This document shows positions 1 to 64,000 of a stretch of 64,000 nucleotides of DNA, in pieces. The stretch spans positions 1,731,828 through 1,795,827 of the forward strand of contig CBDBCA010000006.1 of assembly GCA_965202835.1 (NCBI GenBank), read 5' to 3'. This DNA comes from Alphaproteobacteria bacterium (lineage in GTDB: Bacteria; Pseudomonadota; Alphaproteobacteria; MPNO01). Every line of letters begins with the position of its first letter. Position 1 is the stretch's first letter. The notes beneath the pieces are model-generated. The model was not told the origin of the DNA. It saw only the letters and a list, made by a program, of their open reading frames with translations, and did no database searches. A program made the translations under genes and the position numbers.

Positions 1-186
1 CGGCTCTTGCCCGACCTCGTGGTCGAATGCGGCGGCATACCAGCTGTTGCGCAGGAACATGACGATCTCCCGGGGCCCGGCGACGGGAGCGGATTTGACC
101 ACAGCACCCGGGGCCGGACAAGGCGGGGACCGCTCCGGATTGCCAAACGGCGGCGCTTGTGGTCGTTTGATGCCCGGAGACTGAAA

Positions 187-594
187 ATGTCCGAGATCGA
201 CGCCCTTCTTTTCGCCAACGAGGCGTTCTACCGCGCCTTCGCCGACCGCGACGCGGATGCGATGGACGCGATCTGGGGGCAGCGCGAGCCGATCCTGTGC
301 GCCCACCCGGGCTGGGACGTGCTGACCGGCCGGGAGGCGGTCATGCGAAGCTGGGCCGCGATCGTCGCCAATCCCAACTCGCCCGACATCTCCTGCCATG
401 CCGCGGTGGCCTATGCGAACGGCGAGACGGGGGTGGTCGTGTGTTACGAGTCGCTGGACGGACAGGTCCTGCTCGCCACCAACCTGTTCGTCCGCGAGGG
501 CAGTATCTGGAAGATCGTTCACCACCATTCCGGCCCGACGCAGGGACGCCCGCCCGCGGAAGAGCCGCAGGCCGAACCGGGATCCATGAACTGA
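187..594 (+). CDS. SnoaL-like / NTF2-like (DUF4440-type) domain protein
   Basis: Real start is the internal Met at 187 (MSEIDALLFANEAFYRAF...) of ORF 7..594. The sequence pattern is NTF2/SnoaL-like. The N-terminal extension of the ORF is low-complexity and non-coding-looking. Confidence 0.55.
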   Translation: MSEIDALLFANEAFYRAFADRDADAMDAIWGQREPILCAHPGWDVLTGREAVMRSWAAIVANPNSPDISCHAAVAYANGETGVVVCYESLDGQVLLATNLFVREGSIWKIVHHHSGPTQGRPPAEEPQAEPGSMN

Positions 595-600
595 TCCAGC

Positions 601-2169
601 TTACGCCGTGGCCCCTTCGTGGGCCGCGATCCACGTTTCGCGCAGCGCGTCCCGCTTGATCTTGCCGCGGTCGGATTTGGGCAGAGAATCGGTGAACATC
701 ACCGCCTTGGGGCGCTTGAACGCCGGCAGGCTGTCGGCGCAATGCGCGGCGACGGCGGCTTCGTCGATCCCCCGGCCGGGCCTGGCGACCACGTAACACA
801 CCACTTCCTCGCCGTAGATCGGATCCGGCACGCCCACCGCGGCCGCTTCGAGAATGTCCTCGTGGCGCATCAGGACGTGATCGATCTCGAGCGGCGCGAT
901 GTTCACCCCTCCCCGGATGATCAGATCCTTGGTCCGTCCCGTGACGCGAACGAAACCGTCCTCGTCCATAACGGCGAGATCGCCCGTCTTGAGGCGCGCC
1001 CGGCTACGGTCCTCCCACTCTCCGTCCGGGGAGATCGCGGCGATGCTGGTCTGCGGACCGCCGACGGTGACCTCGCCCTCGACTCCCGGCGGGCATGGCG
1101 TCCCGTCGGCATCGACGATGACGAATTCCTGGTGCCGGGCGGGAGGGCCCACGGTCCCCATACGCCGGCGGTCGTGCCGGTTGCCGCAGATCCAGCCGGC
1201 CTCCGACATGCCGTAGAGCTGGAGCAGGGTAACGCCGTACATGTCCTCGAATTTGCGCCACTGGTCGGGGCTGAGAGGCGCGGTCGAGCAGGTCATCAGG
1301 CGGAGCGTAGGCACGTCTTCCGCCGTGATTCCGGTGGGCTCGTTGAGCAGCATGTTGACGACCGTCGGCACGCCGGCGGCGAACGTGATGCCGTGGTCGC
1401 GGATCCAGTCGAAGAACCGCCCATGCGAGAAGCGCCGGGCGATGTGCATGGTGAGGCCGGTCTGCAGAAACGGCATCAGGCTCAGGATCTGGGCGGAGTT
1501 CCAGCCGAACGATCGGTATTCGAGAGTGCGGTCGGCCGCCGTAAGCCCGAGCATGTCGAGCGTCGACAGCCCGCTCAGCCAGTATGCGGTGTGATCGAAC
1601 ACGACGCATTTGGGCTTCGATGTCGTGCCGGAGGTGCAGAAGATCGCGGCGATGTCGGAGATCCCGTTCCGGGTTTCGACTTCGGGCGTCGCCGGTACCG
1701 TATCCAGTCGGAAAAAGAACCCGTCCTCCCCCCAATCTCCGAAGATCTCGCGTCGGGGCTCCCGTGGAACGCCCATCGCGTCGGCGTCGAGGGCGTCGTG
1801 AACGAACGTCAGGCGCGGCTCGATATTGGCGAGGATTTCGCCGACATGAGCCTCGTTCATCTCGACGTTGAGCGGGCAGACGACCGCGCCCAGACGCCAG
1901 ATTCCGAGCCAGATAATCAGCTTCTCCAGACTCTCTTCCGACAGAAGGCCCACCCTGTCTCCGGGGCCAACGCCCCGTCCGTCGAGGAAATTGGCGATTC
2001 GGTTCGCCGCGTCGTGCAAACCCGCGAAGTCGATGCGGCGGCCGGTGTCGAGGTCGACGATGGCGGTCTTGTCGGGATGGCGGTCGCGGTAGCGTTCGAG
2101 CAGCGTCGCGATCGGTTCGACGGGAAGCGCGAGATCGTGCTCGCGCGTATTTCGATCCTCCAGCGCCAT
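601..2169 (-). CDS. AMP-dependent synthetase/ligase (acyl-CoA synthetase family)
   Basis: ORF 601..2301 minus; real start is Met 45 (MALEDRN..., ATG at 2169). AMP-binding motifs present: TSGTTSKPK, GMSEAG, TGDL, PKSDRGKIKR. Confidence 0.8.
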   Translation of the reverse strand: MALEDRNTREHDLALPVEPIATLLERYRDRHPDKTAIVDLDTGRRIDFAGLHDAANRIANFLDGRGVGPGDRVGLLSEESLEKLIIWLGIWRLGAVVCPLNVEMNEAHVGEILANIEPRLTFVHDALDADAMGVPREPRREIFGDWGEDGFFFRLDTVPATPEVETRNGISDIAAIFCTSGTTSKPKCVVFDHTAYWLSGLSTLDMLGLTAADRTLEYRSFGWNSAQILSLMPFLQTGLTMHIARRFSHGRFFDWIRDHGITFAAGVPTVVNMLLNEPTGITAEDVPTLRLMTCSTAPLSPDQWRKFEDMYGVTLLQLYGMSEAGWICGNRHDRRRMGTVGPPARHQEFVIVDADGTPCPPGVEGEVTVGGPQTSIAAISPDGEWEDRSRARLKTGDLAVMDEDGFVRVTGRTKDLIIRGGVNIAPLEIDHVLMRHEDILEAAAVGVPDPIYGEEVVCYVVARPGRGIDEAAVAAHCADSLPAFKRPKAVMFTDSLPKSDRGKIKRDALRETWIAAHEGATA

Positions 2170-2179
2170 CCTCTTCCTC

Positions 2180-3127
2180 TCAAACCTCTTGTCGCGGGAG
2201 CGGCGCATTTTCCACATCGAGCCCGGCGAGTGCCACCGCGATCTCCGCCGCCAGCCCGGCATTGTTGACGAGGAGGGCGGCGTTGGCGGCAAGACTGTCA
2301 CCTCCGGTCGCTTCGGCCACCCGGTCGAGCAGATAAGGGGTCAGCTCCTTGCCGGCGATGCCCGCCGCCCGGGCGGAGGCGACCGCGCCTTCGATCGCCG
2401 CCTCGATCGAGTCCGGATCGAGAGCCTCTCCTTCCGGCAGGGGGTTGGCCACGACGATCCCGGCGGTGAGCCCGAGCGCCTGCTGCGCCGCTACCATCCG
2501 GGCCGCCGAGCGGGCGTCGTCGACCCTGTGGGGCACGGGAATCGCGCTCTCCCGAACGTAGAACGCGGGCAGGGTATCGGTGCCGTAACCGACCACCGGC
2601 ACGCCCCGGGTTTCGAGGTATTCCATGGTCCGCGGCAGATCGAGGATCGATTTCGCGCCGGCGCAGACCACCGCGACAGGCGTGCGTCCGAGCTCTTCCA
2701 GATCGGCGGAAACGTCGAGCGTTTCCTCCACTCCGCGATGCACGCCACCGATTCCCCCGGTGGCGAAGACGGCAATGCCGGCGCGCGCCGCCGCGATCAT
2801 CGTCGCCGCCACCGTCGTCGCCCCGTCGCGTCGGGAGGCGGCCGCCGCGGCGAGATCGCGCCGGCTGACCTTCATGACGTCGGTTCCGGTAGCGAGCCGT
2901 TCCACCTCGCTCCATTCGAGTCCGACCGTCACGGTCCCCGAAAGGACGCCGATGAATGCGGGAAGCGCGCCGCGTTCGCGGACCGCGCGATCCAGGTCGG
3001 ACGCCACTTCGAGCGATCGCGCTGACGGAAAACCGTGCGCGATCGCGGTGGTTTCCAGCGCAACCATCGGGGCGCCGGCGGCCACTGAGTTACGTACCTC
3101 GTCAGCGATCATGAACACCGGTTCCAT
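2180..3127 (-). CDS. psuG: pseudouridine-5'-phosphate glycosidase
   Basis: Strong resemblance to YeiN/PsuG: VALETTAIAHGFP, VSRRDL, GATTVAATMIAA, VFATGGIGGVHRG, CAGAKSILDL. Start may instead be the Met at 3112 (MIADE...). Confidence 0.85.
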   Translation of the reverse strand: MEPVFMIADEVRNSVAAGAPMVALETTAIAHGFPSARSLEVASDLDRAVRERGALPAFIGVLSGTVTVGLEWSEVERLATGTDVMKVSRRDLAAAAASRRDGATTVAATMIAAARAGIAVFATGGIGGVHRGVEETLDVSADLEELGRTPVAVVCAGAKSILDLPRTMEYLETRGVPVVGYGTDTLPAFYVRESAIPVPHRVDDARSAARMVAAQQALGLTAGIVVANPLPEGEALDPDSIEAAIEGAVASARAAGIAGKELTPYLLDRVAEATGGDSLAANAALLVNNAGLAAEIAVALAGLDVENAPLPRQEV

Positions 3128-3260
3128 TTCGGGAAGGTAGCAGCAGGAACCATGACGCCGCTATCGGACGCCGGTTGTTGTCGGGCGGCCGGAAGGACGC
3201 CTATAGTTTTCCTTGCGAAGCAGGACGACGGGCTTTCCGGGACGCAACAGGGAGAAAATC

Positions 3261-4790
3261 ATGCCGAATGTACGCCTTATCGCTCTGGTGGCGGCGGTGG
3301 TCATCGCGGCCGGACCCGCTTTGGCCCAGAAATCCAAGGACACGCTCCGGATAGGCTTCTACGACCCGATCCCGGGCGTCGATCTGGTTTACGACCCCAA
3401 GGGGGAGACGGCGCTGACCGCCCGGGGGGTGTTCGACACTCTCATCGCCTACAACGAACGGACCAAGAAGTTCGAGCCCCTGCTCGCCAAGTCATGGAAG
3501 ACGGTCGATCCGACCACCTACGAGTTCGTCCTGCGCGACGACGTGAAGTTCCATGACGGCTCCGCCTTCGATGCCGACGACGTCGTCTACACGCTGAACT
3601 TCCTCGCCGACCCCAAGGTCAAGTTCCGGATCAAGTCGCGGTTCCTGTGGATCAAGCAGGCCACGAAGGTCGACCGCTACACCGTGCGGGTCACCACCAA
3701 GGGGCCGCGCGCGGTCGCGCCGGCACGCTTCGCCGTCAGCATCCCGATCTTCCCGTCGGACGTTCACGGCGCGCTGAAGAACAAGGCGGCGTTCGGGAAG
3801 AAGCCGATCGGGACCGGCCCGTACAAGGTCGTCGCCTACAGCCCCAACGACGGCGTCCGGATGGTACGCAACCCCGATTACCGCCACGGCTCCCCGTCCA
3901 GGCCGGCCGGCGCGATCGAGAACGTTCACGTTCTGCCCATCCCCGACGTTCAGAACCAGGTCGCCCAGATCATCACCGGCGGGCTGGACATGATCCACAA
4001 CGTGCCGAAGGACCAGGCGGACAATTTGGCGCAGAACCCCGAGCTCGCGGTGACGGTGAGCAACGGCATCCTCTACCGCTACATCGCGTTCGACGCGGTC
4101 GGGCGGACCGGCAGCGACGATCTCAAGGACGTTCGCGTGCGCCGCGCGCTGATCCACGCGATCGACCGGGACTCGATCCGCCGCAACATCTTCGCGGGCG
4201 GCGACGCGGTGCAGAAGATGGATTCGATCTGCAAGGCGATCCAGATCGGTTGCGTCTTCGACGTCAAGCCGCCGGCCTACGACCCGGGGAAGGCCAAGGC
4301 GCTGCTCAAGGAGGCCGGCAAGGCGGATCTCAAGCTTCAGGTCACGACCCTGCCCGAGGCCCGCAAGGTCGCCGAGGCGATCGTCGGTTATCTGAGGGCG
4401 GTCGGCGTCGAGGCATCGATCAAGAGCGTCACCTTCGGGGCCTATCGCAAGCTGCAACGGACCGGGAAGATCCAGACGCTGGTGCATCAGTTCAGCTCGG
4501 GCGGTGTCCCCGACACCGATGCTCTCGTCTCGTTCTATTTCGGCAGCAAAGCCCGCAACTACTACGGCGACAAGCAGATCGCGGGCTGGATGAAGGAAGC
4601 CGGCTCGACCTTCGACATCTCCGCGCGCGAGGAGCTCTACCGGAAGATCTTCAACCGGATCAACGAGCAGGCCTACATCATCCCGATCGCCAGCCTGCCC
4701 TCGGTCTTCGTGCACGCGAAGGACCTGGAGATCGACAAGGGAATCATCAACCCGTTCGGGGCGCAGCTCGCCCGGATCCGCTGGAAGTAG
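3261..4790 (+). CDS. ABC transporter substrate-binding protein, family 5 (peptide/nickel/opine type)
   Basis: Start at MPNVRLIALVAAVVIAAGPALAQ (signal peptide) inside ORF 3213..4790. SBP_bac_5-like length and motifs. No permease genes adjacent. Confidence 0.85.
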   Translation: MPNVRLIALVAAVVIAAGPALAQKSKDTLRIGFYDPIPGVDLVYDPKGETALTARGVFDTLIAYNERTKKFEPLLAKSWKTVDPTTYEFVLRDDVKFHDGSAFDADDVVYTLNFLADPKVKFRIKSRFLWIKQATKVDRYTVRVTTKGPRAVAPARFAVSIPIFPSDVHGALKNKAAFGKKPIGTGPYKVVAYSPNDGVRMVRNPDYRHGSPSRPAGAIENVHVLPIPDVQNQVAQIITGGLDMIHNVPKDQADNLAQNPELAVTVSNGILYRYIAFDAVGRTGSDDLKDVRVRRALIHAIDRDSIRRNIFAGGDAVQKMDSICKAIQIGCVFDVKPPAYDPGKAKALLKEAGKADLKLQVTTLPEARKVAEAIVGYLRAVGVEASIKSVTFGAYRKLQRTGKIQTLVHQFSSGGVPDTDALVSFYFGSKARNYYGDKQIAGWMKEAGSTFDISAREELYRKIFNRINEQAYIIPIASLPSVFVHAKDLEIDKGIINPFGAQLARIRWK

Positions 4791-4845
4791 CGGGCCAATT
4801 TAGCCTGAGATGCCGGAAGGCCCGCGCATTCGTCGACACCCCCGC

Positions 4846-4933
4846 TGTCACCCCGGACTTGTTCCGGGGTCCAGGGCCTCGCATGCGACGTTGGAGCGGT
4901 TGCTCTGGACCCCGGAACAAGTCCGGGGTGACA
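4846..4933. repeat. REP-like double-palindrome element, copy 1
   Basis: Left arm tgtcaccccggacttgttccggggtccag, then a ~30-nt spacer, then its perfect reverse complement. Each arm is itself a hairpin (ccccgga/tccgggg). Lies between convergent gene ends. A second copy is at 16500..16587. Confidence 0.8.
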
Positions 4934-4967
4934 GCGGGGCGATGGGCGGGCCGGGCACGGATGGTTT

Positions 4968-5864
4968 CTATTCGGCGGCCACGGCGGTGAGGACGGACTC
5001 ACCATAGCCGCCCTTGCCCCTGCTCTCCTCGGAGAACAGGTCGAGCTCTTCCATCCAACGGTGCGTGCGCTCGAATACCTCGCGGGTGTAGGGCTCGAAG
5101 ACGAAGCGTTCGCCCGGCCCCATGCGGCGGACGTCGACCATCGCACGGTAGCGCTCCGGCAGCTCGCGCAGGAAGTAGTGGGTGTAGCGCTCGGGCTCGA
5201 CGTCGAGGTCGCGCTGGGCGCGGCGCAGCGCGCGGAAGTATTTCTCCACGTCCCCGATATCGGCGTCGTTGGTGACCAGCGAGCCAATCATGAAGGTGGT
5301 GTCGACGATCTTCCGGAAGCCGAGCTGTTCGAGCAGATAATATGGCGCGCCGAACGCGTTGCCGGCTTCGGCCTTGCCGTCGACCAGAAGCGCGAGTCGG
5401 TCCCACAACACGCCGCCGAAATTGAGATCGATCCGGTCGCGGTCGAGAAAGCGCAATAGCGCCTGAAGGCTCGAATAGTGGCTGCCCGAGTGGTAACCGA
5501 CCTGGACCGGCACCCCGGCGAGGTCCTCGGGCGTCAGGATGTCGGAATCGGGCTGCACGAAGATCGCCGAGGGCGTCACCGAGTAGGCATCGCCCCACAT
5601 CCGGCCATGCCCCGCGGAAGCCGCCATGTTGACCGTCCAGTGACAGGCCGCGGAGACGTTGCAGGCGCGCCCCTCTTCGTAGGATTCGAAGGCGCCGCGC
5701 TTGACCTCGTCGGGCGCTTCGGCGCTGCTCGAGACCGTCGCCGACCAGCTCGCCGGCTTGCCGAGCGCCAGCACGTAATCGAGGCCTTCGTCGGCGAAAT
5801 AGCCGTGCTCTTCGGCGATCCATTCCTGCAGACGACCGTGCGACTGGATGACGAATTTCGGCAT
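4968..5864 (-). CDS. NMT1/THI5-like (SsuA/TauA-fold) protein, no signal peptide
   Basis: 298-aa ORF with a periplasmic-binding-protein-like pattern and no leader. Divergent from the Rieske oxygenase gene. Family call is tentative. Confidence 0.45.
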   Translation of the reverse strand: MPKFVIQSHGRLQEWIAEEHGYFADEGLDYVLALGKPASWSATVSSSAEAPDEVKRGAFESYEEGRACNVSAACHWTVNMAASAGHGRMWGDAYSVTPSAIFVQPDSDILTPEDLAGVPVQVGYHSGSHYSSLQALLRFLDRDRIDLNFGGVLWDRLALLVDGKAEAGNAFGAPYYLLEQLGFRKIVDTTFMIGSLVTNDADIGDVEKYFRALRRAQRDLDVEPERYTHYFLRELPERYRAMVDVRRMGPGERFVFEPYTREVFERTHRWMEELDLFSEESRGKGGYGESVLTAVAAE

Positions 5865-5961
5865 TGACCGACTCTCCTCCCCGCGCTGAACCGGGATGGT
5901 CGTTCCCGACGCCGCTCCCTGTCAATGCGCCCCGTAGTCCGATTGCCGCTATACTGCCGAC

Positions 5962-7236
5962 ATGCTCGATCACGACACCAACCGAAAACTCTCGCAGGTC
6001 GGCGCGGACACGCCGATGGGAGCGCTGATGCGACGCTACTGGCACCCCATCGCCGGCGCCGCCGAGATGGAACGCCGGCCCGCGATGCCGATCCGGCTGA
6101 TGGGCGAGGACCTCGTGCTCTACCGCGATCTCTCCGGAGGGTACGGGCTTCTCGACCGGCATTGCTGCCACCGGCGCGCCGATCTCACATACGGCTATGT
6201 CGAGGCGAACGGGCTCAGGTGCAGCTATCACGGCTGGCTCTACGATGCCCGGGGGGCCTGCATCGAACAACCTTTCGAGGACACCGCCGCGCCGGAGTCC
6301 CGGTTCAAGGAAAAGGTCCGCATCAAGTCCTATCCGGTGGAAGAGAAAGCGGGGATGCTCTGGGCCTATCTCGGTCCGGAGCCGGCGCCGCTGGTGCCGA
6401 CCTGGGAGCCCTTCACCTGGGCCAACGGTTTCCGCCAGGTCGTCATTTCGGAAATCCCCTGCAACTGGTTCCAGTGTCAGGAGAACTCCATCGACCCGGT
6501 CCATTTCGAATGGCAGCACGAGAACTGGCGCGTGCGGGCCGCCGGTACAGCGGGCCCCTACGCCCCGAAGCACGTGCGGATCGATTTCGAGGAATTCGAC
6601 TACGGCATTACCTACAAGCGGATCCGGGAGAACACCGACGAGCGTCATCCGCTCTGGACGGTCGGGCGCAACTGCCTGTGGCCGAACGCGCTGTTCACGG
6701 GCGACCATTTCGAGTGGCGGATCCCCATCGACGACGACAACACGCTGAGCGTCGGCTGGTTCTTCAACCCGGTGCCCAAGCACAGGCGTCCCTACGCGCA
6801 GAACGAGATCCCCTGCTGGCGGGGCCCGATCAAGGACGAGGACGGGCGCTGGATCACCAGCCACGTGATGAACCAGGACTTCGTCGCCTGGGTGGGCCAA
6901 GGCACGCTCGCCGACCGTTCGAAGGAGCATCTGGGGCGCAGCGACCGGGGCGTCATCATGATGCGCAAGCGCTTCCTCTCGGACATCGACCTCGTCGAAC
7001 GGAACGAGGACCCGAAGGCGGTCGTCCGCGATCCCGCCGTCAACGACTGCATCGAGCTTCCCATCTTCGACCGCGATTTCTTCGTCGACGGATGGGAGCC
7101 GAAAGACCTCCAGGATGCGGCGCACGTGCGCACGCGCTCGACGCTCAACTTCGTCTTTCAGGCGGGCCAGCCCGAAGAGGTTCGGGCCGCCTATGTCGAC
7201 GCGATGGGGCTATCCGACGAGGGCCGCGCCGGTTGA
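5962..7236 (+). CDS. Rieske [2Fe-2S] aromatic ring-hydroxylating oxygenase, alpha subunit
   Basis: Rieske motif CCHRRADLTYGY...CSYHGWLYD (CxH-X17-CxxH). 424 aa. No beta-subunit or reductase gene adjacent. Confidence 0.85.
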   Translation: MLDHDTNRKLSQVGADTPMGALMRRYWHPIAGAAEMERRPAMPIRLMGEDLVLYRDLSGGYGLLDRHCCHRRADLTYGYVEANGLRCSYHGWLYDARGACIEQPFEDTAAPESRFKEKVRIKSYPVEEKAGMLWAYLGPEPAPLVPTWEPFTWANGFRQVVISEIPCNWFQCQENSIDPVHFEWQHENWRVRAAGTAGPYAPKHVRIDFEEFDYGITYKRIRENTDERHPLWTVGRNCLWPNALFTGDHFEWRIPIDDDNTLSVGWFFNPVPKHRRPYAQNEIPCWRGPIKDEDGRWITSHVMNQDFVAWVGQGTLADRSKEHLGRSDRGVIMMRKRFLSDIDLVERNEDPKAVVRDPAVNDCIELPIFDRDFFVDGWEPKDLQDAAHVRTRSTLNFVFQAGQPEEVRAAYVDAMGLSDEGRAG

Positions 7237-7337
7237 ACGCCCGGAGTCGCGTCGATAGCATGTCCGCGAACGACCGAACCGGACGACCGGGCGCGGCGCT
7301 ACGTTCTATCGCCTGCCGCTCCGGACAGGGAGGAAAG

Positions 7338-8372
7338 ATGAAGACCCTTGCAAAGACCGCGCTACCGCTGGGCGCCGCGAGCCTGCTCTTCGCCGCGATG
7401 CCGGCGCAGGCCGAGACGAAAATTCTGTTCAACTATTTCGTGCCGCCCAAGCACCCGCTCAAGGTGGGCGTCATCGACAACTGGTCGAAGCGAGTCACCG
7501 AGGCCAGCAAGGGCCGCATCAAGGTGAGCTACCCCGCCAAGACGCTGGCACCGGCGCCGCGCCAGTGGAAGATGGTGACGTCCGGGATCGCCGATGCGAC
7601 CGTGATGTACAACAATTTCGAGCGCAAGCGGCTCTCGCTCGACCAGGTGGGCACGCTGCCCTTCAGCATCACCGACGCGTCCTCGACGGCGACGGCGCTG
7701 TGGCGCACCCACAAGAAATATTTCGAAGCCAAGAACCAGTACAACGGCGTCAAGTTCCTCGGCTACGTCATGCACGGGGGCGGTGTATTTTTCAGCCTCA
7801 AGAACCCCATCACCTCCGTTGCCGACCTGAAGAAGATGAAAATGAGGGTTCCCCCGGGCGATGTGGCCAAGTCGATCGCCAGGACCGGGGCGGCGGTGGT
7901 GCCGACGCCGGGCGTCAAGGCGTTCGACGTGGTCTCCAAGGGGATCGTCGACGGGCTGATCTTCCCCATCGGCGATGTCGAGAAGCTCAAGATGACACCC
8001 TACGTCAAGCACCTCACCAAGGTGCCGGGCAAGGTCTACGGAGCGGTGTTCTCGCTCTACATGAACCAGAAGGTCTGGAACAAGCTGTCGAAGGAAGACA
8101 AGGCGGTCGTCGACGCGGCGTCAGGCGAGAAGATATCGATGGACTCCAATAACTGGGGCAATTTCGACATCGAGGCCGAGAAGATCTACCGCAAGAGGGG
8201 GATCGGTATTCACGAAGCCAGCGCGGAGTTCACCGCGGACCTCAAGAAGCTCTGGGCGTACCAGGACGAGGCGTGGATCGAGACGGCCAACAAGGCGGGC
8301 GTCGACGGACGGGCCGCGCTTGACTTCTACCGCGCCGAATCGAAGAGGATCTACAAGGCCACCCAGAACTAG
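7338..8372 (+). CDS. dctP: TRAP transporter substrate-binding protein (DctP family)
   Basis: Start MKTLAKTALPLGAASLLFAAMPAQA (signal peptide) inside long ORF 5925..8372. GGGAGG ribosome-binding site upstream. DctP-like. Confidence 0.85.
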   Translation: MKTLAKTALPLGAASLLFAAMPAQAETKILFNYFVPPKHPLKVGVIDNWSKRVTEASKGRIKVSYPAKTLAPAPRQWKMVTSGIADATVMYNNFERKRLSLDQVGTLPFSITDASSTATALWRTHKKYFEAKNQYNGVKFLGYVMHGGGVFFSLKNPITSVADLKKMKMRVPPGDVAKSIARTGAAVVPTPGVKAFDVVSKGIVDGLIFPIGDVEKLKMTPYVKHLTKVPGKVYGAVFSLYMNQKVWNKLSKEDKAVVDAASGEKISMDSNNWGNFDIEAEKIYRKRGIGIHEASAEFTADLKKLWAYQDEAWIETANKAGVDGRAALDFYRAESKRIYKATQN

Positions 8373-8387
8373 AGCGGCTTCCGGCCG

Positions 8388-8906
8388 ATGTCTGAGGAAG
8401 GGAGCGGGCCGGACGCCGACGACGTCTGGCCCGACGGCCCCTTCGAAGCCGTCCTCATGGCGATCGTCGGGACGACGATCTTCCTGATGATGGCGATCAC
8501 CTTCGTCGACGTCGCCGGCCGGTACCTTTTCAACGCGCCGATCCCCGGCGGTTTCGAGCTCATCGAGTTCCTGATGCCGCTCTCGATCTTCGCCGGCCTG
8601 CCGATCATCACCCGGCGGCGGACGCATATCGTGGTCAGCATTCTCGACCGCTGGTTCCGCGGCGGGATCGGGGAGGTGCGACGGCTGATCGTCGACGGCG
8701 GGTCTCTCGCGGTCGTCGCCTTCATCGCGGAACGGATGTGGAGCCAAGGCGACGGCCTCGCGGAAGCGCAGATCGAGTCGGGCTATCTCGAATGGCCCGT
8801 TGCCCCCGCCGCCTATGCGATCAGCGTGCTCAGCGTCGTGACCTGCGTGGTTCTGGCCCTGATGCTGTTGCACGACGTGAAGGCGATGCTGGATCGGAGC
8901 TCGTGA
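8388..8906 (+). CDS. dctQ: TRAP transporter small permease (DctQ family)
   Basis: 172 aa with 4 predicted TM segments, located between dctP and dctM. Confidence 0.75.
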   Translation: MSEEGSGPDADDVWPDGPFEAVLMAIVGTTIFLMMAITFVDVAGRYLFNAPIPGGFELIEFLMPLSIFAGLPIITRRRTHIVVSILDRWFRGGIGEVRRLIVDGGSLAVVAFIAERMWSQGDGLAEAQIESGYLEWPVAPAAYAISVLSVVTCVVLALMLLHDVKAMLDRSS

Positions 8907-8919
8907 CGGGGCCGGACGC

Positions 8920-10215
8920 ATGACCGAATCGCTCATTGGGTTCGCGATCCTCCTGCTCATGGTCTTCCTGGGCTTTCCGCTCGGCTTCGCCATGGTGGCG
9001 GTGGGGTTCGTGGGGTTCGGGCTGGTGCGGGGCTGGGAGCCGGCGCTGGAGACGGTGGGTCAACTCATTCTCGATTTCGCGATGAGCTACTCCTTCTCGG
9101 TGCTGCCGCTGTTCGTGCTGATGGGAGCGTTCGTCTACCGGGCGGCACTGTCAGAAGACCTCTACGACGCCTCCAACGCCTGGCTGGGGCACTACAAGGG
9201 CGGGCTCGCGATGGCGACCGTCGCCGCCTGCGGCGGTTTCAGCGCGGTCTCGGGAAGCTCGGTGGCGACGGCCGCGACCATGGCCAAGGTCGCGATGCCG
9301 TCCATGCGGCGCTACCGCTACAACGAGAACCTCGCGGCCGGGACCATCGCCGCGGGCGGCACCATGGGCATCCTCATCCCGCCCAGCATCGCGCTCGTGA
9401 TCTACGGCATCATCGTCGAGGAGGATGTCGGCAAGCTTTTCATCGCCGGGATCGTTCCGGGGATCATCACCATCGCCCTCTACATATTCGTCATCAAGGT
9501 CCTGATCACCTTCCGCCCCTCGCTCGGCCCGCGCGGTCCTTGGACGCCGTGGAAGGAAAGGTTTTTCGCGCTGAAGGGCGTCTGGGGCATGATCGTCCTG
9601 TTCCTGCTGGTCCTGGGCGGCATCTATCTCGGCGTGTTCACGCCGACCGAGGCGGGAGGGATCGGCGCCGTCGGGGCCGTCGCCTTCGCCGTCTCGCGCA
9701 GGAAGATGGGCTGGCGGGGTTTCTGCGGCGCCTTGATCGAAGCCGGCCAGACCACTGCCATGGTGTTCAGCGTCGCTTTTGGCGCGATCATCCTGTCGAA
9801 CTTCATGAACATCTCGGGCATGCCCAACCAGATCGTCGATTGGGTCAATTCGCTCGAGATCGCGCCGATCACCGTGGTTCTGGTGATCTGCCTGATCTAC
9901 ATCGCGCTGGGCTGCGTCTTCGAAGGGATCGGGATGATCCTGCTGACGGTGCCGATCTTCTTCCCGGTGGTGCAGAGCCTGGGCTTCGACCTGATCTGGT
10001 TCGGCATCGTGGTCATCATGGTGACCGAGATCAGCCTGATCACGCCGCCCATCGGCATGAACGTGTTCGTGCTGAAGACGATCATGCCGGAAATGTCGCT
10101 ATGGGGCATTTTCGCCGGCATCAGCCCGTTTTTCGTGGCCGATATCGTCCGGCTGCTCCTGATCGTGTTCATCCCGGGGCTGACGCTCTATTTGCCCAGC
10201 CTGATGGGCGGGTAG
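8920..10215 (+). CDS. dctM: TRAP transporter large permease (DctM family)
   Basis: 431 aa, highly hydrophobic, DctM-like sequence throughout. Confidence 0.9.
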   Translation: MTESLIGFAILLLMVFLGFPLGFAMVAVGFVGFGLVRGWEPALETVGQLILDFAMSYSFSVLPLFVLMGAFVYRAALSEDLYDASNAWLGHYKGGLAMATVAACGGFSAVSGSSVATAATMAKVAMPSMRRYRYNENLAAGTIAAGGTMGILIPPSIALVIYGIIVEEDVGKLFIAGIVPGIITIALYIFVIKVLITFRPSLGPRGPWTPWKERFFALKGVWGMIVLFLLVLGGIYLGVFTPTEAGGIGAVGAVAFAVSRRKMGWRGFCGALIEAGQTTAMVFSVAFGAIILSNFMNISGMPNQIVDWVNSLEIAPITVVLVICLIYIALGCVFEGIGMILLTVPIFFPVVQSLGFDLIWFGIVVIMVTEISLITPPIGMNVFVLKTIMPEMSLWGIFAGISPFFVADIVRLLLIVFIPGLTLYLPSLMGG

Positions 10216-10224
10216 GCAGCCGGA

Positions 10225-11814
10225 TCACCGGCCGGAAGCGCCGGTGACCTTCGCCATGATGGGGCCGGCATCCGCCGGGGCGGCCTCGCCGATCCAAGCG
10301 ACGTAGGCATCGGGCCGCACCAGGACGAGGCGCGCGCCGTAGCGGCCCGGTCCGTCCGGCGACGGATCTCGGACGGCCGTGAACGGGATGAACCGCCGCG
10401 CGGCGGCCCGCTCGAACCGCGCGACGGCATCGTCTCCGGCGTTCAGCGCGACCAGCGTAAATCCCCGCCCCAGCTCTTCGAAAACGTTGCGCTCCGAGGT
10501 CAGCCGCCACGGCGGCAGGTAGTGTCCCGGCCGGACTTTCTCGGTCAGCGAGCCGCTGGCCCCGGTCTTGCCGCCGGGCGGCCCTTCGATCACGGTCGAT
10601 CCCTCGTAGTGGGGCGCATAGCTGTTCAGGTGCCTATTCCCCGTCTGCGCATAGGCCTCCCAGCCTTGCGCGAATTCCGTCGCGTCGCGTTCGGGGTCAA
10701 TCCGGTCGAACAGGTCCCGGTCCTTGGCAATGCGGCTGTCGATGAATTCCCGCGCCGTGTCCCCGGCCACCGCCTGGCGTTCCTCGCTGTACGAATCGAG
10801 CAGCGCTTCGCCACCCCAGCCCCGCAACGCGGCGGCCAGCTTCCAGCCCAGATTGGCCGCGTCCTCGAACCCGGTGTTGAGACCGTACCCGCCATAGGGC
10901 GGATGGCTGTGCGCGGCGTCTCCGGCGATGAAGACGCGCCCCGCGCGGAACCGGTCGGCGATGGAGACGCGAAGGTCCCAGTAGCCGATATGATCGAAGC
11001 TGCAGTCGAATTCGAAGCCCGCGGATTCATGGAGCAGCGCGCGGACCCCCTCCTCGCTCCGTTCCATATCGCCGACGGGCGCGTGAAAAAACCAGCTCTC
11101 ATGCTCGTCGACACGGCCGAAGAACCGCCAGTACCCCTTCAGGTCCCGGTGCACGACCCGATAGATGTAAGCCGGAGGAAACCGCTTCAGCCTCTCGTTC
11201 AGCGCGGGCGAGCGAAACACGGTGAGCACCATCGTCTGCTCGTAATCGGTTCCGCTTGAGGTCAGGCCCGCGCTCTCGCGGACCACGGACCGGGTCCCGT
11301 CGCAGCCGACCACGAATGCCGCGTCGATCGTTTCGCGGCGCGCGCCCTCGCGGTCTGCGATTTCGACTTCGACGCCGTGCTCTGATTGCCGGATCGCCGC
11401 GGCGGACCGACCCGTCTTCACGCTCACGCAGGGAATCCCGCCCAGCCGGTCGCGCAGCACCTGTTCGGTAAGATATTGGGGCAGCCTCTCGCTGCGCTGG
11501 AAGTAATGCCGGTCGACCGCCGTCCTGTAGACGCCGCTGAACCAGTGCTCGCCCATCAGATCGCCGTAGGCGACGATGGAGTTGCCGGGATATCCGGGCC
11601 GGATCATCCGGCGCGACCGCAATTCGTCGGCGATACCCCAGGAATAGAAGATATCGAGGGTGCGCTGGGTGAGGTTCTGACCCTTGGGAATGCGGTGCGG
11701 CTCGGTCCGCCGCTCGATCACCGTACTGGGGATACCCCGCAGTCCGAGCTCGACGGCGAGTGCGAGCCCGACGGGCCCCCCACCGACGACGACGACGCCC
11801 CGATTTCCGGTCAT
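10225..11814 (-). CDS. FAD-dependent aromatic monooxygenase (PheA/TfdB/MhpA-type hydroxylase)
   Basis: N-terminal VVVVGGGPVGLALAVELGLRGIPSTVIER dinucleotide-binding fold. 529 aa. Sits 20 nt downstream of the ligB-like gene on the same strand. Confidence 0.85.
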   Translation of the reverse strand: MTGNRGVVVVGGGPVGLALAVELGLRGIPSTVIERRTEPHRIPKGQNLTQRTLDIFYSWGIADELRSRRMIRPGYPGNSIVAYGDLMGEHWFSGVYRTAVDRHYFQRSERLPQYLTEQVLRDRLGGIPCVSVKTGRSAAAIRQSEHGVEVEIADREGARRETIDAAFVVGCDGTRSVVRESAGLTSSGTDYEQTMVLTVFRSPALNERLKRFPPAYIYRVVHRDLKGYWRFFGRVDEHESWFFHAPVGDMERSEEGVRALLHESAGFEFDCSFDHIGYWDLRVSIADRFRAGRVFIAGDAAHSHPPYGGYGLNTGFEDAANLGWKLAAALRGWGGEALLDSYSEERQAVAGDTAREFIDSRIAKDRDLFDRIDPERDATEFAQGWEAYAQTGNRHLNSYAPHYEGSTVIEGPPGGKTGASGSLTEKVRPGHYLPPWRLTSERNVFEELGRGFTLVALNAGDDAVARFERAAARRFIPFTAVRDPSPDGPGRYGARLVLVRPDAYVAWIGEAAPADAGPIMAKVTGASGR

Positions 11815-11834
11815 CTATCGAATGCGGCGCGGTG

Positions 11835-12845
11835 TCAGGTCCAGCAGACGAAGGCGTTGGCGGTTCCGGTCCCCGCCAGCGACCGGTAGCAGGGCACGTA
11901 GTCGATCACGTCGCCGTCGAGACGGGTGCCGAACAGGACGCCGGCCGCGACGATCCAGTTGCGAAGCTCGGACGAACCGGACTGGAGCAGGTCCTGCTCG
12001 ATACCGCACAGCCCCTCTTCGTCCCGGTCGCAGAACGCTTCGAGGAACCGCCGGTCGAGATCCTCGTCGATGCAGAAATGCGACATTCCGCCGGACCCGA
12101 CGACGGCCACCCGGGCCGGCGAATCCCAGTCGCGGATCGCGCGCCCGATCATCGTGCCGAAGTCAAAGCAACGCCGCGCGGTCGGCTGGTTCGGCGGGTA
12201 GAAGGTGTTGGAGATCACCGGCAGGGTGGGAACCGCGCGGTCGCGCATGATCCGGCGAAGGACGAAGCTGAACGCATGCGGGGTGCCGACATGGCGGTGG
12301 TTCTCGTGGCGGAGCCATTCATTCGACGCGGCGAGGTCGAACCCCTCCTCCATGGCGCGGGCGAACACGATTTCCGCGAGACCTGGCAAGCCGGGATAGA
12401 CCGTGTGCCGCTCCGGCCGGTAGGCCCATTCTGCATCGGCGACGCCGGGCGGCAGCTTGGCCTTCTGCTCCGCGCTGGTGGGCTGGTTGTAGAAGGTCTC
12501 GCCGCGATAGACGGTGAAGGTCGGCTGGATGTTCTCGAGAAACAGCTCGCGCTGGTCGTTGCCGAGGATGACGCAGGCATCGGGCGCCTCCTCTTCCCAC
12601 CTGTCGGCGAGCGCCTTGATGCCGCTCTGGCAGGCGTCGTAGCGCCGCCGGCGCTGGTCATCGGTGATCCACGCGGCAATGTCCTCCCCCGACCGCCGCT
12701 CGACCAGCTCGTCGAAGGTGAAGCGCTCGCCCTTGAACCAGTGCTCGTTCACCAGGTCGGCCTTGACGCGCTCGCCCCATTGGTCTGGCGTCGTGTTCAG
12801 AGTCGGCCCGTGGGTCGTCCACATGCCGAGAACGATTTCCGCCAT
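11835..12845 (-). CDS. class III extradiol ring-cleavage dioxygenase (LigB family)
   Basis: Real start is Met 197 of ORF 11835..13433 (MAEIVLGMWTTHGPTL..., ATG at 12845). LigB-family pattern, including GGMSHFCIDEDLD. The upstream 196 residues of the ORF are Arg/Gly-rich junk in the RraA gene's alternate frame. Confidence 0.8.
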   Translation of the reverse strand: MAEIVLGMWTTHGPTLNTTPDQWGERVKADLVNEHWFKGERFTFDELVERRSGEDIAAWITDDQRRRRYDACQSGIKALADRWEEEAPDACVILGNDQRELFLENIQPTFTVYRGETFYNQPTSAEQKAKLPPGVADAEWAYRPERHTVYPGLPGLAEIVFARAMEEGFDLAASNEWLRHENHRHVGTPHAFSFVLRRIMRDRAVPTLPVISNTFYPPNQPTARRCFDFGTMIGRAIRDWDSPARVAVVGSGGMSHFCIDEDLDRRFLEAFCDRDEEGLCGIEQDLLQSGSSELRNWIVAAGVLFGTRLDGDVIDYVPCYRSLAGTGTANAFVCWT

Positions 12846-13522
12846 CAATCGCCTCCACCGCGTTGCAGCATCGTTTCGTAGGACGCCCCCATGACGCGGC
12901 TGACCGGCTCGCCGCGCCTCACCGCCTCCGTCATCGCCCGTTCCCTGGCGACGATCGATTCGGCCTTGTCCAGCACGTCCTCCGCCCGGTCCCGCGGAAC
13001 CGCCGCTACGCCGCTGCGGTCGGCGATGATCAGGTCTCCGGGACGCACGGTCAATTCTCCGACGGCAATGTCGATATTGAAACCCTCTTCGTGAATCCGC
13101 CCGCGCGCCGTGCGCGCGGTCGCGCTTCGGCAGTAGACGGGAAAGCCGAGCTCGGCCGCCTCGTCGATGTCCCGTGCCGGCCCATCCACGATCACGCCTT
13201 CGATCCCGGCCGCCTGCGCCGCATTGGACAGCACCCCGCCCCACCCGGCCGCGTCGATGCCGGTGCGCTGTTCGATGACCAGAACCCGGCCCGGACCGGC
13301 CGAGTCCACCGCGCCGCTGCAGAGATGCCTTGCGGGAGCGTTCTCCGGTTTCCGGTCGGTCAGCTTGACCGTGACGGCCAGGCCGGCGACTCGCTTCGCC
13401 GTCGTCCGCGCCGCGATCCCGGTCACCGCGCAAGGCAGCCCGAGCGCATCCAGAGCGTCGGAAACCGCACAGCTATCGAGCTTCCCAAGTCGCGCGATCA
13501 GACGGGCGTCGTCATCGGTCAT
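12845..13522 (-). CDS. RraA-like protein (4-hydroxy-4-methyl-2-oxoglutarate / 4-carboxy-4-hydroxy-2-oxoadipate aldolase family)
   Basis: RraA/MenG-fold sequence (DSCAVSDALD..., GGVLSNAAQAAGIEGVIVDG). Its stop overlaps the ligB start as TGATG, indicating translational coupling. Its 5' end overlaps the dppF 3' end. Confidence 0.8.
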   Translation of the reverse strand: MTDDDARLIARLGKLDSCAVSDALDALGLPCAVTGIAARTTAKRVAGLAVTVKLTDRKPENAPARHLCSGAVDSAGPGRVLVIEQRTGIDAAGWGGVLSNAAQAAGIEGVIVDGPARDIDEAAELGFPVYCRSATARTARGRIHEEGFNIDIAVGELTVRPGDLIIADRSGVAAVPRDRAEDVLDKAESIVARERAMTEAVRRGEPVSRVMGASYETMLQRGGGD

Positions 13523-14510
13523 GGCTTGTCCCATGGTACAGGTGGCATTCGACGAGGCCCGATGAATCCGTCACCGTCTCCGGCGCGGTCCCGCCGCAGA
13601 TGTCCCTGGCTTCGGGGCAGCGGGGATGGAAACGGCAACCGGATGGCGGATCGAGCGGGTCCGGGAATTCGCCGTCGAACGGTCCCGGCGGAAGGCCCAG
13701 CGATGGATCGGGCGTCAGGATCGAGCGAAGCAGGGTCTCGGTATAGGGATGCCGTGGATCCTCGAAGATCCTGCCGGTCTCTCCCAGCTCGACCAGTCGG
13801 CCGAGATACATCACCGCTACCCGGTCGGCGATGTGTTCCACGACGGCAAGGTCGTGGCTGACGAAAACGTAGGTCAGGTTGAGCGTGCGCCTCAGATCCA
13901 TCAGCAGGTTAAGGATCTGCGCCTGCACGGACACATCGAGGGCCGAGGTCGGTTCGTCGAAAATCACGATACCCGGCTCGATCGCGAGAGCGCGCGCGAT
14001 GGCGATCCGCTGGCGCTGGCCGCCGGAAAGCTGGTTCGGATAGGCGTGGAGAAGATGCGCGGGGAGCCCCACCAGCTCCATGATCTCGGCGATGCGGGAG
14101 CGGCGTTCCTCTTCCGAGCCGATACGGTGGACGGAGAGCGGCAGTCCGATGATCTGCCCCAGTGTCTTGCGCGGGTTCAGCGAGGAATAGGGATCCTGAA
14201 AGACCGGCTGGACACGCGCGGCGATCTCCGAACGGCCGACTTCCTCGATCGGCCGGCCGGCGAAGCGTATGGTCCCGGCGGAGGGCGGCAGAAGTCCGAG
14301 AAGCATGCGCGCGAGCGTCGTCTTGCCGCATCCCGATTCGCCGACGATCGCGAGCACTTCGCCCTCTCGCACCGCGAAAGACACATCGTCCACCGCGCGC
14401 AGCGTAGCGACGGCCTCGAACAAGCCCCGCCTGACCCTGAAGAGGCGAGTGACACGGTCGCATTCGAGGACCGGCGCCCAGTCCGCGGCGGCTCCGGGTA
14501 CGCTGCTCAT
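13512..14510 (-). CDS. ABC transporter ATP-binding protein (DppF/OppF-like)
   Basis: Walker A GESGCGKTT, signature LSGGQRQR, C-terminal oligopeptide-transporter-type extension. Start MSSVPG..., overlapping the dppD stop. Confidence 0.85.
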   Translation of the reverse strand: MSSVPGAAADWAPVLECDRVTRLFRVRRGLFEAVATLRAVDDVSFAVREGEVLAIVGESGCGKTTLARMLLGLLPPSAGTIRFAGRPIEEVGRSEIAARVQPVFQDPYSSLNPRKTLGQIIGLPLSVHRIGSEEERRSRIAEIMELVGLPAHLLHAYPNQLSGGQRQRIAIARALAIEPGIVIFDEPTSALDVSVQAQILNLLMDLRRTLNLTYVFVSHDLAVVEHIADRVAVMYLGRLVELGETGRIFEDPRHPYTETLLRSILTPDPSLGLPPGPFDGEFPDPLDPPSGCRFHPRCPEARDICGGTAPETVTDSSGLVECHLYHGTSHDR

Positions 14511-15517
14511 GGCGGAACCGCCGCTCCCCGCAGTCGCTGGGCGGAATGGATGCATCGGTAAACGTGACCGCCCTCGATGATGCGTTCGTCATTGCCGCCG
14601 TCGCGGCATCTCTCGTCCGCCAGGGCGCACCTTGTGCGGAACATGCATCCCCGCATGTCTCCGATGAGGGAAGGAACGATACCCGGTATGGACCCGAGCG
14701 CGGTCCTGCGTTCCGTCTTGCCCGGATACGGAATGCAGTCGATCAGTCCCTGGGTGTAGGGGTGGGTGGGCGCTGCGAAGATCTGTCGGCTGGAGCCCGT
14801 CTCGACGATGCGCCCCGCGTACATCACGGCGATCCTGTCGGCGATCCGCGCGACGATCCCGAGATCGTGGGAGATCAGGATCAGCGCCATGTTGAATTCC
14901 GCCTGCAAATCCTTGAGCAGATGCAGGACCTGCGCCTGCACGGTGACGTCGAGCGCGGTGGTGGGTTCGTCCGCGACGATGAGGGCCGGATCGCACATCA
15001 GCGCCATCGCGATCATGATCCTCTGGCGCAGCCCGCCGGAAAGCTGGTGCGGGAACTGCCCGAGCCGCGTACTCGGATTGACGATTCCGACGCGGGCCAA
15101 CAGGTATTCGGCGCGCTCGCGCGCTTCGGCCCGGCCGCTTTGCCGGTGGCGGATGTAGATTTCCCCGAGCTGGTCTCCGATCGTGTAGACCGGGTTCAGC
15201 GACGTCATCGGGTCCTGAAATATCATCGCCATGCGGTTGCCGCGTATGGCGGAAAACGCCCTGTCGGAAAGCGACCGCAGATCGGTCTCCTCGAGGCTGA
15301 TTTCCTCCGCATGCAGCCTCGCGCGGCGGGGAAGCAGCCGCATGACCGCGAGCGCCGTCATCGTCTTGCCGCAGCCGGACTCGCCCACGATAGCCAGGGT
15401 TCGCCCGCGAATTGCCGACAGGTCGACATTTCTTACCGCGTGCAGCGTTCCGGACGGCACCGGAATGTCGACTCTGAGGTCGCGCACGCTCAGGATCGTG
15501 TCGCCCTCGCCGGTCAC
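14507..15517 (-). CDS. ABC transporter ATP-binding protein (DppD/OppD-like)
   Basis: C-terminal 336 aa of ORF 14507..16270 (ILSVRDLRV..., GESGCGKT, LSGGLRQR). Probable GTG start at 15517, overlapping the dppC stop as GTGA. The rest of the long ORF is out of frame over the permease gene. Confidence 0.85.
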   Translation of the reverse strand: MTGEGDTILSVRDLRVDIPVPSGTLHAVRNVDLSAIRGRTLAIVGESGCGKTMTALAVMRLLPRRARLHAEEISLEETDLRSLSDRAFSAIRGNRMAMIFQDPMTSLNPVYTIGDQLGEIYIRHRQSGRAEARERAEYLLARVGIVNPSTRLGQFPHQLSGGLRQRIMIAMALMCDPALIVADEPTTALDVTVQAQVLHLLKDLQAEFNMALILISHDLGIVARIADRIAVMYAGRIVETGSSRQIFAAPTHPYTQGLIDCIPYPGKTERRTALGSIPGIVPSLIGDMRGCMFRTRCALADERCRDGGNDERIIEGGHVYRCIHSAQRLRGAAVPP

Positions 15518-16416
15518 CGGCCGCGTCCCTCGGGCACGGTGATGTCTCGGATGCCGTCGCCCATCAGGTTGATCGCGATCACGAGGAAGAACAGGGCGAG
15601 CCCCGGCAGCGCGATCAGGTAGGGCTTGAAGAACATGAAGTTCCGCCCCTCGGAAATCAGCAGACCCCAGGACGGCGTCGGAGGCTGGATCCCGAGGCCG
15701 AGGAACGACAACACCGCTTCCACCAGAATGGCGATCGCCATTTCGAGGCTGGCGATGACGATGATGTGACTCATGACGTTGGGCAGGATCTCGCGGAACA
15801 CGATGCGCGCGTGCGACGCGCCGACCGCCTCGGCCGCGGTGACGAATTCCTGTCCCCTGATCTGCTGGGTAACGCTGCGGGAAACCACCGCGAAGCGGTC
15901 CCAGAACAGGAACCCGAGAATGGCGATCAGCGCGATCAGGGAGCCGCCGAACACCGAGACCAGGGAAAGCGCGATCAGGATGCCCGGAAGCGCAAGCTTG
16001 ACATTGATCAGGTACATCACGAAGGCATCGACGCGGCCTCCGAAATAGCCGCCGATTATTCCTATCGTCGATCCCACCACGCCGGAAATGATGGCGGCGC
16101 CGAACCCGATCATGAGGGAAATCCGCGCGCCGAACAAAATGCGCGTCAGGTAGTCCCGGCCGAGCGAGTCGGTGCCGAGCGGATGCGCCCAGCTTCCGCC
16201 CTTTCCCCAGATGGGGTTGAGCAGCCGGGCGTCCAGGTTCTGCGTAAAGGGATCGGACGGCGCGACCCAAGGCGCGAAAACCGCCAGCAAGACGACGGCA
16301 AGCACGAACCCGGCCCCGGACAGGAACCCGACATGGCTCCGCGCGCGGCGCCGCATGATTTCCGCCGGCGCCGGGGCGTCGACCTGGAATTCGTCCGCGA
16401 ACAATCCGCCTGCCAT
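15514..16416 (-). CDS. ABC transporter permease (DppC/OppC-like)
   Basis: 300 aa with the BPD_transp_1 permease pattern. Confidence 0.85.
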   Translation of the reverse strand: MAGGLFADEFQVDAPAPAEIMRRRARSHVGFLSGAGFVLAVVLLAVFAPWVAPSDPFTQNLDARLLNPIWGKGGSWAHPLGTDSLGRDYLTRILFGARISLMIGFGAAIISGVVGSTIGIIGGYFGGRVDAFVMYLINVKLALPGILIALSLVSVFGGSLIALIAILGFLFWDRFAVVSRSVTQQIRGQEFVTAAEAVGASHARIVFREILPNVMSHIIVIASLEMAIAILVEAVLSFLGLGIQPPTPSWGLLISEGRNFMFFKPYLIALPGLALFFLVIAINLMGDGIRDITVPEGRGR

Positions 16417-16499
16417 CGCCCGCCTAGCTCATCGTTTCGTGCTGCGGTGTGGGGTGGAATCCGGCGCCGCCGGTCCCGTGCCGTCGACCAACCCAACGC

Positions 16500-16587
16500 T
16501 GTCACCCCGGACTTCTTCCGGGGTCCAGCTAAACCGGGCGAAGGCGGTGCGGGCGGCCCTGGACTTCGGAACAAGTCCGGGGTGACA
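16500..16587. repeat. REP-like double-palindrome element, copy 2 (intra-operonic, between dppB and dppC)
   Basis: Left arm tgtcaccccggacttcttccggggtccag, spacer, then ctggacttcggaacaagtccggggtgaca. Same architecture as the copy at 4846..4933. Confidence 0.8.
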
Positions 16588-16709
16588 ATCGGAGGGAAAG
16601 ACACGGCGCAGGCTGCACCGAACCGCTCCGCGATGGGAGAAACGTCTGTGGCCCTGCCACTGTCGTGTGTTCGTCATCTACCGCCGCGACTCCTTGCGAG
16701 AGATCCTGC

Positions 16710-17627
16710 CTATCCGAGCCTTATTCGAGGATCGAGGCGGGCGTTGATCAGGTCCGATGCCAAGGTGAGCACGATATAGGCGAGGGACACGAAGACGAGG
16801 ATCGACTGCACGACCGGGAAGTCGCTGCGCAGGATCGATTCATAGGCCAGCAGGCCGATACCGTTGAGCGCGAAGACGGTCTCGACGATCACCGACCCGC
16901 CAAGCAGGAAGCCCAGCGAAACGGCGGAAAGGGAGACCACCGGAAGGATCGCGTTCCGGAGTGCGTGCTTGAAGAAGATCGCCCCCGGGCCGAGCCCCTT
17001 GGCGCGCGCGGTGCGGATGAAGTCGGCTTCCAGCACCTCCAGCATTCCGGTCCGGGTGAGCCGCATCAGCGCCGGCATCACCGCCGTGCCAAGCGCGACG
17101 GTCGGCAGGATGAAATGGGCGAAGCTGGACGAGCCCGAAATCGGCAGCCACCGCAACACCACGCCGAACAGGTAGATCAGAATCAGCCCGAACCAGAAAT
17201 TCGGGATCGCCTGCCCGAACACCGCGACGCCGAGCGCTGCCCGGTCGATCGACGTGTTGGCCCTGATCGCCGCCAGCACCCCGAGCGGAATGGCGATCGC
17301 CAGCGCCAGTACGAGGGAATAGAGCGCGAGCAGGATCGTCACCTCGACCCGTTCGAGGATCAGGTCCATCACCGGCTCGTTGGTGAACAGCGACTGCCCC
17401 AGATCGCCGCCGAGCGCGTTCCCGGCCCAGGTCAGGTACTGTTCGTGCAGCGGCCTGTCGAGGCCGTAAAGCGCCGCGATCTCGGCGACCTCGGCGGGCG
17501 TCGCGTCCTCGCCGGCGAGGTCCGCCGCCAGGTCGCCGGACACGCGCAGAAGCGCGAACCCGATGATCGACACGGTGATCGCCACCAGCACCGCCACGCC
17601 CAGCCTCTGTACGAAGAAACGTCCCAC
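16710..17627 (-). CDS. ABC transporter permease (DppB/OppB-like)
   Basis: 305 aa. Typical DppB N-terminus MGRFFVQRLGVAVLV and a conserved permease core. Confidence 0.85.
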   Translation of the reverse strand: MGRFFVQRLGVAVLVAITVSIIGFALLRVSGDLAADLAGEDATPAEVAEIAALYGLDRPLHEQYLTWAGNALGGDLGQSLFTNEPVMDLILERVEVTILLALYSLVLALAIAIPLGVLAAIRANTSIDRAALGVAVFGQAIPNFWFGLILIYLFGVVLRWLPISGSSSFAHFILPTVALGTAVMPALMRLTRTGMLEVLEADFIRTARAKGLGPGAIFFKHALRNAILPVVSLSAVSLGFLLGGSVIVETVFALNGIGLLAYESILRSDFPVVQSILVFVSLAYIVLTLASDLINARLDPRIRLG

Positions 17628-17654
17628 CTTCGGCTCTCCGCCTAGCAGTGGCCC

Positions 17655-18668
17655 TCACACATCGAGCTTGAAGACGCGGCGGGCGTTGTCCGCGAGAATC
17701 TTTTCCTTGTCCGGGTCCGACAGCCAGTCGAACCCCTTGATGTGGTACGCGACATCGTCCATGTGCCGCCCGGTATCGGGGTTGACGGACGAACCGACGC
17801 CGGGGCATTCCGCGCCGAACAGGCACCGATCGACACCCGCGACCCGGATCAGCAATTCGATCGCGTCGGGCGTATAGAGGACCGTGTCGTAGTAGAGCCG
17901 CCGCATGCGCTGGCTGAAGCGTTCGGCCCCTTCGCGGCGCAGCGTGCCGGATTCGAAGCGACCGAGCTGATAGGGGATCGCCCCGCCGCCGTGGCTGACG
18001 ACGATCTTGAGGTCGGGGAAATCGTCGAGGACCTGGGAGTTGACCAGCCCGTAGACGGCTGTCGTCTCCTCGTTGATGAAGCGGAGCGAATAGGGTTCCC
18101 GTTCGGAGCGCGACCCTGTGCCGTGGATATGCGCCGGGACGTCGAGCTCGCACAGTTTCTCGTAGAGCGGATACCAGTAGCGGTCGCCGAGCGCCGGCGG
18201 ATGGACCCCGGTGTTCTCGTAGGGGTCGGGATTGAGCAGGCAGCCCTTGAAGCCGAGCTCCGACACGCAGCGCTCCAGTTCCCGGATCGCCATGTCGAGC
18301 GGCTCGCCGCAGGGTTGGGGAAGGCCGCCGATGCCGATGAACCGGTCCGGGTAGAGCCCGGTCTCCCGGTGAATCATGTTGTTGCATTCCTCGTGGAACC
18401 ACTGGACGAGCTTCGCGGGCTTCTCGGAATGCATCAGCTGGAAGGGACGCGGGGAGACGAGTTGCATGTCGGTCCCCAGCGCGTCGAGATAGTCCATGTG
18501 GCTGTGGCCGGAGCCCGGAAAATGCTTCTTCTCGACGGCTTCGCGGATGTCGTCGTCGCTGACATTGACCCGGCCGCGCCCGTGCGAGCCGCGATGCGAG
18601 ATCAGCGTCGCCTTGTAGGCCCACAACTCGGCGGGCGCGCTTACATGGGCGTGGCAATCGATGATCAT
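17655..18668 (-). CDS. amidohydrolase_2 family enzyme (ACMSD/LigJ/LigI-like hydratase, decarboxylase or lactonase)
   Basis: MIIDCHAHV... metal-binding start and an overall PF04909-like pattern. 337 aa. First gene of the minus-strand operon that continues into dppB. Confidence 0.8.
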   Translation of the reverse strand: MIIDCHAHVSAPAELWAYKATLISHRGSHGRGRVNVSDDDIREAVEKKHFPGSGHSHMDYLDALGTDMQLVSPRPFQLMHSEKPAKLVQWFHEECNNMIHRETGLYPDRFIGIGGLPQPCGEPLDMAIRELERCVSELGFKGCLLNPDPYENTGVHPPALGDRYWYPLYEKLCELDVPAHIHGTGSRSEREPYSLRFINEETTAVYGLVNSQVLDDFPDLKIVVSHGGGAIPYQLGRFESGTLRREGAERFSQRMRRLYYDTVLYTPDAIELLIRVAGVDRCLFGAECPGVGSSVNPDTGRHMDDVAYHIKGFDWLSDPDKEKILADNARRVFKLDV

Positions 18669-18800
18669 GTTCCCCTCCCCCCTTCCGCGTTATCCGCGGC
18701 GAGCGCCGGTACTATAGGGGAGTTGCGGCCGCGCCCAAATTTGCGCGGCCGTTCAGGGTGAAGGTCAGGTGGCTCGCTCGCCGACTCCTCCCTGCCTTCT

Positions 18801-18822
18801 CCCCTCCCGCTTGCGGGAGGGG
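18801..18822 (-). terminator. GC-rich hairpin downstream of the livF-like gene (no U-tract)
   Basis: A 10-bp perfect stem (cccctcccgc/gcgggagggg) 35 nt past the livF stop on the minus strand. It lacks a T-run, so rho-independent function is uncertain. Confidence 0.3.
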
Positions 18823-18855
18823 TCGGGGGAGGGCGGCGCCGGGCCGGATTCTCCT

Positions 18856-19515
18856 TCAATCCACGAGTTCGTCGACGTTCTGACCGCGTTCGATCATGTA
18901 GGTCTGCTGGACGAATTCGACGCGCTTGTCGTCCGACTCCGCCATCAGCACGGTGAGCCCGTCCTCCTGGAGCTGGCGGATCGTCTCGCCGAGCTTGTCT
19001 CCCAGCCCGGGCGACAGGCCCTCGAACGGCTCGTCCAGCAGCAGGAGCTTCGTGCCGCTCATCAGCGAGCGGGCAAGCGCCGCCATCTTCTGCTGCCCGC
19101 CGCTCAGCATCGTTGCACGACGGCTCACCATCGGCACGAGGTCGGGCATTCGGTCGTAGATGTAGCGCAGCCGCTCCTCGGCGTTCTCCATCTTGGCCGC
19201 CCAGGCCGGCAGCAGGATGTTGTCCTCGACCGTCAGCGAGCCGATCAGGCGGCGATCCTCGGGCATGTAGCCGATGCCGCGCTGGGCCCGCATATGGCCC
19301 GGCACCTCGAGAAGGTTCTCGCCGTCGAGCTCGATGTCGCCGCCCACCACCGGCACGAGGCCCATGATGCTCTTGAGCGTCGTCGTCTTGCCGGCGCCGT
19401 TGCGGCCCACCAACGCGACCATTTCGCCCTCGGGTATGTCGAGGCTGATCCCGCGCAGGATCACGAAGGTCTTGATGGTGACCTTGATCTCGCCGAGCTT
19501 CAGCATGTCACTCAT
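18856..19515 (-). CDS. branched-chain-amino-acid-type ABC ATP-binding protein (LivF-like), operon 1
   Basis: Start MSDMLKLGEIK... (ATG at 19515; the ATGAGTGA overlaps the LivG stop). GRNGAGKTT and LSGGQQKM motifs. Confidence 0.85.
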   Translation of the reverse strand: MSDMLKLGEIKVTIKTFVILRGISLDIPEGEMVALVGRNGAGKTTTLKSIMGLVPVVGGDIELDGENLLEVPGHMRAQRGIGYMPEDRRLIGSLTVEDNILLPAWAAKMENAEERLRYIYDRMPDLVPMVSRRATMLSGGQQKMAALARSLMSGTKLLLLDEPFEGLSPGLGDKLGETIRQLQEDGLTVLMAESDDKRVEFVQQTYMIERGQNVDELVD

Positions 19516-20206
19516 GCCCCAGCACGGCGCGCCTGACCTCGGGCTGGGCCAGCACGCTCTCCGGCTCGCCGTCGGCGACCACCCGGCCGGTATCGAAGAC
19601 CAGGACCCGCTTCCCGTAGCGCTGGACGACATCCATGTCGTGCTCGACGAAGATCGTCGTGATATCGCCCTCCCGCAATACGGCCACCAGCGTGTCCATG
19701 ACCTGGAACTTGTCCTCGATGCTGACCCCGCTGGTCGGCTCGTCCATCACCAGCAGCGTCGGTTTGAGCGCGAACGAAAGCGCGATGTCGAGCAGCTTGC
19801 GCCCGCCCTCGGGAAGCTCGCCCACCGGCCGGTTTGCATAGGACTCGAGGCCGAACCGCTCGAGAATTTCCCACGCCTCCGTCTGCCAGGGATCGCGGTA
19901 GAGCGGCCTCCAGAACCCGCTCGATTCGCCCGCGGTGGCGGCGAGCGAGAGCAGGACGCCCTCGAAAACCGTCATGTTGGTGTAGAGCTGCGGGATCTGG
20001 AAGGAGCGCGCGACGCCGCGCTTGGCCAGCTCTCGCGGCGCGAGATCGGTGGTGTCCTGCCCCATCACCATGATGCGCCCGCTCTCCGGCTTGAGGTAGC
20101 CGGTGATCAGGTTGAGGAAGGTCGTCTTGCCGGACCCGTTGGCGCCGACGATCCCGACCAACTCGCCGTTATCGACCTCGATGTTCAGGTCGTCGGCGGC
20201 GACCAC
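19508..20206 (-). CDS. LivG-like ABC ATP-binding protein, operon 1 (5' end uncertain)
   Basis: GANGSGKTT and LDEPTSGVS motifs. The nearest start is the GTG at 20206, but the conserved LivG N-terminus (ITESTPILQTVAINRTFGAV) continues in frame upstream to about 20263 with no ATG, GTG or TTG. Confidence 0.75.
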   Translation of the reverse strand: MVAADDLNIEVDNGELVGIVGANGSGKTTFLNLITGYLKPESGRIMVMGQDTTDLAPRELAKRGVARSFQIPQLYTNMTVFEGVLLSLAATAGESSGFWRPLYRDPWQTEAWEILERFGLESYANRPVGELPEGGRKLLDIALSFALKPTLLVMDEPTSGVSIEDKFQVMDTLVAVLREGDITTIFVEHDMDVVQRYGKRVLVFDTGRVVADGEPESVLAQPEVRRAVLGHE

Positions 20207-20255
20207 CGCGCCGAATGTGCGGTTGATCGCGACGGTCTGGAGAATGGGCGTCGAT

Positions 20256-21233
20256 TCAGTGATGGTCGCCCCCCCTGTCCTTGCCGGTGATCCGGGCCTC
20301 GATCCGCTGATAGATCGCCCACAGCCCGCCCGGCTGGAACAGGATGATCAGCAGCATGATGATGCCCATCATCATCTGCCAGGCGAGCGGGAAGTACTTG
20401 GACGCGTAGGTCTGGAGGAATTCGAAGACCAGCGCGCCCAGCATGGGCCCGGGCACGCCGCCGAACCCGCCGAGCAGCGCGACGAAGACGAATTCGCCCG
20501 ACTGGATCCAGAAGGCGTCCTCCGGGACGATGTGGCCGATGGTGAATGCCGCCATCACGCCCGCCACCCCGCCCAGCGTGCCGGCGAGGAGATAGGTCCG
20601 GTAGACGACCTGGCGGACCGCGACGCCGGAATATTCGATGCGGATCTCGTTGTCGTACATCGCGCGCAGGAAATACCCGGCCGGCGAGGCCATGAAACGG
20701 TAGACCACGAGCGTCACGATACCGACCATCGTAAGGGCGAAATAGTAGTAGCCGTAGCTGTCGCTCGGCAGGGTGATCCCGGCGAGCGTCGCGGTGCCGA
20801 TCGCCAGCCCGTCGGTGCCGCCGGTGATCCAGTACAACTTGAGCAGGGCGCCGAAAAGCATCATCGAAAACGCGAGGTTCAGCATCGCGAAGAAGACCTC
20901 GCGGTAGCGCGCCATGACGATCCCGACCAGCGCGGCCATGATGAAACCCGCGAGCGCGCCGAGCGGAATCAGGAAGAGCAACTCCCGGACGCCGAGCCAC
21001 TTGATGCAGAAGCCGACCGCATAGGCGCCGGTCGCGTAGTAGAGCGCGTGGCCGAAGGTGAGCAACCCGCCGCGCAGCAGGACCGAAACCCCCATGACGG
21101 CGATGAACATGAACATCGCCTTGGTCAGAACGAACAAGATCCAGCCCGGCAGAAACGGCGGCACCAGGATCAGCAACGCCGCCGCGACGACGCCGGCGCG
21201 CGGCAGGGCTCTCCAGTCCATCCAGTTCATCAT
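20256..21233 (-). CDS. LivM-like ABC permease, operon 1
   Basis: Real start MMNWMDW... (ATG at 21233; the ATGATGA overlaps the LivH stop). The N-terminal 134 aa of the ORF are junk. Confidence 0.85.
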   Translation of the reverse strand: MMNWMDWRALPRAGVVAAALLILVPPFLPGWILFVLTKAMFMFIAVMGVSVLLRGGLLTFGHALYYATGAYAVGFCIKWLGVRELLFLIPLGALAGFIMAALVGIVMARYREVFFAMLNLAFSMMLFGALLKLYWITGGTDGLAIGTATLAGITLPSDSYGYYYFALTMVGIVTLVVYRFMASPAGYFLRAMYDNEIRIEYSGVAVRQVVYRTYLLAGTLGGVAGVMAAFTIGHIVPEDAFWIQSGEFVFVALLGGFGGVPGPMLGALVFEFLQTYASKYFPLAWQMMMGIIMLLIILFQPGGLWAIYQRIEARITGKDRGGDHH

Positions 21234-22126
21234 ATCCTTCGGAGCTCCGCTTCGCCGAAGAGTCCTTCGGGCCGGATCACCAGTACCAGGATCATGATCA
21301 GATAGACCACCATGAGCTCGACCTCGGGGGCGAGATGGATCGCGAGAGCCCGCGCGAAGCTCACGATGACCGCGCCGACCGCCGCGCCCTCGATGCTGCC
21401 CATCCCGCCGATGGCGATGACCGCGAAGGCAAGCACGACGACCTCGAGCGCGAATTGCGGGACGACGGCGATCTTGGGCGCGACGAACGCGCCTCCGAGC
21501 GCCGCGGCCAGCGCTCCCACCGTGAAGGCCACCGTGAAGACCAGGTTGACGTTGATGCCGATGGCCTGGCTGACCTCGCGGTCGTGAATCACCGCGATGA
21601 CGAGCTTGCCGAACCGGGTCGCGCGCACCATCCACACCAGCGCCCCGCCGAAAACCACCGAGACCCCGACCAGGACGAAGTCGTACCAGGGATAGATGAT
21701 CCCGCCGACCTTGAACCTGCCGAGCATCGAATAGGGCTCCGAGATGAACAGCGGCTCCATCCCCCAGATCAGCTTCATGCTGTCATCCAGGATCAGAAGG
21801 ATCGAGAAAGTAAGCAGCAGCTGGATATGCATGTCGCTGCCGTAGATCCGGCGCAACAGCAGTCGTTCGATGATCGGCCCGGCCAGGAAGCCGATGATCA
21901 CGGCGCCCAGCAGCAGCATCAGATAGGTCAGCACCGGCGGCAGGTCGGCGTCAAGCACCAGGAGCGCGAGCCAGGTGCCCATATAGGCGCCGAGGGCATA
22001 GATGCCGCCATGCGAGACGTTGAGGATCCGCATGACGCCGAAGACGACGGTCAACCCGACCGACAGCAGGAACAGCGTCGCCGCATAGTTGATCGCGTCG
22101 AAGACGATGATCGTGAGAAGGTTCAT
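21230..22126 (-). CDS. LivH-like ABC permease, operon 1
   Basis: 298 aa, LivH-like (LLSVGLTVVFGVMRILNVSHG). Confidence 0.85.
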   Translation of the reverse strand: MNLLTIIVFDAINYAATLFLLSVGLTVVFGVMRILNVSHGGIYALGAYMGTWLALLVLDADLPPVLTYLMLLLGAVIIGFLAGPIIERLLLRRIYGSDMHIQLLLTFSILLILDDSMKLIWGMEPLFISEPYSMLGRFKVGGIIYPWYDFVLVGVSVVFGGALVWMVRATRFGKLVIAVIHDREVSQAIGINVNLVFTVAFTVGALAAALGGAFVAPKIAVVPQFALEVVVLAFAVIAIGGMGSIEGAAVGAVIVSFARALAIHLAPEVELMVVYLIMILVLVIRPEGLFGEAELRRI

Positions 22127-22233
22127 TCCGCGCCCGACCCCTGCCGCCTGTCCCGGAACGGCCGTCCGAACCGGGCCGCGAGGGGGGCGTTACCCCCCTC
22201 GCGCTTTGGTTCGGTTGGCCCCGAAACGGCCGG

Positions 22234-23505
22234 CTACTTGATGCTCCGCACCCAGTCGAGGGTCTTGGTGCCGAGCGGCGGGTTGATGTCCTCCGCCTTG
22301 TGGTGGACGATGTTCTCGAGGACCGCGAAACCGTATTTCTTCGAGAACTTGGTCACCCCGACCAGCCCGCCATGCACCGCCTGGTGATCGGGCCGCATGG
22401 TGATGGTGCCGCTCGGCGTCTCCCAGCTCAGGTTCTCGAAGGCCTTGATCACCTCCTCGGTGGTGGGCCACCGCCCCGCCATCTCGATCGCCTTCTCGTA
22501 GGCGCCTTTCAACCCGGACCACGCCTGGTAGGTGCGATAGGCCGGGTAGTCGGGATAGCGCTTGTTGTGCGCGTAGACCGCGGCGACGAAATCCTGATGT
22601 GCCTTGCTCCCCTTGAGGGCGAAGAACCCGGCGGTCGCACGCGGCGCCGCGACCACGCCGTCGGGCATCGACTTGCCGACGTTCTGCAGCACCTGCTCCC
22701 CGGTCGAGAGCAGCACCAGGCTCTGGTCGAACAGCCCGCGCGGCCGCGCCTGCTTGATGAAGGTGATCAGCCCGCCGCCCCAGAAGCTGGAGTGGACGAC
22801 GTCGGGGCGCGACGCCAGAAGGCGGGAAATTTCGGCCGAGTATTCGCCGGCCTGGAACTTGGTCCAGAGCTCCGCGACCACCTTGACGTCGGGCTTGAGG
22901 CGCTGCATCGCGATCTTGAACGCCTCCCAGGAATCGCGGCCCCAGGCATAGTCCTCGTTGGCGCCGGCGATGGTCTTGATGTTCGGATTGACCGAGAGCG
23001 CGTAGCGCGCCAGCGAGACGCTGTCGCCGGCCTGGTTGGAAGCCGTCCGGAAGACGTATTTGAGCTTGTTGTCCTCGGTCAGGCGGTGGGTGCCGCAGAC
23101 ATGCACCACGGTGAGCACCTTGAGCTCCTCGGCCACCGGCGCGATGGCCAGGCAGTTGCCGCTCGAGGTGTAACCGACAACGGCGTCCACCTTCTCGTCG
23201 AGGACCAGGCGCCGCAGCTCCGAGACCTGCTTCTTCGGGCCTCCGCCCTCGTCGACCAGCACCAGGTCGATCGGAACGCCGCCGATGCCGCCTTCCTTGT
23301 TCCACTTGGCGACCAGCCACTCGGACGTGCCCTTGCCGGACACGCCGAACACCGCCGCGCCGCCCGAGAAGAAGTCGACGAACGCCACCTTGAGCGCCTT
23401 GGGCGCCCCCTTCGGCGGGGCCGCGGCCGCGCCGAACGCCATCGCCCCGGCGGCGAGCGCGCCGAGGACGAACGCGGGAATCCTGAATTTCGAAATTTGC
23501 CGCAT
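22234..23505 (-). CDS. Leu/Ile/Val-binding-protein-family SBP (LivK-like), operon 1
   Basis: Start MRQISKFRIPAFVLGALAAGAMAFGAAAA (signal peptide), then a Peripla_BP_6-like pattern. Confidence 0.85.
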   Translation of the reverse strand: MRQISKFRIPAFVLGALAAGAMAFGAAAAPPKGAPKALKVAFVDFFSGGAAVFGVSGKGTSEWLVAKWNKEGGIGGVPIDLVLVDEGGGPKKQVSELRRLVLDEKVDAVVGYTSSGNCLAIAPVAEELKVLTVVHVCGTHRLTEDNKLKYVFRTASNQAGDSVSLARYALSVNPNIKTIAGANEDYAWGRDSWEAFKIAMQRLKPDVKVVAELWTKFQAGEYSAEISRLLASRPDVVHSSFWGGGLITFIKQARPRGLFDQSLVLLSTGEQVLQNVGKSMPDGVVAAPRATAGFFALKGSKAHQDFVAAVYAHNKRYPDYPAYRTYQAWSGLKGAYEKAIEMAGRWPTTEEVIKAFENLSWETPSGTITMRPDHQAVHGGLVGVTKFSKKYGFAVLENIVHHKAEDINPPLGTKTLDWVRSIK

Positions 23506-23658
23506 GACGGACCTCCCTTTCCGTAGGGCTCCGCGCGACCGTAATTCACCGTTATTCGCGGCCGTTCGCGGACGGTTTATCGAAAACCGACTGAAACGGT
23601 AGCACAAAGGAATCCCGATCGAAAGCGCCCGGAAGCAGGCCGCCCGGCGGCAACCGGA

Positions 23659-24303
23659 TCAGTGCGGGACGATGCTGCCGCGCTCGATGACGTAGGTATC
23701 GTCCAGAAGGGGAGCGATGTGAACGTCGTTCGATTCCGCGACCAGCACCGACTCGCCCTCTTCCTTGAGACTGGCGAGAATTTCGACCATCCGCTGGGCG
23801 AAAACCGGCGCGATACCCTCGCTGGGCTCGTCGAGCAGCAGCAGTTTGGTGCCGCACATTATGGCGCGGGCGAAGGCGACGAATTTCTGCTGCCCGCCGG
23901 ACAGCGTCGTCGCGCCGCGATTGCGGAACTCCTCGACCTCGGGCATCAGCCCGTAGATCCACTGCAACCGCTCTTCCGCGCCCTCCGACCTGGTCGACCA
24001 GACCGGCAGCATGATGTTCTCTTCCGCCGTCAACTCGGGCACCAGGCGGCGATCCTCCGGCATGAATCCGATCCCGAGATGGGCGCGGCGGAAGGCGTGC
24101 GAGTTGCCGAGGTCGAGATGCTCGAACTCGATCGATCCCTTCTGCAGCTTGAGCGCGCCCATGATCGCGCGCATCACCGTCGTCTTGCCGGCGCCGTTGC
24201 GGCCGATCAGTCCGCACATTGCGCCGGGTGGCACTTCGAGAGTCACCCCCCGTAGAATCTCGGTGGCGCCGATGCTGACGTCGACGTCCTTGACGGTGAG
24301 CAT
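23659..24303 (-). CDS. LivF-like ABC ATP-binding protein, operon 2
   Basis: C-terminal 214 aa of ORF 23659..24855 (MLTVKDVDVS..., GRNGAGKTT, LSGGQQKF). ATG at 24303, overlapping the LivG stop (ATGA). Confidence 0.85.
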   Translation of the reverse strand: MLTVKDVDVSIGATEILRGVTLEVPPGAMCGLIGRNGAGKTTVMRAIMGALKLQKGSIEFEHLDLGNSHAFRRAHLGIGFMPEDRRLVPELTAEENIMLPVWSTRSEGAEERLQWIYGLMPEVEEFRNRGATTLSGGQQKFVAFARAIMCGTKLLLLDEPSEGIAPVFAQRMVEILASLKEEGESVLVAESNDVHIAPLLDDTYVIERGSIVPH

Positions 24304-25097
24304 CAGCCGGCCTCCCCTTCGCTCGCCCCGTTCTCGGAGCGCGCCCGGTGGTATTCCTTGCCGATGACGAATTCCTGCACCAGCGGATCGACCATCGCCT
24401 GTTCGGTCGGCGCGTCGCAGATGATCTCGCCCTGGGAGAAGGCGAGCACCCGGGAGACGTAGCGCTCGACGATCTCCATGTCGTGCTCGATGAACAGGAC
24501 CGTCGTCTCCTCCTCCTTCAGCGCCTGCATCAGGATGTCCATGATGCCGAACTTCTCCTCGGCGCTGATGCCGCTGGTCGGCTCGTCGAGCATCAGAAGC
24601 TTCGGCTTGCGCACGGTCGCCATCGCGATGTCGAGCAGCTTGCGCACGCCCTGCGGCAGGGCCGATGCCGCGACGTCGCGGTAATCGGCGATCTGGTAGC
24701 GGACCATGTGCGCGTCGACCCGGCCCGCCCGGTCGCCGCGCATCAGCGCGCCCAAGAGGCCCAGCCCGTCTCGCTCGGCGATGCCGAAGGAGATCATCAG
24801 GTTGTCGAACACCGATTCCGACAGGAAGACCTGCGGGACCTGGAACGAGCGGCACAAACCGAGCCGGGTGATGGCGCGTACCGAACGCCCGCGGATGTCC
24901 CGCCCCATGAACTCGATCCTGCCCTCGCTCGGCGGCAGGTAGCCAGTGACCATGTTGACGAAGGTGGTCTTGCCTGCACCGTTGGCGCCGATCACGCCGA
25001 TGGTCTCGCCTTCCTCGATGACGACGTTTATGTCGTGGGCCGCGACGACGGCGCCGAAGCTCTTCTCGAGACCCTGCACGTTCAGTACGACAGACAT
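24303..25097 (-). CDS. LivG-like ABC ATP-binding protein, operon 2
   Basis: Start MSVVLNVQGLEKSFGAV... (ATG at 25097). GANGAGKTT motif. Confidence 0.85.
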   Translation of the reverse strand: MSVVLNVQGLEKSFGAVVAAHDINVVIEEGETIGVIGANGAGKTTFVNMVTGYLPPSEGRIEFMGRDIRGRSVRAITRLGLCRSFQVPQVFLSESVFDNLMISFGIAERDGLGLLGALMRGDRAGRVDAHMVRYQIADYRDVAASALPQGVRKLLDIAMATVRKPKLLMLDEPTSGISAEEKFGIMDILMQALKEEETTVLFIEHDMEIVERYVSRVLAFSQGEIICDAPTEQAMVDPLVQEFVIGKEYHRARSENGASEGEAG

Positions 25098-25102
25098 CGG
25101 CC

Positions 25103-26095
25103 CTACGCCTTCTCTTGTTCGGCTGGCGCTTCGAGGCGGTTGCGCTCCGCGCGCTTCTTGTTCCAGCGATCGACCAGGGACCACAGCCCGTTGGGCAGGA
25201 ACATGATGATCAGCAGCAACGTCCCGCCCATGATGAGCTGCCAGATGCCGGGGAACTGCTCGAACGCGTAGGTGCGGATCAGCTCATAGAGCAGCGCGCC
25301 GATGAACGGCGCGCCGACATTCCCGGTGCCGCTGAGGATCGCGATGAACACGAAGTCGCCGGAAATCGGCCAATAGGCCATCGAGTCGGGATCGACATGG
25401 CCGATGGTCATCGCGGCAATGGCGCCGCCGAATCCGCCCACCAGGCCTGAGATCGTGTACTTGACGTGGATCGCCCGCTCCGCGGAATAGCCGAGATATT
25501 CGAGGCGGATTTCGTTCTCCCGAACAGCCGTCGTCATGTAGCCGAGCGTCGAGCGGAGATAGTGATGCACCGCCATCGCGACGCCCCAGGTCAGCACCGC
25601 GGCGAAGAAGAACAGCGTGGTCTTGTTCGCGGCGCCCTCCGGCGCGTACCAGAGATAGGTCGTCCGTTCGAGGCTGATGCCGTCGGTCGAACCCAGGCTC
25701 TCCAGCTTTGCGAGCACGCCGTAAAGGATCATCGAGAAGGCGAGGTTCAGGAGCGCGAAGAAGATGCCCCGGTAGCGCCTGAGCAGGAAGCCGAGGATCC
25801 AGGCGAACCCGCCCGCCACGACGACACCGCAGGCGATGGTGAAGAACGCGTCGGTGATTCCGAGATACTTGACGATCAGGGCCACCGTGTAGGCGCCGAA
25901 ACCGTAAAACAGCGCGTGGCCGAAGGAAATCAGCCCGCAGCGCCACAGCACCAGCAGGCCGAGCGCCACCGAACCGCGCGCAAGCGAGAGCAGCAGGATC
26001 GCCCGGAACCACTCCGGTATGAAAAAGTTGACGACGATCAGCAGGGCCAGACCGATGGTCAGCGCCCAAGTCGTCTGGTCCATGTATTTCGTCAT
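25103..26095 (-). CDS. LivM-like ABC permease, operon 2
   Basis: Real start MTKYMDQTTWALTIG... (ATG at 26095; ATGA overlap with LivH). The upstream 249 ORF residues are junk. Confidence 0.85.
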   Translation of the reverse strand: MTKYMDQTTWALTIGLALLIVVNFFIPEWFRAILLLSLARGSVALGLLVLWRCGLISFGHALFYGFGAYTVALIVKYLGITDAFFTIACGVVVAGGFAWILGFLLRRYRGIFFALLNLAFSMILYGVLAKLESLGSTDGISLERTTYLWYAPEGAANKTTLFFFAAVLTWGVAMAVHHYLRSTLGYMTTAVRENEIRLEYLGYSAERAIHVKYTISGLVGGFGGAIAAMTIGHVDPDSMAYWPISGDFVFIAILSGTGNVGAPFIGALLYELIRTYAFEQFPGIWQLIMGGTLLLIIMFLPNGLWSLVDRWNKKRAERNRLEAPAEQEKA

Positions 26096-26994
26096 ATCTT
26101 CCTCGGCCTGGCGGGGGCGAACAGACCCTGGGGCCGGACGATCAGGACGATCGCCATGATCATGTAGATGACGAACAGTTCCAGCACCGGCTCCAGATGG
26201 ACCGCCGCGGCGCGGGCGATGCCAACCACCACGGAACCGATCAGGGCGCCGGGGATCGACCCCATGCCGCCGATCACCACGACCGCGAAGGCGAGCACGA
26301 TGACCTCCACCCCGATTCCCGGCTGAACCGAGATCGCGGGTGCCTGATAGGCGCCGCCGAGAGCGCCGAGGAACGAGCCCACCATGAAGGTGAGCAGGAA
26401 GATCATGGTGACGTTGATCCCCATCGCCTGAGACAGCTCGCGGTCGTAGATCACCGCCAAAAGCATCTTGCCGAAGGTGGTCCGCCTCAGCCCGTACCAA
26501 AGCACGGCGGCGACCAGCGCCGACAGCGCGATCATTGACAGGTTGTAGTTGTCGAAGGGAAGTTCGGCGATATCGGTTTGGCCGAGCAGCGCCAGCGGCT
26601 CGGCCGCGATATAGGGGTTCGTCCCCCAGATCAGCAGCAGCACGTCCTCGAGGATCAGGAACGCAGCGAAGGTCGCCAGCACGATGATGTGCTCGTCCTC
26701 GGCGTAGAGGAACTGGAGCAGCCCGCGCTCGATGATGATCCCGAAGACGATTCCGAGAAAGATCGCGGTCAGCGCCATGATGACGAAGGCGCCGGCTCCG
26801 GGCCAGCCGGTCTCGGCGTAGACGATGAGAATCGTCGCGCACAGATAGGCGCCGAAGGCATATAGCGATCCGTGCGTGACGTTGAGGATCTTCTGAACGC
26901 CGCAGATCACCGTCAGCCCGACGGAAACCATGAACAGGTAGGAGGCGTAGACCAATCCGTCGATCAGGATGATGAGTAGGAGTTCGGTGTCCAA
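26092..26994 (-). CDS. LivH-like ABC permease, operon 2
   Basis: 300 aa, LivH-like. Confidence 0.85.
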   Translation of the reverse strand: MDTELLLIILIDGLVYASYLFMVSVGLTVICGVQKILNVTHGSLYAFGAYLCATILIVYAETGWPGAGAFVIMALTAIFLGIVFGIIIERGLLQFLYAEDEHIIVLATFAAFLILEDVLLLIWGTNPYIAAEPLALLGQTDIAELPFDNYNLSMIALSALVAAVLWYGLRRTTFGKMLLAVIYDRELSQAMGINVTMIFLLTFMVGSFLGALGGAYQAPAISVQPGIGVEVIVLAFAVVVIGGMGSIPGALIGSVVVGIARAAAVHLEPVLELFVIYMIMAIVLIVRPQGLFAPARPRKI

Positions 26995-27809
26995 CGGTCT
27001 GACCCCGTTAGCGGAAGCGCGGTTCCGGCAAATCGTGTGCGTACAGGCGAACGAGGGTCCGGGCGCCGATCGTCGGCGCCCGGACCGTTCGTTGCCTGAT
27101 TGGGACTAGGGCGTGGTCAGCCGCACTTCGCGCCTTTCATCCCGCCTTCGAGCCATGGGACGGACTCCACGCCGTCGGGCGGATTCACGCAATCGGGCTG
27201 GAAGACGACCACGTCCTTGACCACCATTTCGCCCTTTTTCTCGTCCCAGACGGTGACGCCCCAGCGATCCTCGGTGACCGCCTGATGCCCGTCGCTCAGC
27301 GCCATCCTCACCGTGCCGGCGAGCGACGTGTAGGTCGCGCCTTCAAGCGCCTTGATCACCTGGTCCGTGGTCGGGAACTTGCCGCCATTGTCCTTCATTG
27401 CCTTGTCATAGGCGTATTTGGCCCCGAGGATGCCCTGTGCGTACTGGTAGGTAGGCTGCGCCGGCGGATAACCGTAGGTCTTGCGGTATTCCTTCTGGAA
27501 CCAGTTGTTGAGCGGCGTGTCGATGCCGACCGCGTACATCCCATAGGGCCCCCGCGTGCCGATGATCTGGCCTTCCGGGAACTTCCTGCCGAGCCGGTAG
27601 GCGACCGTCTCGCCGACCGTGAGGATGAACGTCTTGCGCTTGAACAGTCCGCGCGCGTTGGCCTGGGCGATGAACGCTTCGAGATCGCCGCCCCAGAAGC
27701 TGGAATGAACCACCTTCGGCTTCGCCCGGAGCAGCGCCGAGATCTCGGAGCCGTACTGGCCGGAGAACAGCTTGGGGAACTGCTGCTTCCCCTGATCGGC
27801 GATCAGAAA

Positions 27810-29689
27810 GATTTGGTCACCCGGTTGGGCCATTGATTACAATGGGTTGCGCAGACAACCCGCCCCGAGGGGCGTCACCAACCGGGTGAAGATCATGGTC
27901 CCTTGTTATCGCTCTCCGATCAAGCTCGAAGTGACGCGGGATGGTACGGCCGCGACGGCGCGCGGCGGTCTGGTGCTGCTGTTCGAGGTTCTGGCGTCGC
28001 GGCGCATCCTGGCCGGGCTGCCGCGCTGCGGCGGCAGCCCGTCGCAGGGCTGGAGCGACGGCCAGATGATGCTGGCGGTGCTGGTTCTCAACGTTGCCGG
28101 CTTCGACCGGGTGTCGGACATCGAGCATCTGGAGGCCGATACGGGTCTTTGCGCTCTGGTCAGGCGGTTCGAGCCGAAGCTGTTGGGTCTGTCGAGGGGT
28201 GCGGTCGCGCGGCGGTTCCGGGGCGGTCGCGAGCGCTGCTTTCCCTCGGCGCGTTCGCTGCGCGACTGGCTCGACCGTTTCCATGTCGCTGGGGTGCACG
28301 ATGTCGAGAGGGAGAAGGGCACGGCGTTCATCCCGCCGCACACGGAACGCCACGAGTTGTTCCGGGCGGTCGCCCGCCGCCTTGTGGCCGAAGGGGTACG
28401 GGAGGCCGTCGCGGCGTCGGTGACCATCGACCTCGACGCGACGATCATCGCGTCCGGCAAGCGCGAGTGTCTGTATACCTACCGTGCCGCGGAGAGGCTG
28501 GTTCCGGGCGAGCGGGGCTACCAGCCGCTGGTCGCGTTCTGCCCCGAGATCGGGATGGCGCCGTGGCTGGAGAGCCGCGACGGCAACGTGCCGGCGGCGC
28601 TGGACAACCGGCGGGCGCTCGAGGAGGCGCTGTTGCAGCTTCCCGGCGCCGTGCGCCAGGTCACCCTCCGCACCGATGGGGCGGGCTACCAGGAGGATGT
28701 GATCCGCGCCTGCAACGACCCCGCCTTCCGCCGGGCGGAGACGCGGCGCTTCGGCACGGTGGGGCTGATCTGCGGCGCCACCCGTTCGGAGCCGCTGATG
28801 GCGGAGGTGGCGCGGCTCGCCGACGACGCCTGGCGCCCGGCGAAGGGGCCGGTGGAGACGCCGGACGCCGGGCCGGCGTCGGACAGTGTGGCGCTTGAAT
28901 GCGCCGAACTGCCCTACGTCCCCGCGACAACCAACGGACTGAAGCCGCGCCATGTGATCCGCTACGTCGTCACCCGGCGCGCCCTTCCCGGGGCGCTGGG
29001 CCTGGACGAGGGCGACCTCCCGGCCGCCGATGGCAGGCCCGCCTACAGGATCAGGGCCTACATGACCAACTTCCCGGCCCCCGACGCGATCCGGGCGGAA
29101 AAGGCGAACGGCCTGAGGGTGCTGGACGCCGCCGAGGTCGTGGCCGCGGCCCACGAGCGCTGCGGACGCGGCGAGGAGGTGCACGCGGTGCTCAAGTCCG
29201 ACCTCGCCGCCGGGACGATGCCGTCGGGGCGGTTCGGGGCCAACGCCGCCTGGCTGTGGCTCGCGGCGCTGGCGCTGAATGCGATGGCGCTGGTGCGCCG
29301 CGCCGCCTACGGCCCCGAGTGGCGCTGGGTGCGGATGAAGCGCATCCGCGCGATATGGATCCACCTCGTCGCCCGCGTCGCGCGTCACGGGCGCCGGGTC
29401 ACCCTCGTGCTCGGCGGCGCCGGCGCCCATCTCCTGGCGGCGCGCCGGCGGATCCACCTCGCCATGCCGCCGCCGGCATCCGCGCCCGGCTGACCCCGGC
29501 GCGACAGTTCGACGCGACAAGGCGGACCCGGCACGGCACCGGAGGGCGTTGCGCGCGCCCAACGCGCCGGTGAAGACCCAACCATCACGAAGAGGCCGCC
29601 GGCCCCGCTCCGTTGCCGCGTCAAGCTCACGCCGGCAGCCCAAATCGACGACCCGGCATGACCGGACGGCCCTGCCGATGGCCGAAATC
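27810..29689 (+). mobile_element. IS1380-family insertion sequence (about 1.88 kb)
   Basis: Imperfect 22-bp terminal inverted repeats: gatttggtcacccggttgggcc at 27810 and gatttcggccatcggcagggcc on the opposite strand at 29689. Single transposase ORF. Flanked by cagaaa on both sides. It interrupts the SBP gene. Confidence 0.75.
27847..29493 (+). CDS. IS1380-family DDE transposase
   Basis: N-terminal pattern RDGTAATARGGLVLLFEVL...LAGLP...SDGQMMLAVLVLNVAGFDRVSDIEHL, TIDLDAT motif, and about 500 aa length typical of the family. The true start may be the internal Met at 27895. Confidence 0.75.
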   Translation: MRRQPAPRGVTNRVKIMVPCYRSPIKLEVTRDGTAATARGGLVLLFEVLASRRILAGLPRCGGSPSQGWSDGQMMLAVLVLNVAGFDRVSDIEHLEADTGLCALVRRFEPKLLGLSRGAVARRFRGGRERCFPSARSLRDWLDRFHVAGVHDVEREKGTAFIPPHTERHELFRAVARRLVAEGVREAVAASVTIDLDATIIASGKRECLYTYRAAERLVPGERGYQPLVAFCPEIGMAPWLESRDGNVPAALDNRRALEEALLQLPGAVRQVTLRTDGAGYQEDVIRACNDPAFRRAETRRFGTVGLICGATRSEPLMAEVARLADDAWRPAKGPVETPDAGPASDSVALECAELPYVPATTNGLKPRHVIRYVVTRRALPGALGLDEGDLPAADGRPAYRIRAYMTNFPAPDAIRAEKANGLRVLDAAEVVAAAHERCGRGEEVHAVLKSDLAAGTMPSGRFGANAAWLWLAALALNAMALVRRAAYGPEWRWVRMKRIRAIWIHLVARVARHGRRVTLVLGGAGAHLLAARRRIHLAMPPPASAPG

Positions 29690-30549
29690 GCGCCGACAGA
29701 AAATCAGCTCGCCGATCAGGGGCTTCTTGGCGGCCTTGACGTCCGGCGCCACGATCTTCATCGCGAGGCTGAAGTCGCGCCACGAATCCTGACCCCACGC
29801 ATAGTTCTGATTGAGCCCGATAAAGCCGTCCTTGAGCAATTCCGGGTGCTTCATGGAGATATAGCGCGCCGCGCCCGTGTTGTTGCCCGTACCGTGGCTC
29901 ATGGTGCGGAACAGGTATTTCGGCTTCTTCACCAGCTCCTCGAAAACCCGCGGCGTTCCGCAGACCGTCATCAGGGTGAGAACCTTGACCTCTTCCGCGA
30001 CACGGGCCACCGCCGCGCAGGTGCCGGACGAGATATAGCCGACCACCAGATCGACGCCGTCCTTCTGCACCTTGTTACGCAGCTCGGTCACCTGCTTGGT
30101 CCCGCCGCCCGCCTCGTCGTAGATCAGCGGCTCGATCTTGCGACCGGCAAGGCCGACACTGTTGTAAGGTGCCGGAAGCTCGCCGTTGTTGATCCCGCGG
30201 ATGATGAGCTCGACGCCCTCCTTCGCCGGAATACCGAAGGCCGGAGCGCCGGCACCGGTCAGGAATGTGGGGACGCCCATCTTGACGGTCTGTGCGGTCG
30301 CGGCGCCGGCAACCAGTGCCACCCCCGCCACGGTCGCGAGCAAGACCGCAGTTCTCCCCTGTCCATGCTTCATGAAAACCTCCCGCATGTTCATTGGAAT
30401 CGGTCGAAGAGGCCGTAAACTGCCAGCCCGGCCGCACTCATGCAAGCCGCGCGGCGGCAAAATTACGCGGGAGCGGTCGCGCCCGCCGCTCATCGCATTC
30501 TTCCGCCATTCGGTGGAATACACCACAGCGATCTGTCCGATTTTCCGCG

Positions 30550-30645
30550 GCCATCTCGGTCGTCGTCGTATTCCGCGGCGACGATCTACTGCTGATCAGG
30601 CGCGCCAAGCCTCCAGTGTCGGAGAACCGGAGGATTCCCGTCGAA
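30550..30645 (+). pseudogene. 5' fragment of a NUDIX hydrolase gene (duplication scar)
   Basis: Roughly 80-85% nucleotide identity by eye with 36791..36885 of the intact NUDIX gene. Translates to VVVFRGDDLLLIRRAKPPVSENRRIP, versus VVVLRGDEVLLIRRAKPPVSDNWSIP in the intact gene. Confidence 0.6.
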
Positions 30646-30753
30646 GCGCGGAAGATCAGCCAGTCTCCGGCTGCGGGGCAGTCCGCATATGGTTCGAACT
30701 CCGGGTCGCCCGGGAACGGGGCCGCGCGGCCCCGTTCCCCAAGATCGGGTACG

Positions 30754-31923
30754 CTATTTCTTCACGTTGACGTATTTGCCGCCGACCACCTTGAGTATGG
30801 CGCTCGCACCCGAGCCGTCGCCCACCTCGTTCATGGTCGTCTCGCCGGAAATGCCGTTATAGCCCTTCAACTCGGCCCAGCCCTTGCGGATGCGGTCCCG
30901 ATCGGCGTCGAGATCGCCGGGCTTGTTGGTGACCCCCTGCCCCTCCATGATCATCTTGAGGATGTGCGTGGAGTCGTAGGAGCGAGGACCGCCATAGGGT
31001 GGCTTCTTACCCTTGTTTACGGCCTGAATCTTCTTCACATAGGCTTGCACGGCCTCGCGCGGGTCGTCGATCCAGGCGGCTGTCGACATGTAGCTGCCCT
31101 CGGTCGCCTTGCCGCCTAGCTGGATGAATCCCGGCGCGCCCGCGCAAGCGCCGCCGACGAAGGGCGCGTTCAGTCCCTGCTTGCGCGCCTCCTTGGCGAT
31201 CCCGGCAGCCTGCTGGTAGCAAGAACCCAGCGCGATTCCATCGGGGTTGAGCGCCTTGGCCTTGGTGATCTGCGCCGAGAAATCGGTGTCCTTGGTCCGG
31301 TAGGTCAGCATGCCGAGCTGCTTGACACCGTATTTCTTCAGCAACACCGGAAGGATCTTGGCGCCTTCTGCCTTGGAGACCGCGTCTTCCAGGTCATGGA
31401 TGATCACGGCGGATTTGATCTTGTACGCGTCGACCCACGCCTTCACGACCGGGTCGAGCTGCTTGTCGCTCGTCAGCGTGTTCCTGAAGGCCCAGGAACT
31501 CATCGCCGAAAGCCCGGGCTTGGACGAGCAGTACGAGATCATCGACACCTTGTAGCGGTCGAGCTGGGGCGCCAGGATTTCGTAAATCGAACTGAAGCAG
31601 GGTCCGAACACCGCGAGTACCTTGTCGCGGGTCACCAGTTTCTTGAAGCCCTTGATGCCCTCGGACTCCTTCGACTGGGTGTCCCAGAAGATAACCTTCA
31701 ACGGAACGCCGCCGATGCCACCCGCGGCGTTGATCTCGTCCTGGGCGATCTTGATCGACTCACGCGCCGTGTAGCCCCACTCGGCCCCCTTGCCGGTTAT
31801 CGGCACCAGGGCGCCGACCTTCACCGACCGTCCCGAGAGCTTCGCTGCCTCGGGCATCGCCGAGAACGCCACCAGCGCTGCTGCGCCCGCAGCGGTCGCC
31901 AGAAATGACTTGTTTCCGATCAT
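30754..31923 (-). CDS. LivK-like SBP, operon 3
   Basis: Start MIGNKSFLATAAGAAALVAFSAMPEAA (signal peptide). Peripla_BP_6-like. Confidence 0.85.
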   Translation of the reverse strand: MIGNKSFLATAAGAAALVAFSAMPEAAKLSGRSVKVGALVPITGKGAEWGYTARESIKIAQDEINAAGGIGGVPLKVIFWDTQSKESEGIKGFKKLVTRDKVLAVFGPCFSSIYEILAPQLDRYKVSMISYCSSKPGLSAMSSWAFRNTLTSDKQLDPVVKAWVDAYKIKSAVIIHDLEDAVSKAEGAKILPVLLKKYGVKQLGMLTYRTKDTDFSAQITKAKALNPDGIALGSCYQQAAGIAKEARKQGLNAPFVGGACAGAPGFIQLGGKATEGSYMSTAAWIDDPREAVQAYVKKIQAVNKGKKPPYGGPRSYDSTHILKMIMEGQGVTNKPGDLDADRDRIRKGWAELKGYNGISGETTMNEVGDGSGASAILKVVGGKYVNVKK

Positions 31924-31971
31924 CGAGAACCTCCCTTGGATTTCCTGCAAGAATAGTCGCGTTCGGCGACA

Positions 31972-32748
31972 TCAGGTAGCCCCGGTTTCGGCGGAGGCGC
32001 CATGCTTCTGTACCGTCAACGATCCGGCCTCCGCGTCGGCGCTCTTCCCCAGATAGGTATTCTGAACCCCCGGGTCGTTCAGGAGGTCGACGCCCGAGCC
32101 CTCAAGAGCGATCCGCCCCCGCTCCAGCACGTAACCTCGATCGGCGAGTTGGAGGGCACGCCGGGCATTTTGCTCGACGAGGAAGATCGTATTCCCCTCG
32201 AGCCGAAGATCCCGCAGCGTACGGAATATCTGGGTTACGATCATCGGCGCCAGTCCGAGCGACGGCTCGTCCAGCAGCAACAACCTCGGCCTCGCCATCA
32301 GCGCCCGACCGATCGCAAGCATCTGCTGTTCGCCGCCGCTCAACGTCCCGGCCAGCTGGGCTTGCCGTTCGTGAAGCGCCGGGAATTTCTCCAGGATCTG
32401 GCTTATGTCCGCGTCGATTTCTCCGTCCCGCCTCGTATGGGCACCCATCTTGAGGTTTTCGAGCACCGTCATACGCTTGAGGATCGCCCGCCCCTCCGCG
32501 ACCTGACAAATCCCCATCTCGACTGTTCTGTGGGCCGGAATTCGAACGATGTCGCGGCCCTCGAAAAGTATGCGTCCAGCGCTCGGGCGGATCAGCCCGG
32601 AAATGGTCTTCAGCAGTGTCGTCTTTCCGGCGCCATTGGCGCCGATAAGCGCGACGATCTCGCCGCGCTCGATGGTTAGCGCCACCCCGTGCAGCACCCG
32701 GATCTGACCGTAACCGGCGCGGAGATCGTCGACCTCGAGAATGGTCAC
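31972..32748 (-). CDS. LivF-like ABC ATP-binding protein, operon 3
   Basis: GANGAGKTT and LSGGEQQM motifs. 258 aa. Confidence 0.85.
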   Translation of the reverse strand: MTILEVDDLRAGYGQIRVLHGVALTIERGEIVALIGANGAGKTTLLKTISGLIRPSAGRILFEGRDIVRIPAHRTVEMGICQVAEGRAILKRMTVLENLKMGAHTRRDGEIDADISQILEKFPALHERQAQLAGTLSGGEQQMLAIGRALMARPRLLLLDEPSLGLAPMIVTQIFRTLRDLRLEGNTIFLVEQNARRALQLADRGYVLERGRIALEGSGVDLLNDPGVQNTYLGKSADAEAGSLTVQKHGASAETGAT

Positions 32749-33545
32749 AGCGTCTCCTCTTCGCCGAGATAGGCCTCGATCACCGCCCTGTCGCGCTGCA
32801 CTTCGGACGGACGGCCTTCGGCGATCTTGTCGCCGAAATTGAGCACCGTGATCCAGTCCGAAATCCCCATCACCAGATTCATGTCGTGTTCGACCAGGAC
32901 GACGGTGACGCCCCGGTCTCGCACCCTGCAGATCAGCGCGTCGAGATCCTCGGTCTCGCGGATGTTCATCCCGGCCGCCGGCTCGTCGAGCAGCAGGAGG
33001 CGGGGCTCCATCGCCAAAGCTCGGCCCAGCTCCAGGAGCCGTTGCTCTCCGTAGGGCAGATCAGTCGCCATGGCGTGGCGCTTGCCGGCAAGTCCGACGA
33101 ATTCGAGGGTTTCCAGCGCCCGCCGGCGCATCTCCGTCTCTTCCCGGGCCTCGCCGAACGGGCGGTGCAACGCCGCCTTCACAAACGATCGCCAGAGCGA
33201 GGGGTAGGTCCGCCAGTGTTCTCCCAGCATCACGTTTTCCAGCACGGTCATGTGCCCGAAGAGACGAATATTCTGAAAGGTCCTGGAGATCCCGAGCGCC
33301 GCGCGCCGATGCGGCCGCAACCGCCCGAGCGGCCGGTCGCGAAAGCGGATTTCTCCCGCGTCGGGCGCCATCACTCCGGACAGGAGGTTGAACAGGGTCG
33401 TCTTGCCGGCGCCATTGGGGCCAATCACCGCGTGGATGGTTCCCTCGCGTACCGCAATATCGACATCGCGAAGCGCGTGGAACCCGCCGAACCGCTTCGT
33501 CAGTCCGGAAGCAAGGAGACAGGGATTCTCGGCCGTCTCAGGCAT
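32745..33545 (-). CDS. LivG-like ABC ATP-binding protein, operon 3
   Basis: LTKRFGGFHALRDVDIAV and GPNGAGKTT motifs. Confidence 0.85.
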   Translation of the reverse strand: MPETAENPCLLASGLTKRFGGFHALRDVDIAVREGTIHAVIGPNGAGKTTLFNLLSGVMAPDAGEIRFRDRPLGRLRPHRRAALGISRTFQNIRLFGHMTVLENVMLGEHWRTYPSLWRSFVKAALHRPFGEAREETEMRRRALETLEFVGLAGKRHAMATDLPYGEQRLLELGRALAMEPRLLLLDEPAAGMNIRETEDLDALICRVRDRGVTVVLVEHDMNLVMGISDWITVLNFGDKIAEGRPSEVQRDRAVIEAYLGEEETL

Positions 33546-34485
33546 TGTCCATTCGCCGCTGGACGAACTGGAACGGTCGCACCGTATTCCTGGTGATCAG
33601 GCCCTGCGGTCTCAGCACCATCATGACGATGAGAACGAGGCCGTAAACGATCAGGCGTTTCTCGTTCTCGAAGTCGAGGAATTCATAGACGGTGTCGTAC
33701 AGGTAATTCCACGGCGCGTCCTCGGTCCACGAGACCGGGATCAACTCCATCGGATCCCGCAGCGCACGCAGGAATTCCGGCAACAGGGACAAAAACATCG
33801 CACCGAACAGCGGTCCCCAATAGCTGAATCCGCCGCCGACGAGTACGAACATCAGGATCTCGACGCCGACAAGGATGTTGAACGTGACCGAGTCGACATA
33901 GGTGGAGTAGTGGGCGAAGAGCGCGCCGGCAAGGCCGGCGATGAAGGCGCCCAGACCGAAGGCGAACAGCTTGATGCGCACGACATCGATGCCCATTACC
34001 TCGGCCGCGGTCTCGTCCTCATGGATGGAATCCATCGCCCGCCCAAGGCTGGAGCGCTCGAGACGGGCAAAAAACACGATGAGGACGGCGACGACGGCGT
34101 AAATCCAGACCAAGGAGTTTTCCAGGAAAGGTATGTTCTGAAAGCCCTGTGCGCCGCCGGTGTAGTCCCATGTCAGGATGATCACCTGAACGATCTCGGC
34201 GAACCCGAGCGTTAGCAACAGCAGGTAAATTCCCCTGATCCGAAGCGCCGGGAATCCGACCCCGACTCCGATGAGCCCCGCCGCGACGCCGCCGGCCAGA
34301 AGACCGAGCGGGAACGGCAGCCCGAGCTTGGCGGTAACGATACCGGCCGCATAGGCCCCCACCCCCATGAATCCGGCCTGTCCGAGAGAGATCTGACCGG
34401 TCTTGAACGGAACATAGAAGCTGAAAGCGGCGATGACGTTGATGCCGGCAAAGATCAGCACCGACCGGATGTATTCGTCGATCAT
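33538..34485 (-). CDS. LivM-like ABC permease, operon 3
   Basis: 315 aa, hydrophobic, LivM-like. Confidence 0.85.
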   Translation of the reverse strand: MIDEYIRSVLIFAGINVIAAFSFYVPFKTGQISLGQAGFMGVGAYAAGIVTAKLGLPFPLGLLAGGVAAGLIGVGVGFPALRIRGIYLLLLTLGFAEIVQVIILTWDYTGGAQGFQNIPFLENSLVWIYAVVAVLIVFFARLERSSLGRAMDSIHEDETAAEVMGIDVVRIKLFAFGLGAFIAGLAGALFAHYSTYVDSVTFNILVGVEILMFVLVGGGFSYWGPLFGAMFLSLLPEFLRALRDPMELIPVSWTEDAPWNYLYDTVYEFLDFENEKRLIVYGLVLIVMMVLRPQGLITRNTVRPFQFVQRRMDNA

Positions 34486-34499
34486 CTCGCGCGCGCCAC

Positions 34500-35375
34500 C
34501 TAGCCCGACTCGATGGTCCGCGTGCCGAACAATCCGGTGGGCCGGTAGAGCAGCAGCAGGATCAGTATCAAGAAGGTGAAGAAGTCGCGTACGCTGGTTC
34601 CGAGATAGCTCGCCGTGAGGATCTCGACCATTCCGAGCAGGATGCCGCCTACCATCGCGCCAGGCACGTTGCCCAGCCCACCGAGCAACATGACGACCAG
34701 CGCCTTGACCGCGACCTCCAAGCCCATATGGGGGGTGATGGCGCTGTTCTTGACCCCGTCCAGTACCCCGGCGATGCCGGCGAGCGCGGACGCGACGATG
34801 AAGGTGACCACGACCACGCGATTGACGTCGACGCCGAGCAGGGCGGCGGTCTCATGACTCTCCGAAGTCGCCCGGATCGCGCGGCCCATCCGGGTCCGGT
34901 CGATGAACAGCCAGAGCGCCGCCATGGACAGGAGCGCGATCACCAGAATGAAGATTTGCACCGAGCTGATGGTTAGCGGTCCGATCCGGTAGAGCACTTG
35001 TTCGATCGTCTCGGGGAACGCGACCTGCTCGCCGCCGAAGATATTGATCGCCAGGTTCTGCAGCACGATGGTAACTCCGATCGTGCTGATCAGGGGGGCC
35101 AGAGGATAGTTCTTGTCGACCGGTTGCACAGCGAACCGGGCAACGATCCAGCCGACCAGGGCGGTGATGACCATTGCGCCGGCGATCGCCACGTAGATGT
35201 TGGCGAAGGCGAACCAGAGGACGATGTGGAGGCCGACGAACGCGCCCACCATGAACACCTCGCCATGTGCGAAATGGAGCAGCCGCAATACGCCGAAGAT
35301 GAGGGTGTAGCCGATCGCGACCAGTGAGTAGGACGCACCCAGCATCAACCCATTGATGAGTTGCTGGCCCAGCAT
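34500..35375 (-). CDS. LivH-like ABC permease, operon 3
   Basis: Real start MLGQQLINGLMLGASYSLVAIGYTLIFGV (ATG at 35375). Confidence 0.85.
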   Translation of the reverse strand: MLGQQLINGLMLGASYSLVAIGYTLIFGVLRLLHFAHGEVFMVGAFVGLHIVLWFAFANIYVAIAGAMVITALVGWIVARFAVQPVDKNYPLAPLISTIGVTIVLQNLAINIFGGEQVAFPETIEQVLYRIGPLTISSVQIFILVIALLSMAALWLFIDRTRMGRAIRATSESHETAALLGVDVNRVVVVTFIVASALAGIAGVLDGVKNSAITPHMGLEVAVKALVVMLLGGLGNVPGAMVGGILLGMVEILTASYLGTSVRDFFTFLILILLLLYRPTGLFGTRTIESG

Positions 35376-35616
35376 CGCGTTTGCGAAGTTCCCGAAGGTC
35401 GTCTGCCAGTTGGTCTCAGCGCAGGCTATGGACTTGCGTTGGCGAAGGCAACGCGCGGGGCGTCCTGCAAGAACCGGCCTGAGTCTCGATTTCGACCGAT
35501 CCGTTGTTCGGTGTAGCGGATCGGATCCAACCGCCAACTCTTCGCGAGGTCAGAGGTTTTCGGCTTGACGACCAGCGTTCGGACCGTCCCGTTCGACATC
35601 GGCTGCACGAGCCCGC

Positions 35617-35988
35617 TTACGCCCGCCGCCAGAATATCTCCGCCTTCGAACCCGGTCCGTAGGCGATGCTGGGCTCGGCGGTCAGGGTCATGGTGTCGCC
35701 GTCGAGGCTCACCTTCCGGCGTTGCCTGGTGCCGCGCAGATCGGAGCGGGAACTCATCTCGATGGTATGGACGTTCTCGCCCTCCAGGCACTCCAGCAGG
35801 CCGCAATAGGTCAGGTGATCGGTGCCGCCCGCGCCGTCCGGCCGCTCGACCGAGCACGACATGTGGCCGTCGGCGGCATAGAAGATGTAACCCTTCGCTT
35901 CCGTCCACGGTCTCGACACGGTGCCGTCCGCCGCCGTCAGCCGGTAATCGGCGAGCCGCCAGGTGCCGATCAGTTCCTCGCGTACCAT
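35617..35988 (-). CDS. lipocalin-like domain protein
   Basis: Start MVREELIGTWRLADYRL... (ATG at 35988), then the lipocalin-like GTW...YIFYAADGHM pattern. The upstream part of the ORF is junk. Confidence 0.55.
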   Translation of the reverse strand: MVREELIGTWRLADYRLTAADGTVSRPWTEAKGYIFYAADGHMSCSVERPDGAGGTDHLTYCGLLECLEGENVHTIEMSSRSDLRGTRQRRKVSLDGDTMTLTAEPSIAYGPGSKAEIFWRRA

Positions 35989-36084
35989 TCCTGCGTTTCC
36001 TCCGGGTTGTGTCCTCGGCGCCCAGCCTATTCGCCCTCCCGCGCGGACGCTATATTCGTCCGCCGCAACCGGGAGAACCGTCCC

Positions 36085-36684
36085 ATGCCCAGGATCACGC
36101 CGTGCCGGCGCGAGGAGGCCCCCGAACTGGAAGACGTTTTCGATCGTGCAGAACGCGCGCTCGGCTTCGTCCCCAACAGCTTCTTCGTCATGGCGCGTTC
36201 GCCCGGGATGCTGCGGGCGTTCTCCCGCCTGTCGCGCGAGGTGATCGGCGTCCCGGGCAAGGCGCCGCTCGGCCTGAAACGCATGCTCGCCTACATGGCG
36301 AGCCGGTCGGCCGGATGCCAGTACTGCTCCGCCCACACGGCGAGCGCCGCGGTCGACATCGACGGCGTGCCGGCGGAAAAGATCGAGGCGATCTTCGAAT
36401 ACGAGACCAGCCCGCTATTTTCCGAGGCCGAGCGCACCGCGCTGCGCATGGCGCAATGCGCGGGTTCGGTCCCCAACGCGGTCACCGATGAGGACATGGA
36501 CTCCCTGAAACGCCATTTCGACGAGGACCAGATCGTGGAACTGGTCGGCGTCGTCTGCCTGTTCGGCTGGCTCAACCGCTGGAACGACACCATGGCGACC
36601 CCGCTCGAGGAACGGCCGATCGCGTTCGGCGAACGGCATCTCGCGCAAAGCGGCTGGGACCCCGCGAAGCACATCGACGCCTGA
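36085..36684 (+). CDS. carboxymuconolactone decarboxylase / AhpD-like family protein
   Basis: Start MPRITPCRREEAPELEDVF. CxxC-H motif (SAGCQYCSAHT). Confidence 0.75.
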   Translation: MPRITPCRREEAPELEDVFDRAERALGFVPNSFFVMARSPGMLRAFSRLSREVIGVPGKAPLGLKRMLAYMASRSAGCQYCSAHTASAAVDIDGVPAEKIEAIFEYETSPLFSEAERTALRMAQCAGSVPNAVTDEDMDSLKRHFDEDQIVELVGVVCLFGWLNRWNDTMATPLEERPIAFGERHLAQSGWDPAKHIDA

Positions 36685-36746
36685 CGCCCGTCGCGGGTCA
36701 GCCGGAGGGACGATCCTCGACGAACCATCGCGGCGGGAGCGACGAA

Positions 36747-37190
36747 ATGGACAGCAACCGTCTCTATCCCGACCGGCCGATCGTCGGTGTCGGCGTCGTC
36801 GTTCTCCGCGGCGACGAAGTGCTGCTGATCAGGCGCGCCAAGCCTCCGGTATCGGACAACTGGAGCATCCCCGGCGGCGCGCAGGAGATCGGCGAGACCG
36901 TGCGCGAGGCGGCGCGGCGCGAGGTCGCGGAAGAGACCGGAATCGAGATCGAGATCGTCGGCCTCATCGATGTCGTCGACGGCATCACCCGCGATGACGG
37001 GGGACGGGCGAAATTTCACTACACGCTGGTCGATTTCGCGGCGCTCTGGCGTTCGGGCGAGGCGCGCGCGGCGAGCGACGCGGCGGCGACGCGCTGGGCC
37101 GGGCTCGACGAGATCGCGAAAATTCCGCTCTGGGACGAAACCCGAAGGATCATCGCGCGCGCGGCCGAAATGACCGACGGGCGCCGTTGA
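36747..37190 (+). CDS. NUDIX hydrolase
   Basis: Nudix box GGAQEIGETVREAARREVAEETGI. Confidence 0.85.
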   Translation: MDSNRLYPDRPIVGVGVVVLRGDEVLLIRRAKPPVSDNWSIPGGAQEIGETVREAARREVAEETGIEIEIVGLIDVVDGITRDDGGRAKFHYTLVDFAALWRSGEARAASDAAATRWAGLDEIAKIPLWDETRRIIARAAEMTDGRR

Positions 37191-37239
37191 AGAAAGCGGC
37201 GATGAGATCCTGAACGAACCGCTACGCCGGGGACCGTCC

Positions 37240-37473
37240 TCAGCCCGGGCAGTCGGCGCGGTCGCAGGACCGCCCGCCTTGCGCCGGTACGAAGACGCCG
37301 CACTGGCTGCACGCGACGAGGTCCTCCGAGGACGGATCGCCGCCGCGCTCCATCTTGTCGCGTTCCGCCGACTGCTGCAGTTGCTGGTGCCGCTGGATCC
37401 AGCGAAAGCCGTACCAGACCGCGGCGATCAGCGCGCCGAGGACGAGAAGCTTGGACAGGCTGAACCCAAACAT
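37240..37473 (-). CDS. small membrane-anchored protein with C-terminal Cys4 zinc-ribbon-like motif
   Basis: N-terminal TM helix (LLVLGALIAAVWYGF) and CSQCGVF...CDRADC. Immediately downstream of sppA on the same strand. Confidence 0.45.
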   Translation of the reverse strand: MFGFSLSKLLVLGALIAAVWYGFRWIQRHQQLQQSAERDKMERGGDPSSEDLVACSQCGVFVPAQGGRSCDRADCPG

Positions 37474-37524
37474 GACCCCATTTGGCGCTTCGCGGAGCGG
37501 CCGGTCAAGGAATCCTTCCGCCGC

Positions 37525-38430
37525 CTAGAGCCCGTAGCGCTTCCACATGGCCCACTCGTCGAGCGCGGCCAGGATTTCCGAACCGAGCGTTCCGGCGTCC
37601 ATTCCCAGCGCCGGCGCGCCGTCGAGGACGCCCAGCCCGAGGCGGCGCCGCAAGCCCCGCCGAACCGCGACGGGACGGATGCGGACCCTATCGCCGAAGC
37701 GGTCTCGCAGGACGCCCCGCAGATCGCCCAGCCCGTCCACGAGGCCGAGCTCGATCGCCTTTCGGCCGGTCCAGAACTCGCCGGAGAACAGGGCCTCTTC
37801 CTCTTCCCTGAGGCGCCGGCCGCGGCGCGCGCGGACATGCGCTATGAAGCTCTCGTGCATGTCGCGCTGGACGGCACGCAGTCTTTCGACCTCCTCCGGG
37901 TTCTCCGGCCGAAACGGGTCGAGCATCCCCTTGCGCTCGCCCGCGGTATGCACGCGCCGCTCGACGCCGTGTCGCGCGATCAGGTCGGGGAAACCGAACC
38001 CGGCGGCGATCACACCTATCGAGCCCACGATGGAGTTTTCGTCGGCGAAGATCTCGTCGCCCGCGCAGGCGAGCCAGTATCCGCCCGAGGCCGCGACATC
38101 CTCGGCGAAGGCAAGCACGGGAACGCCCCGGTCGTCGGCACGGGCACGGATGCGCCTGGCAATGAGGGCGCTCTGCACCGGGGAGCCGCCGGGGGAATTG
38201 ACCGAGAGCGCCACCGCGGCAAGCCGCCTGGGCGCGAAGGCGCGGTCGATCGCCTTCTCCATGTTCGCGAGCGTGATACTGCCGCTACGGACCGGTCCGA
38301 CCCGCCCGACGATTCCGGCAAGGCGAAGGACGGAAACCAGAGGAGCGTCCCTGCGGCGGCGCCAGGGCAGTATCCGGCGCCGCCGAGGTGGGTCTTTCCG
38401 TGCCTTCGCGACGGAGTTCGCGCCGTTCAT
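37525..38430 (-). CDS. sppA: signal peptide peptidase SppA (36K type, S49 family)
   Basis: S49 pattern, including AFAEDVAASGGYWLACAGDEIFADENSIVGSIGV. Confidence 0.85.
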   Translation of the reverse strand: MNGANSVAKARKDPPRRRRILPWRRRRDAPLVSVLRLAGIVGRVGPVRSGSITLANMEKAIDRAFAPRRLAAVALSVNSPGGSPVQSALIARRIRARADDRGVPVLAFAEDVAASGGYWLACAGDEIFADENSIVGSIGVIAAGFGFPDLIARHGVERRVHTAGERKGMLDPFRPENPEEVERLRAVQRDMHESFIAHVRARRGRRLREEEEALFSGEFWTGRKAIELGLVDGLGDLRGVLRDRFGDRVRIRPVAVRRGLRRRLGLGVLDGAPALGMDAGTLGSEILAALDEWAMWKRYGL

Positions 38431-38477
38431 GCGCTATAGATAGAAGCGAACCCGGGGTTCGCCAAGCGGCGCCGGAG

Positions 38478-39233
38478 TCACAGTTCGAGGGCGCCGCCGT
38501 GGAGTATCCGGTCTGCCTCCGGTGTGAAGCTGCCGTCCTCCTCGTGGAGGACCAGGCCCTGGGCGATGCGAAGCGGCGCAGCCGTTCCGCGCCGCGCACG
38601 CACGATGATGCGCTTTGCAGGACTGCCGTCGCGACGGGGCCACAGCGGGAAGACCACGACCTCTCCGGCCCGGCCCTGGATCGCGGCGAGCACATCGGCG
38701 AGTCGGTCCGCCCGGTGGATCAGGGTCATCGTGCCCATGCCCCGCAGCATGCTGATGCCAAACGCGATCCAGTCTTCGAGCCTCGCCTCCCCCTCGACAT
38801 GCGATGCCGCGCGGCTCGCCTCGGCCGGCGCGTGGGTGCGGCCGGCCTCGTTGAACGGCGGGTTCATCATCACCTGGTCGAAGGCACCGAGAGCGAGGCG
38901 GGACGGAAGGTTGACGAGATCTCCCATCACGATGTCGACGCGTTCGCTCATCCCGTTGAGGCGGACGTTTTCCCCCGCGATCCCGACCAGGCCACGCTGG
39001 CTTTCCAACCCGACCACGCTGCAGCCGGGCACGCGCGCAACCAGCGTCAGCGCCGCTCCGCCGACCCCGGCGCCGGGCTCCAGCACGCGATCGCCGTCTC
39101 CGCACGGAACCGCGGCGGACAGCAGGACGGTGTCGATCGATACCCTGAATCCCTGCTTGGGCTGGCGGATCTTCACCCGCCCGCCGAGCAGGCGATCCTC
39201 GGTCAACGGACCCGGGCGCTCGTCGCTTGCCAT
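38478..39233 (-). CDS. SAM-dependent N6-adenine methyltransferase (tRNA m6A37 TrmN6/YfiC-like)
   Basis: GAGVGGAALTL SAM-binding motif and NPPF motif (MMNPPFNEAG). Confidence 0.6.
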   Translation of the reverse strand: MASDERPGPLTEDRLLGGRVKIRQPKQGFRVSIDTVLLSAAVPCGDGDRVLEPGAGVGGAALTLVARVPGCSVVGLESQRGLVGIAGENVRLNGMSERVDIVMGDLVNLPSRLALGAFDQVMMNPPFNEAGRTHAPAEASRAASHVEGEARLEDWIAFGISMLRGMGTMTLIHRADRLADVLAAIQGRAGEVVVFPLWPRRDGSPAKRIIVRARRGTAAPLRIAQGLVLHEEDGSFTPEADRILHGGALEL

Positions 39234-39237
39234 GCTC

Positions 39238-39462
39238 TCAGCCGGGGCTCAATTTGTGCCCCTCGCCCGCCTCGGTCACCAGCCGCCGGGCGCGGACGAG
39301 GTCGTCGTCCTCCACCATCACCCGGCGCGGGATCGCCAGCGTGGAACCTTCGAGGACGCTGGTGTGGGTATCGAGGAGAATGGGTTCGATCCCCTCGGCG
39401 CGCAGGAACGCATCGAGCCAGGAGAGGAAGACCAGCTCGTTGCTCCTTACCAACTCGCGCAT
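39238..39462 (-). CDS. DUF2007-like small protein
   Basis: MRELVRSNELVFLSWLDAFLRAEGIEP pattern. Start taken at the ATG at 39462. Confidence 0.5.
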   Translation of the reverse strand: MRELVRSNELVFLSWLDAFLRAEGIEPILLDTHTSVLEGSTLAIPRRVMVEDDDLVRARRLVTEAGEGHKLSPG

Positions 39463-39573
39463 GGATCCCGCCCGGACAGATCGTCGCATGCCGGTGCCGC
39501 GTCTTGACGGGAACCGGCCTGGGACTATGGTCGGCAACCTGTCTATCACCAATTTCCGGGGCGGACAAAGCAG

Positions 39574-40596
39574 GTGAGCGTTGTCGTTGAGCTTGCGCGC
39601 AGGACGAAGCCGCACCCGCGCCCGTCACTCGAGCGCCTGACGGCACTGACCGCGGCCGATATGGAGGCGGTCAACCGCACGATCGTCGACCGCATGCAAA
39701 GCCCGGTGCTGCTGGTCTCCCAGCTGGCCGGGCACATCGTCGCCGCCGGGGGCAAGCGCCTCCGGCCGATGATCACCCTCGCGTCGGCGCGGATGTGCGG
39801 TTATGAGGGCGAACGGCATGTCGGGCTCGCGGCCTGTGTGGAGCTGATCCATACCGCGACGCTGCTGCATGACGACGTGGTCGACGACAGCGATCTGCGC
39901 CGCGGCGCCGCGACGGCCAACGCGGTCTGGGGCAATCAGGCCTCGGTCCTGGTGGGCGATTTCCTGTTCTCGCGCTCTTTCGAGCTCATGGTCGCGGACG
40001 CCTCCCTCGACGTCCTCGCCATCCTTTCGGAAGCCTCGTCCGTGATCGCCGAGGGCGAAGTCCTGCAACTCATGACCGCGAACGACATCGACACCGGCGA
40101 GCAGGACTATCTCGACGTCATTCGCGCGAAGACCGCGAAGCTGTTCGCGGCGGCCGCGGAGATCGGCGCCGTCGTCGGCCGCCGTCCCGTCGCCGAGCGG
40201 GAGGCGTTGAAGAGCTTCGGCCACAATCTCGGCATGGCCTTCCAGCTCGTCGACGATGTGCTCGACTATTCGGCGCATCAGGCCACGCTCGGCAAGACGG
40301 TGGGCGACGATTTCCGCGAGGGCAAGATCACCCTGCCCATCGTGTATGCGGTCAGTGCGGCGGACGACGACGGCAAGACGTTCTGGCGCCGCACGCTGGA
40401 AGACCAGATCCAGAAGAAAGGCGACCTAAAGCGGGCGATCGACCTGCTGGAAAGCACCGGCGCGCTCCGCGCCACGCTGGAACGCGCCCGCGGCTATTCC
40501 GCCAAGGCCCGCGAGGCGCTCGCCGATTTCCCGGAGAGCGAAGCCAGGCAGGCTCTCGCGGAAGGCATCGAGTTCGCGGTCGAGAGGGCGTATTGA
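39574..40596 (+). CDS. polyprenyl diphosphate synthase (IspB-like)
   Basis: Two Asp-rich motifs (LLHDDVVDDSDLRRG and DDVLD) and GKRLRP. Probable GTG start. Confidence 0.85.
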   Translation: MSVVVELARRTKPHPRPSLERLTALTAADMEAVNRTIVDRMQSPVLLVSQLAGHIVAAGGKRLRPMITLASARMCGYEGERHVGLAACVELIHTATLLHDDVVDDSDLRRGAATANAVWGNQASVLVGDFLFSRSFELMVADASLDVLAILSEASSVIAEGEVLQLMTANDIDTGEQDYLDVIRAKTAKLFAAAAEIGAVVGRRPVAEREALKSFGHNLGMAFQLVDDVLDYSAHQATLGKTVGDDFREGKITLPIVYAVSAADDDGKTFWRRTLEDQIQKKGDLKRAIDLLESTGALRATLERARGYSAKAREALADFPESEARQALAEGIEFAVERAY

Positions 40597-40682
40597 ACGC
40601 CCGGCCGCGATACGCGGATACGCCGTCGCGCATTTCTTGCAGGCCGAATCGACAGAAGCTATAAGGGCCTTCCGCTGGGGTT

Positions 40683-40759
40683 CGGAGTGTAGCTCAGCCT
40701 GGTAGAGCACTGTCTTCGGGAGGCAGGGGCCGGTGGTTCGAATCCACTCACTCCGACCA
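40683..40759 (+). tRNA. tRNA-Pro (anticodon CGG)
   Basis: Cloverleaf: acceptor CGGAGTG/CACTCCG, D-arm GCTCAGCCTGGTAGAGC, anticodon stem CTGTC/GGCAG with loop TTCGGGA, T-arm GGTGGTTCGAATCCACT, and an encoded CCA. Confidence 0.85.
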
Positions 40760-40833
40760 GCGATTTCAGGCAGTCAGCCAAGTTGCGACGGGTCGAGCCC
40801 ACGACCTCCAAGGGTAAGTCGGTCGCTGAATTG

Positions 40834-41805
40834 GTGTGCTCGCCTGTGCGCGTAATCGACTCCCACACCGCGGGTGAGCCGACCCGCGTAATCGTCGAAG
40901 GCGGGCCCGATTTGGGCGCCGGCGGGCTGGCGGAGCGGGCGGTTCGGTTCGAGGCGGGCCATGCCTGGGTCCGCAACGCCCTGCTCACCGAGCCGCGCGG
41001 CTTCGACGGCATGGTGGGCGCGCTGCTCTGCCCGCCCGACGATCCGTCCTGCGCGGCGGGCATCGTCTTCTTCGACACCGCCGGCAATCTCGGCATGTGC
41101 GGGCACGGCACGATCGGGGTGACCGCGACTCTCGCCTTCCTGGGCCGCATCGCGCCCGGGACCCACCGGCTCCAGACACCGGTCGGTGTCGTCACGGTTG
41201 CGGCGGGGAGCGCAAACGCCGTGGCGGTCGAGAATGTCGAGAGCTACCGGTCGCAAGCCGGCATTTCGGTCGAGGTTGGAGGGCTCGGCCGGATCGTGGG
41301 CGACGTGGCCTGGGGCGGCAACTGGTTCTTTCTGTGCAAGCAGGCGCCGCTACCGCTGGAAATGGACAATATCCCGGCTCTGACCGACGCGGCGGCGCGG
41401 GTGCGGGCGGCGCTCGCCGAGGCCGGCATTACCGGCACAGGCGGCGCCGCGATCGACCATATCGAGTTCTTCGGGCCGCCGGCTTCGCCCGCCGCGAACA
41501 GCCGCAACTTCACTCTGTGCCCCGGCGGCGCATACGACCGCTCGCCCTGCGGCACCGGGACCAGCGCCAAGCTCGCCTGTCTCGCCGCCGACGGCGCCCT
41601 CGCCCCCGGCAAGATTTGGGTGCAGGAGAGCGTCATCGGCAGCACCTACCGCGCGCATTACCGGCCGGGAGCCGGCAACGGCATCGTCCCCACTATCGAG
41701 GGGGAGTCCTTTGTGGTGGGCGAAACGGTCCTGCATTTCGCTCCGGACGATCCATACCGAGCCGGGATCGGATCGTCCTTTTCCGCCGGCGCCGGCGGCC
41801 GCTGA
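40834..41805 (+). CDS. proline racemase family enzyme (4-hydroxyproline 2-epimerase / proline racemase type; both catalytic residues Cys)
   Basis: VIDSHTAGEPTR, MCGHG and SPCGTGTSA. Probable GTG start at 40834. The ORF-track ATG at 40783 would add 17 non-conserved residues and begins only 24 nt past the tRNA. Confidence 0.75.
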   Translation: MCSPVRVIDSHTAGEPTRVIVEGGPDLGAGGLAERAVRFEAGHAWVRNALLTEPRGFDGMVGALLCPPDDPSCAAGIVFFDTAGNLGMCGHGTIGVTATLAFLGRIAPGTHRLQTPVGVVTVAAGSANAVAVENVESYRSQAGISVEVGGLGRIVGDVAWGGNWFFLCKQAPLPLEMDNIPALTDAAARVRAALAEAGITGTGGAAIDHIEFFGPPASPAANSRNFTLCPGGAYDRSPCGTGTSAKLACLAADGALAPGKIWVQESVIGSTYRAHYRPGAGNGIVPTIEGESFVVGETVLHFAPDDPYRAGIGSSFSAGAGGR

Positions 41806-41903
41806 TCCGGATTTCAGGACGGCGGACCTCGTGTGCCTGCGTCGAGCCCGTTGTCCGGGGCTGCTTGCCCGGGCCGGGGCGACTCGCGTAGGTTTCGCCC
41901 CGC

Positions 41904-42638
41904 ATGACGGAAAGCACGAACCAACCGACGATAGTCGTCACCGGCGGCGGCAGCGGGGTCGGCTATGCCATCGTCCACCGCGCGCTGGCCGGAGGCTACG
42001 CGGTGTCGGCCTGGGACGCGGACGAAGGCTGTCTCGCCGGGATGAACCGGCCGGATTTCTCGTTCTACCGGCTCGACGTCCGCGACAAGGCGGCGATGGA
42101 CCGCGCGGTGTCCGGAATCGTGGAGGCCGGCGGGACAATCGTCGGTCTCGCCGCCTGCGCGGCGGTCTACAAGCCCGTCCCGTTCCTCGATCTCGACGAC
42201 GAAGCCTGGGACCGGCATCTCGACATCAACCTCAAGGGCACGCTGCTCGCCAGCCAGGCGGTGCTGCCCGAGATGCGCCGCGCGGGCAAGGGGGCGATCG
42301 TCATGTTCTCGTCCTCGATCGCGCGCAACGGCGCCGCAGGGGGCGCGCATTACGCCGCGACCAAGGGCGGCGTGCTGGGGCTCGCCCGGGCGATGGCGCT
42401 GGAAACGGCGCGCGACGGTATCCGCGTCAACGCGATCTCGCCCGGAGTCACCGACACGCCGCAGCCGCGCGGGCACCGCAGCCAGGCCGATCTCGACGCG
42501 GCGGCGGCGGCGAACCCGATGGGACGCATCGGCGAGCCGGAGGACATGGCGGAAGCCGCGCTGTTCCTGATGGAAGACGATTCGAGCTTCGTCACCGGCC
42601 AGGACCTCCGTATCAACGGCGGCCGGCTGATGATCTAG
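41904..42638 (+). CDS. SDR-family oxidoreductase
   Basis: TGGGSGVGYA, Ser-Tyr-Lys triad (SSS...YAATK). 244 aa. Confidence 0.8.
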   Translation: MTESTNQPTIVVTGGGSGVGYAIVHRALAGGYAVSAWDADEGCLAGMNRPDFSFYRLDVRDKAAMDRAVSGIVEAGGTIVGLAACAAVYKPVPFLDLDDEAWDRHLDINLKGTLLASQAVLPEMRRAGKGAIVMFSSSIARNGAAGGAHYAATKGGVLGLARAMALETARDGIRVNAISPGVTDTPQPRGHRSQADLDAAAAANPMGRIGEPEDMAEAALFLMEDDSSFVTGQDLRINGGRLMI

Positions 42639-42649
42639 GGACCGGGGGT

Positions 42650-43387
42650 ATGGGCAGCGTTCTGATAACCGGCGCCGCCAGCGGGATCGCGCGGGCCGCG
42701 GCGATGCGTCTCGCCGGGCACATGACGGTATACGCCGCCGACATCGACGCCGACGGGCTGGCGGAGACCGTCGACGCCATCGGGGCCTCGGGCGGCGGCG
42801 CGAAGGCGATCCGCGTCGACGTCTCGGACCGCGCATCGGTGGAGGACATGGTGGAGGCCGTCGACGGAAACATCGACGCCGCGTTCTTCGCCGCGGGTAT
42901 CCACATCAGAGGCACCGCCGAGACCGTATCCGAGGAAGACTGGGATCGGATGATCGGCGTCCACGTCAAGGGCACGTTTCTCTGCTGTCAGGCGACGCTC
43001 CGCCGCATGCGGGCGCAAGGCACCGGCGGAGCGATCGTCACCATGTCGTCGGACTACGCGGTGATGGCAGTGCCGGGGGGCGCCGCCTATTGCGCCGCAA
43101 AGGCCGCGATCCATTCGCTCACCAAGTCGATCGCCCAGGAATTCGCGCCGGACGGGGTACGCATCAACGCGCTGGGCCCCGGTCCGATCGACACCCCGAT
43201 CCTGCGCGCCGGCCGGACGGAGGAAGAATACGATGCTGCCCGGAAGAGGCTCGCGGACAATTTGCCGATCGGCCGTCTGGGCCAACCGGAGGAGGTCGCG
43301 GCGGTGGTCGATTTCCTGCTGAGCGAGCGGTCGTCCTACATCACCGGGCAGATCGTCCACCCGAACGGCGGCCAGCTCACCTGGTAG
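42650..43387 (+). CDS. SDR-family oxidoreductase (second, tandem)
   Basis: ATG at 42650 inside long ORF 41711..43387. ITGAASGIA, YCAAK. 245 aa. Confidence 0.8.
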   Translation: MGSVLITGAASGIARAAAMRLAGHMTVYAADIDADGLAETVDAIGASGGGAKAIRVDVSDRASVEDMVEAVDGNIDAAFFAAGIHIRGTAETVSEEDWDRMIGVHVKGTFLCCQATLRRMRAQGTGGAIVTMSSDYAVMAVPGGAAYCAAKAAIHSLTKSIAQEFAPDGVRINALGPGPIDTPILRAGRTEEEYDAARKRLADNLPIGRLGQPEEVAAVVDFLLSERSSYITGQIVHPNGGQLTW

Positions 43388-43394
43388 CGCGCCT

Positions 43395-44228
43395 TCAGGC
43401 CGGGATTACCCGGTCCTTGCCCTTGATCTGGATGCGGTAGCCCGACCGCGTATTGGGATGGTAGTCCCAGATCGCGAAATGATGCGTGCACCGGTTGTCC
43501 CAGAACGCGACCGAATGGGGCTGCCAGCGGAAGCGCACGTGAAAGTTGGGGTGCTCGCAGTGGCGGTAGAGAAAACCGAGGATCGCGTCGCTCTCGGCCT
43601 TCGAGACGCCGCATATGTGGGACGTGAAACCGGGATTGACATAGAGCAGCTTGCGTCCGGTGACCGGGTGCTTCGCGACCATCGGCTGTTCGGTGACCGG
43701 CAGCTGGTTGGTCGCCGTACGGGAGAACGCGCCGGCGCCGTCATGCACCGCCGTCATGCCTTCGAGATAACGCTTCATCGCCGGCGACAGCGCCTCGTAA
43801 GCCGCGTACATGCTCGCGAACATCGTATCCCCACCGCCCGCCGGGGGCACGGTGTGGATATAGAGGACCGTGCCCATGGGCGGGGTTTCCATGCACGACT
43901 GGTCGGTGTGCCAGGTCTCGTTGCCGGACACCGATTTCGAGTTCTCGTCGAAATGGAGCGCACGCACTTCGGGGTATTCCTGAAGCTGTTTGGAGTTGGT
44001 GCCGTCGCCGCCGACGCTGACGTGAAGCTTCCCGAAATGCTCGCCAAGCGCCTTCTGGGTTTCGTGGGTCAACTCCTGGTCGCGGAAGAACAGGACCTGG
44101 TGCTCCATCAGCGCATCGTGCAGATCCTCGACCGTCGGGGCGTCCAGCGGGCGGGTGAGATCGATGCCTTCCACGAGTCCGCCGATATTCGGCGTCACCG
44201 AGGTCACTCTGATCGTGTTGTGGCCCAT
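43395..44228 (-). CDS. TauD/TfdA-family Fe(II)/2-oxoglutarate-dependent dioxygenase
   Basis: C-terminal 277 aa of ORF 43395..45308 (MGHNTIRV..., HTDQS and HxD...H pattern). Convergent with SDR2, with only an 8-nt gap. Confidence 0.85.
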   Translation of the reverse strand: MGHNTIRVTSVTPNIGGLVEGIDLTRPLDAPTVEDLHDALMEHQVLFFRDQELTHETQKALGEHFGKLHVSVGGDGTNSKQLQEYPEVRALHFDENSKSVSGNETWHTDQSCMETPPMGTVLYIHTVPPAGGGDTMFASMYAAYEALSPAMKRYLEGMTAVHDGAGAFSRTATNQLPVTEQPMVAKHPVTGRKLLYVNPGFTSHICGVSKAESDAILGFLYRHCEHPNFHVRFRWQPHSVAFWDNRCTHHFAIWDYHPNTRSGYRIQIKGKDRVIPA

Positions 44229-44323
44229 GATCGTTCCCTTCGGCCAAGGCACAAGGAGCATGCGCGTACGGTCCGCAGCGGAAACCGAGGATGGCCGCAA
44301 ATTCCCCGCCGGGCAAGCCGTCG

Positions 44324-45421
44324 TTATCGCGGCTCCAGGCGCCACACCGAGGCGTCGTTCTCGTCGAGCAGCAGGTAGATCAGCCCGTCCGGACCCGTGC
44401 GCACGTCGCGTATGCGGTTGCCGAAATCGGTGAGCATGCGCTCTTCGCGAACAACCCTGTCGCCATCGAGTTCCAGCCGGACGAGGAGTTGGGACCGGAG
44501 CGCGCCGACGAAAAGATTGCCGTCCCAGCGAGGAAACCGCTCGCCGCGATAGACCGTCAGCCCGGATGGCGCGATGGACGGCACCCAATAGGTCCTGGGC
44601 TGCTCCATCCCGGGGCGCGCGGTCTCGTCGGTGATCTTGGTCCCGATATAGTTGCGCCCGTAGGTGATCACCGGCCAGCCGTAGTTCCTGCCGCGCTCGA
44701 CGAGGTTCACCTCGTCCCCGCCCTTGGGCCCGTGCTCCTGCGACCACAGGCGGCCGGTTTCGGGATCGAATGCAAGACCTTGCGGGTTGCGGTGCCCATA
44801 GGACCATATCTCCGGCAGCGCGCCGGGCCGGCCGACGAAGGGGTTGTCGGCGGGAGGGGTTCCGTCTCGGTTGAGCCTGAGGATCGCGCCCGCGTGGGTG
44901 CCGAGATCCTGCGCGTTGGGCCGGTGGCCGCGGTCGCCGATGGTGACGTAGAGCTTGCGATCGGGACCGAAGCGGAGGCGCGAGCCGAAATGCCGGCCCG
45001 AGCCGCTCCCCGGCCGTCCGGCGAAGATCAGCTTGAAGCCGCCAACCCGGTCGCTTGTCAGCCGGGCTGAGCCGACGGCGGTCGTCTTGCCGCCTTTGGC
45101 GTCCCAGGCCAGGCTCAGGAAAATGCGCCGGTTGCGAGAGAAATCGGGGTCCAGCACCACGTCCATCAACCCGCCCTGGCCGTAGGACTCGATCCGGGGA
45201 AGACCACGGAGCGGCCCGGATACCCGTCCTTCGCGGTCGAGAATGCGGAGATTGCCGTCCTTTTCGGTAACCAGGATTCGTCCGTCGGGCAGGAACGACA
45301 TGCCCCACGCCTGATCGAGCGGACCGCCGACCGGCACCAGTCGGAATTCGTGCTTTTCCGAGCGGTAGTCGCGCGGTTCCGCCGCCAGGCCGGTGCCCGG
45401 AAACTCGGCAAGGAGGATCAC
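44324..45421 (-). CDS. PQQ-dependent soluble sugar/aldose dehydrogenase (YliI/Asd-like); start uncertain
   Basis: GSB/YliI-like pattern (GLAFDPETGRLWSQEHGPKGGDEVNLVERGRNYGWP). GTG at 45421 is the first canonical start. A signal-peptide-like segment (RRGCFRALGAAVILLA...GLAAEP) lies in frame upstream, up to the cupin stop at 45469. Confidence 0.7.
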   Translation of the reverse strand: MILLAEFPGTGLAAEPRDYRSEKHEFRLVPVGGPLDQAWGMSFLPDGRILVTEKDGNLRILDREGRVSGPLRGLPRIESYGQGGLMDVVLDPDFSRNRRIFLSLAWDAKGGKTTAVGSARLTSDRVGGFKLIFAGRPGSGSGRHFGSRLRFGPDRKLYVTIGDRGHRPNAQDLGTHAGAILRLNRDGTPPADNPFVGRPGALPEIWSYGHRNPQGLAFDPETGRLWSQEHGPKGGDEVNLVERGRNYGWPVITYGRNYIGTKITDETARPGMEQPRTYWVPSIAPSGLTVYRGERFPRWDGNLFVGALRSQLLVRLELDGDRVVREERMLTDFGNRIRDVRTGPDGLIYLLLDENDASVWRLEPR

Positions 45422-45468
45422 CGCGGCGCCCAGCGCGCGGAAGCAGCCTCGCCGTGGCCGGTCGCCGA

Positions 45469-45888
45469 TCAGTCCGCCACCTCGATCTCGACGGTGGGAT
45501 AGTCCGCCGGCATGGTGACCTCGATCACTTCCATGTCTTCGCTGTAATCGATCACGTTGTGCACCTCGCCGGGCGGCGAGTAGACCGAAGCGCCGGCATG
45601 GGCGGTGATCGGCTCGTCGTGCCCCTGCCACCGATAGGTTACCCAGCCCTTCAGGATGTAGACCATCTGGAAGGCGAGGTCGTGCCGGTGGAAGCCGAGA
45701 TCGCGCTGGCACGGCCCCTTGGCGCGGAGGTGGATGGCGCCCACCTCGCCGCCGGTCGCCTCCGCCATGCCGAGGTCGCGGTAGTCGAAGGAGTCCCAGA
45801 GCCCGATGGGCTTGAACGATTCCTCGTCGCATTCGTGGATGGCGAGCGCGCTCAGCGCTTCGGTCAGCTTGAATACGTCGCTGGACAT
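45469..45888 (-). CDS. cupin_2 domain protein
   Basis: 139 aa with a cupin barrel motif (GGEVGAIHLRAKGP...HRHDLAFQMVYILKG...PPGEVHNV). Confidence 0.7.
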   Translation of the reverse strand: MSSDVFKLTEALSALAIHECDEESFKPIGLWDSFDYRDLGMAEATGGEVGAIHLRAKGPCQRDLGFHRHDLAFQMVYILKGWVTYRWQGHDEPITAHAGASVYSPPGEVHNVIDYSEDMEVIEVTMPADYPTVEIEVAD

Positions 45889-45898
45889 CTCCCCTCCC

Positions 45899-46852
45899 CT
45901 ATGCCGCGAGCCGCCTTTCCCATTCGGCGAGCGCCGGGCCTCGCTCGTTGTCGCCGAGATGGCCGAGCGCCTGGGCCACGAAGTCCATGTCCACCATCTC
46001 GTTCCAGGCGCGGATCAGCCGCATCGTGACCGGTCCGGGCGTCGTTCCGTCGCCGATCGGAGAAGCGTTCAGGCTGCGGGCGGGCAGCATGGTGCCGCTG
46101 GTCCCGGATAGGAACGCCTCGTCGGCGGTATAGACGTCGTAGGGCGCGAACGCGTCCTCGACCACCTCGATGCCGAGCTCGTCGGCGAGCTCGATCACCG
46201 TGGCCCGGGTGATGCCGCCGAGCACGTTCCTCGCCTTCGGCGTGCAGAGCTTGCCGTTCGAGACGAAGAAGAAGTTGGCGGTGTTCGACTCGGCGATATT
46301 GCCGTCGAGGTCGAGGATCAACGGCAGGGCTTCCGGGTCGGATTGCTGGGCCTCGAACCTGGCCTGGAGCTGGTTCATCCGGTTGGTGAGCTTCGCCTTG
46401 GGATCGGCACATTGCGGGGGCGTCCGGCGCACGCCGGGAGTCACCAGCTTGAGGCCGTTGAGATAGGCATGCGCGAAACCGGTGAACCCGACTTCGAGGC
46501 AGTACATCGTCACGGTCGCGGGCGCGGCGTCGCCGAGCCGCCTGTCGCCGCGGCTGATCACCTGCCAGAGGGCATAGTCGCTATCGTCGGCCCGCAGGGG
46601 CAGGTTGCGCGCGACCGTCTCCTCGGCGATGGCGGTTATCTGCTCGCGGCTCAGCTCGGGATCGATCCGGGCATAGGCGAGCGATCGGAACAGCCGGGAG
46701 AGATGGGTCTGGAGCCGGAACAGCTTTCCATCGAAAGTACGGGCGACCTCATAGACCCCGTCGCCGCCCGAAAAGCCCCAGTCGAGGACCGACACCTTGG
46801 CCTCGCTTTCGGCCACGAACTCGCCGTTGAGGTAAACGACCTTCTCGCTCAT
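45899..46852 (-). CDS. class IV (fold type IV) aminotransferase, BCAT / D-amino-acid aminotransferase family
   Basis: Start MSEKVVYLNGEFV (ATG at 46852). Type IV pattern including ...KLTNRMNQLQA... and ...FFVSNGKLCTP. Confidence 0.75.
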   Translation of the reverse strand: MSEKVVYLNGEFVAESEAKVSVLDWGFSGGDGVYEVARTFDGKLFRLQTHLSRLFRSLAYARIDPELSREQITAIAEETVARNLPLRADDSDYALWQVISRGDRRLGDAAPATVTMYCLEVGFTGFAHAYLNGLKLVTPGVRRTPPQCADPKAKLTNRMNQLQARFEAQQSDPEALPLILDLDGNIAESNTANFFFVSNGKLCTPKARNVLGGITRATVIELADELGIEVVEDAFAPYDVYTADEAFLSGTSGTMLPARSLNASPIGDGTTPGPVTMRLIRAWNEMVDMDFVAQALGHLGDNERGPALAEWERRLAA

Positions 46853-46916
46853 CTCCCGCTCCCGATCGACTTCACCCACGTCAAGATCGCCGAATCCGGG
46901 GGACGCGGCAAGGCTC

Positions 46917-47693
46917 TCAGCCGTTTGACGCGTCCAGACCCTTGAGTCGCTCGACCGCCTGCTTGTGAAGAATGCGGTCATAGGCATCCTTCGCCGGCAG
47001 TTCGACGGCGCGCTTCAGCAGGCGACGCGCCTTGTCGCGGTATTCGTCCTCGTCCATCACCAGAAGGCCGAGCGCGTATTGCAGAGGCACCGCCTTCGCC
47101 TCGGGCGCGAGCTCCAGCGCCCGTTGAAGAGAAGCGAGAGCGTCCTTCTCCCGGGCACCATATGTAATGCGCGCCATGAACGAACCGACCGCGCCCACCA
47201 CTTCCGCGTGCCACAAGCCCAGGCTGACAAGGGCCGGCACCATCTTCGGATCGAGCCGGAGCGCCTGCTCGGTCGCATCCCGGATCTTTTCCGCATATCC
47301 GCGGTTCATCGCTTCGAACGAACCGATTGTCTGCGCGTGCCGGCCGATGGCTCGGGCCAGCTGCAGATGGGCGCCCGCATTGTCGGGATCGGATTGGATC
47401 GCTTTCTTCGCCAGCCCGATGGCCCGCGCGAACAGCGCTTCCTTCTCTTCGTCCGGAGCCTTGTAGTTCGCGTGGATCGTCACCGATTCCGCGGCTAGAG
47501 CAAGTCCTTCCGACGTTCCGACGGCCTCGGCGATCCGGGCGGCCTCGATGAACCGGCCTTCGCCATGGGCCGCCCGCGCCTCTTCGATGGATTGGGGTCC
47601 CGCCGCAAGGGACGGAAGAGAGGCCAGGACCAGACAAGAGAAGAGCAGGAGGCCGAACGCCAAACCTGCGCGGTGGATGACCTGACAGACCAT
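46917..47693 (-). CDS. exported TPR-like repeat protein
   Basis: Signal peptide MVCQVIHRAGLAFGLLLFSCLVLASLPSLAAGP, then a helical repeat pattern. Confidence 0.55.
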   Translation of the reverse strand: MVCQVIHRAGLAFGLLLFSCLVLASLPSLAAGPQSIEEARAAHGEGRFIEAARIAEAVGTSEGLALAAESVTIHANYKAPDEEKEALFARAIGLAKKAIQSDPDNAGAHLQLARAIGRHAQTIGSFEAMNRGYAEKIRDATEQALRLDPKMVPALVSLGLWHAEVVGAVGSFMARITYGAREKDALASLQRALELAPEAKAVPLQYALGLLVMDEDEYRDKARRLLKRAVELPAKDAYDRILHKQAVERLKGLDASNG

Positions 47694-47876
47694 TGGGGCA
47701 ATCCGCTTTTTTCGATTAGCCGACCCTAGCATTGGGGACGACGCCCAACAAAACATGCGAGAACCGCACACCGACCGCACTTAAGGTCGAATCGGAGACG
47801 CTCTCCCAATATGGAACGGGCTTGGGGCCTGCGTTAACCTGAGCGCGCTGTTGTCGACGATCCTCCTATTTTGCCC

Positions 47877-48038
47877 ATGACCGATTTGTTTTTCGAGCGC
47901 CCGATTCTCAATTCGCCCTATGACTATCCGGCGCGGCATTGGGAACTCGACGAAATCGGCCAGCCGACCGACCGGATTCTGGACTCGCGCCGCCGCAGGG
48001 TTGGCCGGCGTCGGCGACACTATGCCCGGCCTGGATGA
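47877..48038 (+). pseudogene. 53-codon 5' fragment resembling the N-terminus of a restriction-type helicase (Res-like) protein
   Basis: MTDLFFERPILNSPYDYPARHWELDEIGQPTDRILDSRRRR, then divergence and a stop. From memory, this is the conserved N-terminus of Res/helicase partners of Mod-like methylases. Not verified. Confidence 0.35.
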
Positions 48039-48172
48039 CATCCCTCGACGCCAAGGCGAGGCGGCGGAATGATTCTTGTGGACAGGAAGGCACGGATCGG
48101 CCATTCGCATTTGCGCGCGTTGTCCGGGTGTGACGCAGCGCGAGCGAATTCCTGAAACCAGGGAGAGGCGAC

Positions 48173-48370
48173 GTGAAACTGAAAGCGGTCGTTCACGAGG
48201 CGGAAGAAGGGGGTTATTGGGCGGCGGTGCCGGCCATCCCCGGATGCGCGACCCAGGGAGAGACTTTCGAGGAGCTTCTAAACAACCTCTGCGGGGCCGT
48301 GAAAGGATGCCTGTCGGTGGATGTCGAGGAATTCGACGTTGCGGAGGCCGGCAGGATCGGACATCCATGA
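48173..48370 (+). CDS. HicB-like (UPF0150) antitoxin-fold protein, orphan
   Basis: GTG start. EEGGYWAAVPAIPGCATQGETFEELLNNL matches the HicB N-terminal domain pattern. No hicA neighbour. Confidence 0.6.
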   Translation: MKLKAVVHEAEEGGYWAAVPAIPGCATQGETFEELLNNLCGAVKGCLSVDVEEFDVAEAGRIGHP

Positions 48371-48446
48371 GTCCGAACTGTAGGACCGGGAGGAAGGGCT
48401 GAGCGGTGGCGCTGGGTTTCGGGACGCCAAGGACAAGGAACGGCCG

Positions 48447-48737
48447 GTGAGCAGAGACGAGGTCCTGGCCCTGCTGCGGGCGCATAAGCCGGTGCTCGAA
48501 CAACGCTTCGGTATCGCCGATCTCGCCCTGTTCGGCTCGTTCGCTCGCGACCGGGCCAGCGATGAGAGCGATGTCGATATCCTGGTTCGTTTCGACGAAC
48601 CGCCGGATTGGCGTCGGTACTTCGGCGCCCAGTTCTATCTGGAGGATCTGCTCGGCCGCCCGGTCGATCTGGCGACGGACAAGACGCTCCGGGCTGAATT
48701 GCGCCCCTATGTGGAGCGGGAGGCGGTGAATGTCTGA
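48447..48737 (+). CDS. nucleotidyltransferase antitoxin (MNT)
   Basis: GSFARDRASDESDVDILV (GS-x9-13-DxD NTase motif). 96 aa. Overlaps hepT by 8 nt. Confidence 0.8.
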   Translation: MSRDEVLALLRAHKPVLEQRFGIADLALFGSFARDRASDESDVDILVRFDEPPDWRRYFGAQFYLEDLLGRPVDLATDKTLRAELRPYVEREAVNV

Positions 48738-49095
48738 CGCCGGCGAAACGCCGCGAGAATGGCGCTTCCACATAACCGACATGATCGAATTCGGTGAGAA
48801 GGTCCAAGCCTACACGGCCGGCCTGGATCGAGCCGGGTTCGTGGCAAGCGGCATGATCTATGACGCCACGCTGCGCAATCTCGCACTCATCGGCGAGGCG
48901 GCAAACCACATCCCCGAAACGATCCGCGACGCCCATCCGGAGATTCCATGGCGTGCCATCATCGGAGCGCGGAACCGTCTGGCTCACAGCTATCTGGAAA
49001 TCGACGACAGTATCGTCTGGAGCATGGTCGAAGACGCCGTGCCCGCGCTGCTGCCGGCGTTGCGGAAACTGTTGGACACGGCGGGCAGCAAGTAG
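48730..49095 (+). CDS. HepT-like (DUF86) RNase toxin
   Basis: Rx4HxY motif RNRLAHSY. 121 aa. Confidence 0.8.
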   Translation: MSDAGETPREWRFHITDMIEFGEKVQAYTAGLDRAGFVASGMIYDATLRNLALIGEAANHIPETIRDAHPEIPWRAIIGARNRLAHSYLEIDDSIVWSMVEDAVPALLPALRKLLDTAGSK

Positions 49096-49419
49096 ATGGC
49101 GAAACGGAAGAAGTCCAAATCCGTCGAGATCCTCGTTCACGACGAGGCGACGCGGCGGAACATCCCGACGGCGGAATACCACCCCGTCATGCCGGAGGAG
49201 GACAAGGCTCCGATCCGCGTGGCCTACGAACGCCGCAACCGCGACCTCGACCCGCAGCTCGTCTGGCGCGGCAAGGACGAGCAGGCCGCCTCCAAACTCG
49301 CCGTCCAGGCGCCGCCGCTCTACATCCGGAAGAAGGTGCACCCCAAGGTCCTGATCGACGACCTGCTGCGCCAAACGAAGGAACGGCAGGACGAGGCGAT
49401 GAAAGTGTTCCGGGTCTGA
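49096..49419 (+). pseudogene. 107-codon ORF resembling the N-terminus of a Mod-like adenine DNA methyltransferase (probable 5' fragment)
   Basis: MAKRKKSKSVEILVHDEATRRNIPTAEY...NRDLDPQLVWRGKDEQ...PPLYIRKKVHPKVLIDDLLR, then an early stop. The ATG directly abuts the hepT stop. The methyltransferase match is recalled from memory, not searched. Confidence 0.4.
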
Positions 49420-49457
49420 CGGCGGTGGCGCCTGTCGATCGACGCGAGGGAAGGAGC

Positions 49458-50156
49458 ATGGCGGAGGGCGGAGAAGGACGAAGGGAAGAACGCGGGGAGG
49501 CGCGCGTCTGGGACCGTTCGACCCGGATCTTTCACTGGGTTCTGGTCGTGCTGGTGGTCGTCTGCTACCTGAGCGGGCGGAACGGTCGGTTCGATATCCA
49601 TATCCCGGCGGGACAGGCTCTCCTCGTGCTCGTCGTCGCACGGGTGATCTGGGGCTTCGCCGGCAGCACCTCGACCCGCTTCCGTTCCTTCGTGCGCCCG
49701 GTGCGGGAGATCGTCGCTTACCTCCCCACACTCTTCCGCCGCGAGCCGGACGGGCGCGCGGGCCACAACCCGCTGGGCGGGCTGTCGGTGGTGGCGATGC
49801 TGCTCCTCCTGATCGCACAGGCGGGTCTGGGCATCTTCTCCGTCGACGTCGACGGGCTTAACGAGGGTCCGCTCAGCTTCCTGGTCAGCTACGACGCGGC
49901 GCGGAACGCCGCCGAGCTGCACGCGATAGTGGTAGATCTTCTCCTCATACTCGTCGGTCTCCACGTCGCCGCGGTGCTGTTTCACCTTCTCTACAAGCGG
50001 GAGAACCTCACCGGGACGATGCTGACCGGGCGCGCGCGGCTCGCCGAAGGAGAGACCCCGCCCCGCCTCGTCTCCGACCGGCGCGCGCTCCTCGTGCTCG
50101 TTCTGGCGGCGGCCGTCGTGCTCGGCGGGATCGAGATCGCGGCGCGCGTATTCTAG
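49458..50156 (+). CDS. cytochrome b561 family protein (PF01292-like)
   Basis: ATG at 49458 inside ORF 48948..50156. Four TM helices with conserved His residues (RIFHW, AGHNPLG). Confidence 0.6.
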   Translation: MAEGGEGRREERGEARVWDRSTRIFHWVLVVLVVVCYLSGRNGRFDIHIPAGQALLVLVVARVIWGFAGSTSTRFRSFVRPVREIVAYLPTLFRREPDGRAGHNPLGGLSVVAMLLLLIAQAGLGIFSVDVDGLNEGPLSFLVSYDAARNAAELHAIVVDLLLILVGLHVAAVLFHLLYKRENLTGTMLTGRARLAEGETPPRLVSDRRALLVLVLAAAVVLGGIEIAARVF

Positions 50157-50180
50157 CCGCGCCGACGGTTTCCGACCGGC

Positions 50181-50666
50181 TCAGTTCCGCTTCTGCCGGA
50201 ACTGGCGGTGGCAGCCGCCGCAACCGTTCTTGCCGAGGTCGCCGAACGCGGCGGCCGCGGCGCCCTTGTCGCCGGAAGCGAGCGCCGTCTTGAAGGCCGA
50301 AGCCTTGTCTCCCAGCAGTTTCGCCGCCGCGGTGAAGGCATCCCATTCTTTCCAGATGTTGTCCTTCGCCTCGGACTTGGGGTTCGCCCCCATCCCGGTA
50401 TTGGGCGGAAAGACGGCGGCGATCTTCGGTGCGGACGCGGCGATGACCGCGGCCGCCGCGGCTGCGTCATCGGCGGAGTTCCGGCCGTCGACGAAGCCCT
50501 TGATGTTGCGCATCGCGCCGCCCATGCCCTTCATGAGCTTGCTTCGTTCCTCCGCCACCTTCGCGCCCTGATCGGCGACCGCGGCCCGTTCCGGACCGAA
50601 CGCCGCGAACGCCACCGCGAGCACGACGGCCAAGCCGGCCGCCCATTTCAATTTCCCGAATTGCAT
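50181..50666 (-). CDS. cycP: cytochrome c' (class II cytochrome c)
   Basis: Start MQFGKLKWAAGLAVVLAVAFAAFG (signal peptide). C-terminal CGGCH heme-binding motif. Confidence 0.8.
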   Translation of the reverse strand: MQFGKLKWAAGLAVVLAVAFAAFGPERAAVADQGAKVAEERSKLMKGMGGAMRNIKGFVDGRNSADDAAAAAAVIAASAPKIAAVFPPNTGMGANPKSEAKDNIWKEWDAFTAAAKLLGDKASAFKTALASGDKGAAAAAFGDLGKNGCGGCHRQFRQKRN

Positions 50667-50730
50667 CGTTCCTCCCCGGAATAAGGTCTTACGAATCCTC
50701 GGAAAGCCAAGCATAGAACCCGGCGGCGCG

Positions 50731-51285
50731 CTACCCCTTGCCGGCGAATTTGGGATAGAGGTTGCGGTAGCCGAGCTTCTTGCGGCTCTCGGCGTTCTCC
50801 CGCGCCTTCTCCGGGCTCATCGGGGTGAAGCCGTAACCCTGGACCAGCCGGCACATGAAGTTCATCCGCGCGGTGACGGCGATCGCGTCGTGCAGCGCCT
50901 TCTCGTCCCAGCCGGCGGCGAACACCGCGTCCGCGTCCTCCTGGCCCACCTCGGTCGGCGTGAGGGTGAGTTTCCGAGCGTAGGCGAGGAGCGGCTTAAG
51001 GCGGCCCTCCACCGGAGCGCTTTCAAGGTTCTCGACGGCCTTGTCGATGGCATCGCCGTCCATTCCCCACGCGACCGCCGCCGCGCGATGCGCGACCCAC
51101 GCGTATCGGCAATTCGCGGTGCCGACGACGAACGCCGCGATCGCCTCGCGCTCGCCGGGGGTCAGCGGCGACGGGCCGCGCATCAGCGCCTGGCTGGTGT
51201 CCGCCCATGGCAGATAGATCTCGGGATAGGCCTCGAAGACGTTGCCCGGGCCGGCGTCCGCCGGCAGCGACTTGAAGAACGGCAC
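50731..51285 (-). CDS. peroxidase-related AhpD-like / carboxymuconolactone decarboxylase family protein
   Basis: 184 aa, TIGR01926-like pattern (GTANCRYAWVAH). Confidence 0.7.
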   Translation of the reverse strand: MPFFKSLPADAGPGNVFEAYPEIYLPWADTSQALMRGPSPLTPGEREAIAAFVVGTANCRYAWVAHRAAAVAWGMDGDAIDKAVENLESAPVEGRLKPLLAYARKLTLTPTEVGQEDADAVFAAGWDEKALHDAIAVTARMNFMCRLVQGYGFTPMSPEKARENAESRKKLGYRNLYPKFAGKG

Positions 51286-51286
51286 G

Positions 51287-52006
51287 CTATCCCTCCCCTC
51301 GTTTGTCGAAAGCGGTCTGCATTTCGGCGGTCACCGCGCGGGCGACGCACGGGGGATTCTCCGCCCGGACGATCGGCCGGCCCATGACGATGTAATCGGC
51401 CCCCGCCTCGATCGCGTCAGTTGGCGTCCCGCCCCGCTTGTGGTCGTCCCGTGCGTGACCGGCCGGGCGAACGCCCGGCGTCCCGAGAAGCAGTTTGTCG
51501 GACGGCGCGATGGCGCGAATCCTACGGGCGTCCTGGGGCGCCGCGATCAGACCGTCGCAGCCGTATTCCATCGCCTTGCGCACGCGAATTTCGATCAACT
51601 CCTCGACCGGCCGGAGATAGCCCAACTCGCGCATGTCGTCGTCGTCGAGGTTTGTGAGCACCGAAATCGCGAAGACCTTTAGATCGGAACCATGCTTGGC
51701 TTCGTTGGCGGCGAGCAGGATGTCGCGGTTGCCGTGAACCGTGACCAGGCTGACGCCGCGCTCGGCGGCGCGCGCGACGCCTTCGCGCACGGTCTCGCCG
51801 ATGTCGTACATCTTGCAGTCGAGGAAGAGCTCCTTGCCGGAACGGAGCACGAGGTCGATCAGCCCTTCGATCCCCTTCGCATAGAGAAGCCAGGGGCCGA
51901 TCTTGTAATACGCGACGGAGTCGCCGAGCGTGTCGATCAGCGTCGTAGCCTCATCGACGGTCCTAACATCGAGCGCGACGATCAACCGCCGCTTCGCTTC
52001 GATCAT
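51287..52006 (-). CDS. pyrF: orotidine-5'-phosphate decarboxylase
   Basis: LIVALDV...FLDCKMYDIGETV...GRPI motifs. 239 aa. Confidence 0.9.
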   Translation of the reverse strand: MIEAKRRLIVALDVRTVDEATTLIDTLGDSVAYYKIGPWLLYAKGIEGLIDLVLRSGKELFLDCKMYDIGETVREGVARAAERGVSLVTVHGNRDILLAANEAKHGSDLKVFAISVLTNLDDDDMRELGYLRPVEELIEIRVRKAMEYGCDGLIAAPQDARRIRAIAPSDKLLLGTPGVRPAGHARDDHKRGGTPTDAIEAGADYIVMGRPIVRAENPPCVARAVTAEMQTAFDKRGEG

Positions 52007-52416
52007 CGGCCCGCGCCGGAAAGCTGCGCGCGCTTGGCGTCGACGCGCTCGGCCTGCCGGGCGAGGTCGACCACGAAGCGGACGTGGCGGCCCTTGCCCA
52101 CCAGGTCCACGGGATCGCGAACTTCGACATCGAGCGCGATCCGCCTGCCCTCGATCTCCGCGATTGTTCCCGTGACCTCGACCCAGGAACCCTCCAGCGA
52201 GGCGCCGAGATGATCGATCTCGACCTTCATGCCGACCGTCGCCTCGCTCCCGTCGAGATGTTGGGCGATCATCCCGAGGCAGGCGATCTCGATATCGCGC
52301 ACCATCGCGGGCGTCGCGTAGACCCGCCGGTCCTCGCCGAGAACGTCGATCGTACTTTCGCGCGTGATGTCGAACCGGCGGGTGACGCTGAGCCCCGGCC
52401 TGAGCGTGTCCTTCAT
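52003..52416 (-). CDS. hotdog-fold thioesterase family protein
   Basis: C-terminal 137 aa of ORF 52003..53409 (MKDTLRPG..., ATG at 52416). ATGA overlap with pyrF. Confidence 0.6.
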   Translation of the reverse strand: MKDTLRPGLSVTRRFDITRESTIDVLGEDRRVYATPAMVRDIEIACLGMIAQHLDGSEATVGMKVEIDHLGASLEGSWVEVTGTIAEIEGRRIALDVEVRDPVDLVGKGRHVRFVVDLARQAERVDAKRAQLSGAGR

Positions 52417-52427
52417 GCTGTCTCCTG

Positions 52428-53981
<1,554 letters not shown>

Positions 53982-53991
53982 ACCCCGACGT

Positions 53992-54097
53992 CGTCATGGT
54001 CGGCGGAGGCCGACCATCCACGTTTTGTTTTGGGTTTTCCGACCTCCCAACGCAAACAAAAAAACTCGTGGATGGTCGGCCTCCGCCGACCATGACG
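53992..54097. repeat. 31-bp perfect inverted repeat (cgtcatggtcggcggaggccgaccatccacg) with 44-nt spacer, in a divergent promoter region
   Basis: Arms at 53992..54022 and 54067..54097. Each arm contains an inner palindrome (ggtcggc...gccgacc). The spacer is itself quasi-palindromic (ttttgtttt...aaacaaaaaaa). Confidence 0.8.
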
Positions 54098-54198
54098 GAG
54101 AAAAGGCAAGAGCGGGAGCCCTCCGTCGTCGAATCGGGGGGTTCGGTTGCGACCCCGCCGGACGCTCCATAGGATGCCGACATTCGGGGAGGATCGGA

Positions 54199-54651
54199 TT
54201 GCAGATCGAAGACAGCTTTACCGTCGATGCGCCGCTGGAAAGGGTCTGGGCGATGATCACCGACCCCGAGGTGGTGGGACCGTGCATCCCGGGTTGCCAG
54301 CACATCGAGGTGACAGGCCCGGATACGTACAGGGCCGACATCAAGGTCGCCGTGGGTCCCATCAAGACGACATTTACGGTCACCGTGGAGAAGACCGAGG
54401 AACGGCCGCCCCATTTCGCAGCGTCGACCACAAAGGGAGAAGAAGGCGGTCGCGCCAGCACGCTTAATGCGACCAGCACGCTGTCGCTCTCGGAAGTCGA
54501 GGGAAAGACAGAGATCGCCTACGCCTCCGACGTTTCGGTTTTCGGCCGCCTCGGCAAGTTCGGTCTCGGCGTGATGAAGAAGAAGGCGCGCGACCTCGGG
54601 CACAGTTTCGCGGATACCTTCCGGGAAAAGGTCGAGGGAATCGCCAAATGA
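54199..54651 (+). CDS. SRPBCC / CoxG-family protein
   Basis: TTG start at 54199, preceded by GGGAGG. A CoxG-like pattern spans the ORF. Confidence 0.65.
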   Translation: MQIEDSFTVDAPLERVWAMITDPEVVGPCIPGCQHIEVTGPDTYRADIKVAVGPIKTTFTVTVEKTEERPPHFAASTTKGEEGGRASTLNATSTLSLSEVEGKTEIAYASDVSVFGRLGKFGLGVMKKKARDLGHSFADTFREKVEGIAK

Positions 54652-55181
54652 CCGGGGAAGCCGTTCCCGAATACGCGCGGCTGTTCGTCGAGGGGCTGAA
54701 GGAGGCCGACGTCAGCGTCGTCGCCGCGCTGCCCGAATCGCTGCTCGCTAGCGTTTATCGCCTGTGCGCGGCGGACAACGCGATTCGCTACATCCAGGTC
54801 TCGAACGAGGGCGACATGCCGGGAATCTGCGCCGGTACCTATCTCGCCGGCAAACGGGCGCTGATGATCATGGAGAATTCCGGGATCCGGCAGTGCTGCG
54901 AGCCGGTCGCGCGCCTCGCCTTCCAACACGCGGTGCCGATGGTGATGGCGATGAGCTATCGCGGCGAATGGGGCGAGCAGAACTGGTGGGGCCACAACCA
55001 CGCGCAGACCATGGCGCCGATTCTCGATTCGCTTCGCATTCCCCACCGCTTCGTCACGGAGACGGACGAGATCAAGCCGGCGATCAGTCGCGCATTCAAG
55101 CACGCCGACGGCAGCAACTGGCCGGTCGCGCTGGTGTTCTCGGGCGACTGCGTGGAGCTTCCCTCCTATGCGAAGGATTGA
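54648..55181 (+). CDS. TPP-dependent decarboxylase, alpha (N-terminal PYR domain) subunit, sulfopyruvate/phosphonopyruvate decarboxylase ComD-like
   Basis: 177 aa with a ComD-like TPP_enzyme_N pattern. ATGA overlap with the coxG-like gene. Confidence 0.7.
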   Translation: MTGEAVPEYARLFVEGLKEADVSVVAALPESLLASVYRLCAADNAIRYIQVSNEGDMPGICAGTYLAGKRALMIMENSGIRQCCEPVARLAFQHAVPMVMAMSYRGEWGEQNWWGHNHAQTMAPILDSLRIPHRFVTETDEIKPAISRAFKHADGSNWPVALVFSGDCVELPSYAKD

Positions 55182-55776
55182 CGCTTTCCGCGCGATCGCG
55201 CCGATGGTCTCGGCCGAAGACCTGGTGACGACCTCGATCGGGGCGACCTGGGACGACTGGTGGAACCTGAAGCCCGCCGACAATACCTTCTTCACGGGCG
55301 TCCTGGGTTCGGTGACGTCGACCGCGCTGGGGCTCGCGGTATCGCTGCCGCATCGGCGCATCGTCGCCTTCGAGAGCGATGGCTCGATGCTGATGAACAC
55401 CGGCATCCTGTGCACGCTGGGTGCCGAGCGCCCACCCAACCTGACGGTCCTCGTCTTCGACAACGGCATATACGAGAATATCGGCGGACCGCCCACGCTG
55501 ACCTCGAAGAATACCGATCTCGCGCGGATGGCCGAAGGGGCGGGATGCCTCAACTGCGCGACGGCCGGCGATCCGGACGCGCTGGCCGAGAGATTCTCCA
55601 CGATGCTCGACGACGGCGAGATGGGCTATCTGGTCGCCAAGATCGAGCCTGGCAAGCATCCCTGGGAGTGGAAGGACCGCAAGCCGACCGACGGGATCGA
55701 AGACAAGTACCGCTTCCTGCGCTATGTCGAACGGCTGGAAGGCGTGGTCATCCACCCGGGGGCACCGCAGAACTGA
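55168..55776 (+). CDS. TPP-dependent decarboxylase, beta (C-terminal TPP-binding) subunit, ComE-like
   Basis: GSMLMN...N TPP-binding (GDG-like) region. 202 aa. Overlaps the alpha subunit. Confidence 0.7.
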   Translation: MRRIDAFRAIAPMVSAEDLVTTSIGATWDDWWNLKPADNTFFTGVLGSVTSTALGLAVSLPHRRIVAFESDGSMLMNTGILCTLGAERPPNLTVLVFDNGIYENIGGPPTLTSKNTDLARMAEGAGCLNCATAGDPDALAERFSTMLDDGEMGYLVAKIEPGKHPWEWKDRKPTDGIEDKYRFLRYVERLEGVVIHPGAPQN

Positions 55777-55782
55777 GCCGCC

Positions 55783-56088
55783 ATGACGGCCGGGATCGAC
55801 GACAAGCGCTATCTCAACCTCACCGGCCCGTTCCGCGCGCTCTACCGCGCCGCGCGCGAGGCGGAAAAGGACGGGGCCGACGACGCAACGGCTCCGGAGG
55901 ACGCGCCGGAACCACCGGACCCGATCCACTCCGCGATCCGCCGCCAGGTCGAAGACCTGCTGGCGGACACGGATATCTCGCCCGAGCGGCGCCGGGAAAT
56001 CTTCGACTCGATATCCTGCCCCTGCTGCGGCGGAACCGGCGCCAGCTTCGCGATTTCCATCAAACCGGCCTCGCAGGCCGGGTTCTAG
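55783..56088 (+). CDS. hypothetical small protein with CPCCGG motif
   Basis: 101-aa ORF with an Asp/Glu-rich centre and a C-terminal SCPCCGGTG. Overlaps the hyuB stop by 4 nt, convergent. Confidence 0.35.
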   Translation: MTAGIDDKRYLNLTGPFRALYRAAREAEKDGADDATAPEDAPEPPDPIHSAIRRQVEDLLADTDISPERRREIFDSISCPCCGGTGASFAISIKPASQAGF

Positions 56089-57848
56089 GGATCGCCGGCC
56101 TGCGCCAGCGTCGCCTTGGCGGCGCGGATGCGTTCGGTAGCCTTGACATCGATTTCGAGAGTCGTCGCATCGCACACCACGCCGTAGTCGCGGAACGCGG
56201 CTTCGGGGGTGACATAGCCCTGGCGCACGTCGTGGGCGACCGCCTCGATCGCCCGTTCCAGAGGCGGACCGAACCCGCCCCCGCCCCCAGAACGAAGCGC
56301 GAAGGCCTCGCCCGGTCCGATTCGGGCGGTCAGAACCTTGGCGTTGGGATAGTCGTCCCTCCAGGCGCCGTCGCGGCGAAGCGACACCGAATTGCCCATC
56401 GCGTCCAGACCGCCGGCGAGCCCCCAGGGCGCGCAATGCATGCGGTCGATCTGCGTATTGACCGTGAGCGGCGCGCGGGCCTGGACGACGTTCTCGATGC
56501 CGAGCCCGCCGCGCTGCCGTCCGGCGCCGCAGGAATCGGGGCGCAGCGCGTGGGCTTCGAACAACAACGGGTACTTGGCCTCAAGCTGCTCGACGGGGCT
56601 GTTATGGGTGTCTCCGTCGTTCATGCAGATCGTCGCGCTGTTCCCGTCCGCCGCCTGTTTCGCGCCCCAGCCGCCGCCTGTCGGGCCGATGAAAACGATG
56701 TAGAACTCCGAGGTCTGGGGATTGACTCCGTTCAGCATGCCGATGATCAGGTCGGCATGGTGTCCGGCGACGATGCGGTCCGGGATCGCGGGCGCAAGCG
56801 CCTTGAACACCGTATCGACGATGGTCATCGGGAAGGTCATCCACCAGCGCATCGGCGCCGGCCTCTCGGCGCTGACGACGCGACCCATCGGCACCACCAC
56901 TTCCAGGTTGCGGAAGCTGCCGTCGTTGATCGGATAGTCGGTCGGCGAGGTAAGGCACTTGAACGCGACCTGCGAGCAGGCGAACCCCGTGGTCACGCCC
57001 GAGTTGTAGAAACCCTTGACCTGCTCCGACACGTCGGAAAGATCGACGGTTACCCGGTCTCCTTCGACGATCACCCTGACCCGGATGGGAACGGGCTGGG
57101 CGATGTCGACCCCGTCGTCGTCCATGAAGGACTCGGCCTGGTAGACTCCGTCCGGTATCGCGAGAGTCCGCGCGCGGGCGGCCGTTTCGGACTGATCCAT
57201 GATCTCCGCGATGCCGTCGAGCACCGCGTCGCGTCCGTAGCGGCGGATAAGTTCGAGAAAGCGCCTCTCTCCGCTGGAAATCGCCGTGAGCTGCGCGCGG
57301 AGGTCGCCCATCGCCCGCTCCGGCAGGCGGACGTTCATCTGCAGAATGTCGAGCAGGTCCTGGTTGACCTTGCCGGCCCTCTGGTACTTCAGGATGGGAA
57401 TCTGCAGACCTTCCGAATAGATGTCGGTGGTCATGCCGTCGAGCGTGCCGCCGATATCCGGCCAGTGCGCCATGCAGACCGCGAACCCGACCAGCGTGCC
57501 GCCGTCGAAGATCGGCATGCTGAAAGTCAGGTGGTTGAGATGGCTGCCGGTGATGTAGGCGTCGTTGGTGAGCAGAATGTCGCCCGGCCCGATATCGTCG
57601 CCGAAATGCCGCAGCTTGGCCTTCACGGTCTCCGCCATGCCGCGGATGAACATGGGCAGGCCGAGCCCGATGGAGACCGTCTCTCCCTTCGCCGTGAACA
57701 GCCCGACGGTGAAGTCGAGCGCCTCGTAGATGATCATGTTGTAGGCGGTGCGGGTGAGGTTGGTCTTCATCTCCTCGGTGATGGCGATCACGCCGTTTCG
57801 CACCAGCTCGGTGACCACCGGGTCGACGCGCGGGCGGTCTCCGTTCAT
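56085..57848 (-). CDS. hyuB: hydantoinase B / 5-oxoprolinase family (HyuB-like)
   Basis: C-terminal 587 aa of ORF 56085..58568 ([27 protein letters not shown]..., ATG at 57848). Confidence 0.85.
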   Translation of the reverse strand: MNGDRPRVDPVVTELVRNGVIAITEEMKTNLTRTAYNMIIYEALDFTVGLFTAKGETVSIGLGLPMFIRGMAETVKAKLRHFGDDIGPGDILLTNDAYITGSHLNHLTFSMPIFDGGTLVGFAVCMAHWPDIGGTLDGMTTDIYSEGLQIPILKYQRAGKVNQDLLDILQMNVRLPERAMGDLRAQLTAISSGERRFLELIRRYGRDAVLDGIAEIMDQSETAARARTLAIPDGVYQAESFMDDDGVDIAQPVPIRVRVIVEGDRVTVDLSDVSEQVKGFYNSGVTTGFACSQVAFKCLTSPTDYPINDGSFRNLEVVVPMGRVVSAERPAPMRWWMTFPMTIVDTVFKALAPAIPDRIVAGHHADLIIGMLNGVNPQTSEFYIVFIGPTGGGWGAKQAADGNSATICMNDGDTHNSPVEQLEAKYPLLFEAHALRPDSCGAGRQRGGLGIENVVQARAPLTVNTQIDRMHCAPWGLAGGLDAMGNSVSLRRDGAWRDDYPNAKVLTARIGPGEAFALRSGGGGGFGPPLERAIEAVAHDVRQGYVTPEAAFRDYGVVCDATTLEIDVKATERIRAAKATLAQAGDP

Positions 57849-59929
57849 CGCGCGGCGGCTCCGACGCGGATGCGGAGATTGCCGAACCCGTCGACTCCGA
57901 GACTGTCGCCCGGCAGCAGCAGCGTCGTCGATGCCTCTTCCTCGATCACCGCGGGCCCTTCGACGGTCGCTCCGGAGCCCAGACCGGCCCGCGCGTAAAC
58001 CGGCGTTTCCACGAAATCGCCCGTCTCGGAGAAATAGATCCGCCGCGTTTCCAGCGGAGCGGGATCGGCCGATCCACCTTCCGCGCCGCGCACCATCGGC
58101 GGCTTCCTGAGCAGACCCGAGACCGTCGTCCTGAGGCTCACCAGCTCGGCCGGCTCGGCCGGCGCCGACGTGCCGTAGCGCACCGCGTGCACCTCGTCGA
58201 AGCGGCGCTTGACGGCCTCCCGGTCGCCCGCCGAGAAGAGATCGGCGGCAAGATCGACCGTCACCGCATGCTCCTGGCCGACATAGCGCATGTCGGCGGC
58301 CCGTCCCACGACGACGGCTTCGACTTCGGCGCCGGTGGCGGCCACCGCCGCGCGGCCCTGCGCTTCCATCTCGTCGTAGAGCCGTTCGACCTCGTCGAGC
58401 GGCGCCTCGGCCAGGCGCGCGAACCACGTCCGGACGTAGTCGTAGCGGAGATCGGCGTGCAGCATCCCGATAGCCGAAAAGTGGCCGGGTGCCGGCGGAA
58501 CAACGATTTGTCCCATGCCGATCTCGCGCGCCACCGCGCTGGCGTGCAGCGGCCCGGCGCCGCCGCACGCGACCAGCGTGAACGCGCCGGCATCGAGACC
58601 GCGCTCGGTGGAGACTCCCTTGACCGCGAACGACATGGCAGTGGCGGCGATCTGCAGCACACCGGCCGCCGCTTCCACGACATCCATGCCGAGCGGGTCC
58701 GCGACATCAGTCCTCATCGCGTCGTGCGCGGCATCGGGATCGAGCGTCATCTCACCGCCGAGAAACCTGTCCGGGGCGATCCGACCCAGGATCAGGTTGG
58801 CGTCGGTGACCGTCGGCGCCGTGCCGCCGGTCCCATAACATGCGGGCCCCGGGGTCGCGCCGGCGCTTTCCGGTCCCACACGGAGCGCGCCGCGCGCATC
58901 GGCACGCGCGATCGACCCGCCGCCGGTGCCGACCTCGAAAATGTCCATCATGGCGATCTGGACCGGCAGCCCCTGCTCGTACCCGCCGATCTTCGCGCTT
59001 CCCGTGGTCAGCGCCTCGCCGCCATAGATGACCCCCGACTTGGCGGTGGTGCCGCCCATGTCGAAGGTGATCGCGTTTTCGATCCCCACGGCACGGGCCA
59101 GTGCGCGGCCGGCGATGACGCCCGCGGCGGGACCCGATTCGAGCATGTGGACGCAGTCGTGCCGAGCCTGTGCGGCGTCGTAGAGCCCGCCGGTCGATTG
59201 CACGACGAGGAAGGCGCCGGGGAAAGACCGGGCGTCGAGATGCTCGCCGATCCCGTCGAGATAGCTGCGAACGCCCGGACCGATATAGGCGTTCGCCGCG
59301 ACGGTCGAGCAGCGTTCGAACTCGCGGTATTCCTGCGAGAGCTCGTAGGAAGCGGTGACGAACGCGCCCGGCAGACATTCCTCCAGGATTTCTTTCGTCC
59401 GCTTTTCGTGGTCCGGATTGCGATAGCTGTGCAGAAGCAGGATCGCGACGGCCTCGACATCGAGCCCGGCGAGCTTTTCCCCGAGCGCGCGAACCTCGTC
59501 CTCGTCGAGCGGGGTCAGCGGCTCGCCCTCGGCAAGCATCCGTTCGTCGAGCTCGAAGCACATCGCGCGCTCGATCAGCGGGCGGTGCTTCTTGAAGAAC
59601 AGGTTGTACGAATCGGGCCGGTTGATCCGGCCGATCTCGTAGATGTCGCGAAATCCCTTTGTGATGACCAGCGCGGCCCGCGCGCCGGTCCTCTCCAGCA
59701 TCGTGTTGATGGCGATCGTCGAGCCATGCAGGAAAAGCGCCGCGTCGGCGAACGCGACTCCCGCCCTGTCTACCCCGGCGGCGATCCCGTCCACCAGATG
59801 CGAAGGCGTAGACAGCGCCTTGCCGAGCCTGAGCGCGCCCGTCGCCGGGTCGAAGGCTGCGATATCGGTGAACGTGCCGCCGATATCGGCGGCGAGCCTC
59901 AGCCCGCCGGGAATTTCCGGATCCGCCAT
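57845..59929 (-). CDS. hyuA: hydantoinase A / 5-oxoprolinase family (HyuA-like)
   Basis: 694 aa. N-terminal [16 protein letters not shown]-fold motif. ATGA overlap with hyuB. Confidence 0.85.
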
Positions 59930-60012
59930 GCCTGGTCCGAAGGTGAGAAATCCGTGCGCGCGCGACTATCGAAACGGGCACGGGCGGAGTCAACTGGACG
60001 GAAGGAAACGTC

Positions 60013-60903
60013 CTAACCGGCGGCCCGCAGCATCCGGATGATGCCGGAGAAATCCGAGCCTTCTTCACCGTCGGCGCAGTACTGTTCATAGAGCGCGGCG
60101 GCGTGGCTGCCGAGAGGTGTGTTGGCGCCGTTCGCCTGGGCGGCGCCGCGCGCGAGCCTCAGGTCCTTGAGCATCATCGCGGCGGTGAAGCCTGCCTGGT
60201 AATCGCGGTTGGCGGGCGATGACGGTACCGGCCCCGGCACCGGGCAATAGCTGGTGAGCGACCAGCACTGGCCCGACGCGGTTGACACAATGTCGAACAG
60301 CGTCTGGGCATCGAGACCGACCCGTTCCGCGAGCGCGAAGGCCTCCGACACCGCGATCATCGAGACACCGAGGACCATGTTGTTGCACATCTTGGCCGCC
60401 TGGCCGTTTCCCGCTCCGCCGGCGTGAACGATGTTGCGGCCCATCGCGGCCATCATGGACTCTCCCCGCGCGACGGCATCCGCTTCGCCGCCGACCATGA
60501 AGGTGAGCGTGCCCGCTTCGGCCCCGCCGACCCCGCCGGAGACCGGCGCGTCCAGCATGGCGAAACCTTTGGCGGATGCCTCTGCATGGACGGCGCGAGC
60601 GGTTTCGAGATCGATGGTGGAGCAGTCGACGAGCAGGGTGCCCGGGTCCGCCGCTTCCAGCAGGCCGCCGGCATCGCAATAGACCGAACCCACGTCCGCG
60701 CCTGCCGGCAGCATGGTGAACACCGCCTCCACGCCGTCCGTCGCCGCCGCCAGCTCGTCGACCGGCGGGATTTCCGCCACCTTTGCCGCCTCGCGCGCGG
60801 ACTCGGCAACATCGAAACCACGCACGGCGTGCCCGGCCGCGATCAGCCGGCATGCCATCGGCCGCCCCATATTGCCCAACCCGACGAAACCGATCTCCGC
60901 CAT
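60013..60903 (-). CDS. mmsB: 3-hydroxyisobutyrate dehydrogenase
   Basis: Start MAEIGFVGLGNMGRPMA (NAD-binding GxGxxG). GAGNGQAAKMCNN motif. Confidence 0.85.
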   Translation of the reverse strand: MAEIGFVGLGNMGRPMACRLIAAGHAVRGFDVAESAREAAKVAEIPPVDELAAATDGVEAVFTMLPAGADVGSVYCDAGGLLEAADPGTLLVDCSTIDLETARAVHAEASAKGFAMLDAPVSGGVGGAEAGTLTFMVGGEADAVARGESMMAAMGRNIVHAGGAGNGQAAKMCNNMVLGVSMIAVSEAFALAERVGLDAQTLFDIVSTASGQCWSLTSYCPVPGPVPSSPANRDYQAGFTAAMMLKDLRLARGAAQANGANTPLGSHAAALYEQYCADGEEGSDFSGIIRMLRAAG

Positions 60904-60916
60904 GGTTCCTCTCCCG

Positions 60917-61966
60917 TCAGTCGAAGGCGAGCTCGCGCTCCAGCGGCGCGAAATAGCGCCCGACATCCGCTTCGCCGACATCTTCGAGCCGCGCCGGCTC
61001 CCAGCGCGGCTTCCGGTCCTTGTCGATCACCGCCGCCCGGATCCCCTCGAAGAAGTCGTGACCGGCGAGGAAAGCACAAGCCATGCGGTACTCCCGACGC
61101 ATGACCTCTTCGAAGGCGAGCCCAGCGCCACCGCGAAGCTGGCGATGGGTCACCAGCATGCTGGTGGGTGACTTGGTGCGCAGCGTGTCCGCCGTCTCGA
61201 TCGCGAAATAGCCGTCCTCGGCTTCCAGGGCGTCGATGATTTCGGGAACCGTGGGCGTCGAAAAGCACCGGTCGATCACCCGCGCATGTTCGCGAATCTG
61301 GACGGGACCCGCGTCCTCGGCAAATGCCTCGACCACGGCATCGACCGATTCGACTCCCCCGGTCAGGTCGGCATTCGATAGACATTCCAGCAAGGCGTCC
61401 AGCTTTGCGCTCGGCATATAGTGCGTGCCAATCCCCGCGTGGATCGCGTCCGCAGCCTTCATGCGTGCGCCGGTAAGCGCGAGATACATGCCGAGTTCGC
61501 CGGGCGCGCGCGGCAGGAAATCCGTCCCGCCGACATCCGGGAACAACCCGATTCCGCATTCGGGCATGGCGAACGTCGTACGCTCCGTCATCACCCGGTG
61601 GGAGCCGTGGACCGATATGCCGACCCCTCCGCCCATGACGATCCCGTCGACCAGCGCGACATAGGGTTTCGGGAACCGATGGACCGCGTAATCGAGCCGG
61701 TACTCGTCCCAGAAGAACATGTGGGTCGTTTCGTTACCGGCCCGATGGGAGTCGTAGAGCGCGCGGATATCGCCGCCGGCGCAGAACGCCCGGTCGCCCT
61801 CGCCGGAAACCAGGACCGCACCGATCGCGGGATCGTCCGCCCACTCGAGCAGCTTCGCGCGAAAGGCGATACACATCTCGCGAGTCAGCGCGTTGAAAGT
61901 GGACGGAGAGTTGAGGTGCACGCGGCCCAGGGCACCCGTGACGCTGAATTCGATGAGATTCGACAT
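60917..61966 (-). CDS. 3-hydroxyisobutyryl-CoA hydrolase (enoyl-CoA hydratase/isomerase family)
   Basis: C-terminal 349 aa of ORF 60917..62347 (MSNLIEF...GDRAFCAGGDIRAL...MPECGIGLFPDVGG). Confidence 0.8.
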   Translation of the reverse strand: MSNLIEFSVTGALGRVHLNSPSTFNALTREMCIAFRAKLLEWADDPAIGAVLVSGEGDRAFCAGGDIRALYDSHRAGNETTHMFFWDEYRLDYAVHRFPKPYVALVDGIVMGGGVGISVHGSHRVMTERTTFAMPECGIGLFPDVGGTDFLPRAPGELGMYLALTGARMKAADAIHAGIGTHYMPSAKLDALLECLSNADLTGGVESVDAVVEAFAEDAGPVQIREHARVIDRCFSTPTVPEIIDALEAEDGYFAIETADTLRTKSPTSMLVTHRQLRGGAGLAFEEVMRREYRMACAFLAGHDFFEGIRAAVIDKDRKPRWEPARLEDVGEADVGRYFAPLERELAFD

Positions 61967-63108
61967 CAGGTCCGAGCCAGAAGGCGCCGGGCGATGATGA
62001 CCCGCATGATTTCGTTGGTCCCTTCGAGGATCTGGTGGACGCGGAGATCGCGCAGATAGCGCTCGATCGCGTGGTCGCGAAGATACCCGTAACCCCCGTG
62101 CAATTGGAGAGCCTCGTTGCACACCTCGAACCCCATGTCGGTCGCGACCCGCTTGGCCATCGCGCAGCGCAGCGTCGCCTCCGCCTCCCCGGCATCGACC
62201 GCCGCCGCCGCACGCCAGACCATGAGCCGCGCCGATTCGAGCGCGGTCGCCATGTCTGCAAGCTTGAACTGGGTTACCTGAAAGTCCGCGATGGCGCGGC
62301 CGAACTGGCGCCGCTCCCCGACATAGGTCCGCGCCGCCTCGTAGCACGCTCGCGCGCCGCCGATCGAACAGGCGCCGATATTGATCCGCCCGCCGTCCAG
62401 GCCCTGCATGGCGATTTTGAACCCCTCACCCTCGTCGCCGATGCGGTTGGTCACGGGTACACGGCAATCGTCGAAATAGACCATCGCCGTCGGTTGGGAG
62501 TGCCAGCCGAGCTTCTTCTCCTGCTCTCCGAATGAGAGACCGGTCGTACCCGCCTCGATTCCGATGCAGGAAATGCCCTCCGGCCCCTCGCCGCCCGTGC
62601 GTACCATCGTGACGTAAAGATCGGAGCTGCCGGCACCCGAGATGAACGCCTTGGCGCCGTTGAGCACGTAGTGTTCGCCGTCGCGGACCGCCCGGGTGGA
62701 GAGCGCGGCCGCGTCCGAGCCGCTGCCGGGCTCGGTCAGGCAGTAGCTCGCGAACCACTCCATCGTGTTGAGCTTCGGCAGCCACGCCTGGCGAAGATTG
62801 TCGCCGCCGAAGGCGTCGATCATCCAGGCGGCCATGTTGTGGATCGAAATATAGGCGGCCGTCGAGGTGCAGCCGGCTGCGAGCTCTTCCAGCACGATTG
62901 CCGCGTCGAGCCGCGGGCACGCCGTTCCGCCCACATCCTCGCGCACGTAGAGCCCGGCAAATCCCAGCGCGGCGGCGGAGCGCAGCGTCTCCGCCGGGAA
63001 CACGGAATCCTCGTCCCACGTCGCCGCGTGCGGCGCAAGCTCCCCTTCGGCGAACGCCCGGGCGGCCTCGCGGAACCGCGCCTGCTCCTCGGAAAGTTCG
63101 AAGTCCAT
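61966..63108 (-). CDS. acyl-CoA dehydrogenase (isobutyryl-CoA dehydrogenase-like)
   Basis: 380 aa. ACAD motifs (CLTEPGSGSDAA, YGGYGY). TGATG overlap with the hydrolase gene. Confidence 0.9.
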   Translation of the reverse strand: MDFELSEEQARFREAARAFAEGELAPHAATWDEDSVFPAETLRSAAALGFAGLYVREDVGGTACPRLDAAIVLEELAAGCTSTAAYISIHNMAAWMIDAFGGDNLRQAWLPKLNTMEWFASYCLTEPGSGSDAAALSTRAVRDGEHYVLNGAKAFISGAGSSDLYVTMVRTGGEGPEGISCIGIEAGTTGLSFGEQEKKLGWHSQPTAMVYFDDCRVPVTNRIGDEGEGFKIAMQGLDGGRINIGACSIGGARACYEAARTYVGERRQFGRAIADFQVTQFKLADMATALESARLMVWRAAAAVDAGEAEATLRCAMAKRVATDMGFEVCNEALQLHGGYGYLRDHAIERYLRDLRVHQILEGTNEIMRVIIARRLLART

Positions 63109-63203
63109 CGCCCCTCCGGCGCCGGACCCTAGCCGCCGCCGGGCGGGCGCTCAACCCGCCGGCGGGGGTTGTCCGGGCTCCGGCGAGGGCCTACATTCGG
63201 TTC

Positions 63204-63446
63204 ATGGTGGAGTATGCGGACGATCCGCATCGAACGGTCGCGGTGCTGGAAGAACGCATGAAGACGATGCAAGCCGAATACAAGACGGACATCGCCCGCC
63301 TCGCCGAGGACATGGCGAAACGGGACGCCGAGGCGGCGAAACGGGACGCCGAGGCGGCCCGCCGGGAAACCCGGCTCCTGCTCTCCATGGCCGGGCTTCT
63401 GGCGGTGGCGGTCGCGATCCTCGGGCTCCTGATCGGCCTCGACTGA
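63204..63446 (+). CDS. hypothetical small protein, coiled-coil region plus C-terminal TM helix
   Basis: 80 aa, with AKRDAEAAKRDAEAARRE repeats and an LLLSMAGLLAVAVAILGLLIGL anchor. Confidence 0.35.
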   Translation: MVEYADDPHRTVAVLEERMKTMQAEYKTDIARLAEDMAKRDAEAAKRDAEAARRETRLLLSMAGLLAVAVAILGLLIGLD

Positions 63447-63576
63447 GCCGCACGGCCCGGCATGGGAGGATTCGGGGCGCTTTTCGTCGGATTTTCCGTC
63501 CGATCGGAAGGGGCAGGAAAAGTCCGCGGTTCCAAGAGCTTGGCGATCAAAAATTTCTCTTTAGAGCATTTTGTGC

Positions 63577-63605
63577 TTGAATCTGGACGCGTTTCTGGAT
63601 AGATT
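63577..63605 (+). promoter_or_regulatory. sigma70-like promoter (TTGAAT-17-TAGATT) in an AT-rich island
   Basis: -35 element at 63577..63582, a 17-nt spacer, and -10 element at 63600..63605. This is the only strongly AT-rich stretch in the region. Confidence 0.4.
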
Positions 63606-63626
63606 TTCTATATTACGCGAAATGGG

Positions 63627-63653
63627 GGCGCCGGAGAGGTCGGCGCCCTTTTT
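63627..63653 (+). terminator. intrinsic terminator hairpin (ggcgccg-gagaggt-cggcgcc, then CTTTTTC)
   Basis: A 7-bp GC stem with a 7-nt loop followed by a T-run, on the plus strand. About 20 nt downstream of the putative promoter. Confidence 0.5.
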
Positions 63654-63765
63654 CGTGGCCGCAGGGCAGGGTTTTCCGCCGGGCTCTTTCCCTGTCCCGG
63701 CCGGCCCGGTATACGATTGCGCGGAAACGGCGACCCGGACGGCGGTCACAGAGGAGACGAAACGG

Positions 63766-64000
63766 ATGCGTTACGAAGCGCCGGCGTCGCTGGACGCGGC
63801 GACGAGATTGCTGGCCGACGCCGGCGGCGCGGCGAGGGTGCTGGCCGGCGGGACCGACCTGCTGATCCAGATGCGCGGCGATCTGGTCGAACCCGAGATT
63901 CTGGTAGACATCAAGAACATCGCCGAAATGCGCGAAATTTCCGAGGAGGACGGGCGTTTCCGGCTCGGCGCCGCGGTGACGGGCATGGAGATCATGGAGC
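63766..64000 (+). CDS. molybdopterin dehydrogenase FAD-binding subunit (CoxM/XdhB-like), 5' partial at window edge
   Basis: GAGGAG ribosome-binding site, then MRYEAPASLDAATRLLADAGGAARVLAGGTDLLIQM (FAD_binding_5 N-terminus). Confidence 0.7.
   Translation, partial: MRYEAPASLDAATRLLADAGGAARVLAGGTDLLIQMRGDLVEPEILVDIKNIAEMREISEEDGRFRLGAAVTGMEIME

Follow-up and report, generated by a model that had tools for sequence, protein, structure and literature searches.

Six genes at positions 54199 to 59929 of the window (the whole 64,000-nt stretch of alphaproteobacterial DNA that was analysed) form two sets that meet end to end. Gene calls, domain matches and homologues bear out all six as they were given in the preliminary description. 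The features of the locus are:

53991–54098, no strand: perfect long inverted repeat (arms 53995–54022 and 54067–54094)
54199–54651, plus strand: coxG-like SRPBCC gene (150 aa; TTG start; PF06240 at 1.4e-21)
54648–55181, plus strand: TPP enzyme alpha (PYR-domain) subunit, TPPα (177 aa; TIGR03845, weak PF02776)
55168–55776, plus strand: TPP enzyme beta (PP-domain) subunit, TPPβ (202 aa; PF02775 at 4.4e-12)
55783–56088, plus strand: small His/Cys3 protein gene (101 aa; invariant H49, C79, C81, C82, G83)
56085–57848, minus strand: hyuB, hydantoinase B family (587 aa; PF02538 at 1e-149)
57845–59929, minus strand: hyuA, hydantoinase A family, ATP-binding subunit (694 aa; PF05378, PF01968, PF19278)
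59965–59993, minus strand: sigma-70-like promoter match upstream of hyuA (TTGACT-17-GATAGT, 9/12 positions)

The overlapping, operon-like junctions that were described earlier hold. There is an ATGA overlap between coxG and TPPα and another between hyuA and hyuB, TPPα and TPPβ overlap by 14 nt, and a gap of 6 nt separates TPPβ from the small ORF. The palindrome CTAG holds both the stop of the small ORF (TAG, 56086–88) and the stop of hyuB (complement of 56085–87), which accounts for the 4-nt overlap of the two. The string SCPCCGGTG is present in the 101-aa product, at residues 78–86 and not at its end as had been stated. The TTG start of coxG has a Shine-Dalgarno sequence, GGAGGA (54188–54193), 5 nt upstream and is backed by homologues of 149–152 aa. 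The longest ORF for hyuB, from a GTG at 58568, was rejected as the gene, the true start being the ATG at 57848.

CoxG is an SRPBCC accessory protein that normally heads Mo-hydroxylase operons. As for the CoxG of carbon-monoxide dehydrogenase and other Mo-hydroxylase operons, the PF06240 match of the window protein is full-length, and its orthologues head CoxG-CoxM-CoxS-CoxL-TPP operons at three related loci (L029, L032 and L040), with 55% identity to the CoxG-like protein of L032 in an alignment that starts at residue 1. Here, in contrast, coxG is translationally coupled to the TPP enzyme and has no CoxM/CoxS/CoxL (CoxMSL) genes beside it.

The two TPP subunits are split PYR and PP domains with no middle domain, as in ComDE and in phosphonopyruvate decarboxylase of the RhiEF type (PDB 9iz3), their best-scoring NCBIfam and PDB relatives. 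The alpha subunit matches PDB 9u8r_A at 8.9e-29 and 9iz3_A (phosphonopyruvate decarboxylase alpha) at 5.9e-13, and its NEGD motif would hold the Glu expected for cofactor activation. Homologues of the beta subunit number 582, and its residues D71-G72-S73...D98-N99 are invariant across 13 relatives. It might be supposed that TPPαβ truly acts on sulfopyruvate or phosphonopyruvate as a decarboxylase and that the operon serves organosulfonate or phosphonate metabolism, given that TIGR03845/TIGR03846 and TIGR03297 are the NCBIfam models with the best scores and that JGI labels relatives "sulfopyruvate decarboxylase subunit beta". This is very unlikely, however, since the scores fall far under the curated equivalog cut-offs (89 bits vs 148 for TIGR03845 with alpha, 103 vs 221 for TIGR03846 with beta, and 77–86 vs 312), and ComE proteins annotated on plasmids share only 31–35% identity. 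Gene lists of about 45 neighbourhoods contain no PEP mutase, coenzyme M or sulfoacetaldehyde genes, and carry Mo hydroxylases, amidases and Rieske oxygenases instead.

Among 18 distant TPPαβ loci, 12 have an orthologous CoxM/CoxS/CoxL set, in most cases immediately before TPPα; these sets are 47–88% identical among themselves, and 3 of the 12 loci also have CoxG. Genes for a 232-aa isochorismatase-like amidase, for an amidohydrolase of ~470 aa and for ABC transporters of the NMT1 or BMP type also accompany TPPαβ at distant loci. On a Rhizobium tumorigenes plasmid, relatives of TPPαβ with 43–49% identity have amidohydrolase, Mo subunit, 2Fe-2S protein, Rieske dioxygenase and BMP transporter genes as neighbours. 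The orthologous CoxMSL set is absent from the window's own clade. Since the CoxM and CoxS that start at the right end of the window share only 32% and 45% identity with the distant sets, they are paralogues.

Comparable gene company is known from lumichrome (riboflavin) catabolism in Nocardioides simplex, which uses LumK/LumL, a TPP-dependent "heterocycle decarboxylase" of two subunits. In the pathway this enzyme follows the amidases LumH/I/M (80, 24 and 52 kDa), and the xanthine oxidase LumJ acts later (PMC12746152). The LumK/LumL subunits are of about 20 and 23 kDa, against 177 and 202 aa in the window, and the likeness is one of size and context. The ring-opening amidases, xanthine-oxidase-family hydroxylase, Rieske dioxygenases and transporters of that pathway have an equivalent set around the TPPαβ relatives. 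The window's clade differs in having no adjacent orthologous Mo hydroxylase, P450 or catechol dioxygenase genes, and the substrate need not therefore be a quinoxaline.

The products of hyuA and hyuB resemble caprolactamase CapAB (6yra) and N-methylhydantoinase (7hk5) in their architecture, in the ASKHA motifs of HyuA and in three of the four HyuB metal ligands, with structure matches to 7hk5 at 1.6e-89 and to 6yra_B at 4.5e-70. The ASKHA motifs, including GATPGP, are visible in the translation and match those described for CapA (PMC8453981). The pair differs from CapAB in that the equivalent of CapB Asp102 is His106, so that the metal tetrad, from alignment to 6yra_B and 7hk5, is D45-H103-H106-H128. 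Every HyuB examined that has at least 53% identity carries this D-H-H-H tetrad and the motif GSHLNH, while D-H-D-H is found in 6yra, in 7hk5 and in the HyuB clade that stands beside distant TPPαβ genes; the Asp that is replaced has been reported as fully conserved in the family. Together with scores far below the CapAB cut-offs (299 bits vs 1000 for HyuB with CapB, 508 vs 1000 for HyuA with CapA), the altered tetrad sets the pair apart from the housekeeping oxoprolinase, an assignment that would have undercut the preliminary description.

The 101-aa ORF is a genuine coding gene of a large family. It has 28 close homologue clusters, and a profile search found 1,691 relatives, none of them annotated. 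The proteins are 60–130 aa long, with five invariant residues in the pattern His-x29-Cys-Pro-Cys-Cys-Gly. The absence of any Pfam or NCBIfam match, the lack of a convincing Shine-Dalgarno sequence and the many spurious ORFs of high-GC DNA would fit a chance ORF, or an antisense shadow of the hyuB strand, but that reading is scarcely credible and was rejected on codon-position and frame analysis of 78 distinct sequences. Their codon-position entropy is 0.90/0.67/1.31 and GC3 is 0.81, the codons for the invariant His, Cys, Pro and Gly vary synonymously, and stop codons break every one of the five alternative frames in 13–61 of the 78. Linker indels are of whole codons, and the family also occurs in DNA of 51–62% GC. 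AlphaFold2 predicts a confident helical hairpin (47–61/67–76), the CPCC motif and tail being of low confidence, and a Foldseek search found no analogue.

It is hyuB, and not the TPP genes, with which the small gene keeps company. In 26 of the 49 distinct family members hyuB follows directly in convergent orientation. At about 48 loci the distance from stop to stop lies between -17 and about +340 nt, and the 4-nt overlap is identical at L090, L106, L107, L110 and L116. The gene upstream of the small gene varies by locus (Amidohydro_2, glycosyltransferase, metallo-β-lactamase-fold gene or CoxG-TPP). The convergent adjacency persists while these upstream genes change and with HyuB only 51–72% identical to that of the window. 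These neighbourhoods favour the earlier hunch that the small ORF and HyuAB are related. Being convergent, the small gene and hyuB do not share a transcript, as genes for the subunits of a single enzyme usually do. There is no adjacent hyuB in 23 of the 49, and the small gene is missing from three cultured-strain plasmids that carry D-H-H-H HyuAB. On a Comamonadaceae plasmid, genes for a small Cys protein and for a CobW/COG0523 GTPase come after a HyuAB pair that belongs to the same HyuAB clade as that of the window.

The block of six genes had been put forward as a unit whose conservation could be looked for in other genomes. It is intact in 10 of 17 loci of the window's clade, which consists of Defluviicoccus-like alphaproteobacterial MAGs, and outside this narrow clade it splits into two units, the TPP genes there accompanying the CoxMSL molybdenum hydroxylase and a different HyuAB clade. 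The proposed pairing of a TPP decarboxylase with HyuAB does recur, within 10 kb at 7 of about 17 distant loci and in at least five different arrangements. The HyuAB of those loci has 28–37% identity to that of the window and a canonical metal site. The juxtaposition in the window could therefore be lineage-specific synteny.

That all six genes form one functional module, with HyuAB as a carboxylase-like enzyme and the Cys-rich protein as its small third subunit, would be consistent with this contiguity within the clade and with the fact that an Acetone_carb_G-like subunit of its own is added to HyuAB at seven distant TPPαβ loci. This is nevertheless quite unlikely, as the block dissolves beyond one clade and the lactamase and hydantoinase models give HyuAB far higher scores than the carboxylase models do. 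The likeness of the small protein to the γ subunit of acetone and acetophenone carboxylases (PF08882), offered earlier as speculation, extends to a small Cys-containing protein tied genetically to a HyuAB-type enzyme and to a local CP-x-CG resemblance. The two are not homologous (no PF08882 match; hhalign probability 2.3% against γ-like subunits), the window protein has one His and three Cys where PF08882 has two CxxC pairs, and its gene is on the strand opposite hyuAB. At the other extreme, the TPP operon and hyuBA might belong to unrelated pathways, the small protein being an independent metalloprotein or regulator at operon ends. Two loci (L014 and L027) do keep coxG-TPPαβ-small with no hyuBA within 10 kb, two others (L024 and L026) have hyuBA but lack the small gene, 15 of the 49 distinct family members are without both a convergent hyuB and an adjacent Amidohydro_2, and mobile hairpin elements and insertions of 1.9–6.5 kb occur at the junction. 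The absence of any shared function is unlikely all the same, given that the small gene and hyuB stay adjacent across HyuB divergence and that HyuAB is found near distant TPPαβ genes far more often than the few percent expected of random 20-kb regions (a rough, uncomputed estimate). It is also quite unlikely that the small protein is primarily an accessory of Amidohydro_2 enzymes (metal-dependent decarboxylases or lactonases), with the hyuB adjacency secondary. In 18 of the 49 members the gene immediately upstream is indeed an Amidohydro_2, either co-oriented or divergent, and these members include a marine subgroup without any hyuB in which the small gene follows Amidohydro_2 and faces a TauD/IorAB-type operon. 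A convergent hyuB is commoner than this, however, and 16 members have hyuB without Amidohydro_2; in the window's clade there is none near the small ORF, the sole weak homologue in the window being 38 kb off.

The best explanation, to which as a whole a probability of roughly 0.5 may be given, is that the locus is a junction of two separately conserved catabolic units, set tail-to-tail, that probably breaks down an N-heterocyclic or cyclic-amide compound. Unit A is coxG-TPPα-TPPβ, and Unit B is the 101-aa ORF with hyuB-hyuA. Unit A would encode a TPP-dependent decarboxylase made of two subunits, with the ComDE/phosphonopyruvate-decarboxylase fold but no middle domain, and is proposed to work like LumK/LumL: amidases would yield a heterocyclic or ring-opened 2-oxo (α-imino) acid, the TPP enzyme would remove its carboxyl group, and a molybdenum hydroxylase would then take over. 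The HyuAB of Unit B would be an ATP-dependent ring-opening hydrolase of the lactam/hydantoin type: HyuA would phosphorylate the substrate for hydrolysis at the metal site of HyuB, which in this clade is Asp-His-His-His in place of the family's Asp-His-Asp-His.

Unit B differs from CapAB and 7hk5 in the conserved convergent small His/Cys3 gene, the product of which would be a metal-binding accessory of this atypical hydrolase. To judge from its residues, the protein may bind metal through the invariant His and Cys-Pro-Cys-Cys, and may then act as a chaperone or an additional subunit for HyuAB or for metal hydrolases encoded nearby. The CPCC fits the CxCC metal motif of the COG0523 (CobW/ZigA/YjiA) metallochaperones (PMC2770081). 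The resemblance is one of motif only, since the small protein lacks a GTPase domain and shows no detectable homology to them.

The promoter-like sequence upstream of hyuA, a consensus match only, is the sole such match in 53800–60200. The inverted repeat lies upstream of coxG, in an intergenic region between divergent genes, with a folding energy of -82.6 kcal/mol (z-score -11.6). Copies of it occupy other positions in related genomes, which suggests that it is a mobile palindromic element.

The six genes at 54199-59929, which the preliminary description took together as one uncharacterised catabolic module, are best read as two units meeting tail-to-tail. Unit A consists of a coxG-like gene and the genes for the two halves of a TPP-dependent enzyme (TPPαβ), all on the forward strand, and unit B of hyuB-hyuA on the reverse strand with a small forward-strand gene for a 101-aa protein that faces them. 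The features of the locus and its flanks are:

50731-53981, - strand: left flank, a divergent operon of an AMP-binding acyl-CoA synthetase, an FlK-type (fluoroacetyl-CoA-like) thioesterase, pyrF and a CMD/peroxidase-related gene
53991-54098: perfect inverted repeat of 28 nt (arms 53995-54022 and 54067-54094), between the AMP-binding gene and coxG
54199-54651, + strand: coxG-like gene, TTG start with GGAGGA 5 nt upstream; PF06240 at 1.4e-21
54648-55181, + strand: TPP-enzyme α subunit
55168-55776, + strand: TPP-enzyme β subunit; PF02775 at 4.4e-12
55783-56088, + strand: small ORF, 101 aa
56085-57848, - strand: hyuB; PF02538 at 1e-149
57845-59929, - strand: hyuA
Between hyuA and mmsB: promoter-like site
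Right flank: mmsB-like, enoyl-CoA hydratase/hydrolase and acyl-CoA dehydrogenase genes, then a CoxM-like gene
~63760-64000, + strand, leaving the window: CoxM-like FAD-binding molybdenum hydroxylase subunit (40% identity, residues 27-78)

The junctions are as first described, with an ATGA overlap of coxG and the α gene, a 14-nt overlap of α and β, a 6-nt gap before the small ORF, an ATGA overlap of hyuA and hyuB, and convergent stops that have the CTAG at 56085-56088 in common. The start of hyuB is the ATG at 57848 and not the start of the longest ORF, and SCPCCGGTG, which had been placed at the end of the small protein, is at residues 78-86 of 101. The small ORF and hyuBA are convergent, and co-transcription is therefore excluded. 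No terminator-like site is present at their junction, and an Rfam scan of 53500-60200 gave one sub-threshold miRNA-model match only, reflecting the inverted repeat.

Conservation of the block was scored in 17 species-level loci of the clade to which the window belongs, with TPPβ at least 81% identical; the closest relatives are Defluviicoccus sp. and alphaproteobacterial MAGs. The six genes do form a contiguous unit in 10 of the 17, but they are conserved as such only locally. In three loci, 1.9-6.5 kb of other genes, including a Rieske oxygenase, GST and binding proteins, lies between the small ORF and hyuB, two lack the small ORF, and in two more (L014 and L027) hyuBA was not found within 10 kb. 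In one lineage (L007 and L008), coxG-TPP is replaced by a metallo-β-lactamase-fold gene and a 303-aa gene, while the small ORF is kept. The replacing pair (L007 7648-9847, L008 3216-5460) encodes a metallo-β-lactamase/β-CASP-like protein of 421-436 aa and the 303-aa protein, for which there is no family match. That the two units are linked in function is plausible, because TPPαβ recurs with Hyu-type enzymes, though for the HyuAB clade of the window the link is putative.

The left-hand operon keeps its synteny in most of the clade. It was rejected as a candidate part of the module: the loci L005 and L023 do not have it, the Streptomyces AMP-binding gene that adjoins HyuAB is only 31% identical, and pyrF scores above the housekeeping equivalog cut-off. 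The CoA ligase immediately before a thioesterase is itself an odd combination. The inverted repeat between this operon and coxG would form a hairpin of ~108 nt (-82.6 kcal/mol, z-score -11.6). Its core is found at other positions in related genomes and upstream of coxG in L017, and in L015 the gap between the small ORF and hyuB is 202 nt because a copy sits there. The repeat has the look of a mobile element, small, palindromic and REP/MITE-like. The G+C content of the window is 63-71%, with a peak of 0.712 at 28001-30000 against a background of ~0.65.

The two TPP subunits qualify as a split PYR/PP TPP-dependent decarboxylase, with matches to both PF02775 and PF02776. In the β subunit D71-G72-S73...D98-N99, the TPP/Mg motif of the PP domain (GDG...NN type), is invariant in 13 β subunits, and the Glu of NEGD in the α subunit, standing at the expected place, would be the catalytic Glu of the PYR domain. 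The scores for the sulfopyruvate decarboxylase ComDE stay below the equivalog cut-offs (α 89.1 against 147.95 for TIGR03845, β 102.6 against 221.5 for TIGR03846), annotated ComE genes are 31-35% identical to TPPβ, and genes of coenzyme M or sulfonate metabolism are absent from the gene lists of ~45 neighbourhoods. Similarly, for phosphonopyruvate decarboxylase (Ppd, TIGR03297) 77 and 86 bits were obtained against a cut-off of 312.5, and PEP mutase does not occur in the neighbourhood gene lists. There are 582 TPPβ homologues (E ≤ 1e-5), many at 59-78% identity, in MAGs of Alphaproteobacteria, Actinomycetota and Planctomycetota, and the 33 genomic relatives of TPPαβ that were recovered are all from MAGs. 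A literature search on PDB 9u8q/r/s, the closest solved relative of TPPαβ, found no paper.

The ORFs of 18 distant TPPαβ loci were clustered, and 12 of these carry orthologous CoxM (FAD_binding_5), CoxS (Fer2_2) and CoxL (Ald_Xan_dh_C/MoCoBD), mostly directly upstream of TPPα. Also recurring in these loci are ABC transporters of the NMT1 and BMP types, a 232-aa isochorismatase-like amidase and an amidohydrolase of ~470 aa, and CoxG-like genes are found in L029, L032 and L040. On a plasmid of Rhizobium tumorigenes, TPPαβ genes 43-49% identical to those of the window are beside genes for a GMC oxidoreductase, an amidohydrolase, the subunits of a Rieske dioxygenase, a Mo subunit, a 2Fe-2S protein and a BMP-type transporter. 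The coxG product of the window is a full-length match to PF06240 (77.2 bits against a gathering score of 22.2, residues 6-145 of 150), and it is best read as an accessory of unit A left over from a Mo-hydroxylase operon. The CoxM-like gene at the right end of the window, after which related loci go on with CoxS and CoxL, was rejected as the cognate hydroxylase, since this CoxM and CoxS share only 32% and 45% identity with those linked to TPPαβ; it is probably, judged by these identities, part of a paralogous hydroxylase.

In seven distant TPPαβ loci HyuA and HyuB are present together with a small subunit of the Acetone_carb_G-like kind, and in L033/L034 all of these recurrent partners share one strand. 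These HyuAB are only 28-37% identical to those of the window. In L011/L039 (731-2464 and 1-701) and L042 (4438-6111 and 6177-7928), two paralogues of HyuB come after HyuA, and in one of them the metal ligands are degenerate (Q-K-E-H or S-S-Y-H), a situation reminiscent of acetophenone carboxylase with its extra, catalytically silent subunit.

The closest functional precedent for unit A is the lumichrome pathway of N. simplex, which was reconstituted recently. In it, opening of the pyrimidine ring by the amidases LumH/I/M (80, 24 and 52 kDa) is followed by decarboxylation of the resulting heterocyclic α-keto-like acid by LumK/LumL, a TPP enzyme of two subunits (20 and 23 kDa), and the product is then hydroxylated by a xanthine oxidase (PMC12746152). 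The analogy is that TPPαβ may work like LumK/LumL, not that it is a member of that group. The gene setting of LumK/LumL, with amidases and a xanthine-oxidase-family hydroxylase, is matched in the distant relatives of TPPαβ, whereas in the window only the subunit sizes fit, HyuAB standing in place of the amidases and orthologous CoxMSL being absent. By this analogy, unit A is best read as a putative LumKL-like decarboxylase of a heterocyclic or 2-oxo acid.

In unit B, HyuA carries the ASKHA phosphate-1, phosphate-2 and adenosine motifs (DxGGTxTD, DxGGT, GxxPGP; PMC8453981), the last as GATPGP in the translation. The metal ligands of HyuB, Asp41-His99-Asp102-His124 in CapB, have been stated to be conserved across carboxylases, hydantoinases and oxoprolinases (PMC8453981). 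The window HyuB departs from this Asp-His-Asp-His tetrad, with D45-H103-H106-H128, despite its clear family membership (PF02538). The motif that carries the third His, GSHLNH, is present in every HyuB examined at 53% identity or more (over 45 loci), including those of plasmids of Microvirga, a Comamonadaceae strain and Streptomyces, while HxxD is retained in 6yra, 7hk5 and the TPP-linked HyuB clade. Scores for caprolactamase (CapA 508, CapB 299) fall short of the equivalog cut-off of 1000 bits (NF050156/NF050157), those for ApcC/ApcD are 283 and 125 bits and those for acetone carboxylase ~50, which places HyuAB nearer to lactamases and hydantoinases than to carboxylases. Membership of the housekeeping oxoprolinase clade, which the preliminary description named as an outcome that would refute it, does not fit either the altered tetrad or the HMM scores, and HyuAB is not a canonical oxoprolinase.

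The small ORF is a genuine gene. Close homologues fall into 28 clusters at 57-99% identity; the ends are conserved and the linker is variable, its indels being of whole codons. Across 78 distinct DNA sequences, entropy at the three codon positions is 0.90/0.67/1.31, with GC3 at 0.81. The invariant codons differ by synonymous changes (TGC/TGT, CAC/CAT, CCG/CCC/CCA), and stops interrupt each of the other five frames in 13-61 of the sequences. H49, C79, C81, C82 and G83 are invariant in 146 family sequences. Profile searches found 81 clusters of proteins of 40-141 aa and two longer multi-stretch matches among 1.84 billion cluster representatives, and 1,691 matches in a set of 5.8 billion proteins; those named by any source are all "hypothetical protein". 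Neither the window ORF nor the distant members have a Pfam or NCBIfam model, and tblastn of a typical member against 72,556 plasmids gave no match. The AlphaFold2 model (pLDDT 69) has a confident helical hairpin (47-61 and 67-76), which the His opens and just past the end of which CPCC is found, the C-terminal part being of low confidence. With this only moderately confident model, Foldseek gave no match in the PDB below E = 6.

A third subunit like the gamma subunit of acetone carboxylase (PF08882) was considered for the small protein and rejected. Neither the window ORF nor 10 distant members match that family, hhalign gives a probability of 2.3%, and the gamma subunit has two CxxC zinc-ribbon pairs, against only three Cys and a single His in the small protein. 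The CxCC within CPCC is the metal-binding motif of COG0523 metallochaperones (PMC2770081). The likeness is in the motif only, as in COG0523 a G3E GTPase domain carries it, while the small protein is of 101 aa and has no cobW domain. We infer that the small protein is a metal-binding accessory of the ring-opening hydrolase.

In L047 and L048, the small gene (product 38-41% identical to that of the window) is convergent with and abuts hyuB-hyuA, and the upstream genes are unrelated. A metagenome scan added 73 loci. For 49 distinct small proteins the flanking DNA was long enough to be scored; hyuB follows directly and convergently in 26 of them and Amidohydro_2 is directly upstream or divergent in 18, while ten have both and 15 neither. 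The stop-to-stop distance to hyuB is -17 to ~+340 nt (~48 loci), and the 4-nt overlap of the window recurs identically in L090, L106, L107, L110 and L116, where HyuB is 68-72% identical. The best reading of unit B is a ring-opening hydrolase, dependent on ATP, whose metal site has three His and one Asp, accompanied by the small His/Cys3 protein.

A marine subgroup (L050-L079 and L114; for example L055 4581-11727) has Amidohydro_2 followed by the small CPCC gene and is without hyuB. Here the small gene faces an operon of a TauD dioxygenase, an IorB-like Mo subunit, a 2Fe-2S subunit, Amidohydro_2 and a UbiD decarboxylase. The whole cluster, with genes for a TctC binding protein, a quinone oxidoreductase and a 2-hydroxyacid dehydrogenase on its flanks, apparently encodes an uncharacterised pathway for an aromatic or heterocyclic acid.

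Enzymes of the hydantoinase/oxoprolinase family are biocatalysts for stable lactams and hydantoins, and we know of no substrate for most HyuAB clades. A HyuAB clade that has both an altered metal site and a small Cys/His partner of its own would count as a new variant in mechanism, and the small His/Cys3 family a further conserved small-protein family missing from Pfam and NCBIfam. For two-subunit TPP decarboxylases only three activities have, to our knowledge, been reported: coenzyme M biosynthesis, rhizocticin biosynthesis and, since 2025, lumichrome catabolism. The frequent position of the TPPαβ family beside Mo hydroxylases suggests that the breakdown of N-heterocycles generally includes a step of heterocycle decarboxylation. 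A wider reading, which we think rather doubtful, would make the His-x29-CPCC-G proteins a new, widespread miniature metal-handling family (dedicated metallochaperones or third subunits) that together with D-H-H-H HyuAB forms a class, so far unrecognised, of ring-opening enzymes that depend on ATP and differ in their catalytic metal centre, to which the tail-to-tail arrangement of the genes, conserved and often overlapping, may add antisense expression coupling.

In cultured strains the genes after D-H-H-H HyuAB are on the same strand (L124 7860-9376, L123 8802-9221, L125 6907-8246). On the Comamonadaceae plasmid these are a 123-aa protein containing SSCGCGAGGVSLQL and then a CobW/COG0523 GTPase, in a second locus a homologous 139-aa protein (HPAGCTCMGH), and in Streptomyces trxB-trxA; all three cases hint at a metal or thiol requirement. 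The Cys-containing proteins downstream of hyuB in Microvirga and the Comamonadaceae strain were compared with the small-family HMM and rejected as members, the likeness being of 12 residues and 4 bits and not significant.
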